NCBI GenBank assembly: GCA_024679065.1
Contig: JAGIQG010000001.1
Coordinates: forward strand, 110,298,001 to 110,362,000
DNA: 64,000 nt
Origin: Sphyrna mokarran
Taxonomy: Eukaryota
Reading direction: 5' to 3'
The notes beneath the pieces are model-generated. The model made no database searches and had not been told where the DNA came from. It saw nothing but the letters and a program-made list of their open reading frames with translations. Below are positions 1-64,000 of this stretch, one piece after another. A program made the position numbers and the translations under genes. Within the stretch, counting starts at the first letter, position 1. Each line of letters opens with the position of its first letter.

Positions 1-206
1 CCTCTCCTTTAAAAAGAGTCCCAGATTCACCAATCTATCCACGTAACTTCTGATGCCATTCTCATAAATCTTTTCTGCATCTTCACTAAAGCCTTTGCAT
101 CCTTCCTCATGTGTGGTGTTCAGAGTTAGATACACTATTACATTTAAGGCAGAACCAGTATTTTCTAAAAATTCAGAATAATTTCCTTGCTTTTGTACTC
201 CATGCC
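1..206 (-). mobile_element. CR1-clade LINE, ORF2 C-terminal fragment (decayed)
   Basis: Minus strand reads GMEYKSKEIILNF*KILVLP...PHMRKDAKALVKMQKRFMRM, matching the CR1 motif GIEYKSKEVMLxLYKTLVRPxLEYCVQFWxPxxRKDVxALERVQRRFTRM; contains stops. Confidence 0.85.
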
Positions 207-769
207 AATGATATGTTTCTCCTTTCTCTCCATTGACACTTTCTCATCAATCATCTTTCATACAATAATACATGTCAGTTAATATTACCAGAGATGTAAT
301 CACTGCAGCTTAATAAAAGAGCACTACAGGAATAATACATTCTCCACTGAGTAAGTGGGTTAGAAAATGTGCTTTGGAACTGGCTGTCAATTACAGCCTT
401 TCATTTAACAAAAAAGCGAAATACAGTACAACAAAAGAACGGCTCAGTGTGTTACATTAATGATAAAATAACCATATTCTTTCCCTCCCTCTAGGCTGTC
501 AAAAATGTGGTCACCTGCACTTCTACTGGAACTTGACTTGGCCTATGAATTCTGAAGCTGCCACTATCTTAAAAACAATAGGCCCCTACAGCTGAGAAGC
601 TTTAGGAGCTTGAGCTGCTGGCATATTTTTAAGTGACCTCTTTTTAAGTGGCTTCTGCCACTTCTCCTGTTCTCTTCCCACCAGCTCTTAATTATGATGC
701 CCTTTATGGCAGTGTGGGCATCCGGCAGTTTTATAATAAGGGGCTCAATCCACGAACCTGGATACTCCA

Positions 770-986
770 GGTGGCATTTTCTCAACCTTCCCACTGGTCG
801 AAGCCTCCAGTCCCAACGATGATGCAGTCCCACTGTGCGTTCCCCAACAGTGTGGCATGGATTTAATGGGAAATCCCATTGACAGCAGCAGGACTGGAAG
901 ATCTCACTGTCAGCCAAGGGCACATTGCCTTTCATTGCTAAGAAACACACTGCGGGATGGTAGGGGGAAAGCAGAGAATCTCACAC
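770..986. mobile_element. Non-autonomous DNA transposon (Harbinger-type MITE), decayed
   Basis: Degenerate termini (gtggcattttct...agagaatctcacac); internal AATGGGAAATCC motif is shared with the insert at ~35110-35250. Confidence 0.45.
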
Positions 987-1932
987 TTTAATGGAGATTC
1001 CCAGCAAGCAAATAGCCAGACTTCTGTCTGGATCAAAGGTTTTCCAGGGCTTGTAACTCAAATATGCAGTTAGAATTGCAGCCTATTTTACATTCAGTAG
1101 CGTCTACTCCACAAGTATTTAAGATTGAGGATGGTAAGTATCGCAAAATGTAACAAAATAAGAATTTCAGTCCCCTATGCTTGTAATGCTACTGTTGAAT
1201 AAATCTGAATCCAATTTGTTTCTAAATTGCTAGTGTAAGCAAAAGGTTAATCAGATGCTGTCGGTGATATTTATTTTCTCTATCTCATTTTGTTGGCGGG
1301 AAATTAAATTAAGTTTGCAGTGGGTTTAGCAATAAGGTGCGAGCTGCAATGTAGCCACAACAGCACACTGGACCATTTGATATCCCACATGCATGGATTT
1401 CATTTTGTGTTGATTACAGAACAAATTGCGTGTGGCTGTTGCTTATACATAGTCAATCAACAGAGGCATCCAAGGCCTAATCAATTGAGGAAATCAATCT
1501 CGCTGACTGAAATAACTTGCAGAGAAATGAAAGGAAATTGCACCCTGGAGAGGAAGACTGATACCAATGGTCCTTTGTTAGCAAAGTTTTAAGGAGAGCT
1601 TCCATTGATAGCAGGGACCCTGTCAAGCTATTAAAGCATCAAAACATGGGAGAAGCTCTGACAGGGCCATAGCTAATATGGTCATGACTCAGTGAAAATG
1701 GGGAATACGTAGGACAGAACTTTATCTGGCAAGAGGTTCAGGTTTGATGGGGCAGATTAAATTCCCAAGAAGACAAGCGTGTGTCGGACTGTGATCGAGT
1801 ATGTGTCGAGTGTGATCCTGCTTCTTTCTGGTTTTAACTACACACAGTGCAGGGGACCTTCAAGAGAATTAGGGACCATCTAAATATGTAAAGTGACAAC
1901 TAAATCTGAAGTCAACCCTGAATTCTGACTTT

Positions 1933-2228
1933 AAGTTTATTTATTAGTGTCACAAGTATGCTTGCATTAACACTGCAATGAAGTTACTGGGAAAATCCCC
2001 TAATTGCCACATTTTGGTGCCTGTTCAGGTACACTGATGGAGAATTTAGCATGGCCAATGCACCTAAGCAGCATGTTTTTTGGAATGTGGGAGGAAACTA
2101 AAGCAATTGGAAGAAACCCACTCAGACATGGGGAGAATGCACAAATTCCACACAGATAATCACCCAAACTGGGAATCATACCCGGATCCCTGGAGTTGTG
2201 AGGCAGCAGTGCTAACTACTGTGCCACC
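1933..2228 (-). mobile_element. tRNA-derived V-SINE (HE1-like head and core) with an alternative, Rex1-like 3' tail
   Basis: Minus strand: GGTGGCACAGTAGTTAGCACTGCTGCCTCAC head (A-box), V-domain, then a tail ending TACTTGTGACACTAATAAATAAACTT instead of the CR1-type ATTCTATG tail. Confidence 0.85.
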
Positions 2229-2779
2229 TTGCTTTAACAAGCTGCGCACAGGTTTTCCAAGCAATGTGCAACTCACCAAAGTCAATTAGGCAAGAATACA
2301 ACAAGGATTGATGGCTCCATCAAACTGGCAGGTTGGGAAATCTTTAAAAATTGAGGGCAAAAGATTTTGTGGAGGAATGCAAACTGTAACAATTCCATGG
2401 GGATTGACAGCTTAATGGGCCACCACTAACTATATGTGTCGCATAATATTCTCCATTCATAGAATTGAAGAATGTAGCATGAATTACGCCAATAGCAGTC
2501 CATGGTGCTGTCTGTACTTGGAGAATCCGCATGGTTTGCATAGTGCCACTAGAGGCAGGGCAATATTCTCAAGTTTCTCTTTGCTCACAGGACTTGTTCT
2601 GAGAGCATACTTTCAGTGCTTTACAGGTGTCTTCCAACTTCTTTGAAGATATTTCTGCCTTGCTGGACCTTAGTCACTTGATCTGCATTTCCCTGCGTTC
2701 AGCCTTCAGGACAACAAGAGAGCAGGCTGAAGCAGATTTATCTTGCATCTCTGATGAGGAATAGAAAAAGGTACAACAT

Positions 2780-3204
2780 CAGCAGCAGCATTCACCATCT
2801 ATCCAGCCAGATGCCATTTCACAGGATCAAGGAGATGGACCCAGGACTCTAGCTTGAAGGAAGCTGTCGCCCAACATAGGATCTACTGGCAGAGGACCAG
2901 ATCTTTCAACTTGTGTGAGTACCAGTGCCTGAGGAGGCCCAGATTTTCACAGCAGGCCATTGCTGACATCTGGAACAAACCCTCTGAGACCTGATCTTTC
3001 AAATGAACCAGTGAGGTGCACATTGCCCATGGCCATCACGATAACCATAATTTTGATTCTTCTTGCCTCCAGCATTAGCCAAAGGCCTGTTTCTCCCAGG
3101 TGACCAAAGAAACATTTTCAAAAATTGCCAACTACATCCATTTTGCTGCTGAGGAGACATGTCAAAGCAAGAGGGCCCTCACCTTTGCTCCTCTAGTTGA
3201 ATGC
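2780..3204 (+). mobile_element. PIF/Harbinger DDE transposase remnant, N-terminal half
   Basis: QHRIYWQR..FNLCEYQCLRRPRFSQQAIADI..LPMAITITII..QVTKETFSKIANYIHF..ALTFAPLVEC resembles the HARBI1-like transposase N-terminus; frameshifted. Confidence 0.75.
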
Positions 3205-4922
3205 ACACCTCGTCACAATGGATGTCACAGCATTCTGCACCAGCATCCCCCACGACCATGGCATTGCTGCAACTGCCTCAGTATTAATGCCGACAACTGC
3301 CAGTCTCCAGATGCAATTTTACAACTCATCCGTGTCATCCTGGACCACAATGTCTTCACCTTCAACAACCAGTTCTTCATTGAGACACACAGAACAGCTA
3401 TGGGGACCAAATTCGCACCTCAAAATGCCAACATCTTCATGCACAGGTTTGAATAAAACCTCTTCACCGCACAGGACCTTCAATTGACGCTATACACTAG
3501 ATAAATTGATGACATTTTCTTCCTTTGGACTCATGGTGAACAATCACTGAAACAACTATATCATGGCATCAACAAGTTCCATCCCACCGCCCCGCATTAC
3601 TCTCTGGAATCAGTTGTATTCTTGGACACACACATCTCCATTAATGATGGTCACCTCAGCACTCAGTGTATCGCAAGCCCACGGATAACCTCATGATGCT
3701 CCATTTCTCCAGCTTCCATCATAAGCACGTTAAACAAACCATCCCCTATGGACAAGCCCTCCGTATACACATGATCTACTCGGATGAGGAGTATCACAAC
3801 AGGCTCCTCCAGATGCTGAAAGATGAACTCATAAGATCAGGATATGGTGCTCGATTCATTGACTGACAGTTCCGACGTGCCACAGCGAGAAACCACAGAA
3901 GACAAACACAGGACACAGCTGACAGAGTACCTTTTTTCGTCCAGTTCTTCCCCGAAGCGGAGAAGCTACGACATCTTCTCTGTAGCCTTCAACATGTCAC
4001 TGATGAAGAAGAACATCTTGCCAAGGCCATCCCCATACCCCCACTTCTTGCCTTCAAACAACCGCACAACGTCAAACAGACCACTATCCGCAGCACACTA
4101 CTGGAGAACAGTGACCACAACACCACACAACCCTGCCACAGCAACCTCTGCAACATGTACCGGATCATCAACACAGATGCCACCATCTCACATAAGAACA
4201 CCATCCATTAGATACATGGTACATACTCTTGTAATTCAGCAATGTTATCTACCTGATATGCTATAGGAAAGGATGTCCCAAGGCATGGTACATTGGGGAG
4301 ACCATGTAGACGCTACGACAAGGATGAATGAATACCGCTTGACAATCAGCAGGCAAGAGTTTTCTCTTCCTGTTGGGGAACACTTCAGTGGTCACTGGCA
4401 TTCAGCCTCTGATCTTCAGGTAAGCGTTCTCCAAGACAGCCTTCATGACACATGACAGCATAGAGTCGCTAAGCAGAAACTGATAGCCAAATTCTGCACC
4501 CATGAGGACAGCCTCAACCGGGATCTTGGGTTCATGTCACATGCACAGGCTTGCAAAATCTCACTAACTGTCTTGGCTGGAGACAATGCACATCTCTTTA
4601 GCATCTGCTTAATGCTCTCATCACTCACATTATTTGTAATGTGACTTGATTTACGACTTGATTACCTGTAAAGATTTGCATTCCAACCGTTGTTTATCAC
4701 TTTACACTTTAATATGTGCACAAATTCATGTCACAAAAATGTTCAAAGATTTCAGAGATCCAACCATTATTTTGTAAATTGAGTTTGTGTTTTTGTATTC
4801 TCTGTTTGTGAACAGCACTCCCACATACTTGATGAAGGAGCAGCACTCCGAAAGCTAATGGATTTTGCTACCAAATAAACCATTTGGACTTTAACCAGGT
4901 ATTGTGAGACTTCTTACTGTGC
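3205..4922 (+). mobile_element. Penelope-like retroelement (probably Neptune clade), 5'-truncated: RT, GIY-YIG endonuclease and 3' pLTR
   Basis: RT motifs LVTMDVTAFCTSIPH, TAMGTKFAPQNANIFM, IDDIFFLW, YRKPTDN, IPYGQALRIH. Cys-containing linker PCHSNLC. EN motif NVIYLI..WYIGET (~4238-4302). 3' end has AATAAA and the pLTR. Many stops and frameshifts. Confidence 0.92.
4826..4860 (+). ncRNA. Degenerate minimal type-I hammerhead ribozyme in the Penelope pLTR
   Basis: tac-TTGATGA-a-GGAG-cagca-CTCC-GAAA-gc-TA-atg. The CUGANGA core has C3 changed to U; stem II and GAAA are intact. Minimal hammerheads are an established feature of Penelope pLTRs. Confidence 0.65.
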
Positions 4923-5082
4923 CCAAATGTACAGAGAGTCAGAGATCACGCACATGTGCCAACCATGGCATCCTTAGATTAAACAGCAATCCCAGTCAGT
5001 TTGGAACCCTATCAATGTTCAGCTGGTTATGTATCCACAAGGAAATGTGCATGCAGATTTTTGCACGGTAACCTAGAAGTTT
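4923..5082 (+). mobile_element. PIF/Harbinger transposase remnant, continuing after the Penelope insertion
   Basis: PNVQRVRDHAHV (cf. FPQVQGAIDCTHV) and INVQLV..MQIFAR*PRS (cf. INVQLVCD..ARYPGS). Confidence 0.75.
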
Positions 5083-5559
5083 CTTTAAAGCTTTCATTCT
5101 TCACCCAGGGATGACAGCAGCCAAAGATAAAAAAAACTCTGAACAGTTTTGTGACACAGAATTGTGTATATATTAAAGTGCAGAGTGACAAAATCACTGC
5201 AGTGTAAGGAAATAAAATTATGTTACTTTTAATGACCTAGTGAAATGCAAATACTTGCAGCCACATCATATGAGTGGAATTTAAAAATATCTTGAGATGA
5301 ATGCACTTGGATTCATTGGACAGACTTTTACCAGTTCATTCTATCCATTGATGGGCAAGTGAGCTGGTAAAATAGCACAAGAGACACGAAATGAGAGTTG
5401 CACTCAATTTCTCGGCGCTCACGATCCTTCTGGAACTGGATTTCAGGCGAGAGGCTGAATAAATTATTTGAATTTATTTTAATAGTCATTAGCATGTGTT
5501 CTGTGAGCCCAGTGCTCAATTGTTCAGGTTCACTTGCCTTTATGGCTTTGTCAGGAGAG

Positions 5560-6272
5560 GTTCTCTCCAGTGAGGAAAACACTTGCTCCCCATGAACCGA
5601 GAACTTATATGTTGCCCTCAGCAGTAGAACCAGAGGTCATTGAGGCTCCCTTGGGAGGCCAAGAGACAGGTGTTGTGCCCCTCGGGCAGTGCCAGTCTGG
5701 CAGCTTGGCAGTGCCCACTGAACATCTTGGTATTGCCCACTGGGCAGTGACAGAGGTGGATCTATTTGAGAAGGAGCTGGGGTAAGAGAGCCTGCTAGGT
5801 GAGGAGACAGGCTGGGGCAGCCCGTTCCAAGACAGAAGCCCAACAGTGCACTCAACTTGCGATCAGTGGCCAGTGGGACAGTGGGGGAGGGGTGCGATCA
5901 ATCTGGGTAGCAGGGATATATTCTTAAACAGTATGGCTCACGATCAGCCATAGTTGTGGGTTGGTTAGGCCAATTCCAACTGCAGAGACCTGACAACTCT
6001 CTCTCTTTCTCCCATTCTCTGCCAAGCCTCTGTCAGTGGAATTGCACATGTGCAGCTAAAGAGGTCTGTACATTTGCAACAGCTCCTTCTGCTGCTAGCT
6101 GGCGAATTAAGACCTGCCCACTGCTTGTACTGGCTCAAAACAGTCTAGCCCATTTTTTTCAATATTTTGGTCCATAGGATTGGGAGTAAAAACTCGCTCA
6201 AAAAATAGATTTGAAACTCTTCCATTTTCACACTAGCTGGATAGTTAGAATTTTTCTCATCAAATTCCACCC
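5560..6272. mobile_element. Non-autonomous Harbinger-type element (family B)
   Basis: Terminal block ccattttcacact..ttagaatttttc..aaattccaccc is the reverse complement of the start of the TSD-flanked element at 62394; ggcagtgcc-rich interior. Left boundary approximate. Confidence 0.55.
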
Positions 6273-7259
6273 TGTGTCTAAAAATGAATCTAACAATGAT
6301 CTGGCTGAACTGCTGACTTTTCAATTATATAATTACAAAGGAACAGAATACGAAGCCCACTAAAACCCAAGAGGAGGAGAATGTTTGATGAGGATGGATG
6401 GCCAGGTTTGCATTTTTGGAATAGATGAAGCAAAGTTGGGAAAGAAGATTCCTTTCACCACTTCCCTCAGTAATCATGCTGTACCTAGTTAACACACTAG
6501 CGACTTAATGCAGTACCATTAGAAAATGAAGGAGCCCAAATTAATGCCCTTTACTTTCCCAATAGTAACTTGAATTGCAGACATGAATGGCAGCCTAGTC
6601 TTTCTGAACTTCCCTCCTTTTTTTCTTTTCTCCACCTCAGCCTTCCCGAAGGATGTTAAATGGGTCAGATTGTAATCCAGGAACTGGCCAAAAAGCAACA
6701 GTGTAGATGAAAGTGTCCTGCAAGGTTGCATTGGGACCAGTTACAATAAATATTCCACAGGTACCCGCTCTCCCACCCTTGATGCTCCTCTAATCATAGA
6801 TTCTGTCTCTGGAGGAGTAGTAAGAAGAGGAGGGAGGGAACTTGTGATTGGAGGAGCTGGAGCAGCGAACATTGGAGAGACAGAATCTGTGACTGGAGGA
6901 GTTGCTCTGTCTCTCTCACATTTATTATTCCTCTGATCATAATTCCCCAGTCAGTTCCCGCTCTCACTGATTGATAGCAGAGTTGCAATCTTTTAGGCTT
7001 ATATTTCACTCAAGCCCTGATGGCTGGCATGTATACCTAAAATGGAAGATTTCGAAGACAAAATTGTCATAAATATGCCAAATGGCAGAGATTTCTCATA
7101 CGTTTTCACCTGTCGCATCTCCCACAGATCTTCAGACCTCCAAAGAGAGTGAGCAGGTGGATCCCTGGAGACAAGGACATGAGTTGATGATAACACAGTT
7201 TAGCTGGCCAAGAAATGGGGGATAAAATTGGAGCCAAATCATTTTATACTTGGAAAATT

Positions 7260-7660
7260 TTATTTGCAGGGACACGCACTACATATCATGCACTTCTTAT
7301 TCAACAACCACAGCTGTAGCTGATCCTAAATATATAAACACATTTAAATCCTCCAATTGATGCCTAGTATCTGAGTACATTAGCCATTGGGCTGCTTAAG
7401 ATGGAGATCAGGTACCTGAATAGAACTGGGGGGATATTCTGCAGTTTGAACCAGCAAAGGTGTCCAGGAATGGGGCTGGTTTATTATGTTTTGCACAATG
7501 TTGTGATGCAGAAAGGGCTAGAACTGCAGAAGAAGAAAGACGAGAACCATTCTGTGTCCTCAGAGAAAGGGGAAGAAAGAAATCTGATGTGTCCAGGATT
7601 CCTGCTAGAGTACCTCATGACAAACTCAGCCAGGCATGATTCAGATAACTTGAGGCTGTG
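7260..7660 (+). mobile_element. PIF/Harbinger transposase remnant, C-terminal part
   Basis: AIGLLKMEIRYLNRTGG...VYYVLHNVVMQKG matches the IGLLKMRFRCLDRSGG...CCxLHN motif, followed by an acidic tail. Confidence 0.75.
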
Positions 7661-7869
7661 AAGCCTCCACCACCACTCCAACACCAATCATTTCAACAAT
7701 CAAAAATCTCCCCATCCCATTCACAGCCATTGCTCATCTCCAGCTCTGGCCATATCATTCTCCTCATTACCAGCTGGAAAATGGAAAGAAACAAAGGAGG
7801 TGACAGAAGGATGGAGACTTGACATAAATTGCATGATGCATTTTCATTTTCTGATATATATCAATAGTA

Positions 7870-9010
7870 CTTTGTTGTAATCTTCTAAATGAATCTTGAT
7901 ATGCAACTACAGAGTCTTTCTTCTATGTGGTGCCAAGCAGAGCTGGAAGCAGGCTGCTCATCGCACTGTTCAGACTGACAGATGCTGGTGGCCAATGGCC
8001 TCTGGGAGAACACACCAGACACTGTCTCGCAAGCCCCTGTGTCAGGACAGACTCAGCCATCAGGACAGAAGTCAGCTTGTAGGGCATTGACTGTGGGAAG
8101 GTGTGGGAGGGTAAGTGATGAGCTTGAGGCAACAGCATAACAGCAATGTTACAGGATTAGTAATCCAGATGCCTAGGCTGATTCTTTAGGGGTAGAAGTT
8201 CAAACCCCACCATAGCATCTGGGGGAGTTTAAATTCAATTAAGTAATAAATCTGCAGTAAAATGCTGGTCTCATTATTGATGACCATGAAATGAGTGGAT
8301 TATCATAAAACTCATTTCCAAGCATATTTAGAGATGAGCATAGATAGCTGATGTTGACAGCAATGCTCACATTCCAAGAAAAAAATGAACTGAGCCCTCA
8401 CTTCCATGTGCCCTTTTACCATCTTCCTTTTGATTGGCCCACCTGCACTTCCCTCCCAGCCAAGGAGTGGAGAACAATTTGCTGACCTGCATGAAGTTCT
8501 CTTCCATCCTATTAAAAGTGGCAGACTGAGTGTGCAGGCAATCGGTCAGTGCTAGCATGCTGTCAGTTACCTGATGTGTCTGAGGTGCCATGTAAGTGAT
8601 CACTCTTTCCCAAATTTAAGACTGGCTCTTCCAAGAGTGCAAATGCCTCTGGAAATGTTGGCAGAAACTCGCATATTTTCCATTACTTTTCCGAATAGTC
8701 TTCTCTCTCTGGAAGACTCTAAGTTTCAGCACCAGTGTCCCTCTGAGCACAACTTGGAGTACCCTGAATCCTCTGACAGGGGCCCTTCATTGCTGTCCCT
8801 GTCACCAATAGCTTCTCCTGCTCAGCTGTGAAAGTGGCCTCACCATGTGACAACATAACTAAGTCTCTGCCGGACCCCGTTGAAATGTGTCGACCTGTTT
8901 TAGTGGACAGTGCACTTGAGGCATCTGACAATGCTTCATCAGGATTCCCATTGAGGAACTCCTCACTTCCTCCTTCATCGTGCTTGAAGGGCCAATGGTA
9001 AATGAAAGGC
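7870..9010 (-). mobile_element. Probable Harbinger second-ORF (Myb/SANT partner) remnant
   Basis: Lies convergent to the transposase C-terminus, as expected for Harbinger. Ser-rich, coiled-coil-like ORF fragments at 8367-8603 and 8719-9012. No diagnostic motif. Confidence 0.35.
8143..8320 (+). mobile_element. tRNA-derived SINE, second family, 5' fragment
   Basis: ggattagtaatccag..gttcaaaccccacc (B-box-like)..aaattcaat..gatgaccatgaaa; aligns with the full copy at 48911-49260. Confidence 0.75.
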
Positions 9011-9586
9011 ATGAATTAGACTGACATGGGGAAAAGGTTAAATGTCAATGTGCAGATGTTCACATATCAGTTCGTGGTGATAGCTGCAGCCCAAGTGATT
9101 GCTGTGTGACAAGTGGCAGTGTGATTTTAATACCAGGTATCATGGAGATTCCCATTTCTCCATAACAAGTGGTTATGCGGTCTGCCATTCTGCCAATGTC
9201 TAAGGATTCCTCTTCAAATGGAGACTGGGTTGGGGTAGTTAAAATTCTATCATTAACATCCAAACAGCCAGCAAAATGGTCCTCACTTTTGAGGAATATA
9301 TTTCTGGCATAATAAAGTGACACAGTAGTCAGTGTGCGTAACTTCTTTAAACAAATCATCAAATTAGATAAGATTAAGGATTAGATTTGCAAAATGAATG
9401 GTGAATCAATGCTTATAATTTTTTAGAATATGGGATGAACCAGCAAAATAATAGATCATTCTTAAAGATCATTCTTAAATGTTTCTCTCTTTGGCATCCA
9501 AGAAAAAGCAGACAGCGTGAGATATGTAGATATATAGCATTTGAATATAAATTAATTAATAATGTAATTATGCTATCTCATACATT

Positions 9587-9878
9587 GTGGCACAGTTGTT
9601 AGCACTGCTGCCTCACAGCTTTGTGTTTAATTCCAGCCTTGGCTGACGATCTGTCTGGCATTGCACATTTTCCCCCTTTCTGCAAGGGTTTCCTTTGGCT
9701 GCTACAGTTCCAAAGATGTGCGAGTTAAATGGATTGGCCATGCTAAATTGACCCTAGTGTCAAGGGAACCAACAGGGTAAATATACGTGGTTCCAGGAAT
9801 AGGGCCTGGGTGGGATTGTTGTTGGTGCAGATTCAATAGTCCAAATTTCCTCCCTCTGTGCTATAGGGATTCTATGAT
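9587..9878 (+). mobile_element. HE1-like V-SINE, near full length, CR1-type tail
   Basis: gtggcacagttgttagcactgctgcctcacag head, ggattggccatgctaaattg core, agggattctatgat tail. Confidence 0.9.
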
Positions 9879-10974
9879 CGCACAGTGAGATCACAAGGAA
9901 ATTATAGAGCTATTTATATATCAGGAGACAGCAGATGTTATGGAAACATTTATCCCTGTATCAATGAATTTTATTATCTCAAATAATCCATGAATTATGA
10001 TTTGTCAAACAATATTTCACACCCATATTTCCAAGAGAGGCCAAGTTTTATGGACGGCTGTAAAGCCTGTCACTCAGAGAATTAGTCATTTCTGTCATTT
10101 ACAAAGCAATATTAATTCCATGTTTTTGTTTTCAAAATGGTAACTGTTAAAATAAAACATTGAGCAAATCAATGGCTGGGAAACTGTGAACAGATTATGA
10201 TTGTAATTAACAAGGTGCATCTGAAAAATCCTGTTCGACTTGAATTTAATGATTATAAACTCAAATTTCAACCACTGAATCAGAAAATTAATGATTAGAA
10301 AGTTACTGTAAGATTGCTTATATAATTTTCCAGTCAATAACATATCTAAGTAATATGTTTTTGGAAGAGACTATGAACGCATTTTTACCAACACTAATGT
10401 GAGTAAAATTACCATTTGCCAAAATTTTAAAATGTATTGACTCAACCATCCATTTACATCTGTCCTGACTGTTGTTTCCATTAATGTTAACCGGGAGAAG
10501 TGTTCACCTGTTGTTTCAATTCATAAGCTCATACTGGGATAGATTTTTCCAAAATGTGCAGATTCTGTGTAAGTGAAATATTGTTCCCTATATCATGTAA
10601 AAACTCAAGAAATAGGAGCAGGTAAAAGTCCTATTTTTTCTCAGTTTCCTCCATCATTCAATAAAATGTTCCACCTCAAATCCACCTTCCTGCTCCATCG
10701 TCACAGAAATTACATTGGACAGGAATTAAAATCAGGGCCAGAACTTTATGCTCCCCCGTCACCTCACTGTGCGGGTTTGAGGTGGTGCAGTCATAGGGAC
10801 TGCTTATTTGTATGGATAGACCACTGCCCTCTTCCCGTTCTGAATTATTGTGGGAATTTCTATTTCTTCTGGAAACTGTCCCACCCAGTCATTTCACACA
10901 ATTGAATAGTTCCTTTGCCTGTTGTGTCCTCAAGCTCATCATCATCACCAGTCCATCACACTAATTCTCTTCCA

Positions 10975-11237
10975 CCTTCTCTCATTAGGGAAAAGGTACA
11001 AAAGTTTGACCAACTAAAGAACAGCTTCTTCCCTGCTGCCATCAGACTTTTGAATGGACGTACCTTATATTAAACTGATCCTTCTCTTCACCCTGGCTAT
11101 GACTGTGACACTACATTCTGCATACTACCCTTACCTTTACCCAAGGAATCTATGAACGGTATGCTTTGTCTGTCTAGCGCTTTGGAAACAATACTTTTAA
11201 CTATAGACCAATACATATGACAATAATCAAATCAAAC
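10975..11237 (+). mobile_element. Rex1/Babar LINE 3' end
   Basis: TNQLKNSFFPAAIRLLNG-like C-terminus, 3' UTR and (TCAAA)n tail; tcttcca occurs at both flanks. Confidence 0.85.
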
Positions 11238-11953
11238 CATCTTCCAGAGTATTTCGGTTATTTTTACTTCTCATTTGTACTGTTGCTCTGTCTGTGACAA
11301 CTCATTTACTATCTTCTTTCCTTATTCTACACGTCCTTTCCCAGTGATAGAAGTTTCCATGACTCCTATGGTTTAATCTGTATGCGGAATGTTTCCATCT
11401 GTCTGTCAATTGATGTTGTCATCGCAGCTCTTGTGCATCTTTCTCTGCCTGATATGCACTCAGTTGCTGCTGTTTCTCAGCATTAACCCTGCTGCATTTC
11501 TTCAACGTGGCTGAGTGTCACTTATTTGGGTAGTCATCATTTTCATCCATCCATGGCTTCATGAGCTTTGGCAATGTCTGCAGGCCGCAATGTTGAGAAT
11601 TTGTCCTGGAAGATTTGTTTAGCTGGAAAATAAAGGAAGAAATCTACAGTAACCCTCAATTTAAGACAGTTAAACTGGTTGCAGTTGAAGTTCTGGAAGT
11701 GATCAGCATGGCTGCCCATTGAAACCATGTGGGCTTTCTAATGGTTGTAAGGCACTATGCAGGAGTGCTGGGAGGCTGAGCTGGAGCTGCAAAATCCAGA
11801 ATGGTGAGGTTGATTAAAAATTGTCTCAGCCACAAGATAATGGGAGACCTCCCCATCAAATCTATACCTTATTAAATTGCTGGAATCTTGATGTGAAACC
11901 AGAATGAATTCTGAAGGACAGTGATATATCTTTTGAGTTGGTCCCAGGAAAAG

Positions 11954-12135
11954 TCATAAAATCATCGTATTACTCCAGTGCAGAAGGAGATCATTTGGCC
12001 CATCATATATGCACTGACTTTCCAATAAAGCATCTTCTCCATAACCCCACACATTTAACTAGCTAATTTAATTAACCTTGGGATACTGAGGGGCAATTTA
12101 ACATGGTGAATCCATTTAATTTGCACATCTTTGGA
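11954..12135 (-). mobile_element. HE1-like V-SINE, 3' half
   Basis: cagtgcagaaggag..tttggcccatc..ggggcaatttaacatgg..ttgcacatctttgga is the reverse of the HE1 core and tail. Confidence 0.75.
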
Positions 12136-12344
12136 AATGACTGAAGCTTAAAGATTTTGTAAGATAATGGAGACCCTGGGGGGAAATGGAAAGTAGAACA
12201 GAGTTTATATCATCAATCTTTATAAGTACTAACTTAATCAAGCTTAGATTGTTTAATTCTTCTTATCATTGATATACAGTAAGGTTTTTTTCATTAAAAA
12301 TGGGAGATCTTGTAGCATAGTTCAGTTAATTTCTTCTTGCATAG

Positions 12345-12639
12345 CTTCCCTATAGGGCAGAATGAGGCTATTCAGCCCATCAGGTCGGCACTGACTCTCA
12401 TAGGGTGCATGTTACCCAACTCTTATTCCCAGAATTCCACATATCGACCTCACTAATTCCCCTAACTTTCACATTTTTAGACTGTGAGAGGAAACTGAGT
12501 ACCTGGAGGAAACCCAAGCAGATACAGAGAGAATGTGCAGGCTCCACCAAGTCACCACACAGTCACCCAAGGCCGCAATCGAACTTGGATCCCTGGCACT
12601 GTGAGGCAGCAGCGTTAACCACTGTGTCACCATGCTGCC
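12345..12639 (-). mobile_element. HE1-like V-SINE
   Basis: ggatccctggcactgtgaggcagcagcgttaaccactgtgtcaccatgctgcc is the reverse tRNA-like head; V-domain present. Confidence 0.88.
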
Positions 12640-13149
12640 TGGTTCCTGGCTGGATCAAAGTAATTCTCATAACAATGGGTTCCTATTTCTTTAGAAATAT
12701 TAGGACAATATACCAGTAATATAATTTAAATAATCAGCTACAACTTGGTTGTGGGGTACTGCTTCAAAGCAGTGCTGCGAAAATTATGTTAGGCAGATAG
12801 TGCCACAGTCCATCACCTGAACAGCCCACATGGCTGTTAATGATATAAGTGAGGAATCCCATGTGGGCAGTGTAGGTAGCATCGGTGGCACTGTCTGCCG
12901 ACCCCCCCATTTCCCTGAGGATAGACCAGTTTGAACAATGTTATGCAAACATATCCGCAACCCAATTCATATAATTATTTGTCAAGTCTTTCCTAAGTTT
13001 CTCCCTTGCAATTAATGGCTACAGGAAGGAGTCACAGAGTAGGGAGTTAAAGTGTGCCGCATAACAGATAATTGTGTTTAAAACAGAAATCAAAGAAAGA
13101 AACAGGAATGAGGACTTTTGGAGTTGCCGTGTGGTCAGTTTGAAACAGT

Positions 13150-13196
13150 TGCTATTGGCCTATCTCATTTGCATAATTAGCATATCAAGCCAATGA
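13150..13196. promoter_or_regulatory. Candidate enhancer module: tandem octamer sites flanked by inverted CCAAT boxes
   Basis: ATTGGC (13154), ATTTGCAT (13167-13174), ATTAGCAT (13176-13183), GCCAAT (13189), in a TE-free island. Motif match only. Confidence 0.4.
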
Positions 13197-13413
13197 TGAG
13201 GAATAATGTAATCAGATTAAGAAAGCTTTGAATCTTTTAAATGATGTTACATGTTAGCTACATTCATTATAAATATGTATAAAATAATGAATGAGTTGAA
13301 GGGACAGACTTGTAGCATACTGATAAGGAAAATAGTGTGAGGGATTCTTCAGTTCCGCTAACTCCCGACGACAGTCAATATGACCCAAAGAATCCGGCAT
13401 CGATGGAAATAAG

Positions 13414-14290
13414 AGCCGGGATTTTCCCAAAAAAGTTCAATATGTTGAAATGGTGGGAAAACTGGAGTGAATCAAGCTGTTTTTTTCCACGGGAGTTCAC
13501 ACTAGAATCTCCCACTCTATACACTGCAGAGGCCACCAGCATGAATACCATTAGATTTCAGGGGGCGATGTTGAATTCAGTGTGTTGAGTGGGCCTCTGT
13601 GCATGTGCAGTGGCCTCGAACTGTCTGTCTGCAGTTTGGTGGACAGTGCGATTGCTGGGCAGCCCAGGATCCCTGCAGTGCTGCTGCCTCCCCACATCCC
13701 CCCCCGCTAATAACACCCCCATGGCACGATTGTGGCCCCCCGCCCCTGTCCATTTGCAGGCCAGTCTCGAACCCCTCCATCCTGGACCACTCAAAATCTA
13801 GTCCACTACCCCCAGCAGTGACCCTCCCCACCTCATACCGCCCGCCACCACCCATTCCCCCCTCCCCCACTTCGCCCCAGCTTGCCCCAAATGGATTTCT
13901 CCTGCCCCCTCTTGCCCCGATCGCTAGCCTTCCTCCTGCTCCGACTGGATCTCAATACAGAGTGGCAATGGGATCCCTCATTCACACCGATCACCCCCAG
14001 GCCCTATTCCCCACTTTCAAAATGCCCCACCTCCTTGGCGTTACCCCATGCTTGATGGGCAGTGCCAAGGTGCCCCTTGGGTAGGGGCACATTGCCTCTT
14101 GGGCAATGCCAGGAGCACAGGCTGACAGTTCCCCCCCCTTCATTCTAGTGGGGTCAGGTCTCTGGTTCTCGAAAATGGGAAGGTAGGTTGAACACCGCTG
14201 GAGTGAAATACTTCTGGCGGGATGGGAGAAGCTAGCGGGCCTGGAGAATTCAGTCCTGAGCACAATAATAACTTTTAAATATACTACTTA
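13414..14290. mobile_element. GC-rich non-autonomous Harbinger-type element
   Basis: Starts gccgggattttcccaaaaaagtt, resembling the other GGGC..ATTTT termini; C-rich interior with ggcagtgcc motifs as in family B. Confidence 0.5.
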
Positions 14291-16299
14291 AATTAGCACA
14301 GCAGGATGGGGGAATCATCCCAGGTTTTCTGTGCTGGTCATCAAACCCATTCTGAATCTCCCAAATTGCTGGCCCCAATTAGGTTCCTGGCCAGAGTAAG
14401 CGATAACCCAACAAATATTCAAATGGCCTCCTTAACATCTCATCAGCAGGCTTGGAGGCTGATTCAACAGCCTGAGATGTTCCTGCCCCTTCAGCCAGAA
14501 GTCACTGCCCAGAATTGGTACAGATTTTGAAAAGTGGTGACCTAGCAGACAGAGATTGAGGAGAACAAGGAGGTATTTCGCCATTTGGAAGTTATACTGG
14601 TGTGTCTGGGGGTCTTGCAAAGCCTTTGTGGGTAGCGGAATCTGTGCTGGTAGTTCAAGGTGACTTTGGGGTTCCCTCTGCCCTCCTGCCTAACCCTGGG
14701 CATGGGAATAATCTGGCTGATCATCCCTATGCTGCAAGGGGAGAGTTCAGAGAAGCCACTAAGATGGCACTCTTGGGTAACTGACCTGTCATTAAGTATC
14801 TTAGTGTCAGTTGCATGCCTCACTTGTGATATCTTTCGTAGTAATAATGTCGAACTGCAAGTTTTCATTTCTCTCAAAGGAATCCATTTGTACACTGGGT
14901 TTACCTCCATGTTTCAGTCAACCCCTCAGAGCTGTTGGCACACTTCCAAGAATGGCTCCGAGTCAGTGGGGTCATCAGGTGGATTTGGCATTTTACCCTT
15001 TTAAGAGTGACTGTGACTCACGTACAAACCCTCTCTTTCTTCTTATTTAAACAATTCACCCAAATACATTACAATTCAAATACATTACATACAAATACAT
15101 TGTAAATTACAATCCAAAAACATTCTAATTTCACAATGATGAATTATTAAAACAACTCTAAAAAGCAAATATCCCTTCCTAAATACAACAGCAAACAACC
15201 TCCCAGTGAAAATGAAGTCCACTGTAAGTTATCTGTGACCTTTGAAGTTTGTCTTCTGTGGTTTCATCGTCAGGGTGTTAGTATGCAGAGTGATTGTGTC
15301 CATAGCGTGAATGACAGTAACAGAGTGTTACTGTCCAGGGGGGTGTTGGCATCCAGGGTGTTGCCGTTCAGCAGGTTACCTTTTAGGGTTTTGCCGTCTG
15401 GGCCACACAAACCCTAGCTGGAACAAAAGTTCTCACACAAGCCCCATTTGGGACAAACCTTTTCAATGCCTCTCAGTTGCAGCTGCACTCGTGCTGCAGG
15501 AGGAGGTCAGCCAAGGAGAGTTATCTGAATGAACATATCAACCAGTGTCGATTTGTTCTGTGTTCTGCAAGTCAGTTCATGTGACGTAGAGGAGTTGCTT
15601 GCTGAGTCAATTTCACAGGGCCCATTAAGGATCTCACTCTGTCTCAGCCCCACAGCTGCATATGCTGACCACATTTACAGGCCAGTGGATAGAATTTCTA
15701 AACCCATAAGCAACATTCAGCCCCTCTCCATACTGAGATCTGAGGCACCTAATGGTAGCCTAGGAAGATGCCAGGGTCTCTCCATGAGACATCCTGCTCT
15801 ATGCTGCTGGGGTGAAATCCAGGGTGCTTGGAGGAGTTTGATGGCAGGATGCAGTGTCAGATTACCAAGCCTCATCTGATGGAGATCCTGCAAGACAAAG
15901 AACTTGTGGTCAGCTGATGGAGATGTCAAGGAAGTGGGAAATGACAGATTCACTTGAGATAGGTCAGCTGGATCACAGTGCGTTGGGGTGTTACTTGCTC
16001 TGAGGCTTCTGACTTTGCAGTCAGCGGCAGTTCACTCTTGGCTCTCGCCCCCTATTTCCAGGGCCCTTGGCTCAGAGAGGATTCATATTTCAGGCATACT
16101 ACCATGCATCTTTGCCTGCACCCTCTTGTTAATGGGTGCAAGGCTGATTATAATTATTGAAATTCTAATCTTAATATTTTTAGTGATCCCTGGACACAGT
16201 TGTCCGGACTTGCTTGCCTTTCCTTTTCCCCATCAATGGGGACTAGATGTGATGTCCTAACTGCTGGGATCAGAGGCATTGAGGCCTCTGAGGTGGTAA

Positions 16300-16985
16300 G
16301 GGGCAGGGGGTAGTAATCTTTGGGCAGTTCCAACCTGACACTACCAGCTTGGGATTCTGGCAATGGCAGACTGGCACCCTGGTACTGCCCACCTAGCACC
16401 AGGCAGTGCCATAGGGTGGGGCCTAAGGTGAAGGGTGGGGTTCAAGGGGAAGAAGCAGGGCCTGAAGAAAAGCAACATGTGGGGAACTGTGCAATGTGCG
16501 GTGGTGGGGGTGGGGTGAACAGGGTGGAGATCAGCTGGGCCGAGAGCGGGGAAAAATGGGGTGGTGACCAGCCAGGGGAGATCGGCTCGGGGGGGGTGCT
16601 GTGTGTGGGGGGTGAGTGGGGGCGGGGAGGGCAATTGATCAGGGGGAGCCACGTTCGGGAGGAGGGAATTGGGAGAGTAGGGAAGGTGATGTCTGGGGGA
16701 GTTGGGGGAGTGATAGCCTCTAAGTGCACTGACTGTAAACACTTGAACACAGTTAGTGCATTGGGAGATCAGATGTATGTACAATGACGCCCTTTAGCTG
16801 TCTGCAGCTGGCTTCCTGGCATTAATCAATTCCGTCCACTCCTCCTATTTGAGAAAATTATACTTTGCCTCATTTTTTGCTCTATATGTGATCAGATTTG
16901 GATCTTTCTCTTACCAAAAAACATCTGAATCTCTCCCATTTTCACACTCGTTTGGCATTTAGGATTTTTTTTATTAAGATTACCC
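16300..16985. mobile_element. Non-autonomous Harbinger-type element (family B)
   Basis: End ctctcccattttcacactcgtttggcatttaggatttttt..taagattaccc is the reverse complement of the 62394 terminus; G-rich interior. Confidence 0.6.
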
Positions 16986-17299
16986 TCTAAGTCTATGATA
17001 AAAAGGTTGAATGGGTTAAATGTTAAATTTCTTGGGAACTGTACAATTTAACTGTTATCATTGTATAAAAGGACTTAAAAGGGATGTCTGTCCCCTTGAA
17101 ATGACGAATGGCTGATAGGATCATGAGAATATCAATCGGGAACCAGTGCGGAGGAGGTTCACCTCAGCAAACATGGATTTTTACCTCAGATCAATATGAA
17201 CAATCACTAGCAGTCATGAAGTTGCAAGACCCTGTAAGGTAAATAAATGTTAAGTTGTTTCATACCTAACTGGGAAGCTGAAGTTTTACAGGTTGTTAA

Positions 17300-17497
17300 C
17301 ACAAAGCAGTGAGTCAGGGTAAATATCTCATTTTCAGGATGGCAAACTCTAACAAGTGGAGTGCCTCAGAGATCAGTGTTAGGGTCTCAAATATTTACAA
17401 TTTATATTAACGATTTGGATGAAGGTACAGAATCTATGGTGGCTAAATTTACTGATGACATAAAAATTGAATGGAAGACAGTTTGTGAAGAGGATAC
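17300..17497 (+). mobile_element. CR1 LINE RT fragment
   Basis: GWQTLTSGVPQRSVLGSQIFTIYINDLDEGTESMVAKFTDDIKI (GVPQGSVLGP and FADD motifs). Confidence 0.9.
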
Positions 17498-18216
17498 AAC
17501 AGATTGGATTTTCACAATGTTGAAGAGCCTTTCTATCATTACAAAAATTGTGGAGGAGGCTGAAATATAGAAGTCCTGCCTCCCTGAACGGAACAACCAT
17601 CATTTCCATGGTAGCAAAATGGAGTTGGGTTGGGATTTGCACATGTCCATGTAAAACAGATATTGCCTCCAGTCATGTCTAATTGCCATTAGCCTGTATT
17701 GGAAAATGCAATTTATGATGATTAGACCCAGTAGGAGAAGGTCCAAATTTTGCCTTTTACAGAGGTAGGGTAGCTCTTTCAATATGGCCCCAGGACACTT
17801 TTTGGGGTGGGTCAGGGCCAATGCTGATCAGACAAGTAATGAGAGCCACTTAGGACAAGCACTGTTGGTGAACCCAACTGGACCATTGACGCTTGCCTTA
17901 TTTTAAAATGTCCGCCCAGCACTTAGACAAGAAATGCCCGTAGACTTTCCTACATTTGGCTATTTTATTGTATAATTCATAAGATACATTATTGTCTTTA
18001 AGTGAGTACTGAGATGCAGAATAATGATGATTCCAAAATTCAGGAATACTAGTTTAAAGAAAAAAAATTGAGGAAGATAGCCCATTGTTTGCTTATCTTT
18101 GAAATAATACTTTTTTTAGAAGAAAATATCAAAATTGATTTGGACTGATTATTCAGTACAATAAAAAAATCTCAAAAAGCAGGAAACATAAATGGAAAAC
18201 AAAACTGTTTTTAAAA

Positions 18217-18337
18217 AATGTTTACTTATTGGTGTCACAAGTAGGCTTACATTAAGATTGCATGAAGTTACTGTGCAAATCCCCTAGTCCCACACTCCAG
18301 TGCATGTCAGGGTACACTGGGAGAATTTAGCATGGCC
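18217..18337 (-). mobile_element. V-SINE 3' part with the Rex1-like tail
   Basis: gtttacttattggtgtcacaagtaggcttacattaa..gaagttactgtg..gagaatttagcatggcc; same tail as 1933 and 48269. Confidence 0.85.
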
Positions 18338-18339
18338 TA

Positions 18340-18576
18340 GTGTCTGTATGGGTTTCCTCCAGATGCTCAGGTTTCCTCCCACAGTCCAAAGATGTGCGGG
18401 TTAGGTTGACTGGCCATGCTAAAAAATGCCCCTTAGAGTCATGAGATGCATACGTTAGAGGGATTAGTGGGTAAATATGTAGGGGTGTGGGGATAGGGCC
18501 TGAGTGGGTTTATGGTCAGTGCAGACTCGACGGGCCAAATGGCCTCGTTCTGCACTGTAAGGTTTCTATGATTCTA
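18340..18576 (+). mobile_element. HE1-like V-SINE lacking its tRNA head
   Basis: gggtttcctcc..ggtttcctcccacagtccaaagatgtgcgggttagg..ctgcactgtaaggtttctatgattcta. Confidence 0.88.
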
Positions 18577-19532
18577 AAAAAAGGTGTGGACATGTGAAAT
18601 TTTTCATAAGGTATTTGCAATTTCTCTGACTGGCGTTTTAGCACACTGACTAATGTATTCATTTAAAAGTCCTTTGTTAGAATTATGCAGGTGGGAATTT
18701 TACACAAATAAATTGAGTGTGCTTTATAACAGCACTCAGCAGAATTTCAATATCCTGACGGGAAACGTAATTGTGGAATAGTTAGGAAAAGTACCACTAA
18801 AACAAATTGCATTAATGAATTCAAGGGACAGTGTACTCCTGGAGAGATTGAGGAAAATTGTGAGAAGTTAGATGTTTCAATCAGAAAGGTAAATCCTGTT
18901 GTTGTCAAAATGCTTGTTTAGATTTCTTGGCTATTGGATTTAAATATCAGTTATGTGTACACTTTATTGGAATAGTGTTACCAAATGATACATTATGTGT
19001 CCTTTCCCAAATCTTTTTAAATTAGAAAACCTCTGGTTAAGATACATAAGCAGTGGGACATAAAATTAAATGCTGCAAGATCCTCTCATTAGATGCAAGA
19101 ATTATTTCTCACCTTTGTTGCTGAATGCATCACATATTAGTCACAGCACTGACCTAGATTGTGTTGCAGCACTTTTTCTTCTGTTGAAGTCAGATTATCC
19201 CAGGAGATTTACACAGCATTAAGGTTGAAGACTTGCAAACTAAATACAGGAACTGAGTGTCAGAGAATAAATTTCCCATCCATCATTGGAAGATTGACAC
19301 ACATGATGGAACGCTGTGTCAGCACTGTTGTGGAAGGCCTATGTAACACATCACGGAGAGCAGTGATTCTCCACGATCTATAAGTACAAGCATTAAGCCA
19401 TGAATCACTGTCATTTTACAGTAAGACTACTGTCAAAAGCTAATGTGATTATTTTGAATTTGCCACTGTAAGACTTTATTACGCACAGGAAATAACCTTC
19501 TCACGACATTACAAAATTTCAAAATGGACAAA

Positions 19533-19990
19533 GGAATAGGGTTAATTTTATAGCAGCAAGAGTGGGCCATTCAGCCCCTTGAGGCTATTCTGCCATTCAA
19601 TTAGATCGTGACTGCTTTATACATCAATTTACTTTAGTTTCACATCTCTTGGTTTCTTTAGCTAAACAGAGTTCTGACAATCTCAGTCATGGAAATTATA
19701 GTTGATATACAATAACAATTTGGAGGAGTTTCAGATTCCAATAAGTGCTTGGCGATTTCACTTCCAGGCTAATCCTTACATTTTGCCCCCTTGTTCTCAA
19801 CTCCCAATAAGGAAAGTATTTCTCTGTGTCTCCACTATCCAGCCCTTTTACATGTGAAAGGTCTTGATTAGATTATCCTCTAAGGTGCTAAGTTCAAGAA
19901 AACATAAGTCAAGTTCATGCAATGCTGAGGAAGGGAAAAGCAAGAAACCTGACAACCTCTCAGTAGACTGGAGTATATCCTTGTTTGGAT
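19533..19990 (-). mobile_element. CR1 LINE 3' end, old
   Basis: ggccattcagccccttgag..gccattcaattagatc is the reverse CR1 3' UTR, followed by decayed ORF2 C-terminus. Confidence 0.65.
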
Positions 19991-20345
19991 ACTGTTTAGC
20001 CCAGCAACCTCATTGTCCCACCCCTCCTCCTCCTTTGTCATTAGGTTCTGCCTATGGCTCTGGTGCACCCAGTGCGCCGAGACACCATTTACCTGCTTGG
20101 GTGGGCAATGTTCTTCTATGGCATCAGCAGGTACAGTCCCAACAGTAGCCACCACTTCCTGTGGCAGTGCTGAGACTGCAGAGCTGTCAATGACAAGAAA
20201 AAGTTGCCTGATCCTAGCAAAATGCGGCCGAATGACCCATTGATGAGGATCAGACCTATTGTTGGCATTATGCCACAACAATAAAATTCTAGCCTCATTA
20301 TGCCACTATACCACATGTGTCATTGTTTATATTGTTTGTGGGAAG

Positions 20346-21930
20346 GTAGAAGCAGGAATAGCTCCTCGTGTCTATTCCGCTGACTTACCTCCACATTGAC
20401 TTTTCCCTAGATCCCTTAACACCTCTGCATAACAAACATCTGTCAATTTCAGCTTTAAAATTAACAAATGATCAATTTGCAAAAGAGAGTTCCAAACCTC
20501 GACCACACTTTGCAAGAAGACATGTTTTCTAAGTTCACTCCTGGCTCTAACTTTTTGACTATGCTCCTTGGTCCTTCACTCCTCAGCTGGCAAATTCTCC
20601 CAACCTACCCCATCTGTTCCCCTTAATAGTTTGAAAACTTAATCGATTTTTTTAGAAAGTTAACTTTCTAAATTCGATGGGATACAAGTCTGGTATGTTT
20701 TGATCTCTCCTCATGTCTTAAACCTTCAATTCCAGGTATTATTCTGGTCAATCTATGCTGCACTCCCTCCAGGATCTTCCTCAGGTTTGCTGCCCAGAAC
20801 TGCTCACAGTGTTCCAGTTGTGGTCCAACCAGAGCTTTATATAGCTGAAATATGACTTCTATCATAGTCCCCAAGATATAAAGACCATTTGTCTTTTTGA
20901 TTTTTTACTACCTATTCATGACATTTTCGTGATCTGTGTATCTGGAACCTGTCTATGGAGCTTCTCATCATTTGGGAAGTATCCTCTTCTATTTCTTTAT
21001 TAAGTTCACGTGAGTGACCCCACAATTGCTGGTGTTGAAATCCATCTGCCACAGTTTTGCCCATTCACTTCACCTGTCTGTATCATTTTGTAATTTCATT
21101 CTTGCATTTACATAACATACAGTACCTCCCATCCCTATGTAATCATCAAATTTGGATATTTGGCTTTCTATCCCATCATCTGTGCAGTAAACAAAAACCT
21201 GAATTGTTGAGACTCTAACATTCTTGTTGGACATCACTACTTTTGTTGTGACACTTAGGTGGAATTTTGCCACCTTACCCTAGAATCAAGGAGGATGAGC
21301 AGCATTCTCTGTTGGCCTCGGACAGGGTCTTATGAGCCTCGGGCAGACGAGGCAGTAAAATTCCGGCATTAGAATATCAGTTCATGACCTTCCAGTCAGT
21401 CAATTTTCTAACCAGGGAAGTAGTTTGCCTGTAATTTCATGAGCTTCAATTTTAACTTAGTATCTTATAAGGGATTTTAGCAAATGGCTTCTAGAAGTCC
21501 ACATAAATAACAGCCTTAGATACACTGTTGTCCACTGCTTCAGTCACATCTTCAAAAAATTGTATTATATTTGTAAGGCATGATCCATCCTTTACAAGTT
21601 CAAGCTGCCTCTCCCTGATTAGCTGAAAATATTCAATGCGTTCAATCAATCTAGCCTTAATTATAAACTCTAGCAATTTCCCAACAACAGATGTTAGGCT
21701 AATTAGTCTAGAAATCCCTGGTTTCTTTCTTTCACCTTTCTCAACTAGCTTAATTACCTATTCTTGTATTTCTTCTAGGTGAAAACTGAGGGAGAGAATC
21801 CCAGGAGGGACTAATTTCTTCAGCTTTATATAAAGCACATGGGACTGAGATGGTTCTCATCTCATGTTGGTTGGTAGTTTGATACTGTCTTCCATTTAAA
21901 CTTGCTCTCCCTATCTTTCCTTGCCATCCA
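20346..21930 (-). mobile_element. CR1 LINE ORF2 (RT and C-terminus), decayed, interrupted by a MITE
   Basis: SCLTNIIQFFEDVTEAVDN..VIYVDF; DDGIESQISKFDD; LYKALVGPQLEHCEQFWA..LEGVQHRLTRIIPG. Confidence 0.92.
21257..21368. mobile_element. ~110-bp MITE (family A) inserted in CR1
   Basis: Termini ggtggaatttt / aaaattccggc; internal gttggcctcgg..ctcgggc matches the copies at 29716, 47194 and 58805. Confidence 0.7.
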
Positions 21931-22374
21931 TATCTGGTGTTCATTCATTAATTTCCAGGTGCCAAAGGATTCAGAAGTAAATATAGTTTCTGAAAATGGT
22001 GTATCTGACTAATCGTCCTGTTAACTATGTTACCCCAGCCTGACAGACACCTGAATTCTCGTTCCTTATGTTAAAAAGACACTCCTGTTGCCTCTATTGT
22101 TTAAAAAGAGTCATTCAAATTTTCCATTGCTTACATTCATCTGTCATTTTAACAAATCTTATTTTCCTTCCTTGATCTTTTTGAGTTTTCTGTCCATTAC
22201 TTCAATGTAGAAAATGCCAATTGCTATTGAAAGTTTTTTTTCATTTCTAAAAAAAAAAATAAATTTTGTGGGGAGTAATTTGTTCAAAGTGACAAGTGTT
22301 ACAGGAAGGGTTGTTTTCATGCCACAATCATCCCTCCCCCCAGACCCCACTGGTGACTGAGTCTTGACCTTATT

Positions 22375-22570
22375 GTCTGGAACTCCATCGACAACCCTTC
22401 CGTCACTCCTTTTCTCTCTCCACATTTAAAACCTGATTGAAACTTATCTTTCTGAGCAAGCCTTCAGTCACCCCACTCATCTCTCCCTCTCAATTGCTTA
22501 CTCTTTTATCTATTCCTATTCTGCCTTCTCATCCTTTTGGATGTTTTGGGATGTTTCCCCAGATTTAAAG
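22375..22570 (+). mobile_element. L2 LINE 3' fragment
   Basis: tctggaactcc..tttaaaacc..aaacttatctttctgagcaagccttcagtcac (LWNSLP..FK..LKTYLFxQAF-like). Confidence 0.6.
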
Positions 22571-24012
22571 AACAAGTATTATTGGCAGTTGATCTTAGGT
22601 AAAGTAAAACAGGAAACTGAAAGAGAAACCTGGGTAAGACAAATATAAGGGAACTACTGCTTGGCCATATTCCCAATGACCCGGGGCTTCAATGGCCTCC
22701 GATTCCCATGGCATGGCCATGGCGCCTGGTCACCGTTGATGGGAGCCATGAGAGATTCTTGTTCACAAGATTTTCCACTGACAAGGAGGGAAAGCATTTG
22801 TGAGACTGGAAATGACCGGTTACATTAATGTCATGTAGATGTTAATATTTAAATCAGCTTAGCACCCAGTTAATCTCATTACCAAACCTGGATCATTTAT
22901 TCTAATCTGTACTGTCTTTCTAACTATGGAATGGTGACTCATCACCCAATTAATGTTTGATTTGACAAATAATCTATTGATCTCCCAAAGGGTTCCTAAT
23001 TCTGTAGTTTACTTGGTATGTTATATAGCCTTCAGGTCATTCTATCCCATTTGAATATATATGTGAGAAAAACAGAGAGGATATTTTCAATATGATTTTT
23101 AGCATCAATACTGTCATCTTAATAGAGTCTGCATTTTACACATTTCATGCACCACAAGATGATTGCAAAGCTTTTTTGACTGTCTCCTGAGATATTAAGG
23201 AATAATTGTTTCTGTTTGTAATTACTTATGACAATAATGAGGGTGTAAAAAAAGCCATTGTGATTAATCTTAGCCAGAGGGCACTCAAATTTCCAAATTA
23301 GAAACTGCACTCATTCAAAAGCCCTATCAAGATTAGAAAAACGTCACATTTATGAAAATAAAATCTTATATATTTCTTAACAAGCACCCTTCTTTAGTCA
23401 CTTTTAGAACATCAGTAAATCTTGTCAATCTTTTCTCAGGTCCAATGTGATCTTTTTTTTATGTGAGAAAACAATTCTTCCAAATCAGATTGCTTTTGAC
23501 ACCCTTCTACTTCCAGCAACAGTATATTGGAAATATTTAATCCTTTATTTTCCTGTTTTAATCCTCTATCTTATCTGAGAATTGAGGCTTTGTTTAGGAC
23601 AAAGTGGTGTACTAGAAACCCCTCAATGAAAATTTTATTTGCTGTAAGCTATTTATGGCACTGTGATCAAGTTGCCCATTGAGGAAACAAACTACAATTT
23701 TATTCCCAATTCCTGCTGGATTTCAAAGTTAATGTGTAAGAAACTGCAAAATTTGCTGTCATTTTCATGATGTTAGACTATAACGTCACCACTGACTGGA
23801 AGAAAAAGTGATAGTTTTGTTTCAGACTGCAGAAGTGACTTTGCATCAATGCAAGAGTTTTGTTATGTCTACATACAAGCACTTTCTACTATGGCACTTC
23901 TTTTACATTTTCTTTACCAACCGTTTAATATTGCCCCACATACCCTAAAGTTCTGTTGCTTTTGCATATCATTCAAGTATCTTTCTTAAAACAGGAGGTG
24001 GAAAATGTGAGC

Positions 24013-24177
24013 AGTCAAATTTTAGCCAGGGTTCTCCTGATCATCTGTCATAACTTTGGAGGAAGTTCCACAGACACTCCAGAGAAATGGAATAAATGAT
24101 ATCTATTCTGTTCCTTCAAACTTTCTGTCAAAATTACAGTAGATAATTGTGAGAACTGTCACAGAAATTCTAAGTCA
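24013..24177. mobile_element. Small fold-back MITE-like element
   Basis: Imperfect ~40-bp inverted arms: gttctcctgatcatctgtcataactttggaggaagtt versus aactttctgtcaaaattacagtagataattgtgagaac. Confidence 0.5.
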
Positions 24178-24718
24178 GTATTTAGACCATTAGAAAGGAT
24201 TAAACATCTTAAAACCAATCATATTCTCATCCAAATGATCAGAAGGACAGAACTTCCACTGCCAAGACAGAGATGTGTTCTAGTATAGGCTGGGAGGTTA
24301 AATGGCAGAAGAATGGGTAGTGGGGTGGAGAGCTGCCATGATTCCTCTCAGTTCTGTGTTTTACCAGAGCACATTTGTGATGCGCCACTGATTTAAATAT
24401 GCAAACAAAAATGTAATTGTAGCTATAAGCTGTGCAGGCCTCATAGGTCCAACAAGGCAGGAGTGCAGAGGGAGATGTTAATTGATTAAACTGATAAGCT
24501 GGAAAGCCTTTAAGCAATGAAACTGCTTAGCTGTTGCTCTGCTTATAGAAAAGGCTTGTGTTCACAGGACTTGCCCTGTTTTATGGGTGTTTTCTAAATT
24601 TGTGAATGTCATTTCACTTACCTTGGACTTTTCTTACCTTAATCTAGCCTTCTCTGCTGTCAGCTTTCACTACAGCATGGGGCAACATTTCCCACTATAT
24701 ACTGAACCTCTGTGAGGA

Positions 24719-25297
24719 TCAAGAGGAGAAGCGGCAGGAGCCACACCAATAGCAATGGTGACTGTCTTCTCTGCAGTCAGATGTCACTTCATCAGTGCAG
24801 GAAATGGATACACATCTCCCATTTAAAGGAAGTGATATTCCCAGCACAGGTATAGAGGCAAAGAATCGACTTCCTTGGAGAAAAATTGCCTGAGATGGCC
24901 TGTGTAAGCTGGTGGCTAGAATGTGGAGCATGCACTCAATTGCCTGTTGCATTTGGCTCCCTATGCAAATGGCCATGTTTTCTCTGGAGGTGGACATCAA
25001 TGCAAATCCATGAGATATCATGGGAATCATGCCTACTATGGGCCTGTCCATTCTCTCTCCTAAAGAGTACAGTGTCTCTGGCAGTAGCACATTTCTCATT
25101 GCTGCTCCACAAATTCCCTGTTTGTGGATGACCTCATCTGTATCCAGCTGAACAAAACTTGAAGTGCTCTTCATTGTACCTGTCTCCAGCAATTGCTCCT
25201 GCTTGTACATGATTTGTGTCTTGCCTTGTGACAACCTAGTCATCTCTACTCCGGTATCCACTGAAATGTATGTATCTGCACTGTGGAAAGTGTGCAT
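24719..25297 (-). pseudogene. 192-aa ORF, probably a Harbinger partner-ORF remnant
   Basis: Longest ORF in the window but with no recognisable domain; composition resembles the other putative partner fragments. Confidence 0.3.
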
Positions 25298-25688
25298 GAA
25301 TCATGTGACAGTGCATCCTCAGAGTGCTTGTCCTGGATTCCACAGCCTCCTTCCGCCTCTGCTCCTTCATTACCCCTGGAGGACTTGTAGGAAATGAAAG
25401 ACAGAAGTGATTGCTGACATAGATAAAGGGTTTCAGTTCTACAATGTGTATATCATAGCATTTCAAATCATGGCGACATCAATTCAGAATGAGTAGGTGT
25501 CAAGGGAATGTGTGGAGAGGAGAGAATGACAGCATTTGGGGAGGTGGACGGCAAAGGTTGGCTGTGTGATGTCAATGAAATGACTGTTAATGTTGGCTGT
25601 CCATATGGGATGTGAGATGGGGCTTGAAAGAGCTAGAATGAGCAGAGCCAAAAAGTGTGTTGTTCTGAGGAGTGTTGTGCAGGAGAGT

Positions 25689-25885
25689 TCCAATAGCAAG
25701 AGACCACAGTCCAGCTGCAAGGGACCACATTCCAGCAGCAAGGGACCACATTCCAGCAGCAAGGGACCACATTCCAGCTGCAAGGGACCATGCTCCAGCT
25801 GTAAGGGACCACGCTCCAGCTGTAAGGGACCACACTCCAACTTCAGAGATGATACTCCAGTTGCAAGGAACTACATTCCTGCTGC
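25689..25885. repeat. 21-bp minisatellite, ~9 copies (TCCAGCWGCAAGGGACCACAT)
   Basis: Units start at 25689, 25710, 25731, 25752, 25773, 25794, 25815, 25836 (degenerate) and 25856. Confidence 0.97.
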
Positions 25886-27229
25886 TCACACCTTCAGTGA
25901 CCTTCAGCCATGCCGATTTGACTTAGACAGTTGAAGTCTTCCTCTTTTCTGTGGGAAACAACATTTCTCCTCTGACCCTTGCCACCTCCCACGTTGTCTC
26001 CATGGATGAATCAAACATATGAGCAAGGGGGGGGGGGCAGCTTCCCATGTCTTCCTGTTATAATTTCTTCTTTTTCTGCCTTCACAGATAAAACAGAATG
26101 CAGCTGTTTTGTGACCTTCTGTGGTGGATGTCCTTTTATATACAGGGTCTTTTTTTGGCTGGTGAAGGTTGCCATCATTCTTGCACTGTGTCATTGGTTG
26201 AGAAGGCCAGGGACAGAATGTTAATGCTGTGGCTGATTTGAACAACTATGGCTAAGTCCATTCCTGAAACAAACAGGTTTCTGACTCATTACCACAGGTC
26301 CTTCCCACATATGCGTTGGTTATAATAAAACTGCACCCTTGATGTATGTATATATGAAGAGTCACTTATCAGGGAATAGGAACCTTGCCTAATTTCCATC
26401 CCCCTCATTAGCTCTGAGACATTAAAGTGAATTGGAGCATTCTTACCTATCCAGGAGCAAGTTCTGCTCAATTAAGGTGACTTAACATGGCAACTTCCTG
26501 GCTATTTAACTTATCAGTCATTGCACCCATCAACTGATACATCCTCAAAGGATATTCTGAAATGGTAGAAATGCTTTTCGTTCTGGTGTTTATACAAAGA
26601 AATAACAGCATTTGTTGAACTAGTACACAGGGCAGTTTCCATTGCAATGTATTTTTGGAAGTTAATGAGTTATACAAAAAGAAGGTCATTTGTCAACTGA
26701 ATCAACAACTTATATTTTTATAGTCTCAGACGTAGGGAGCTTGTGAACCTTCTGAAATTGAGAGTCATTAGTTTTCTTCTAAAAACATACATAATTCTAG
26801 CAAAAAAATTTTCATTGTTTTAATATAAATAATGTATCTAATAACACAGGAAAGTGTGAAAGGGAAGAAAATCTTCAAGAGGCTTCACCACATATTGTAT
26901 CTTTTGAATGGAAGGATTCTTTTAAAACTTTAATACATATACTGATCTTCTCTCAGAACAGGTTACTTTGAAATTCAGAGCAGAACTTAATGAGCCCCAG
27001 AGAGGTGGCTTTGGAGAAGGGGAATACAGAGAATATTTTTGCAAGTTGGATACTTGCTGATGTGTCCCTGCATCCAAGTACTTTTGCTGGAGCTGTGATC
27101 TAGGCAACAAAGACTACTGACTAAGCAGTAGTCAATTTAGCACAATTAAATTGCAATTATTAAGGTGGACATGACTGAGATAGATCTTCCAAACAGCGTG
27201 TGAGCCCTACATTGTATCAGTAACTCAGC

Positions 27230-27810
27230 AGGCTCTGTTGAAGCAATTCAACAGCAGGAAGACATTGTTTAGAAAAATTGCTATCCTATCAGTGTTATAA
27301 AAAGGGAAGTTGCCATCAGGCATTGGTGAGGATCCCAAGTGGTGGGCACTCAGTATGGGAGTATTCTTCTTTTCCACTGGGGACCTGGCATGGAAAATGT
27401 TGCATACAGCAGTCCTGTGCAACCATAGGTTAAAATGGTTCACACGCTCCTGTGTTTTCTATGCCCGGAAGAATCCATGTTTAAAAAGGTTGTCAGAGAT
27501 TGCAGCCCCTTTCTGATGATTTGAATCAAATTCTGGTTGCATCTGGTGCAGATGGTGCTGGGGTAGGAGGAGGACCTTCTTGTAAGCCTGCACCTGGATC
27601 TGCCAAGTTGTCCACTAACAGGTCCAGGTAGTGGGCAGTCGAGGGGATCATCAGCCAGACTATCTGCTCCTGTTTGTGGCTATGTTTGTGCCTGGCATCC
27701 TTGGGAAGGGAGCACATGGTGTCCATTGGCATGCTTAAGGCCTTTGGTGACTGGTGAGTAAAACAAGGGATTGGAGTGCATCATCAGCTCAGGAATATCA
27801 TTATAATTCG
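27230..27810 (+). mobile_element. Tx1-type (L1 clade) LINE, ORF2 C-terminal fragment
   Basis: PKWWAL..TGDLAWKMLHTAVLCN..C..QRLQPL..DLLVSL..AKLSTNRSR resembles the Tx1 C-terminal zinc-finger region (GDLxWRxLH..CPFC..CxRLxPLF). Confidence 0.7.
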
Positions 27811-28119
27811 ATTTGTTAATGTTTTAGTGACTCACGGGGGGCTCCTTTTCAGTTTATTTTTATTGACTCACTGGTTTATTCAAACAGCAAAAAGAGAGAG
27901 GTAGCTGAGGTGGTTCAATGTAGAAGCAGGGACTTGTGAGTGATGAAATGTCAGTCTAGTATATCTGATGTTGCAAGTCTTGTGGATGATAATTTAAGTG
28001 TGGCACCCAGATATGGCGCTCATTCTTTGATGCTGTTTCCTCTTAATCAACCTTCTCAATGGTTGGACCAGCTGATGCTTCACGGAAGTGGAACAGCACA
28101 GCTATTGAATTCCACAGAT

Positions 28120-28553
28120 GATTTGGCCAGGGGGCAGGAGGCAGAAGAAGGTGCAACCTCTATCAGAGGGCACATAGACAAAGGGTCAGCTATCGGTACC
28201 ACAAAAGGGTGATCACACACATCTGTACAATTTTGGATGAGAACCCTCAGGCTTCAAGAAGGAGATAGCCATCCAGTGCCTGCAATAGTGAAGGTCACAG
28301 TTGAATTTCTTTACATCCAGTTCCTTTAAGGCATTAGCTATGGGCATTTGTAAAATTTGCATTTGGCTGCCCCTAAATGTACATTGGATGTGACTGGCGC
28401 CAGTTGTAAGGGCATCTGGCTACATCAAATTTTCCAGAAATACAGCCAGTCAAGTTCAGCAGACTGTTTGATGTGCCTTAATGCCTGGATTCCCTCAGAT
28501 GCAAAGGGTGGTAAACTGTACTCATGTGGCCATTAAAATGCCAATGAATCAGG
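28120..28553 (+). mobile_element. PIF/Harbinger transposase remnant
   Basis: HPVPAIVKVTV..NFFTSSSF..ASGYIKF..MPGFPQMQRVVNCTHVAIKMP. Confidence 0.85.
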
Positions 28554-28554
28554 T

Positions 28555-28770
28555 AGGATATTTACCCAAAGGGTGGTTCGGGAGTGGAATGCCCTGCCTG
28601 CAGCAGTTGTGGATGCGCCAAGTTTGGTGGCGTTTAAGAGGTTAGTTGATAAGTATCTGGAAGAGAAGGGAATGGTTTAGTTTGGAGGGGCATTGCTTTT
28701 TATATTGGTCGGCGCAACATCGAAGGCCGAAGGGCCTGTTCTGTGCCATAGTGTTCTATGTTCTATTTAT
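28555..28770 (+). mobile_element. CR1 LINE 3' end
   Basis: FTQRVVREWNALPAAVVDAPSLVAFKRLVDKYL, then ggccgaagggcctgttctgtg and a (GTTCTAT)n tail. Confidence 0.9.
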
Positions 28771-29715
28771 GAATAAGGTTTCTATTCTCTTAACGTACAG
28801 CTCATTTGCAACCATCCCAAAAGATGACTATTTATGCCATGACTTCATTCATGTCTTTCATAAATGGCCATGATGTTAATATATTTTGTGGTCACAGAGT
28901 GGGCAAAAGTACACAAGTCTCAGCTATTTAAGGAAATAAAGACTAAACAAAATGAACACATTTGTCCTACAGGAAGTGAGTCTGGGAAATAAGTAATGGA
29001 AAATAAGGAGATGACAGATTAATTGAACAGGTATTGTGCATTGGTCTTATATTGTAATACTCTGCTGGAAGTAAGGAAATGTTTCTTTGTGGCAGAAAGG
29101 TAGTGTTGGGATAATGTATGCATACCATAATGTAAAGGCATTGGGCAAAGTAAAGGTTAAAGTGGGACTGAAAAAAAAACACCCACAATATGATATATTG
29201 AGTCACATGGTGAGATACTCAGAGCTAATACACTGGACTTCCACCTCTTGGTGAGTAGCTCCATGCATGACAGTAATCTGGGATCTGTAAATAGTTAAAG
29301 ACTAACAATAAAAGGTTCACGTTAACCTACAAGTCTCAAGATCGCATCTTTGAGCCATCTAAACAATCCTAATTACACCAACCTTCACTTTTTTGTTGGC
29401 AAACTGGTGGATGTTATTCCTATCTGCTCTCCCCCATCAAGCAGTGAAGGTAAGAATTACTCTTGCTGTATCTATGGTATATACTAATAACACTTCTGTA
29501 ATGTTTGCAATGAAAGCACATAGTTTACATGTCACCTTGTCATCTATGCTAAGGTACCATGGCCAGTAATTTCCCTATATCATTACTCTGGATTTCTGGC
29601 TCTGCAGTTGTTATGTTTGCGGATTCTGAACACACAAATGTATATTTCATAAACTTGGAATATTTATATCTTTCTTTTACAGTGTGAGCAGGGATGAACC
29701 ATATGAGATGACAAT

Positions 29716-29824
29716 GGCTGGAATGCCATGGAATAGTGCGGGTGAGGGTCCAACAACTGAAATCTCCATTGACCTCAGGCGGGAATATCTGGTCTCGGCT
29801 GAGCAAAGCCATAAAATCTTGGAC
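29716..29824. mobile_element. ~110-bp MITE (family A)
   Basis: ggctggaat..ccattgacctcaggcgggaatatctggtctcgg..aaaatcttggac; flanks aat / cat. Confidence 0.7.
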
Positions 29825-31074
29825 CATGTGTTATGCCATATGTATTATTGTATCAATGCCCTCTGTGGTACACACTTAGAACCAAAATTGTCATGCAGCT
29901 ACACTAAACTGATTCTTTTAAATTTAGAAATGAATGCCTCAGAATCGGTCTGCACTGATCTGGTTTGAGATAAAGTCACGTTGCAATGAAAAATAGTGCT
30001 TAAACCATTTTCAGAGCTATTTCATTGGTCTTGTCTCAAAATGGCAGACAGCTTTTCTATAAAAATGATAGCAAATGAATCTTAGCCTCATAGGATTCTG
30101 TGTAAAGTGATTGTTAAAATACAGGAAAATTATTTTAAATGAGTCCTTGTCCTTTTCTTGGAATTAAGTCTTTAACAAAACCAAATTAATATCATGGTAC
30201 TGGAAAACATTGCTTATAGTTTGTAGGGACTTGAAGAAGAGTCAGTAGTAAAGTTTACCCTGTAGCACTGTCCAATTACCCTCAGAGGATACTAATACTG
30301 CCAGCTCATATAAAATTAATAAATCGCAGCTCGACAATTGTTTTTATTTAATAGTAAGCCTGAGAGAATGTTTGGCAATAAAGATATTGTTACTGGCATA
30401 GGTATAGGAAAACAATTTGTAAAAAGGTTAACCAAGGTTAAAAGACAGTGTTACAACAATCTATACTTTTCTGATTAAGCATAATCTGCCAAAAATGCCT
30501 TTGCAAGTGGGAAACAGAGCAACTGATCTCAGTTTGAATCTGATGAAAATGTAAATATTGGACAAAATGGAGCATGTGCCTCTAGGGAATTCCTCCAATT
30601 TTCCTTCATTTACTCCATCAGGTGATCCATAAAGATGCCAGCTAGGAAAATCTGTCCTTTGGGGGTTGTATTTCTTCCAAGTCACCCAAGAAGATCAAGA
30701 TGAGACTTCAGCCCACACTACAAATTTGCCACGATGTTGATTCACTTTCTTCCCTGGGGCTTGTTCAACATGCAAGACATGTTCCAACCAGGACCTCTGC
30801 CACTTGGTGGGACCTTCTAACACTGAAGAGGGAAACGTGCCCAGTGCTGTAGTGGTGCATGCCAGCACAGCACAGAAAGCTGCAGTTAAGTGTGAAGAAG
30901 ATTAATTAAAAAGAGATATTCAGTATTCTGCATGTGTTACAGTACCTCTAAATATAGATATTGGGGGTCAAAAGAGATGGGATGAAACCTCACACATGTC
31001 AGAAATGGACATACACAATCAACATGGCCTTTCCCATGACCTTCCAGGTCATTCCCAAAGGGTGTAGTGGGGCA

Positions 31075-31915
31075 GCAGGTGGCAACTTTTGTTACAGTTG
31101 GCACTAGTGACAATGCTTGACTGGCTTTTCAAGATCTTGACATTGAAGATTATTGATATTCCTTCCTTCTCAATTTGTGAATATCATCTTTCAACCACTG
31201 AGAGGATTCTTGACACAAAACCTATTGGCCCTTTAGAGCTGCCTTCCACTTCTTGGAACAATACAGCTCCAACGCCATATGGAGAGGGTGACAGGTCAAT
31301 ATTAGGTATTTAGATGAGTCCAAGTGTGCTCACAGAGTTGAGGAACACAGCAATTGCTTTACTATAATGAAAGCCTCCTCCTGGGGAGCCTTCCAAGACA
31401 AACAATGGTGTTTCTTTAGCAAAGAATGCAAGAGGCTAATACATTCAATAAGCTGGGTAAATATTATCCACAGTAGTTTACTGTTCCCAAAACGATTTGG
31501 TCATTTTTATGGGGGGAGAACTTCCTTTATTGCCCTGTCCTTTTCTTCCACGGGGTGTTATCCTTGTGTACCTACATGATGCCCCAAGAAAGTCACCTCA
31601 ATGGTTTGAAGGTAGACTCCAGCCTCCTCAAACCTCTTCAACACCACTCCTAATTTTGCTAGACGCCCAGCCTCTGTTGATCCAGTCATAAGGACATTGT
31701 GAAGATATACAACAACCTGTGGTGGTCCCTTTAGTTGTCTCTGCATTGTCCTTTGAAATATTGTGCATGCCAAAGGCATGCCAAAAGACAGGCACATACG
31801 CTAGAATAAGCATCTAGATATGTTTATTGTGACATACCTTCAGGAAGTGTTATCTAATTTGGTTACAGGTAGGTGTTACTCATATCCAGCTTTGTGTAAG
31901 GTTGACCTTCTGCTA
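31075..31915 (-). mobile_element. Gypsy/Ty3 pol fragment (RT and RNase H)
   Basis: LSFGMPLACTIFQRTM..VVVYLHNVLMTG (YLDD)..EVTFLGH; SPYGVGAVL..PIGFVSRIL..YSQIEKEG. Confidence 0.9.
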
Positions 31916-32600
31916 ACTTTGATAAAGGTCTTTAATTCTCATGTACTGAGTAATGGTCATGTGGTCTGAATAGCCAATCAATACCTAGAACAGGGATTCT
32001 CTCTAGGGGGAAGAGATTTCCTAATTAGAAAAAATATATAATGGAGTAATTTGAAGGATGTAGGTGATGAAGCTACTTTGTAAAGAAAGCTTGTTCAACT
32101 TAAGTAGCCTCTGGGAGTACATCTTTGCACATTGCTTAGACCTGCACCTCTATTCCAGGGTGAAGGGTGTTTCCTTTCCACACCTCCCCACCGCTCCTCC
32201 ACCCAGCCCATGTCCTCCAAATGATCCTGAATATCAGGGGTAGAGTGAATAAAAAGTAAAAATAATTGGATTGGCTATGTGGCTCCAGCTTTCTGCCAAA
32301 ATGTACATGTGATGGGTCAGTCATTTACAACCTAAGGCACTCCCTGCTGAGGTGGGAGCCAGGTAATTTTAGCATGGGATGGAGACAATGCAATACACTT
32401 CTCTGTCCGATTTTTTTCCCACTGTTTCTGCTGCTATACTTTCCAGATTTGAGGGATATAACAAAAGGAAGCACAACTTTCACCGTTAACAGTACATAGC
32501 CTGCTGCAGCTATATCCTAGACTATTATAATTTAGTGTTAAAAAGCACATTAATGGAAACATTACTTTCTCTTATTTTGCAGTAGCAAAAGTATCTTATT

Positions 32601-33914
32601 GGACCCAATTTTACCATTGCATTGTACCTGTTTCTGGGCACAAAAATATGATAAAGTGAGGCCATCATCAATGCGATCTGCGCCCGCATCCACGTAGATG
32701 GCCATTTTACTGAGGACTGGGAATGGCCACGATCTGATTCATATCTGAAATAGGTGCAATGGTGATTTAAATGAATTTGCATGCATTTCAATTGAGTCAA
32801 TGAATTGCCTGCCCAACTTTATCAGTCAGAGGGCCAGATCATTCTCTGGTGGGAGTGGTGGGGGGAGGAGGAGGCGGATCAGATGTATCCTATGTTGGGG
32901 GGGGGGGAGGGGGGACGGAGGCCAGATCATTGTCTGGTGTGGGTGGGGGGGGGGGGGGGGGGGGGTTGGTAGGAGGGAGGCCAGATCATTGTCTGGTTTG
33001 GGGGGAGGCCCGATCTTTCTCACGGGGAGGGGGAGAATTAATTCTACCTCATTACATTTCTAATTCAGATCATTCCTGTTATAGATGCCATTTAGATTAT
33101 ATTTCACTTGCCATGAATGTTGTTTCTTTCCCCCCAATACCAGCAAGTTCAGAGAAAGTAGAAATGGTCTTATTACCATTTCCCAAATTATTTTCTAAAT
33201 TTGGAAATGCAACTCCTAGAATTTATTGCAAGTTGGCTGTTGTTAAAAACAATTGCAAAGGTTGTTGAATCAAACAACGGCTATTTGTATATACATCAAT
33301 ACATTTCATTACACAGCTTCAATAAAGGCCTGGATATGTACCTGGGTGTATTTTGCAAATACGGGAAGCAGAGAGAAGGGATTCCACAGCTATAGTAGTG
33401 CATGTGCATTTAATGAGTGAAACTGTCAAAGTACCCGGCTGCGAGTATGTGAAATATACTGGGAAGGAGGCCAGATGGATTTTTGGTTTGGGGAGATGGG
33501 TAGGAACAGGGGCAGGGGCAGAGAGTGTCCGCTGCTACTCTAAAGGTGATCAGTGGGGGGAAAGGGCGCAGGGGGTAATGATCAGTCTAGATAGTGGGGG
33601 GGGCGGGGGTGGGTGGATAAGGGGGAAAATTATGTTGTAGCGAAGGGGGTGATGTCTGCAGGGACCATTGCTCCCACTTTTCGTCCCGAGCCGCTTTATC
33701 CATTTTTTGCACGATTTTTAATTTTTTTCCTAACTGCACTTGCGCAGTTCAGAGCTCCAGTTGTTTCGGGTGTCCCACCCACAGCACAATTCAGAACTGC
33801 AATTTTTTTTTTTCAGGTTAAGTATGTATTGGGATGCCTGAAAGTGGATTTCCAAGTCAGATCTGAATTGCGCCCAGATTCAGCATTTAGAGTGAAAATG
33901 GTAAAATCAGGCTC
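32601..33914. mobile_element. Complete non-autonomous Harbinger-type element (family C) with TIRs and 3-bp TSD
   Basis: Left TIR GGACCCAATTTTACCATT, right TIR (reverse complement) GAGCCTGATTTTACCATT; ATT on both flanks (32598-32600 and 33915-33917). Confidence 0.85.
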
Positions 33915-34000
33915 ATTGATTTCAATTCTAAATCCTGTCTGAGTTTTGAACATTTCCACAGCTCATCTGATTATTTTTCAATCATTGCTACCTTTCAAGT

Positions 34001-34183
34001 TCAAAAATGTGCATGTTAGATGGATTGGCCATGATAAATTGCCCCCTTAGTGTCAGGGGACCAGCTAGAATAAATGTATGGAGTCATGAGAATAGGGCTT
34101 TGGTGGGATTGTGGTTGGTGAAGACTCAATGGACTGAATGGCCTCCTTTTGCACTGTAGGGATTCTAATGATTCTATTCTATA
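34001..34183 (+). mobile_element. HE1-like V-SINE, 3' half
   Basis: ggattggccatgataaattgcccc..gcactgtagggattctaatgattcta. Confidence 0.85.
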
Positions 34184-34711
34184 ATTCGTGTCTGGGTGAT
34201 TCACTGTTGCAATCATTCACGCCATCAGAAAATGAATTTCAAAGTGTCTATTACAGGAGCTACTGTTGACAGTCAAATTTAATTGGCTTCTACAATTGGT
34301 ACAGACTTGTAAAGGCCTTTGCTTCAACAATAAAACTACCAGCTTTAATAACATTTATCGGTCTCTAGAAATATAATTGGCAAAGGCATAAAGAATCATG
34401 TGTGGATCCCTCTGGGCCAGAAAAGTGCTTGTATAAGAGCCAAATATTTTCTTCAAAGTAATTGTGTTAGAAAAAGTCAGATAGACCTTTAGTATCTTAA
34501 GGTGTCAATTAAATTTTTGGCTACAGAAAGACTGGAAATTAAAACAATGATGTTGCAAATATAGTACTGGTAGTATCCTGAGAATTCACTGCAATAAATT
34601 AAACATAATTGAATAGATTCATTGTCTATAAATAACTACAAGCTTGAATTTCCATCATTCTGCAAAAAAGTATAGCAAGATGTCTCAGGACACCACGTTA
34701 AATTGCTCCTT

Positions 34712-34823
34712 GGATCAGGGCTCTGAGAGCTTGTGATTCCAAATAAACCTGTTGGACTTTAACCTGGTGTTGTGAGACTTCTTATTGTTCCCACCCCAGT
34801 CTAACATTGGCATCTCCACTTCA
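34712..34823 (+). mobile_element. Solo Penelope pLTR fragment
   Basis: ccaaataaacctgttggactttaacctggtgttgtgagacttctta matches the 3' end of the Penelope at 4871-4917. Confidence 0.85.
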
Positions 34824-35011
34824 CACAAAAAAAATTGTTTTATATTGATTTATTTGAATGGTTTTGAGCCAGGCTTATGTAAAGAAAGCTTTCTTTATTT
34901 CAATTGTTTACTGTTGCAGGCTGAGGGAAATATACACAATTCAGGTGGCCATCATGGCAGATATCATTGCAGCAATAAGAGAACAAGTGGCAATAACAAA
35001 ATACATTGACA

Positions 35012-35628
35012 AAAGCAAAGTGCTGTGAATGCTTGGAATCTGAAATTTAAGAACAAGAGAAAGCTGGTTGGTCTGGCAGTATCTGGCAGCATCATGCTGC
35101 GGTTTACATTGGCGGGATTGTACACTCTCACCAAGGGTGCATCCCATGCTGTGGGTTTTACCAGTGACGTGCATTCAATGGGAAATCCTGTTAAAAATGG
35201 CAGAACCATAACATCCCTCCACTAGCAAGTGAAGCGCCATCTCCTACAACCTATGAAGCACGCCACGAAGGGAGAGGAAAACTTCACCCCTGACTGCACT
35301 GAATGATAGAGGAGGCTTGGGGGACCAAATGGCCAGCTCTTGCTCGTGGTGAATGTGCGGAACTCACTAATGCAGAAGTAGTTGAGGTCAGAATGTTGCC
35401 TGATTTCAAGAAGGTTTCAGATATAGACCTTGCTAAAGGGATCATGAGATATTGGTGGGGGGGGGGGATAAGTGAGAAATCAGGATATTGATTTTGATGA
35501 TCAGCCATGATCATAATGAATGGTGAAGCTCCTGTTTTTATTTTCAATGTTTCTAATCTCCTGCTCCTATTTCTTATGATCTTAAACTGAGTTAACATTT
35601 CAGTTCAATGATCTTTCATCGGAACTCA
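35012..35628. mobile_element. Penelope-type terminal repeat (second family) split by nested insertions; degenerate hammerhead at 35588-35628 (-)
   Basis: 35012-35093 matches the start of the 59054 element. Minus-strand 35588-35628 reads tgagtt-CCGATGA-aagatcattgaact-GAAA-tg-TT-aactca, with a perfect 6-bp stem I. Confidence 0.6.
35291..35583 (+). mobile_element. CR1 3'-end fragments
   Basis: gtggtgaatgtgcggaactcact (VVNxWNSL), gatcagccatgatcataatgaatgg, and a ctcctgctcctatttcttatgatctt tail. Confidence 0.75.
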
Positions 35629-35714
35629 CCTTAGTGTTTGCTTGTCTTAATTCATTTGATTCTATGGAATGATGGGTATAGAATATTAGTTGGTTGCACT
35701 GCAATTCAGCACAA

Positions 35715-36945
35715 GCAGATTTTTACAGCATAGAAAGAGGCCCTTTGGACAATCGTGTCCATCTGGCCATCAAGCACCTATCTATTCTAATCCCTTTCTA
35801 GCCATGTGTGTTATATTTTATGAGGTGTCTTTCTTTGTGTATGGGAATGATAATTACTTTTCCTTCAAATGTTCATTGAAGTGCTTCTTGAAATGGTGTA
35901 AGAGTTACTGCCACTACCACCCTTTCTGGCAGTGAGGTCCAGATGGGTGAAAATATTTTTCTCACACCTATAAACATCTGCCCCTTAACTTAAATCTATA
36001 GCTCCTGGTCATTGACCCCTCTGCTGAGGGGAAAAATTCCTTCCAATCTACCCCATCTATGGCCCTTATAATTTTATGCACCTCAATCAAGTTCCCCCTC
36101 AGACTTCTCTGCTCCAAGGAAAATGACCACAACCTCGCCAATCACTCTTGATAGCTGATAGACTCCAGCCCAGGCAACATCCTGGTGAATCTTCTCTGCA
36201 ACTTCTCTATGCAATCACTTCCTTCCTATAGTGTGATGGCCAGAACTGCACACAATATTCCAGCTGTGGCCTAACCAGCATTTTTTACAGCTCCATTATA
36301 ACCTTCCTGCTCTTGAATTCAAAGCTTTGGTTAATAAAGGCAAGTATTCCATATGCTTTCTTAACATTCTTATCTATTTGCCCTGATGTCTTCAGAGATC
36401 TGTGGACTTGTACAGCAAGGTTCCTATGATCCTCTGCTTATGGTCCAATTATTCATTGTATACTCTCTTGTCTTGTTAGTCCTTCCAAAATGCATTACCT
36501 CGTACTTTTAAATTTCATTTGCCATTGTTCTGCCCATCTAACCAGTCCATCTATTTTCTCTGTAATCTGAGGCTTTACTATTCCCTATTTACCATATCAC
36601 TAATTTTTGTATCATCTACAAACTTGTAACTCCTACAATCACATCCATGTCATTAATGTACACTATCCTTCACCGATCCCTGCGGTACATCACTGGACAG
36701 AGGCTTCTAATCACTAAAGCAACTTCAAACATCACCCTCTGCTTCTTACCCATCACTAAGCTAATTTTGGATCCAGTTTGCCAAATTGCCCTGGTCCCCA
36801 TAGGCTCTTAGCTTCTCCATCAGCCTCCCATGCGAACCTTGTCAAAAACCTTACTGAAATTCATGGAGACTACATCATCTGCTTTACCCTCATCTGCACT
36901 AGTCACCTCCTTGAAAAATTCAAGCAAATTTGTAAGACATGATCT
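35715..36945 (-). mobile_element. CR1 LINE, RT to 3' end, decayed
   Basis: Reverse strand encodes LLEFFKEVT..DVVSMNFSKVFDKV, VPQGSV, KFVDDTKI and LVRPQLEYCVQFWP; 3' UTR at ~35715-35800. Confidence 0.92.
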
Positions 36946-37040
36946 ACATGCTCAGGAAATGTTCTTCGTTGTAAACATTTTTTTTCTCTATTTTATGAGG
37001 TGTCTTTCTTTGTGTATGGGAATGATAATTACTTTTCCTT
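35814..37040 (+). repeat. Exact 52-bp direct repeat (35814-35865 and 36989-37040)
   Basis: tattttatgaggtgtctttctttgtgtatgggaatgataattacttttcctt is identical at both positions. Confidence 0.97.
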
Positions 37041-38909
37041 AGTCGAGAAAAAACAGAAAGATTTTTGTGCAAATGCCTCTGTGCTCCAATTTTTGTGAGT
37101 TAATAAAGGCGTCTGGTTTTATTTTGTCCCTCACTGTTTTAATTTTGTCCATTGGCTGCCATTGTTTTTATAAGGGGAATTGGTCAAAAGAAAATAAATT
37201 CATTTCCACATGATTGTTTGCAGAAAGACTGTAACACATACTTTAAAGTTATAATATGCATTTGTTTCAGAAGCTAAAAATGGCATCAATTTGACATGAG
37301 CATGTTCTCCAACTCTCTATGTGCCAAATAATGGAGTGCTTGAATGCTTTGGGATAACACCTGCTGTGTTTATCTATGAAATATGAATGCTACCTTCAAA
37401 AAATTGTAGTCAAATTGGTATAAGTGTTTCATATTAATGATGCTGGTGAAGCATTTTGTACTGACATCATCCACTTTTTCCATTGCCCGCTAGGATTAAT
37501 TTGCATGGGACCAATTATTACTCCAAATTTGAAATGTATTAAACAGCAGCTCAATGATACTCCCAGTTGCTAGGAATCCACAGGCGATGTTGTTCATTTG
37601 ACATTGTCCTGAGTAATCCTACCAACTGGCTTGCTCTGAAATCATTGATGTTAGGTCCTGCAACATTAATTTCTGTAGCAGACAGACATGACTCATCTCA
37701 AGAAACCTCTGCAGATTTTCCAATCACAGATGGATCCCAATTAATGGAGTAATTCAAAATGAGAAATGAGTTTCCAAGCAGAAACCAGATAGTCCATTGT
37801 AAATAATGCAATAGCTTTTCACTGAATTAGGAATAAAGAGCTAATTAACACATATGGTGAGAGCTGAGTATTTAATGAGCTCCAGCTCTCTAATTGCAGA
37901 AGACAGCTATTGGATTATTCACTGCAATCGTCAAAATAAACAATGATATGTTCGTGTTTTTCCAGGCCAATTTTAATTTGACTCTCAGAAATGTATTTGC
38001 AGCACATTTTTGTCTTCTGCTCTTTTATGTTACAATTTTTGAGAATATGAAATAAACTTTTCTATGCATGTCAGCCTTTCATGTCTGATGCAGAGAATCA
38101 ACATTTTGGCATAATTGCTGTGTTGCCCCCCCCATTGCTGATGTCGATATTCCAAAAGAGAGGAACTTATGTTCTAAATGTGTCACTTCTTCCTGTATGA
38201 CTGGGCCCCACCACTTCTCTGAGCTATGGGAGAGCAGACTACAGTTAATGTGACTATATGGAGACCTTTATCTATGTGGTCCATCAGTCTCCTGAAGATG
38301 GATATTATGTTGTGGCATTCCAGTGCCATCAAGAGATTTCAGACTTTGTTGAGAATAAAAGGTGCTTAGTGGATAAGAGACTTATGAAAGGAGGTTGGCA
38401 GCTTTAGGCTGTCCTGGAGCAGAGCTCTGGTCTATCCATGCTTACTACATGGCTGCTAGATGATTCTCCCTGAGCGAGGACTCATCCTCTAGTTTAATTG
38501 CTCACTCTCAGTTTCCATGTGTCCTGCAAGTCAGTTGATTCTGCTCTGCTGTCTTAAAACTTCAGACACAATATTCACCTGTCTCTTCAAAAAGCACCCA
38601 GAACCTACATGGCAGCTATTGAGCTTTTGCCAAAGTTGCAACAGCTGTGACATTGACTCCTGCAGAATTTCTTGAGCTGACTTGGCTTTCCAGATAGACT
38701 GTGAGATGATATCAAACTAACTTGAAGCAGATACTTTTCATACTTTCAGACATAGTTCTGAAACTTCTTGGAAGACCTTTCCAATCCCTGGTATATTTGC
38801 TACGTTTCAAATGGATGGAAGATGGCACAGTGCACCTTTGTAATGGGTGGCTAATGATATAATGGAGGGAACAATATTGTCATGCTGGAGAAGGGAAGGA
38901 AGGATTGCT

Positions 38910-39820
38910 ATTATGGATTATTTCTCATCTATATGCTGCCATTGGCAACATCATCCAAAAGCACAGCATTTGTTTTCACAAGTGTGCTGCCGATGCCAGA
39001 CTCAGCTCTGCCATTTCCTCCTGGCTCCTCTGCTTCCTAAATTATTGGATTGTTTTTCTGACATCCTGCATGAGCAGAAATTCCCTCCATTTAAATATCA
39101 AGGAAGAGTAAAGCTGATGTTTTCAATCCCGGCTCCAAACTTTGTTTCCTAGCTACTGACGCTATGCTTCTCTCTGGCAACAGACTGGGGTTAAGGCTGT
39201 CTATTCACAATCTTGATGTCATATTTGATCCTGAAATGAGTTTCTGACCTCATATTGATTTAATAATTACATCCTCTTTTTTCTGTAAGATCACCTATTG
39301 TGATCCCTACCACAGCTCATCTTCTGCTGAAACCCTGATACAGGCCTTTATACTTCCAGTCTTGCTATTCCAATACATCCTGGCTGGTCTCCCACATTCT
39401 CCTGTCATTAAACTAGAGGCCATCCAAAACTCTGCTGCCTTGCACTCACTGACCTACATAGCCTCCCAGTTAAGCAACATCTTAATGTTAAAATTCTTAT
39501 GCTTGTTTTCAAATACACCAAAGGCTATTTCTATGAAGTGCTCCAACCCCATAACCTGCTGAGATATCAGCGCTCTGCTAATTCTGGCCCCTTGTGCATT
39601 TCTAATAATAACATTTCCACAGTTGTTATTGCCCAGGTCCCATGCTCTAGAATTTTCTCTATATACCTCACCATGTCTTTACCTCACTTTCCTCCTTTAA
39701 GACACTCCCTAAAACCTGGCTTTTGCCAAGCTTTGGTCACATGACCTAATATTGCATTATGTGGCTTAGGATCTCACTTTCCATTGAATGTGCCATAAAA
39801 TATGAGTTGTTGCTGTTATA
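38910..39820 (+). mobile_element. L2 LINE, RT to 3' end, decayed
   Basis: LFLIYML..GNIIQKHSICFHKCAAD (YADD)..MSRNSLHLN; NLDVIFDPEMSF; LAGLP..KLEAIQNSAA; tail atgagttgttgctgtt. Confidence 0.85.
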
Positions 39821-39962
39821 GAGAATAAAGAGCTTCACTCACCTTTGCTATATTTCTGAGGTAATTGAAACACTTTTTGCAAAGTATCAGAATTCTAAGG
39901 TTGATGCTCCTGGACCTGACACGCCCTCAACAGACCTGGTGCACCTTATGGGCAGAATTTAC

Positions 39963-40206
39963 TTTGATTTGATTTATATTGTCACATGTATTGGTATACA
40001 ATGAAAAGTTTCTTGTGCGCTATACAGACAAAGCATACCATTCATAGAGAAGGAAAGGAGAGAATGTCGTATTACAGTCATTGCTGGCATGTAAAGAAAG
40101 ATCAACTTAATGTGAGGTAGGTGCATTCAAAAGTCTGATGGCAGCATAGAAGAAGCTGTTCTTGAGTTGGTTGGTACATGACCTCAGACATTTATGTCTT
40201 TCTCCC
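39963..40206 (-). mobile_element. Rex1/Babar LINE 3' end
   Basis: Reverse reads TNQLKNSFFYAAIRLLN and ends ttttcattgtataccaatacatgtgacaatataaatcaaatcaaa; homologous to 10975-11237. Confidence 0.87.
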
Positions 40207-41122
40207 CCATCGCATTTTTAGTAGATGGAGTGCATTTTTTCAGGCCTCAGGCTAACAGTTCTATGAAATAGTGCTTCACACATGATAAGAATGCAAATGG
40301 AGAATTCAGGTGTACATGGTTTTTTTTTTCATCCACTCATTTTAACAGGTAAAATGACGTGTAGCGAGTACTAACTTCTGTGCCTTGATTCCCATTAGCA
40401 CTCTCGTCATGTTAGACTTTCCACCAGGGTTACTAATTCATTTTGTCTACCCCAAGCAGATGGTGGAAGATGATATGAATTTAAATTTTTTAATAAAATG
40501 AACAAGTAGATTAAGCCTAGTAAATCTGATATGTGAGACAATTACATCAGCACCTGGCACATGCACTTTCGTACAGGGGATTGTTATTGTATTGGAAACT
40601 ACCTTATGAAGCATTGGTCTTGATGTCCCTATTCATTATTTGAATGTTATTGTGTAAATCATCCAAGATTAGTTTGCAAGAATATTGTCACATTGTGGCA
40701 CATAATTTATATTGTAACACATTTATAATCATGGCATTAAAGAGATTGCATGAAGCAATAGAGTTTCTCCTTACTTGATTGAATATTTTTGTACATTTTT
40801 CATCATTCTATCCTAGGTGTTCAGTTCCTTTATTATTTTTATCATATTGAACAATTTATTGATTTAGGAAGAAGAAGACAAATTGTTCTTTCTGCCTATC
40901 ATTTAATTCATTGCCATTCCTGCGTTCTGCTGTAAATTTCACAAATTTGATTGATATTTTTTGAATATTTAGCTTTATTCCCTCACATCCCTCAAAGTGA
41001 ACCTAATTTTGAATTTGATTTTTTTTTACTCTAATCTCAGAATCATTTGATTTTCTGCCTTTATAATCATACAAAGTGGTTGTCCTATTCTAAGTAATAT
41101 AATTAAGAAGTGTTCACATTTT

Positions 41123-43150
41123 GGATGGAATTTTAATGCGAAAATTTGGGCTGGAAGGTATAGAATCATGTAGGAGGACTTGAGTTGGAATCCCGATACT
41201 GGGAAAATAGTAGCAAATCATATGGGTGGCAGGGTGGCGTCAGGAAGGTAATTTAGGGCATTGAAAAGCTCATTAACTCAAATTCATATACTGCTGATTT
41301 GGTTTAAATGCAGCCTTTTGAATTAAATGAGTGGTGCACAGGGACAGTGTAATGTCAGAATTCTGACCATTAAAGGTGGTTGTTTAAAGGGAAGCTCTCT
41401 GACATTATGTGGAAGGTCAGCCAAAGTGGAGATGCCTTCCACCGGAGTGCAGTCTTTGGTCAAAAGGAGAAAGAAGGCAAGTGTTCTTGTAAAGGAATGG
41501 GTCTGAGGAGTTGACAGGTGGAGTCTGGAAAAGAAAGGGCAGCTTTGAGAAACTGAGGAATAACTGCAGATATTCCGTTCAAGGGCAGCAGCCTGTAAAC
41601 GGGATGAGTATCAAAGATGGGAATCATTTGCCCAATCCTCCTGGATCCAGAAGCAAGGGAGAAGAGGCATAGAGAAATAGGTTACCAGTGCCCAGAGCCA
41701 TCATCACCAGCACTTCAGAAACATCAAGGACTGCAGGCCACAGTTGGGCAGTAGGTGCCAGAAGAAGGCTATAATGCATTTCAGACTCTTCAGAACTTGA
41801 ATGAACACTAGTGCCAGGGAAGATTCCATCTCTCCAGTGAGATACTCACCAGGATCCCCATAATACAGCGTCAAGACCTATGTCCAATGGGACTGGATAA
41901 ACGGATGCCAGTCATCTTTAAAATTACTGTGGTGCTGAATTTTTACACTTTTGGCTCATTCCAAATATCCACAACAGGCATGTTTGGGATATCGCAGGCA
42001 GCCACAAAGTACTGCTTAATGGTGGTGACCTATGCCCTATTTAAGAGGACTGAAGAGAAATGGAAAGCCTGACTAAAAATTCTGTTGGGTTCAAGGCCAG
42101 AGCAGGGCTTCCAACCTGCAGGGTATTATCGCTTGCGCGTAATAGGCCATCAAATTACCATTGACCAGACTGTGATATTAATCAGCAGAAAGGGCTCTTA
42201 TTTGATCAGTGTGAGCACAGGAAGTGAATTCTTTCTGTATGTGCTTGGTTCAGCAGTTATGATTCATAAGTGCTGTGGCACTCCCAATTTCCACACTTGA
42301 TCCAGCCACCTGCATAATTTCAGGGATGGGTCTTCAGTGAAAGGAAGATCCTGTTTGGACTTGACTAATGATGCCAGTGAGGCCAAGGACTGATGCAATG
42401 CCAATCAAACAGGACTGCTCAAGATGTGATTCTATTCTCCAGACCATTCTGGGAGAACTGTGCAATATGACTCAGTGAATCAGCATTATCTTGCCTTATG
42501 AAAGCTGGTGCAGAAGAGGGGTGAGACTTTTTGTCTTGAGGGTGTGGAGGAAATGCAATCCTCCTCAGATGAAAATGATGTGGGACAGGCAGCAAATTAT
42601 CTTCATTACTTTTCAACTTCCATGGTTTTAGTCTCATCATGTGAAAGTACATTTCTCTGGATTCCCAAGTCTGTACTCCAGCACCAACTCATGGCCACAA
42701 CTCCAGTTCTTCAGCCATGTCAAGCAGAATGCCACTAGTATAAAAGGTTACCTTCACCCCAATAACCCGTAACACTGAGTCATCAACCTTTTGCTGCCTT
42801 TTCTCTCTCCAGGGCTTCAACTATGTCCTCAGTACTTGGAGTCTGTCAACTGCAAAACTTTTATTGCTGGAGGCTTCTTTCTTTGCTCCTCTCTCTAGTG
42901 GTCTCTCTCCATCGTGGTCCCTACTCATGGTCGGCTTTTCCCAGTGGCTCATTCCTTGATTCTCCTCTCTCTCTCTCTGGGACATCTCCCTATCCTCTGT
43001 CTTGGGATTCTTCCTGGGTCCTGTAATGAGATTTTCCTCACTGTATTACAGTGCAGGCACTCTGACAACATAGCCGTGATCGAAAGAACTCACAACACTG
43101 AACTGCACATTCGCCTGCTCCTGACCCACAGGGATTCTGCTTCATTGGAA
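41123..43150 (+). mobile_element. Decayed PIF/Harbinger element with a near-complete transposase (~41760-42560)
   Basis: TIR-like start ggatggaatttt; MPVIFKITVVLNFYTFGSFQ..GISQAATKYCLMVVTYALFKR; GWVF..LMMPVR (cf. GWLLGDKGYP..LMTPVR); GLLKM*F. Confidence 0.8.
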
Positions 43151-43156
43151 TCTTCA

Positions 43157-43434
43157 TTGGACTAGTAACCCAGAGATTTAGGGTAAAGCCCTGGGTGACC
43201 CAAGTTTAAATGCCACCACTGCAGATGGTGAAATTTAAATTCAATAAAAATCTGAAATTAAAACTCTAATGGTAACCATGAAAAATATTGTCAATTGTTG
43301 TAAAAACACATTTGGTTCACAAATAACGTATAGGAAATCTGTCATCTTTACCTGCTATATGGCCTATATACGACTCCTGCAATAATATAGTTGACACTCA
43401 ATGCTCTCCATTCACATCCCGTTTTAAAAAAAAA
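43157..43434 (+). mobile_element. tRNA-derived SINE, second family
   Basis: ggactagtaacccagag..aaatttaaattcaataaaaatctgaaattaaaa..ggtaaccatg..tggttcac..cacatccc; aligns with 48911. Confidence 0.8.
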
Positions 43435-44302
43435 CAAAGCATGCTTCTGGGACTTCTGAATGGAAATCAGGTAAGTCGGGATTCTTAATAAAATAGCTGT
43501 AATTAGCCCAGTAATCTGAAACCACAGAACAAAGTCGTTGACGCCAAACCACGTCTGTTCCTGACTGTATTATGTGACCCCAGCTGGAGGTGTGCATATG
43601 CAGACATCAGCTGAGAATCAGGATTGGGGTCAGCTGTAAGGCCCTTCTCTGTTTGGGTGGTCAGCTGACAGTCAGGGCCCTGACTCACACGTGCATGATG
43701 ACCATTTGGACAATGTGCTTTTGCCATTTGTTGCATCATATCTCAGCATTAACCTGGTGAGAAAGATTACCTTCAGTTTAATCATGAGGTTAGAAAGAAT
43801 TTATTAGAACTTTAATTAATTGTTGTTTGCATAGCAACCTCTTTGGTAGTTTAGCTTTCTGCTTTATGGTTCTTCATCAATGTTGAAGTGATGGTAGTTT
43901 TCTGATGCACAACAACGTGGTGCTTCACTGTTCCCTCATTCCACTGAGGTCTAAAAATAAATAGCAAATTTGGCTTATGCCAGCACGATACAGGGTCTTG
44001 TATAAATAAAACTCACTGCGTAAATAAAAGAACAGAAGGCAAACAGCAAGAGGCAACAGAAATTATTTAGGAGATTGAAGCAATGGAATTCAGCCTAAAC
44101 CAGGATGATTGACAATGATGCAGGCTACACATGTGCTGTATGCAGAAAATAATATCTATATAAACAACTTCTCTTTGTATGAATTTATTGCTGATGGAGT
44201 AACTTGAGTTTGCCTGAAAGCACTTGCATATCTGACAGTGATGACTCAGCTCACAGGAAATTATCCTGTGTTTTATTGCAACTAAGGGCAAGTTGATATT
44301 TA

Positions 44303-45200
44303 GGCCTGGCTTTTAAAATCCCCATGCACTGGGAGTGGCAGTAGCAAAGCAGGATTGGGTATGCAGTCGTGTGTGGATATGCAGTTGTGTCACTGTTTTT
44401 TTTAACCCAGCCACTGTATTACCATGTTATTGCCGAGTTTCCTGACCAAGTAAGCAGGTGACAACCTGCGTGAGTTGGTTTTGACTCCAGTATTTAAGGG
44501 AACACTCCAAACATGTAATTTAATGGACTCTGAGGTTAGTGGCAGAGCAGAATGAATGGGTAAAATGGAGTGCACATGTTTCAGTGAAATTTCCCAGAGT
44601 GGAGGGCTGGAATTTGCTGCATGGGCAGATTGAGCTCTGCTGATGGGAAGAAGATGGCTGCTATTGAAACATGGGGAAATTGCCCATAACGTCAACAGCA
44701 AGAGTGATGCTATACTCGTGGATTCAATCATTTAAGCAGGGTAGATAAACTGAATACAGAGACACATTCAACAACATCCTGATCATACCAAGCTCCTCAG
44801 ACAGCCTTCACAAGTCTACTTCCACACTCTTACTTCTCAGAGTAACTTACCTTGCAGCTATACACATCACTGTCCAACTGTGCACTTCTTCCCATTCTTA
44901 TTTGTTTATCCACCATTGACACTCACCCTCATCTTTATTTAATGTCATGCTCCTCCCTTGTGCTTATCCTCTGCATATACTCTCCATCCATCCACTTAGT
45001 ACATGCTCTCACTTTTATCACATCTGCTTTCCCCTCATGCAGAAGAGGTCACAGAACAGAGATAGAGAGCAGGAGGAAACCCATTTAATTGACTCACAAC
45101 TGGCAGCTGCAGAGGAGGAGGTGCTGGCCATTGGCAGAGTCTCTGCATGCTTGGCCTTCGGTGATGGAGAGATTGGAGCCTCCCAGCTCTCTGGTGCCAG
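44303..45200 (+). mobile_element. Harbinger Myb/SANT-like partner gene remnant (two exon-like pieces)
   Basis: ..DGKK..WGEIAHNVNSKS..FNHL (Myb-like, ~44570-44740); then, after a pyrimidine-rich tract and CAG, KRSQNRDREQEET..LAAAEEEVLAIGRVSACLAFGDGEIG. Confidence 0.6.
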
Positions 45201-45801
45201 ATTTGAATATTAATCACATGGCTGGCGGTATTTATTTATGTTCACTTGATGCAACAGACAATATGCTTAATGTATTCCTCAAGAGGATGACGAGTCCTCA
45301 GAGAAGCTTGCTCCTTTTGGGGGGCAACATCACACAACTTACATAAATTTCTGAGCTGATGCTTTGTTGATACATCATGAGATCAGCAAGAAAGGTAGTT
45401 GCTTTATCATCTGGTGATCTACACATTACAAATCATGAAGACAGGGATAACAGTGGGGAGTTTATGACATCATGTCACTCTGGGATAAGCTCCTGTAATC
45501 TCTGTGCAAGCAGCATAGTGAAGCCTGGATAACTGCCTGTCTATCACAAACTTTGCTACTTCTCCAGAGTACACTCTTCTTCAATGGCCTTCAACATCTG
45601 TGTCCAGACGAGCAGAGCTTAGAGCATGCTGCAGCCTCTGGTCTTTGTAATGATTCCCTGTCCTTTCAAAGAGTGGCAAGCAAATGAGTGCCTGCACCTT
45701 CTTATCAATAGTTTGCACACAGAGTGCCAGCTTAATTAGAATTCATGATAGATTAACATTGGGCTGTTGTTGTTACCATTGATGATGCTATGATAATACA
45801 T

Positions 45802-46134
45802 GGGTGGCACAGTGGCTCAGAAGGACAACACAGTGGCACAGTGGTTAGCACTGCTGCCTCACAGTGCCAGGGATCCAGGTTCTATTCCGGTATTGGGTGA
45901 CTGTGCAAACTCCACACAGACATTCTCCCCATGTCTATGTGGATTTCCTCAAGGTGTTCCAGTTTCCTCCCACAATCCAAAGGTGTGTAGGTTAGATTAG
46001 CCATGGGAAATGCATGGAGTTACAGGGATAGGTGGAGGTAAGTGGGCCTCAGTAAGATGCTTTACGGAGATTTCGTGCAGAATGAATGGGCTAAATGGCC
46101 TCCTTCCGCACATAGGGATTCTTTGATTTTTGAT
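45802..46134 (+). mobile_element. HE1-like V-SINE with a duplicated 5' tip
   Basis: ggtggcacagtggctcag..cagtggcacagtggttagcactgctgcctcacagtgccagggatccaggttc..agggattctttgat. Confidence 0.88.
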
Positions 46135-47193
46135 CATCTTCATCCTCTTCTGGTCAAAATTAATATAGCAATAGCAACATCCATGTTGATTTGATGGATC
46201 TAAACTCCTCAGTGGTGATAGAAGTACAATTTTCCAAAGTTCTGAAAATAAACTCTCAACACAAGGTAAAGACTTTGATAGAGTGGGGTTAGGAAAGCAG
46301 TTATCAGATGTTTGTACTTTTTGGCATATTTCTCTATCATGTCTTCAGCTCCCCAACTATGAGTGTCATCTTGATTTGGTTTCACTGGCAAATTCCAGGG
46401 AGCCTGGAAAACCCATAACCCCACAGTTAAATTGTAAAAGCTATATAAATATTTCTCTCATTGAACAAACAATGTATTAAAATTGACAATCTGCCTGTCC
46501 TGAGGACGTTGCTTTGCACACTTCTTAAACACCACTGTTAAATATGAAAATCACCAAGTTGGAGCCAGCTTCCCAATGCACTGTCAATTTCCCTGCTTTT
46601 AACTTTCCCCCCACAGCCACTCCTGAACCCATGTGCCCATGCAAATTATAATGCAGCCCCTTTCTGGGAAGTTGAGCAACGCTTGTAGCATCAGAAATAT
46701 TGAATTGAGCCTCATTTAGTTTCAATTTCATGAGATTTGTTGACTTTACTGCCCTACTGCTTGAGAGTGGCATCTAATGATCAGAGTCTGCTATGGTAGT
46801 CCAAGTGATGCTATGTTGCTACAGATTAGATGATGTTGAATAATGTGGACAACACCAATTGCATAAGGTAATTAAGACCACTGTAATGCACTCACCCTCC
46901 TGTGACAGTTTATTGAACACCCCAGGTTATCTGTCTGGGCAGTCAGTACATTTTGGATAAATCAGTTTTGAGTGTTTTCAATGGCTGGTCACAGGAAGGG
47001 GGGAGTCAGATGGACTGTTTTTGTTTCACTGCTTCGAACACTTAATTATTTACCTCCAGCGAAAAGGAAATTTCAATAAAGTTAATAACAGCAATCATGG
47101 AATGTGATGCTTTAATAATGATTGTGTTGATGATTTTGAATGCTAGATTTGTATCAATGGCCACTCAGTTTATCACAACACATCAGTGATATG

Positions 47194-47319
47194 GGGCTGA
47201 ATTTTCAAATCCCGCCCACCATGGGAATCGTAGCAGGCGGGATAGATCCATGCAGAGGTCCGTTGACCTTTGTTGGGATTTTCTGGTCTTGGGGCGAGTG
47301 CAGCTGGAAAGTCTCGCCC
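47194..47319. mobile_element. 126-bp MITE (family A) with ATG target-site duplication
   Basis: atg|GGGCTGAATTTT ... AAAGTCTCGCCC|atg. Confidence 0.85.
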
Positions 47320-48268
47320 ATGGCGTCAGACAGGCTTCTGGATCTGTTTCCAGCTGCTCCTCTATCCCATGGAAAAGCACAGGGGGCCCGGCATCAACAG
47401 GAATGAGGACCGGCTGATTCCTTCCTCCCAGGAGACCCTGGGATTATCCAGTCCATCTGACTCCCCGCTTCCTTTAACCGACACACCTGCAGATCTGGAC
47501 ACTGAGGAGGCTGGCACTACCGCATCTGTGCTGCCTGAAAGTAGGCTGGGGTTCTCAAAGTTCCTTCCCTCCAGGGTACATCTGCTAAGATCACCTTAGA
47601 CAACAGGGTGTGGCAGCTGTGGATCCTGAGGAAAAACTAAGGCATTGTGGTCGGGTTTGGAATAGTCACAAGTGATGAAAAGTGTGGTAAGATAGTGAAC
47701 ACCATGTCACCACCATTTTATTTATTAAAAGACACGTTATGCACCCACCAAGTGCTTCCTTGCTCTCATTTCATTACAATATACACTGTCATTCTCCATA
47801 GGATATCCAGTGACAGCACCTCCGTCATCTCCTTTCAGTGAGGATGTCAGCCGAATTGTTGTCCTTCCCTCACATAGTCACAATGCAGTGACACTGCTTG
47901 TCATTCTGATTTGCTGGTAGAATCATGTCAAGCAAGAATCTGTCAGAGATATGAGGAGCATTGCTTGGTCAAGTGGGGATATCTCCTCTTCCCAATCTGT
48001 GAGAGGAGAACTAATCATCAGTCAGTCACTGCCTGCAGGAGAGTACACAAGGAGTCATAATCAACACATGGGGCCACCTGTGCCCATTGCTCCAGGTGGG
48101 AAAACATATGGTCCTTTCTACTATAGAATAAAGGATTACCGCAGGAGCACCTGATACTGATGTAATGTCACAAATCTAAAATCTGGTTGATCATCTTGTT
48201 GAGTACTAAGTTGTTTGTAGATCTGTAAATAAACAAATGTGGTTTTTACAAGTAACAGCTTATGTTTT

Positions 48269-48412
48269 AAGTTTATTTATTAGTGTCACAAGTAGACTTA
48301 CATTAACACTGCAATGAAGTTACTGTGAAAATCCCCAAGTTGCCACACTATGGCGCCTGTTTGGCTGCACTGAGGGACAATTTAGCAAGGCCAGTGCACC
48401 TAACCAGCATGC
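48269..48412 (-). mobile_element. V-SINE 3' part with the Rex1-like tail
   Basis: aagtttatttattagtgtcacaagtagacttacattaacactgcaatgaagttactgtgaaaatcccc..gcacctaaccagcatg. Confidence 0.88.
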
Positions 48413-48910
48413 TTATGACAGCAAACTTAGGGCAACAGGCAAATCCTAAAGAAACCCCATATAAGCCCCGAACCCAAGAAAAACATGGTGGAGGCTGGTG
48501 GTTTCTGTCAACTATTTATGTGCATCATCTGAAACATGTCGGTAGCAAGCAAAGTGTAAAAACCCAGCAATACTTCAAACTGGAAGCTCTCTCTTAACTC
48601 CATCTTTCTTTCCATCTTTCTTATGTTTGCTTTCAGTACTGAACTTGACATTGAATTCAAACTAACACATCTTCACGAAGATACCACGGGCCACAGTACC
48701 AATACTGCAATTGATTGGCTCAGTAGATATAGGGCAGAATCTTATGGCTCCATCATGGTGTGGGCAACAGCACAGTTTCTAATCATTACAAGTTCCACTG
48801 CAAAATCCCATAGAAGGTCTGTGTGTGAACGTAAGTTTAATGAACATTGTCGTAGTTTGTTCTCTGCTAACTATAAAATTGGGTCAATTATTGCAGCATG
48901 CCTATCTCAG

Positions 48911-49260
48911 GGGAGGCAGTGGCACCATGCAGTTATCACTGGATTAGTAATCCAGGCTAATGCTATGGAGATCTGCGTTCAAATCTCACCGCAGCAGATG
49001 ATGAAATTTACATTCAATAAAAAACTGGAATTAAAAGTCTAATGATGACCATGTACTGATTATTGTAAAAACCCATCTGATTCACTCATGCCCATTAGGG
49101 AAATAAATCTGCCATCTGTATCCGATTTGGCATAAATGACTCCAGAACCCACCAATGTGGTTGACTCTCAAATGCCCTCTGAAATGGAGGGCAGATAGGA
49201 ATGGGCTATAAATGCTGGCCCAGCCAATGATGCTCACATCCTGTAAAAATGAATTTAAAA
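48911..49260 (+). mobile_element. tRNA-derived SINE, second family, full length
   Basis: gggaggcagtggc head, gttcaaatc B-box, body gtaaaaacccatctgattcact..ggaaataaatctgcc, tail aaatgctggcccagcc..cacatcc..aatgaatttaaaa. Confidence 0.85.
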
Positions 49261-49294
49261 GAATTCAGCTTTATGTTAAAGCCTGAAAATGTAC

Positions 49295-49425
49295 CATAGA
49301 AACCACAGTGTAGAAGGAGGCCATTTGGCCCATCAACAACAGTCCCACTCATGCCTCATCCCTATTACCCCATATATTTACCCTCCAAATTCCCCTGACA
49401 TTAAGAGGCAATTTATCATGGCCAA
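49295..49425 (-). mobile_element. HE1-like V-SINE 3' fragment
   Basis: catagaaaccacagtgtagaaggaggccatttggcccatc..ggcaatttatcatggccaa. Confidence 0.75.
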
Positions 49426-50433
49426 ACATTATGAAAAGGACTTGATTAAATCAATTATAGTAAAACCCTGGAGAAAAGGTTCACACGCCTGGAGTCATTC
49501 ATGGGAATGTTTTCACAGGAAGAATTAAACATTAAAGTATTTCAACTTTACAGATGTACCTGGACAATGAGTGTGGGCTCATAAATCTCTGAGCTTTGTT
49601 TTACCAGATGACTGTTGTGATGCTTTTGACAAAGATTTCACAGTGGAGGATCAGGTCAAGTATAACTGATAACGTATCAGCTTGTGACAAGGCACGAGTA
49701 CTTCTGTATTCATGGCAAAGTATTGTAAGGATTCTACTCAACCTCTCCAAAGACTTCTTTTTAACATCTAGTATTCATTCACACTTTCAAGTTGGCGTCC
49801 ATCTGATCAGGATTTTACATCGCTATTATATCAAAGCTTCTGCATAACCTTATAATGTTGGTATGGCAATCAGAAGAGTATTTATTTAGTGATGGAATTA
49901 GTTTGATTTGATTTAATGCCTGAGGAAATTTATTTGGATCCAACACCCCTTCCAACCATGCTTGCCTGCAACTAGCTATTTGCCCTGCACCTGATCAGAT
50001 ATCCCTGACCTGACTATCTCTCCCAACCTGACCCAACTAACCTCTGACCCACCTACACACCTTACTCACCTGCCATTGTACCATCCAAACCACCAACCAC
50101 TCTATCCATTTTATTCAACTACTTCCCTCACCTATGCTAATGACCTCACCTACTAACTCACCCCATCATACTTACCATTCACTCATTCATCCATCCACCT
50201 ATTCACTAGCAATCACAATGGACATTTAAATTTACCATGTAATACTTGGTGCTATGAAAAAGGGGCATGTCCTGTTTACCCCCAACCCTACTCTGCTGCT
50301 ATGGAATTCTCCAGTGGACTGCATTTCTAGAGTAGCTGCTCAGAAGGCCTAACCAGAAATGCAGTGCTGTATCTGGGCATGTAAAGTAACACACGTAGCA
50401 GCAAACCAAACTGATGCCAATTTGTGAAAAATC

Positions 50434-50777
50434 CATAGAGTCATGGAATGCCTACAGTGCAGAAGAAGACCATTTGACCCACCTAGTCTGCACCCACTCT
50501 ATGAAACAGCATCATACCCAGGCCCAGTGCCTCCCTCCCATCCCCATAATCCTGCACATTTGTCAAAGTTAATCTATTTAACCTACACAAGCAACTTAGC
50601 ATGACCAATCCACCTAACCTGCACGTCTTTGGAACTGTGGAAGGAAACTGGAGCACCCCAAGGAAACCCACATAGACATGGGGAAGATGTGCATACTCCC
50701 CAGTCACCCAAGGCCAGATTTGAACTCGGGTCCCTGGAGCTGTAAGGCAGCAGTGCTAACCATTTTTCCACCTTGCT
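50434..50777 (-). mobile_element. HE1-like V-SINE, full length
   Basis: Reverse tail catagagtcatggaatgcctacagtgcagaag, V-domain, head gggtccctggagctgtaaggcagcagtgctaacc. Confidence 0.9.
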
Positions 50778-51474
50778 GGACTTTTTAGAATTTGAATGAT
50801 ATTAACAGTTAAACATAATTCTTTCATTTCTATCTCTTTCTAACAGACTCTGTCTGTATTTTCGGAGTGATTGGGTGTGGTGAACATGCCTTGAACTTTG
50901 TTCCTTTATTTTGAATTTTGAATCTAAAGTTCGGCATGGAAGAAAACAATTTTCAGCCCTATTTTCTCACAACACAGTTGTGCAGGTGGCAAAGGTACCC
51001 CTTTGGTATCAAGTATCATTTTGTGTTTCTTCTATACGTTCACTTAGCAAAACTATCTTGCATTGCATTTATATATTATTTTATAAATAACTCATTCTTG
51101 CAATGCTATTCTAATCTAAAGACTTGTCCTATGTTTTAGTGGACTTTACTCTTGATATCTTTCTTGGGGTCGGTATCTTAGACAAATTCCCCTAGGTGAT
51201 CCCTCACTCTTTGCAAATTAGTATGTCAATTCCTGCCACTGAACTGACTAGGAATTGATGAAACAACTAAAAGCACGTTTGTCAACTTCAACTGACAAGG
51301 GCTGTTGGAAATGCAAATACATTTCCATACAGTAAGCCCTCAATTAAAGTTGCACGGTTGTTGCATGCCTGAAATCATGACTTTAAGGGAAAGAAATAAG
51401 TGAAATATAGGTTCCTCTCGGAATCTGGAGTTAGATTCCTTTAGAAATTTCTTACTTGGAAAAGCCGGTATACC

Positions 51475-51749
51475 AAAGAACAAAGAACAAAGAACAAAAC
51501 AGCACGGGAAACAGGCCTTTTGGCCCAACGAGCCTGCGCCGCCACCCCGATGTTCCCACCTCTACCCGCGATCCTTGTCCATGTTTATAGATCTATGGAT
51601 TAAAAACCATTTTTGAGACAATTTAGGGAGAATTTGTTTTGCCAATTAGCCTAAGAGCACATCTTTGGGATGTGCGAGGAAACCGGAGCGCCCGGAGAAA
51701 ACCCACGCAAGCACGGGGAGAATGCACAAACTCCCACAGACACAGGCCC
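51475..51749 (-). mobile_element. CpG-rich (probably young) V-SINE with a third tail variant, (GTTCTTT)n
   Basis: (aaagaac)x3 tail, CR1-like aacaggccttttggccc hairpin, intact V-domain ggaaaccggagcgcccggagaaaacccacgc. Confidence 0.8.
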
Positions 51750-51934
51750 AAATCCATGTATCTGCACAGCACAGCGATAGTCACTGAGCTGTCATGTTGC
51801 CTATCAGATGGTCCGGGTCAAGCATGCGTGCATTTCCAGCTGAAATAGCTTGCAAAATATCAAAATATAAAAGAGGTAATGTCCGAATTCAAATTAGATA
51901 CCATTCACTAGCCTCTCTTCCTTTGTATGCAGAT

Positions 51935-52250
51935 CCTCATTTCAGGGATAACTTGTTTCCATTCTGGTTTAGTTAGTTCTGACATGGCTGATAAATTCAA
52001 TGTGTCACATGTGTGGCAGATGCTGCTTGAAGGGTCAAACAGATCAGCAGTTTGGAGGTTTTTGCGCTGTCTCCACTATCTTGACTTTGCATCTATGTGC
52101 TACCAAAGAAATCTCTCTATGTTCAGTGCCTTTCCAAATGAACCTTCTCCCATTTTGGTTGATTATCATGAGTTGGTTGAAATTTTTGACTTCTTTATGG
52201 ATGCTTTGAGAACACCCCTTAAGCATTTCAATGGAGGTTCCTTTGAGTGA
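51935..52250 (-). mobile_element. RTE-clade LINE 3' end
   Basis: Reverse reads VLKASIKKS..NQPKW(R)RFIWKGTEH..PSSSICHTC..FISHVRT*, matching the RTE/BovB-like C-terminus (CxxC..LxSHxRTH). Confidence 0.7.
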
Positions 52251-52549
52251 TTAGCATTAGGCTCTCTCGTGCATTTTGAAATGGCCTCCCTGCCTCAACT
52301 TCAGCAAATGGCTCGCTCATTGTCTTCAAAATGGAAATCCTGTTTCACTTGCTGCTGCAGACTTAAACAATGGCCAGTCTTACAACTCCAAAATTAATCA
52401 GAAAATTGCAGAGCCAGGCTCCGTAAATACTGTGTCCTGTATTTTCCAACTAAACAAACCCTGACAGGAGCCCAACCACCATCTCACAAACTTGTTTAAA
52501 CCTTTCCCAGCCTGTTTCACTATTCAAATTTTCTTTTGAAATGAGGGGA

Positions 52550-52774
52550 TGAGGTCTTGAAAGCAGATTTTAGGGAGCTAAGAAAGTGATTGAAAAGCAG
52601 TACATTCAGGCCAAAATATCAGCATTACTCCCACTATCACATGCTAGTGAGTATAGGAAGAGGAAAACTGAGCAAATTAATATATGGATGGAGAAATGGT
52701 GTAGGAAGAAGCGTTTTGGACTTCTGGAGCACTGGGACTGGTTCTGGGATAGATGTGACTTGTAAAAGGAGGAT
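52550..52774 (+). repeat. Duplicated CR1 ORF1 segment (copy of 53578-53802)
   Basis: 225 bp, no indels, about 23 substitutions by hand count (~90% identity). Confidence 0.92.
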
Positions 52775-52864
52775 GACGAAGCTTGTAAAATCCCACCAAA
52801 GGCCATTGGAGAATTTTGTTCTGCGAACCTTGCCTGCCCTGATTCTGGTAAAATTCCAGCCATT

Positions 52865-53260
52865 GAATAGAATTGGCCTTTTGGCTCTAGAATTAGAAGA
52901 ATGAGAGATCATTTCATCAAAATGGATAAAATTATTATGAGAATCTGAGATGCCAGCTGCTGAAAGACTGTTTCCCTTGGCTGGACAGTCTGAGGATAAA
53001 GGGTTGGATATTTGGACCTGCGATGAGGAGAAATTGCCTTCTCAAAGGATTGTGAGTCTTTGGAGCTCTGTTCCCCATAATTGAATAGATTCAAATGAAG
53101 ATTGATAGATTTTCAAACACTTCAAAAAATTGTAACTTATGTGGATAAGGAGGAGAAAGTAAGGTGAAGTGGAAAATCCACTGAAAATTTATGAATGGTG
53201 GAACAGCCTTGAGGCTATATGTCCAACGCCTGTTCCTATTTCTCATGTTCTTATGCTCTT
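52865..53260 (+). mobile_element. CR1 LINE 3' end
   Basis: ttggccttttggctctagaattagaagaatgagag (LGLFSLExRR), FSQRIVSLWSS-like, tail cctatttctcatgttcttatg. Confidence 0.75.
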
Positions 53261-53374
53261 AAAAGAGTTTCCTTTGTGAAATGTCATCTTTTTCCAGGAA
53301 GAAAACAATATAAATACAAGTTAGAGTACTTGGTCACCACAAGTTGCACAGGTGGGGAGGAAGAGTGGAAGACC

Positions 53375-55075
53375 AGTTGTAGGGGGAGATTCAATACTTA
53401 GGGGAATAGATAGGAATTTCTGTGGTCAATGATGGGACTCTAGGATAGTATGTTGCCTCCCTGGAGTCAGGATCAAGGATGTCATTGACTGGGGTTGTGC
53501 GATGTTCTTTTGGGGGAGAGTGAACAGCCAGAGATTGTGGTCCATCTGAGGACCAGTGACATAGATAAAAGGAGGACTGAGGTCTTGAAAGCAGGCTTTA
53601 CGGAGCTAAGAAAGTGATTGAAAAGCAGTACACTCAAGCCATAATGTCAGGATTACTCCCACTATCACATGCTAATGAGTATAGAAAGAGGAAAACTGAG
53701 CAAATTAATACATGGATGGAGAAATGGTGCAGGAGTAGGTGCTTTGGATTTCTGGGGCACTGGGACTGGTTCTGTGGTAGGTGTGACTTGTAAAAGAAGG
53801 ATCGATAATACAGTAATGATGGGAGTCTCCAAACTACATATAAACTGGTTAAGTCTAATGAGAATTAATGCTAGGGAGAAATTCCCAGAATGTGCACAAT
53901 GTTGTTTTTAGATGAGGAACAGATTATTTTAGATCTAGTATTATGCAATAAGGGAGGGCTAATTAATAATGTTGTTGTAAATCACCTCTTAGAAAGAAAA
54001 TATAGCAGAACTTTCCATTAAGTTTGAAAATACTGTAGTTCAATTCAACAATACAGTCTCAACTGTAAACAAAAACCTATGAAGATATGAGGGGAAAAGT
54101 TAGATGTGGAGAATTTGGCAACTAAATTATATGGTATGCTGGAAGATAGGTATTGGCTACATTGTTTATGGCAAATATACATACCTTCAAGGCACAAAAA
54201 CACAACAGGAAAAGTGAGTCAACTGTAGCTAACTAAGGAAGTTAAAGTTTGTATTGGGTCAAAGGAAGGAGCTCAAAGTTGTCAGAAGTAACTAGGATCT
54301 GGAACAGTTCAGAATTCAGCAAAGGAGGACCAATAAACTGATAAAGAAAAGGAGTATAAAATATGAATATAAATCAGCAAAAAAAAGACTGTGAAAGTTT
54401 TCATTGATATGTAAAAAGAAAAATATTATTTAATTCAAATATGGGTCCATTATTGGCAGTGAAAAAAAGTATTCATAATGTGTAGCAGGGAAATGGCAGA
54501 GAAGCTAAACAATTACTTTGTGTTTATCTTCACGGAGGAAGGTACAATGAATATAGTGAACTGGGAGATTATAAGAATGAGGAACTGATGGAAGTTAGTA
54601 TTAGTGAATAAGTAGTATTGGAGAAATTACTGAAAGTCAATAATTCCATGGGACCCAATGGTCTACACCATAGAATATTTGAAGTGATGTCTATTGAGAT
54701 AATGGATGCATTGGTAATCACCTTCCAAAATTCTATAGATTCTGGAACAGTGCCTGCAGACTGAAAGGTAGCAAATGTATCCCTAGTGTCTGAGAAATGA
54801 GAGCGAGAAAACAGGAAGCTACAAAATTGTTAGCTTGATTTCAGTAGTAGGGAAAATATTAGAATCTAAATATGTGATAACTGGACATTTAAAAAAAACT
54901 ATTTGATTTTTTTAAAGGGAAATCATACTCGATAAACCTATTGGAATTTTTTGAGCATGTTCTTAGCAGTATTGATAAGGGAAACTAGTGGATGTGGTGA
55001 ATTTGGATTTTCAAATGTTTTTGTCAAGAGCCATATAGGAAGTTAGAAAGCAAAATTATAGCATACAGGCTTTCA
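53375..55075 (+). mobile_element. CR1 LINE: ORF1 SGNH-esterase domain joined by internal deletion to ORF2 (EN end and RT start)
   Basis: VVGGDSILRGIDR..CCLPGVRIKDV..PEIVVH..SGLLP; then LDLVLCN, MAEKLNNYFVFIFTEE, SMGPNGLH, *KVANVSL, NLLEFFE..DVVNLDFQ. Confidence 0.92.
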
Positions 55076-55479
55076 TGAATGGGATTTTTCTTACTATCAG
55101 TTTTACATAGTCAAATCTGATTTCAGTTTTTTACACTTTATTTCATTTAATCTCCACATAGCTCTGAGGTCTGCCCAAGGGGGATACTGGATAAGTTGAC
55201 ATGAGGGTACAAAGGGCCATGATGGAAACAGGGAGGCGGTAAAGTGGTTGAAGGAATTGGACTAAAATCTTGCATCACGACACGGACAAACCCCCAGAGA
55301 ATCCAGATAGGCCTTTGTACAGCCTGTATTGGTTTGACTGGCTGACACTCATCCCATGCATCTCCTCCACCCTAAAGTGAAGTTCATGACACTCAGGGGC
55401 CATTTTTCCGTGGTGGGACTGGCAAGTTGTGAATTTTCTCGACTTGAGCTACTCACAACAGTAGTGAGAAGTGTTCAGG

Positions 55480-56490
55480 TCTTTTTAATGGTATGTGTGC
55501 AAGTTGTTGTTGGCTCTTCATCTGGTGTCTGTTGGCTCTTGAGGTGACATTGCTTCTGTGGGGAATGTTGTTGCCATAGTGAGTATTATTACTATGGTAA
55601 TTGTCGCTGCTGCTCCATTACATTTGTTGATGAATGGTTGACCTCTGGGACTCATGGTTGCTCGGTGCCTTATTCAGTTGGCAAAATCAGATCTGCCTCA
55701 TCAGCTGTCTGCTGTGAAGGAGCAGCTTCTCTTGTTGCACGTAGATGTCTGCAGTTGTGACAATAGATCTAGTCATTCAATTTCTCCATGCACAGCCAAA
55801 GTGACAACTTTTGTAAACAGAACTCGAGTTGCAAATTCAGCTGACTTGCTGAGTGCATTTAAAGCTCTGACCAGATCTCCAACTGTCAGCTCTGGCAGTG
55901 ACTTGGCAGTGAAATTTGTCACACTCCTTCACGACTTCTGGCTTCAATAGAGCTTTAGTTATTAGAAGAGTAGTCTGAGTGTAATTGACATTAGCCACTC
56001 AATTGGACTACTTTCCATACCTTTAGTAGATATGTTTCTTCATTTTACAATTACTTTGTACGTGACTATGCTGGATCTAGCCAATTTTTTAATGATCTTT
56101 TTAGCAATTTTCAATTTTGCCTCAGCCTTTCCATTTAACTGGGGACAGTGTGGAGATGATTTTTAATACTGAATTTCCCCAATCATTCATGAAGTGCTCT
56201 TATTCTCCACTTATTAAATTGAAGGCAATTTTCACTCATCACAATGTCAGGAATGCCATGATGAGCATACTGTGATCTCAGGCACTCCACAATCTTACTG
56301 CTACCCATTGACGTCAACTGGTCCAAGTTCCAGTTGAGTGAATAGTAGTTATCAGTGACAAGATAATTAATACAAGCATCATCATGGTCTGCCTCGGATG
56401 TCAAGTAGTGACTTGTTTGGCTGATACTCATTACACGCATTGCACTAGCGAGCTAATGTGGCCTTTAATTTCATTGCACATGTTTAGCTA
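55480..56490 (-). mobile_element. Gypsy/Ty3 integrase fragment
   Basis: YLVTDNYYS..KIVECLRSQYAHHGIPDIVMSENCLQF..SSPHCPQLNGKAEAKLKIAKKIIKK..RNISTKGMESSP. Confidence 0.88.
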
Positions 56491-57309
56491 GTGCAACACT
56501 TTGCTTGTATCCTTCAGAATAGACTCAATTCCTTGCATTGATGTGCTTTGGCATGATCTGAATTTTATGCCATCCATGTGGGTACCTGGCATCCCCATGT
56601 CCTGGGAAATAGAGCGTGGTGATGAGGAGAGGAGTTCCTAACATCACAATGCTGCATTGCGATATTTCACTGCTCAAATGCCAGCCTGCCTCATGCAAAT
56701 TAGAGCACCAATTCAGGTGAAAATGTATGCAATGGGCTGCAGTTTTAAGAGATTTGTGCATTTTTATAGTTGGTGTACAAGCTGGATGGGCAGGCAGGGA
56801 ACACACAATTTGCACTTTATAAATCCGAGGTTAGACACAAGGCTGAAGGTGAAGTAAGGAGTCTGGATATAGGAGTAAGTCTGGAGTATCTTGCTTACCC
56901 TGTGAACCATATTTCTCATATCTTATGTGAGTACGGAAACTTCTTTCTTGAGAGAGGCAATTCCAGACTGAACACAGCATCATCAAGTAAGTATCTCAGC
57001 AATCCAAAAGATGGATGCTCTTTATCAGATGAAGGGAGGAGGCCACATGGTCACAGTCATCCTCAGATTTCTGCCCACAAGACCAACTAGCACACTCTGA
57101 AGGGGTTGAAGTCCACAAGGCTTGCAAGGGAAAAGGGGCTGATGGAAATACCATTACTCTGCTGGAAGAATATGCAGTCAGATCCAATTATCCAGACATT
57201 ACTGAGGTACAGTGCAGAAGATGGATCTGCCTCTCATGGGAGACAGTGGCCAGGATATTATAGCCTTGCCATAGCCTGTCTCAGCCCTATTGGAGCTGCG
57301 CTCATCCTG

Positions 57310-57885
57310 GTAAGAAGTATTCCATCACATTCCTTTCTTATGCTTTGTAAATGGTGTTGGGGATTCAGAGGCTGAATTGCTGCTTTTTGTGAATAGGACA
57401 TACCTGAGCAACTTTTCCCATTGCCAGGTAGATGTCAATGTTGTAGCTGAATGGAACAACTTGGCCAGGGTGCAACTAATTCTGGACCACAAGTATTTAG
57501 TACTATTGCCAATAGCAAGAGCCCATAGCCTTTGCACTATGCAGTGCCTTCAACATTTTTTTGATATCACGTAGAGTGAATCGAATTGACTGGAGACTGG
57601 CACCTGTAATGATGGGAACTTCAGGAAGAGGCCGAGATTTTTCATCCACTCAACCCCTCTGGCTGGAGAGAGTTGGAAATGCTTCAGCCTTGTCCTTTGC
57701 ACTGATGTGCTGGGCTCCCCTTCATTAAGGATTGGGATACTTATAGAGCGTCCTCTTCCTGTTAGTAGTTTAATTGTCTACCACCATTCATGATTGGATG
57801 TGGCAGAGCTCAGATCTGATCAATTAGGTTATGAGATTGCTTAGCTCTGTAAATTGCACATTGCTTGTACACTTGGCATGCACCT
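57310..57885 (-). mobile_element. CR1/L2-group LINE ORF2 fragment (distinct family)
   Basis: Reverse reads IPILNEG..QHISAKDKAEAF..SLQSIRFTLRDIKKMLKAL..AKAMG..VLNTCGPELVAPLAKLF..WEKLLRY. Confidence 0.8.
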
Positions 57886-58123
57886 AGGAGACGAAATGAA
57901 TAAAGATTTGCAGCAGCTAGTTCTGGATAAGCATTTGTTTGCACTACTTATAAGTAATGGGTAGGTGATCAGGACAGAGGACATTTAAAAGAATGAAACT
58001 GATCTATGCAAAACATGAGTTGCAAAATGACTGTTGGACTTGATTACATGAAATATAAATTCAAACATAAGAGAACACCATAAAATTTGCAAAGAAATGT
58101 GTATATTAATATAAATTAACATG

Positions 58124-58419
58124 GGGAAGCATGGTGGCAGAGTGGTAAGTACTGCCGCCTCATAGCATTAGGGACTCAAGTTAAATTTTGGTCTTGAGTG
58201 ACTGTCTGTGCGAAGTTTGCATGTTTTCCTCGTGTCTGCATGGGTTTCCTCCCTAAGTCCAAACGTGTGGGTTAAGTTGATTGGCTATGCTAAGTTGCCC
58301 CTTAGTGTCAAGGGGAACAATGATAAATATATGGAGCTGAGGGGATAGGGCCTGGATGCGACTGTTGTTGGTGCAACACGATGGGCCTCTTTCTACACTG
58401 AAAGGATTCTATGATTCTA
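58124..58419 (+). mobile_element. HE1-like V-SINE, full length
   Basis: ggtggcagagtggtaagtactgccgcctcatagc..ggattctatgattcta. Confidence 0.9.
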
Positions 58420-58674
58420 AGTAAAAAAGAAAAAAGTGTGTAATTATCAACAATGTAATGACAGAGCCTGGTGAATATGAAACTGCTCTCAACAGGGACA
58501 ATGTATCCATCTTATATGAGCTAAGGTTTCACATAGAAACTTGTATCAGTTGCATATTTTTCCATCCTTTAATGAACATCTCACATATTTGTTTTAACAA
58601 AATTGTTGGTTTGGAACATTGCACTTTCTGTTTGTCTGGTGAAGAATGGATGACAGTCTTGAAATTACTTGTGA

Positions 58675-59010
58675 AGGTGGTCGTGCATTGGTATTTTTAC
58701 TGGACTAGAAATACACAGACCCATGTTTTAGGAGCACAGGTTCGAATCCTACTGTGGAATTGGAGTTCAACAAAATCTAGAATTAAAAGTCTAATGATAA
58801 CCATCGCTGGAATTGTACTGCCTCACGCAGCACAGAAACGGGTGAGAGGCAGACAACAGAAATGTCATTGACCTCAGGTGGAAATTTCTGTTCTCGCTTG
58901 AGTGAGGCCGTAAAATCCTGCTTCATGAAATCATTGATGTAAAAACCCATCTGATTCACTAGTGTCCTCTAGGGAAAGGAATCTGCCACTTTTACCTGGT
59001 CTGCCCTATG
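58675..59010 (+). mobile_element. Second-family SINE interrupted by a family-A MITE (58805-58923, CAT TSD)
   Basis: SINE motif ..taaccatgaaa.. is split as ataacCAT|cgctggaatt...aaaatcctgctt|CATgaaatc. Confidence 0.85.
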
Positions 59011-59053
59011 AAATGGGATAGTAAGTCACTCAGGCAATCTTCTGACTAAGATG

Positions 59054-59280
59054 AAAGCAAAATACTGTGGAGGCTGGAATCTGAGACAAATCTGAGGAGA
59101 CCTGACAGCATCAGTGAAGAGAGGATAGAGTCAACGTTTTAAGCCTGGATGATTCTTTGCCAGGGCTGCTCTTCGTCAGAGCTCTGAAGAAGGGTCATCC
59201 AGACTTGAAACATTGGTTCTATTCACTCTCCACAGATGCTGTCAGATCTGCTGAGATTTTCCAACATTTTCCTGTTTGTG
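59054..59280. mobile_element. Palindromic Penelope-type mini-element (inverted terminal repeats) with a hammerhead motif
   Basis: Arm 59099-59167 is the imperfect reverse complement of arm 59180-59248. + strand reads agagct-CTGAAGA-a-GGGTC-atcca-GACTT-GAAA-ca-TT-ggttct (59178-59220). Confidence 0.75.
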
Positions 59281-62199
59281 CTGATCTTCTGACATTGTGT
59301 TACAAGTGGAACTCCTGCTGGAAACATATAACAGAAATTTGGGCAGCAATGCGATTAATTTTCTGCGGAAAATCATATGCACAATACAACCAAAATTTCA
59401 ATAAGCATTGAAAGGCTTTCCACCAGTAACTTAAGCATTAAATTCTAATTATTTTTCCAGCAAGAATTGCTCAATTATTTTTTAAAAAAAACAATATCAG
59501 CAGTACCTGTTTTTCCATCTATCTTTTATGGAAATAATCCAGAAACGTTGATTAAACATGTTGAAAATGTATCTAATTTGTTAATACACTCCCTAAATGG
59601 CCATGTTTCTCTGATAGCTACAGTAAATTGAATATTACCCAATATACGAAACTGAAGAATTTAATTCAACAACAGCTTATAGATGTGTGGTCATCAATGA
59701 GGTAAATATATCTCAAAATAACTAGGCAACCTTCAAGAGCAGATTCAAAGCTGTCAGAAGATTGTGTGGTGATGAGGCCATTGCAATAAACAAAGTGACC
59801 CAGCGGAGGGGTTAAATGCCACTAATTAGCCTTGGTAATGTAATGAACATTCTACTCTTTTCTACTAAAGTTTTAACACATACGGACAGATTTCACTTTC
59901 CTGTTTCTATCTGGTTACTTTTTTTTTGTTTTGTTCCAAAGCCACTACACCTACACACCACATATGTGCACAAAATAACAGCTGCTGCAGCCTTAGCAGC
60001 CAAAGGGGAACCCAGGAGGGATTTATGAGCCATGAAAAATTGTCTTTCAAAGCATCAGAACTTTCCCTTTCTGTAGGAAGCATGGAAATATCGAATATAA
60101 TTGGCTTTTGTGGCAAAGCTCTTTCTGAGTACTTTTTTTGTTCTGAAATGATTGTGCTGCTTTTTCTTTTAATCAGAATCAAACTGTGATGCAAATGATC
60201 AGAGTCCAAATGTTACAACAGAACAAGTTATGGAGAACTTAAATGACTGTGAGGTTCCACTTTCAGAAGCATATGTTGATAATATTACATCGATATAAGC
60301 CCGTGGTGCGACTTCAGGTTGTAACATTGAGACAAGGGAAAGGTTAGAATTTCAGTGCACTAAGTGATGGTATTTTCATCAGCACAGTGGGAGGACTAGT
60401 TTTACACAAAGTGGATAAATTAGGTCATTGTTTTCCTGCCATCATTTCTTCAGAATTGTCCTTAATATTTAACATTGAAGCATTCAATTGAATAAATATT
60501 TTTGATAAAGTATACTCACAAAACTGTAACTTTAAATAGTGTGACAGGAATCAAGACATTGCACTGTATTTTTTTATAAATATTCTCATGACTATTTATA
60601 AAATGTTTTAAAAAGGGACAAAGATCTTATAAATGGCTAAAGTTATGCCTGCCACTGACTGTCGATCAAAGGAGCTGTCATGCCAGTCCTCCTTATTTTC
60701 TTTGGAGATCCTAAAGACCAACCCCAACACCACAACTCCCTCACCACACTCCACTCCCACTGTGTACTGCAAAAACCAAATTCAAAGAGAACTATATAAA
60801 GTCCATCTGCATTTCCAGGCTGACCAACCAGAATCTACTAATCTGCTAGGGCAAAGGACCCCACATCTTTATTTCAATTCTTAAGTGACTGGGATATTTA
60901 ATCATCTTGGGGACCCAGATAAGTTATGCATGTGCCTTGTCAAAAATAATGTAGTGGGGTGGGTATTTTGTGATCTGGACCTAGTTTGTGCAACTAGCAA
61001 CAGTGCCTTGTGGAACTGCAAAGCTCATACCAGCATTTTACCATATTACCAGCAGCAGAGCAGAGAAGGGGCTCTGCCCAGGTTTGTATACCTGGCCCCA
61101 TCTATACTATTTACCGCAACGTTTGTACTGTTGCCTATAAGGCAAATGCATCCCCATGTGCCTATCTCATCATGTGAAAGTCAAATCTGTACAGCATCAG
61201 TTTTCAACCTGTCATCTCTGTGAAGGAATACGTCATTGGACTTTGATTCTGGAGAATAGACACATGTGAAATAATATTTTCTCTGTGGTCTTTGCCCTGT
61301 AAAACTTTCATTTCTTTATTCATGTTTTATTGTATGTGTATAGGAGCCATGTTGCAACACGCTTTCTGCATTTGAATGTGTGCAAGTAAACTATCTTTCT
61401 GAGTTTATTTTATCTTCAGTTTGCTATGGGCCTATTAATAGAAAATTGGATTACACTAAAACTGCGAGGTTAGGAAACATGGCACCACTTCTAAAGGGTG
61501 AAGCAATAAAAACATCTTTCTGTATATGGATGGCTGGCTGAAAGAAGAAATCAGGGTGGTGTGAATTAAGCCTCTCATACCTGTAACAATAGCCATAACA
61601 AGTACCTGACACTTCAGAAACAAAGGGTTTGGCTGCATTCTACATTGTCAAGCCATGTACTGGAAAGCTAATGTGAAAAAGTTACATCTAGCAGAAAGAA
61701 AATAAACTGTTCTCCAAAAGAAATAGCACTTGGCTCTGCATGTTTCTTTAAATTACGATATTAAGAGATAATAAAGCTTCACCCTCAACCAAAGCACACC
61801 AAAACTGGCCATTTTGTTTGTGAGCTCTTGCTCTGTGAGATATAATAACATGGCAGAACACAATATTCAGTGATTGAGCATGAATTTGAGAGCGCAGAGC
61901 AGCAATTGAATACAGGTCCAAACTCACGTTGTGTGGTGATGGAGCATGAATCCAAGCTTGCATTGCAGCAATTGGAGATTGCGTTTGAACACTGGCTGTT
62001 GACCTCACATGTCAAAGAGTAAGGAAGTCTTTGTTGTCTCCACTTGAACATAGTTTGCTTTGAATCAACAATTTAATTATTTTCACCTGCCACGTAATTG
62101 TTGATCTTTGCAATTATTACATTAGCGATGAGGTAAATCGGAACCAAAGTCACCAGCTGCTGAAATTGAGGAGAGAGAAAGCCTATTATATTTTTTAAA

Positions 62200-64000
62200 A
62201 TGTCTCTTTCAGGGAAAATTGATCCTATTGACTCAGAGTCTAAACATTGTGTGCGGTATATTGAAGGATTCCACTATCCTTTCACCACTAATGAAATTAC
62301 AAAAGAAAATAAGCAAAAGGTCCGTTTATGGTCTACAGATTTCAGTCTTATATCTTAGTAAGAATTTAACATCCCAAGAACCTTGAATACTAAGGAGACG
62401 ATCTTACCAAAAAAATTCTAAGTGCCAATGAGTGTGAAAAAGGAAGAAAATCATGCCTTTTTGGGCAAGTTAAAAATTGAACCTTACCTTGCTTTGAGGA
62501 AAACATGAAGGAAGATGTCTTTCTCACCAGCAAGAGAGGAGCTGAGCTCACTGAAAGCAGGCAGTTTGCAGCAGACAGCGCCATTGTGCATGTGCAGTTC
62601 TTTCTTGTCTGTGCAATAGCTCTGTCAGTCACTTTCCTCTTGCTACTGCTAGCCTTTGTGGACAATCGCCCACACCCTGACTATTGCAGCCCTCTTCTGC
62701 TTATCCATTCCCCCCACCCACATGGTTTGATCGTCCATCACACCCTTCACATGAACTAGCTGGTCACCCATCCCCACATCCCTGCACGGATCAGCCAATT
62801 GCCCACCTTACGGACACAGATCAGACAATTAGCGATTAGAGAGTACATAGTGTCCCTCCCTCTGATCCCAGTTACAGAATGTGCAGCCTTGACCCCACCT
62901 CCTTCAGTTCCCACTCCATCTCAGTAGGGTCCATTCCCTCATGCCCAGCCTCTTTGGCACAACCTGGCAGGCACTGATAGTGTACCAAACTGGCACTGCC
63001 AAAGGAGGCCACTGAGCTTGGGGCAGGGGGGCCTCAATGGCCTCTGGTCCTACCAGGAAGGCTATCATGACAGATCCTCATTGATAGGGACCAGATGTGA
63101 TTCTTGCCAGTGAGGATCTTCACAGATGATGCCATAAAAGCAAGTAAGCTTCGATGATTGTATCCTGGGCTCACTTGTAATATTTAAATTCTATTTTAAA
63201 TAGAATTTGAATATTATAATCAGCCTTGTGCCCTTTTCGTAAGATCACCCCTAAGCTCATAACTTTGGTAAAGCATCATTACAGTCCCAAACTTCTATCA
63301 CTATTCAGCGTTTTGTGTTTAACTCTGCAGTAAGTGACCCTGGGGAGATAATTGTGACATATATGGCAAGACTAAGAAATTTGGCAGAGCCATGTGAATC
63401 GCTAATTGACATGCTGCAAGACAGATTAGTTTGTAGCATAACTAACTTAAACATACAAATAAAGCCACTGGCAGAGGATAAGATTTCCTTAGAGAAAGCC
63501 ATAAACATAGCTCAGGCAATTGAGAGTGTGGAGGGAGACACTCTCGAGTTACAGTGAATGCATACAGGTGAGGTGAATCATCTATGGCAAGTTGGCTGGG
63601 CAGAGTTGAGAGGGCAAAAGAAACAGAGCAAAACCTCAATGAGTAAGGCAGGGGTCCGAACAAAAAGAAAATAGGTCAACAAAGCAGAAATTCTGAAGAA
63701 TTCTGGGTGAGATCACCCCTGGGAAAAATGTAAATTCTGGGATTCTATCTGTTCTGGCTGAAATCGGAGAAGCTACATCTGAATTAAGTGCCAAGTCAAA
63801 CGGAATACACGTGGTTTAAACAAAAATATAAGACGTGGACACCAATGCATAATTTAGAAAATGATTCAAAAGAGAAATCTGAGATATTTCAGTTGAATAA
63901 TGTCCAAAGCAGTAAATCAGATCCTTTAGTAATAGTACCCTTGGTAAACGGGCAGCCACTATATATAGAAGTGGAGACTGGTGGTTCTATTTCCACAGTA
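62200..64000 (+). mobile_element. Gypsy/Ty3 gag-protease remnant (interrupted at 62394-63251; runs off the window)
   Basis: MSLSGKIDPIDSES..YIE..NEI..KQKV; then LITLVKHHYSPK..FNSAVSDPGE..YMARLRNLAEPCE..MLQDRLVCSI..LEKAINIAQAIES; protease VNGQPLYIEVETGGSIS (DTG changed to ETG). Confidence 0.9.
62394..63251. mobile_element. Non-autonomous Harbinger-type element (family B), complete, TAA TSD
   Basis: taa|GGAGACGATCTTAC ... GTAAGATCACCCC|taa; removing it rejoins the Gypsy gag. Confidence 0.85.

Follow-up and report, generated by a model that had tools for sequence, protein, structure and literature searches.

The stretch of DNA that we analyzed (the window; 64,000 nucleotides of Sphyrna mokarran contig JAGIQG010000001.1, positions 110,298,001 to 110,362,000 of the forward strand) contains three copies of one SINE family and two 5′-truncated 3′ ends of a LINE family, RexA (Table 1). 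The original prediction had described the three SINE copies as sharing a V-SINE body, and the best preserved of them as having a tail that resembles the 3′ stem-loop of a Rex1-type LINE. The tail at 48266-48345 (minus strand) is as it was given, with a 26-nt insert (48295-48320) splitting the two arms, and all three copies share this tail; however, the head and the V-domain are present only in the copy at 1930-2234. The copy at 48269, contrary to what had been thought, is not the best preserved: it is 5′ truncated, retaining the short piece of body given in Table 1, and the copy at 18219-18337 is truncated as well. The latter copy lies head to head with a separate V-SINE that has a CR1-type tail (plus strand, about 18340-18574). 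The two Rex-type LINE 3′ ends that had been noted are indeed present, at 11082-11255 (+) and 39947-40098 (-); the two share 82% of their bases over 111 nt, and the family to which both belong is abundant. The window also contains a tandem array with a 21-nt period (25667-25860) and an inverted repeat (59088-59259), the 80-nt arms of which are 12 nt apart and 78% complementary.

Table 1. SINE and LINE features of the window
Feature	Position	Strand	Basis or remarks
Full-length SINE copy	1930..2234	-	Body profile match 2046-2234, tail profile match 1930-2046; parts: tRNA-type head, V-domain body, Rex 5′-end piece, Rex 3′ hairpin, terminal repeat
Decayed Rex 5′-end piece of the full-length copy	2002..2021	-	Motif scan; family-level match to RexA +7 to +26
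A-box-like site in the head of the full-length copy	2215-2226		
5′-truncated RexA LINE 3′ end, candidate partner family	11009..11255	+	
5′-truncated SINE copy	18219..18337	-	Profile search
5′-truncated RexA LINE 3′ end, candidate partner family	39947..40200	-	
5′-truncated SINE copy of the original prediction	48266..48414	-	~33 nt of body and the whole tail
Right arm with the A-rich stretch and the short terminal repeat	48266..48294	-	20/23 identical to RexA (consensus); repeat unit differs
SINE-specific 26-nt loop insert, predicted stem extension	48295..48320	-	
Left arm of the Rex-type 3′ hairpin	48321..48331	-	10/11 identical to RexA, consensus level
Piece matching the extreme 5′ end of RexA (+7 to +26)	48338..48357	-	

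Judged by its sequence, the element is a tRNA-headed V-SINE family with a non-CR1 tail. We found a tRNA-derived head, a V-domain of ~80 bp, a high-copy interspersed distribution and a fixed 3′ end with a short repeat; the copies have this 3′ end in common and their flanks are unrelated. The head was called tRNA-derived from the general patterns of the A box and the B box. The family consensus shows the two boxes clearly, and the copy at 1930-2234 shows the A box; Rfam gave no tRNA match in that decayed copy. Compared by eye, the body is ~90% identical over ~89 nt to the published V-domain of Ac1/MER6 (PMC6887750 supplement). There is also a minor subfamily, in which 25 nt are missing at the junction of body and tail and two bases are missing after the hairpin. 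At two of 30 loci (L214 and L216, around 1330-1505), the 5′ part of the SINE is inverted relative to the tail, like the products of twin priming.

The SINE is abundant. A genome search with its tail gave 964 candidates, and the best 40, which were scored, are 95-100% identical over the tail. We found 45 SINE tails in a random sample of 600 kb (60 pieces of 10 kb, taken at even intervals from large contigs), corresponding to ~2x10^5 copies genome-wide if the sample is typical. The V body is matched 122 times in the same 600 kb, and leads into the Rex-type tail in 36 cases and into a CR1-type tail in 53; another 14 matches have a different tail or none, and 19 are cut at the 3′ side. A third type of V-SINE tail, neither CR1-type nor Rex, was seen in seven random-sample copies (L101, L109, L118, L126, L133, L137, L140). 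Sequencing runs of at least eight organisms contain the Rex-type tail, based on matches to 63-75% of eight sampled words, and in four of those runs the tail is joined to the same V-SINE body and no variant of the stem reaches 10%. Fewer than five of the sampled tail words were matched in RNA runs. Target-site duplications were not in excess in 110 copies of the SINE, nor in 86 copies with the CR1-type tail; thus, insertion signatures do not separate Rex-tailed from CR1-tailed V-SINEs.

The candidate partner, RexA, encodes an RVT_1 domain followed by PF09004. Its best homologs are RT proteins of the same build (49-86% identity), many with PF09004; those that are named are mostly from teleosts, and none has a clade name. 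We take PF09004, together with the domain order and the motif set of RexA, to be a mark of Rex1; we found no paper linking DUF1891 to Rex1. In a search with PF09004, the best 150 of 38,228 candidates were scored and the loci run into the RexA 3′ UTR, with one of the 30 loci examined belonging to a second family, RexB. Motifs in broken RexA frames look by eye like those that we assume to be typical of an endonuclease; a Pfam endonuclease match was obtained with none of four RexA fragments, and one decayed copy has no long frame in ~850 nt upstream. The name Rex1 for RexA is based on this domain order and motif set, on its pentamer repeats and on a primer site, and no tool assigns the clade. In 27 of 40 RexA loci, the best site of the forward Rex1 primer (PMC4635592) falls at the same position (13-15/21); the reverse primer of that paper has no such fixed site. 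Rex1 is described there as having a 3′ UTR followed by tandem repeats of 5-7 nt, and as being frequently 5′ truncated; RexA, as in Rex1, has a terminal pentamer repeat and truncated copies. Rex1 elements are reported from elasmobranchs, and are reported to have no ORF1 (PMC13343379). RexA is the dominant Rex1-type LINE of this genome (20 RexA and no RexB 3′ ends in 600 kb). RexB (L071, L151-L180) is also of the Rex1 type but rarer; its stem has no bulge, its loop is 17 nt long and its terminal repeat is not that of RexA.

The tail of the SINE consists of a 20-base piece that matches the start of RexA, followed by a hairpin that matches the RexA 3′ end. In a local alignment of the last ~60 nt of the tail, the match to the RexA 3′ end has z=5.0, and 0 of 2000 shuffles were as good; the same alignment gave z=0.0 with RexB and z=0.4 with the CR1-type SINE tail. 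A better match to a non-Rex1 LINE would have spoken against the Rex1 partnership proposed in the original prediction, and no other LINE end that we compared fitted the tail better. We also scored the two arms of the hairpin with a matrix that allows a free gap between them and was trained on 38 RexA copies; this replaced a covariance model of RexA and RexB, the alignment of which misplaced the right arm. The SINE consensus scores 35.7 bits, compared to 44.9 for RexA and 15.8 for RexB, with a background maximum of 21.3 bits among 1,187,103 positions. Individual SINE tails from random loci also score well: 28 of 46 reach at least 20 bits and 18 of 46 reach at least 25 bits, a score found at no background position. 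The SINE nonetheless differs from RexA in several respects. The matched pieces are short (20 + 11 + 23 nt) and ~12% divergent, the loop is 26 nt rather than 6, and the terminal repeat units are not alike.

The original prediction drew on the structure of this hairpin, and named a stem pair that covaries between the SINE and the LINE. An eight-pair stem is kept in all four family consensi studied, with loops of 6, 6, 17 and 26 nt, and in RexB the stem has another double change and a G-U pair. The covarying pair itself is found at the consensus level (A in 95/109 and T in 96/109 SINE copies; T in 31/38 and A in 37/38 RexA copies), but it is one event, and in 2.2% of trials every pair survives two random changes in the stem. 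Its register is also degenerate, there being two Ts with which the SINE A is predicted to pair (at probabilities of 0.45 and 0.48). We regard this single pair as real but weak evidence by itself. The LINE loop, for which one fixed sequence had been given, varies among RexA copies. The suggestion that the SINE loop extends the stem agrees with the fold of the consensus (pair probabilities 0.66-0.85), but among the folds of eight single copies there was none with clearly greater stability than shuffles (z -1.86 to +0.83). A stretch of 12 bases in the SINE loop (window 48295-48320) matches the RexA 5′ region in antisense (L338, L318, L321); this match is marginal, with ~0.04 expected by chance.

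The earlier reading overlooked the two-ended build of the tail. Directly after the V-domain, the SINE matches RexA +7 to +26 at 18 of 20 bases, when CpG decay is allowed for. RexA is ~3.7-3.8 kb long and has a sharp start in 24 of 30 loci, as it does in contigs of four other runs. The first bases of RexA resemble what we take to be a YY1 site, and these YY1-like bases, which lie just before the matched 20-mer, are altered in the SINE. With a matrix of the 5′ piece, the SINE consensus scores 23.9 bits, whereas the background does not exceed 17.0, and the 99.99th percentile is passed by 30 of 40 SINE copies taken at random; with a matrix over RexA bases 1-30, the SINE scores only 12.4, under the background maximum of 15.6. 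When single real copies were tiled along RexA, the best 20-mer match was 17/20 and was located at the start of the LINE. A match of 17/20 anywhere in the LINE was reached by 1 of 1000 shuffles and, as the match was picked after looking, its chance anywhere in the LINE is 0.001-0.02; the position at the RexA start alone lowers this to between 1e-6 and 3e-5. Thus, the link between the SINE and RexA is strengthened by a second, independent match, at the 5′ end of the same LINE.

Two-ended copies occur in RexA itself. Among 109 copies not chosen by their 5′ end (the 3′ ends left after dropping 7 of 116 without enough flank), four have the RexA 5′ end joined directly to the 3′ end, and ~96% of RexA copies have no 5′ end. 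Two-ended copies account for 2 of 20 in the random sample, and for 13 of 30 loci that were chosen by the RexA 5′ region, each of the 13 having its own junction between the 5′ piece and the 3′ end. These copies have the first 100-330 nt followed by a 3′ piece, with junctions that are all different (L347, L350, L351, L353, L355, L359-L361, L363, L364, L366, L368, L370, L127, L148). The varied junctions suggest that the template jumped repeatedly to the 5′ end in the course of insertion. Splicing was considered as the origin of the deleted copies and rejected, since both breakpoints vary (by eye).

Two further kinds of element share the Rex 5′ end. The 5′ motif followed by a base other than that of RexA has 27 matches genome-wide, comprising 18 RexA starts (mostly short deleted copies), eight copies of a family that we call Y, and the locus L395. 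At L395 (1500-1595), there is a SINE tail of the minor subfamily that has no head and opens with a Rex start that is intact; it may be a relic of a precursor or the product of a template switch between SINE and LINE and, as one of 276 tails in the loci collected, could be a one-off chimera. Family Y (L375, L377-L379, L382, L387, L388, L396, L398-L427) is a low-copy, non-coding family with 64 candidates. It is at least 500 nt long, its 5′ end was not reached, and no Rex ORF adjoins it at the 30 loci examined. The 3′ module of family Y is fixed, with ~40 nt of the Rex 5′ end followed by ~95 nt of the Rex 3′ end, and has a 6-nt loop of its own. Family Y and the SINE share one variant base (T in 20/25).

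The 5′ piece is kept by both non-autonomous families, the SINE and family Y, although most RexA copies are without it. It is an even question, in our judgment, whether the 3′ hairpin suffices for mobilization and the 5′ piece is a passenger that came from a short two-ended Rex donor copy. Two-ended RexA copies are common enough to serve as donors (4/109, and very short ones exist), the 5′ piece has a predicted stem (4 bp with a 7-nt loop) that is not unusually stable, and the SINE and family Y may descend from one capture; SINE copies truncated to the hairpin also exist, but are uninformative on the template RNA. Less easily explained by a passenger is that both non-autonomous families found carry the 5′ end when ~96% of RexA copies have lost it, and that the two SINE subfamilies both retain the piece and its CpGs, even though one has lost the adjoining 25 nt. 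That the 5′ piece would be needed for mobilization of the SINE is a serious possibility, but one against which we lean, and the case is weakened if the SINE and family Y share one origin. We are a little more doubtful still of a general form of this proposal, in which the Rex1 ORF2 protein would recognize both ends of its RNA (the 5′ hairpin and the 3′ stem), yielding the deleted copies with 5′ and 3′ ends; parasites would then have to carry both signals, which the SINE would pack into ~95 nt. If such two-ended recognition is true, the ~95-nt tail of the SINE is a natural minimal substrate of a LINE clade that has no ORF1. We found no study of Rex1 RNA recognition in the literature.

We searched for other LINEs that might be the partner. 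A pattern of the tail with a shorter loop had 585 matches, and the 100 listed all read as deletion variants of the SINE. The hairpin without the upstream Gs of the SINE had 106 matches, with no common non-SINE upstream sequence in the 30 examined, and the tail without the body junction had 602, of which 30 were examined and 29 had the V body upstream. Of the best 150 RT matches, 40 were analyzed, and these gave 33 RexA ends, two RexB ends and five loci at which no end was found. The loop and spacer of the SINE were found in a LINE at none of 40 RT loci and at none of 30 and 30 loci of two exclusion patterns. RexB was rejected as the partner, given its z, its matrix score of 15.8 bits and its 0 copies in 600 kb. 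As no LINE with the loop of the SINE was found in the subsets examined, the partner may be a sister or an ancestor of RexA.

These results bear on a second alternative, which we consider unlikely: that the donor was another Rex1 family, rare or extinct, which had the 5′-like motif and the long loop in its own 3′ UTR, such that the SINE took an ordinary single tail and RexA is only a relative of that donor. Such a donor could explain why the variant base of the SINE is found in family Y but is absent from RexA (19/20 versus 18/20 matches) and why the loops differ between families (6, 6, 17 and 26 nt), and it might have escaped us since the upstream end of family Y was not reached and the genome searches cover the best 40-150 matches. 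However, no such LINE was found in the 40 RT loci, the 30 PF09004 loci or the exclusion-pattern loci, no Rex ORF adjoins family Y, and RexA is abundant and of the same age as the SINE.

Indeed, when CpG columns are left out, the SINE tail has a median divergence from the consensus of 0.125 (n=86), the SINE body one of 0.136 (n=66) and RexA one of 0.148 (n=38), with no significant difference between the SINE and RexA (p=0.16, 0.63). Among loci totaling 1.86 Mb, we found one SINE inside a long RexA copy (L367) and one RexA copy inside a SINE (L359). Thus the overlap in age that a SINE-Rex partnership calls for is seen, both in the medians and in nesting once in each direction. V bodies with the CR1-type tail, which are a mixed group, are older, with a median of 0.167 (n=106). 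It is highly improbable that the likeness of the tail is ancestral or accidental and that an enzyme of the CR1 or L2 type continued to copy the SINE, for although CR1-tailed V-SINEs are abundant in the same genome (53 versus 36 in 600 kb) and the lack of target-site duplications in either type provides no discrimination, the two ends of a single LINE are each matched significantly and separately, the tail is unlike the CR1-type tail (z=0.4), and bodies of the SINE are younger than those with the CR1-type tail (0.136 versus 0.167, p=3e-5). From these comparisons, we consider it likely that the SINE was copied by the RT of RexA or of a close sister family.

If RexA or a close sister is the partner, an HE1-type SINE would most likely have become fused to a short Rex copy of the two-ended kind, through recombination, a template switch or read-through, losing the CR1-type tail and thereby moving from a CR1-type to a Rex1-type enzyme. 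Polymerase III would transcribe the SINE from its head, and the Rex ORF2 protein would bind the stem and the A-rich stretch, prime on the terminal repeat and tolerate different loops. By analogy with stringent LINEs (PMC3747384), the stem and the A-rich stretch would be the recognition site. The least certain step is that the 5′ piece would have been kept since it is helpful to mobilization.

The known V-SINE of sharks and rays, HE1, has HER1 as its partner LINE (PMC3747384 Table 1). The SINE described here resembles HE1 in its tRNA-type head and V-domain body, and a CR1-tailed version with a near-identical body is present in the same genome. It differs in that its tail is made of Rex-derived pieces and is unlike the CR1-type tail of this genome (z=0.4). 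As SINEBase, by its definition, places SINEs that differ in LINE-derived region into separate families (PMC3531059), this SINE is a family separate from HE1. Tail exchange is described as a standard route of SINE evolution (PMC5499810, PMC4824008, PMC11481361), and the partners given for V-SINEs in PMC3747384, PMC11481361 and PMC4824008 are HER1, CR1-3DR/ZfL3, LfR1, L2, CR1-Zenon and Nimb. A Rex1 partner for a V-SINE had been thought unreported, and these V-SINE lists are indeed without Rex1; however, Rex1 partners are known for other SINE superfamilies. The salmonid LINE RSg-1 belongs to the Rex1 clade. It is listed as the partner of SlmI, HpaI and OS-SINE1, and Rex1-24_NV is listed as that of the sea-anemone SINE2-5_NV (PMC3747384 Table 1). 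These SINEs are like ours in having a tail from the 3′ end of a Rex1-type LINE, but they are CORE, Deu or plain tRNA SINEs and no 5′ piece is reported for them in that source.

Our literature search found no description of a Rex1-tailed V-SINE or of a bipartite Rex1, and repeat libraries may hold the family. Rex1-type SINE partners are already known, and it is the two-ended Rex1 V-SINE module that is new in the literature searched. A Rex1-type partner is added to those reported for V-SINEs, and Rex1 joins the few LINE clades from which two-ended non-autonomous copies arise and SINEs obtain 5′ pieces. The annotation of elasmobranch repeats is also affected: among the 103 V-SINE bodies of the sample that are intact on the 3′ side, 36 would be wrongly classed as dependent on CR1. 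PMC5786205 poses as an open question why two-ended copies come from certain LINE clades only, and with a ~95-nt module behind ~2x10^5 insertions, the importance of the 5′ end in cis can be tested directly.

Known bipartite SINEs are Bov-tA, Mar-1, AfroSINE, WALLSI2, SINE2-1_ACar and SINE1-1_EBu (PMC5786205, PMC7245038). As described in these sources, such SINEs have a small-RNA head, sometimes a conserved body, and 5′ and 3′ pieces of one LINE, with internally deleted LINE copies as precursors. The SINE of S. mokarran is similar, with one piece from the 5′ end of a LINE and another from the extreme 3′ end of the same LINE. In the account of Kojima (2018), the only LINEs said to have given 5′ pieces to SINEs are RTE and Vingi, and bipartite non-autonomous LINEs are traced only to RTE, Ingi, Vingi and R2 (PMC5786205); the hagfish paper of 2020 adds RTE cases (PMC7245038). 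Compared to these bipartite SINEs, the SINE described here has a Rex1-type donor, a V-domain body and LINE-derived pieces that are very short.
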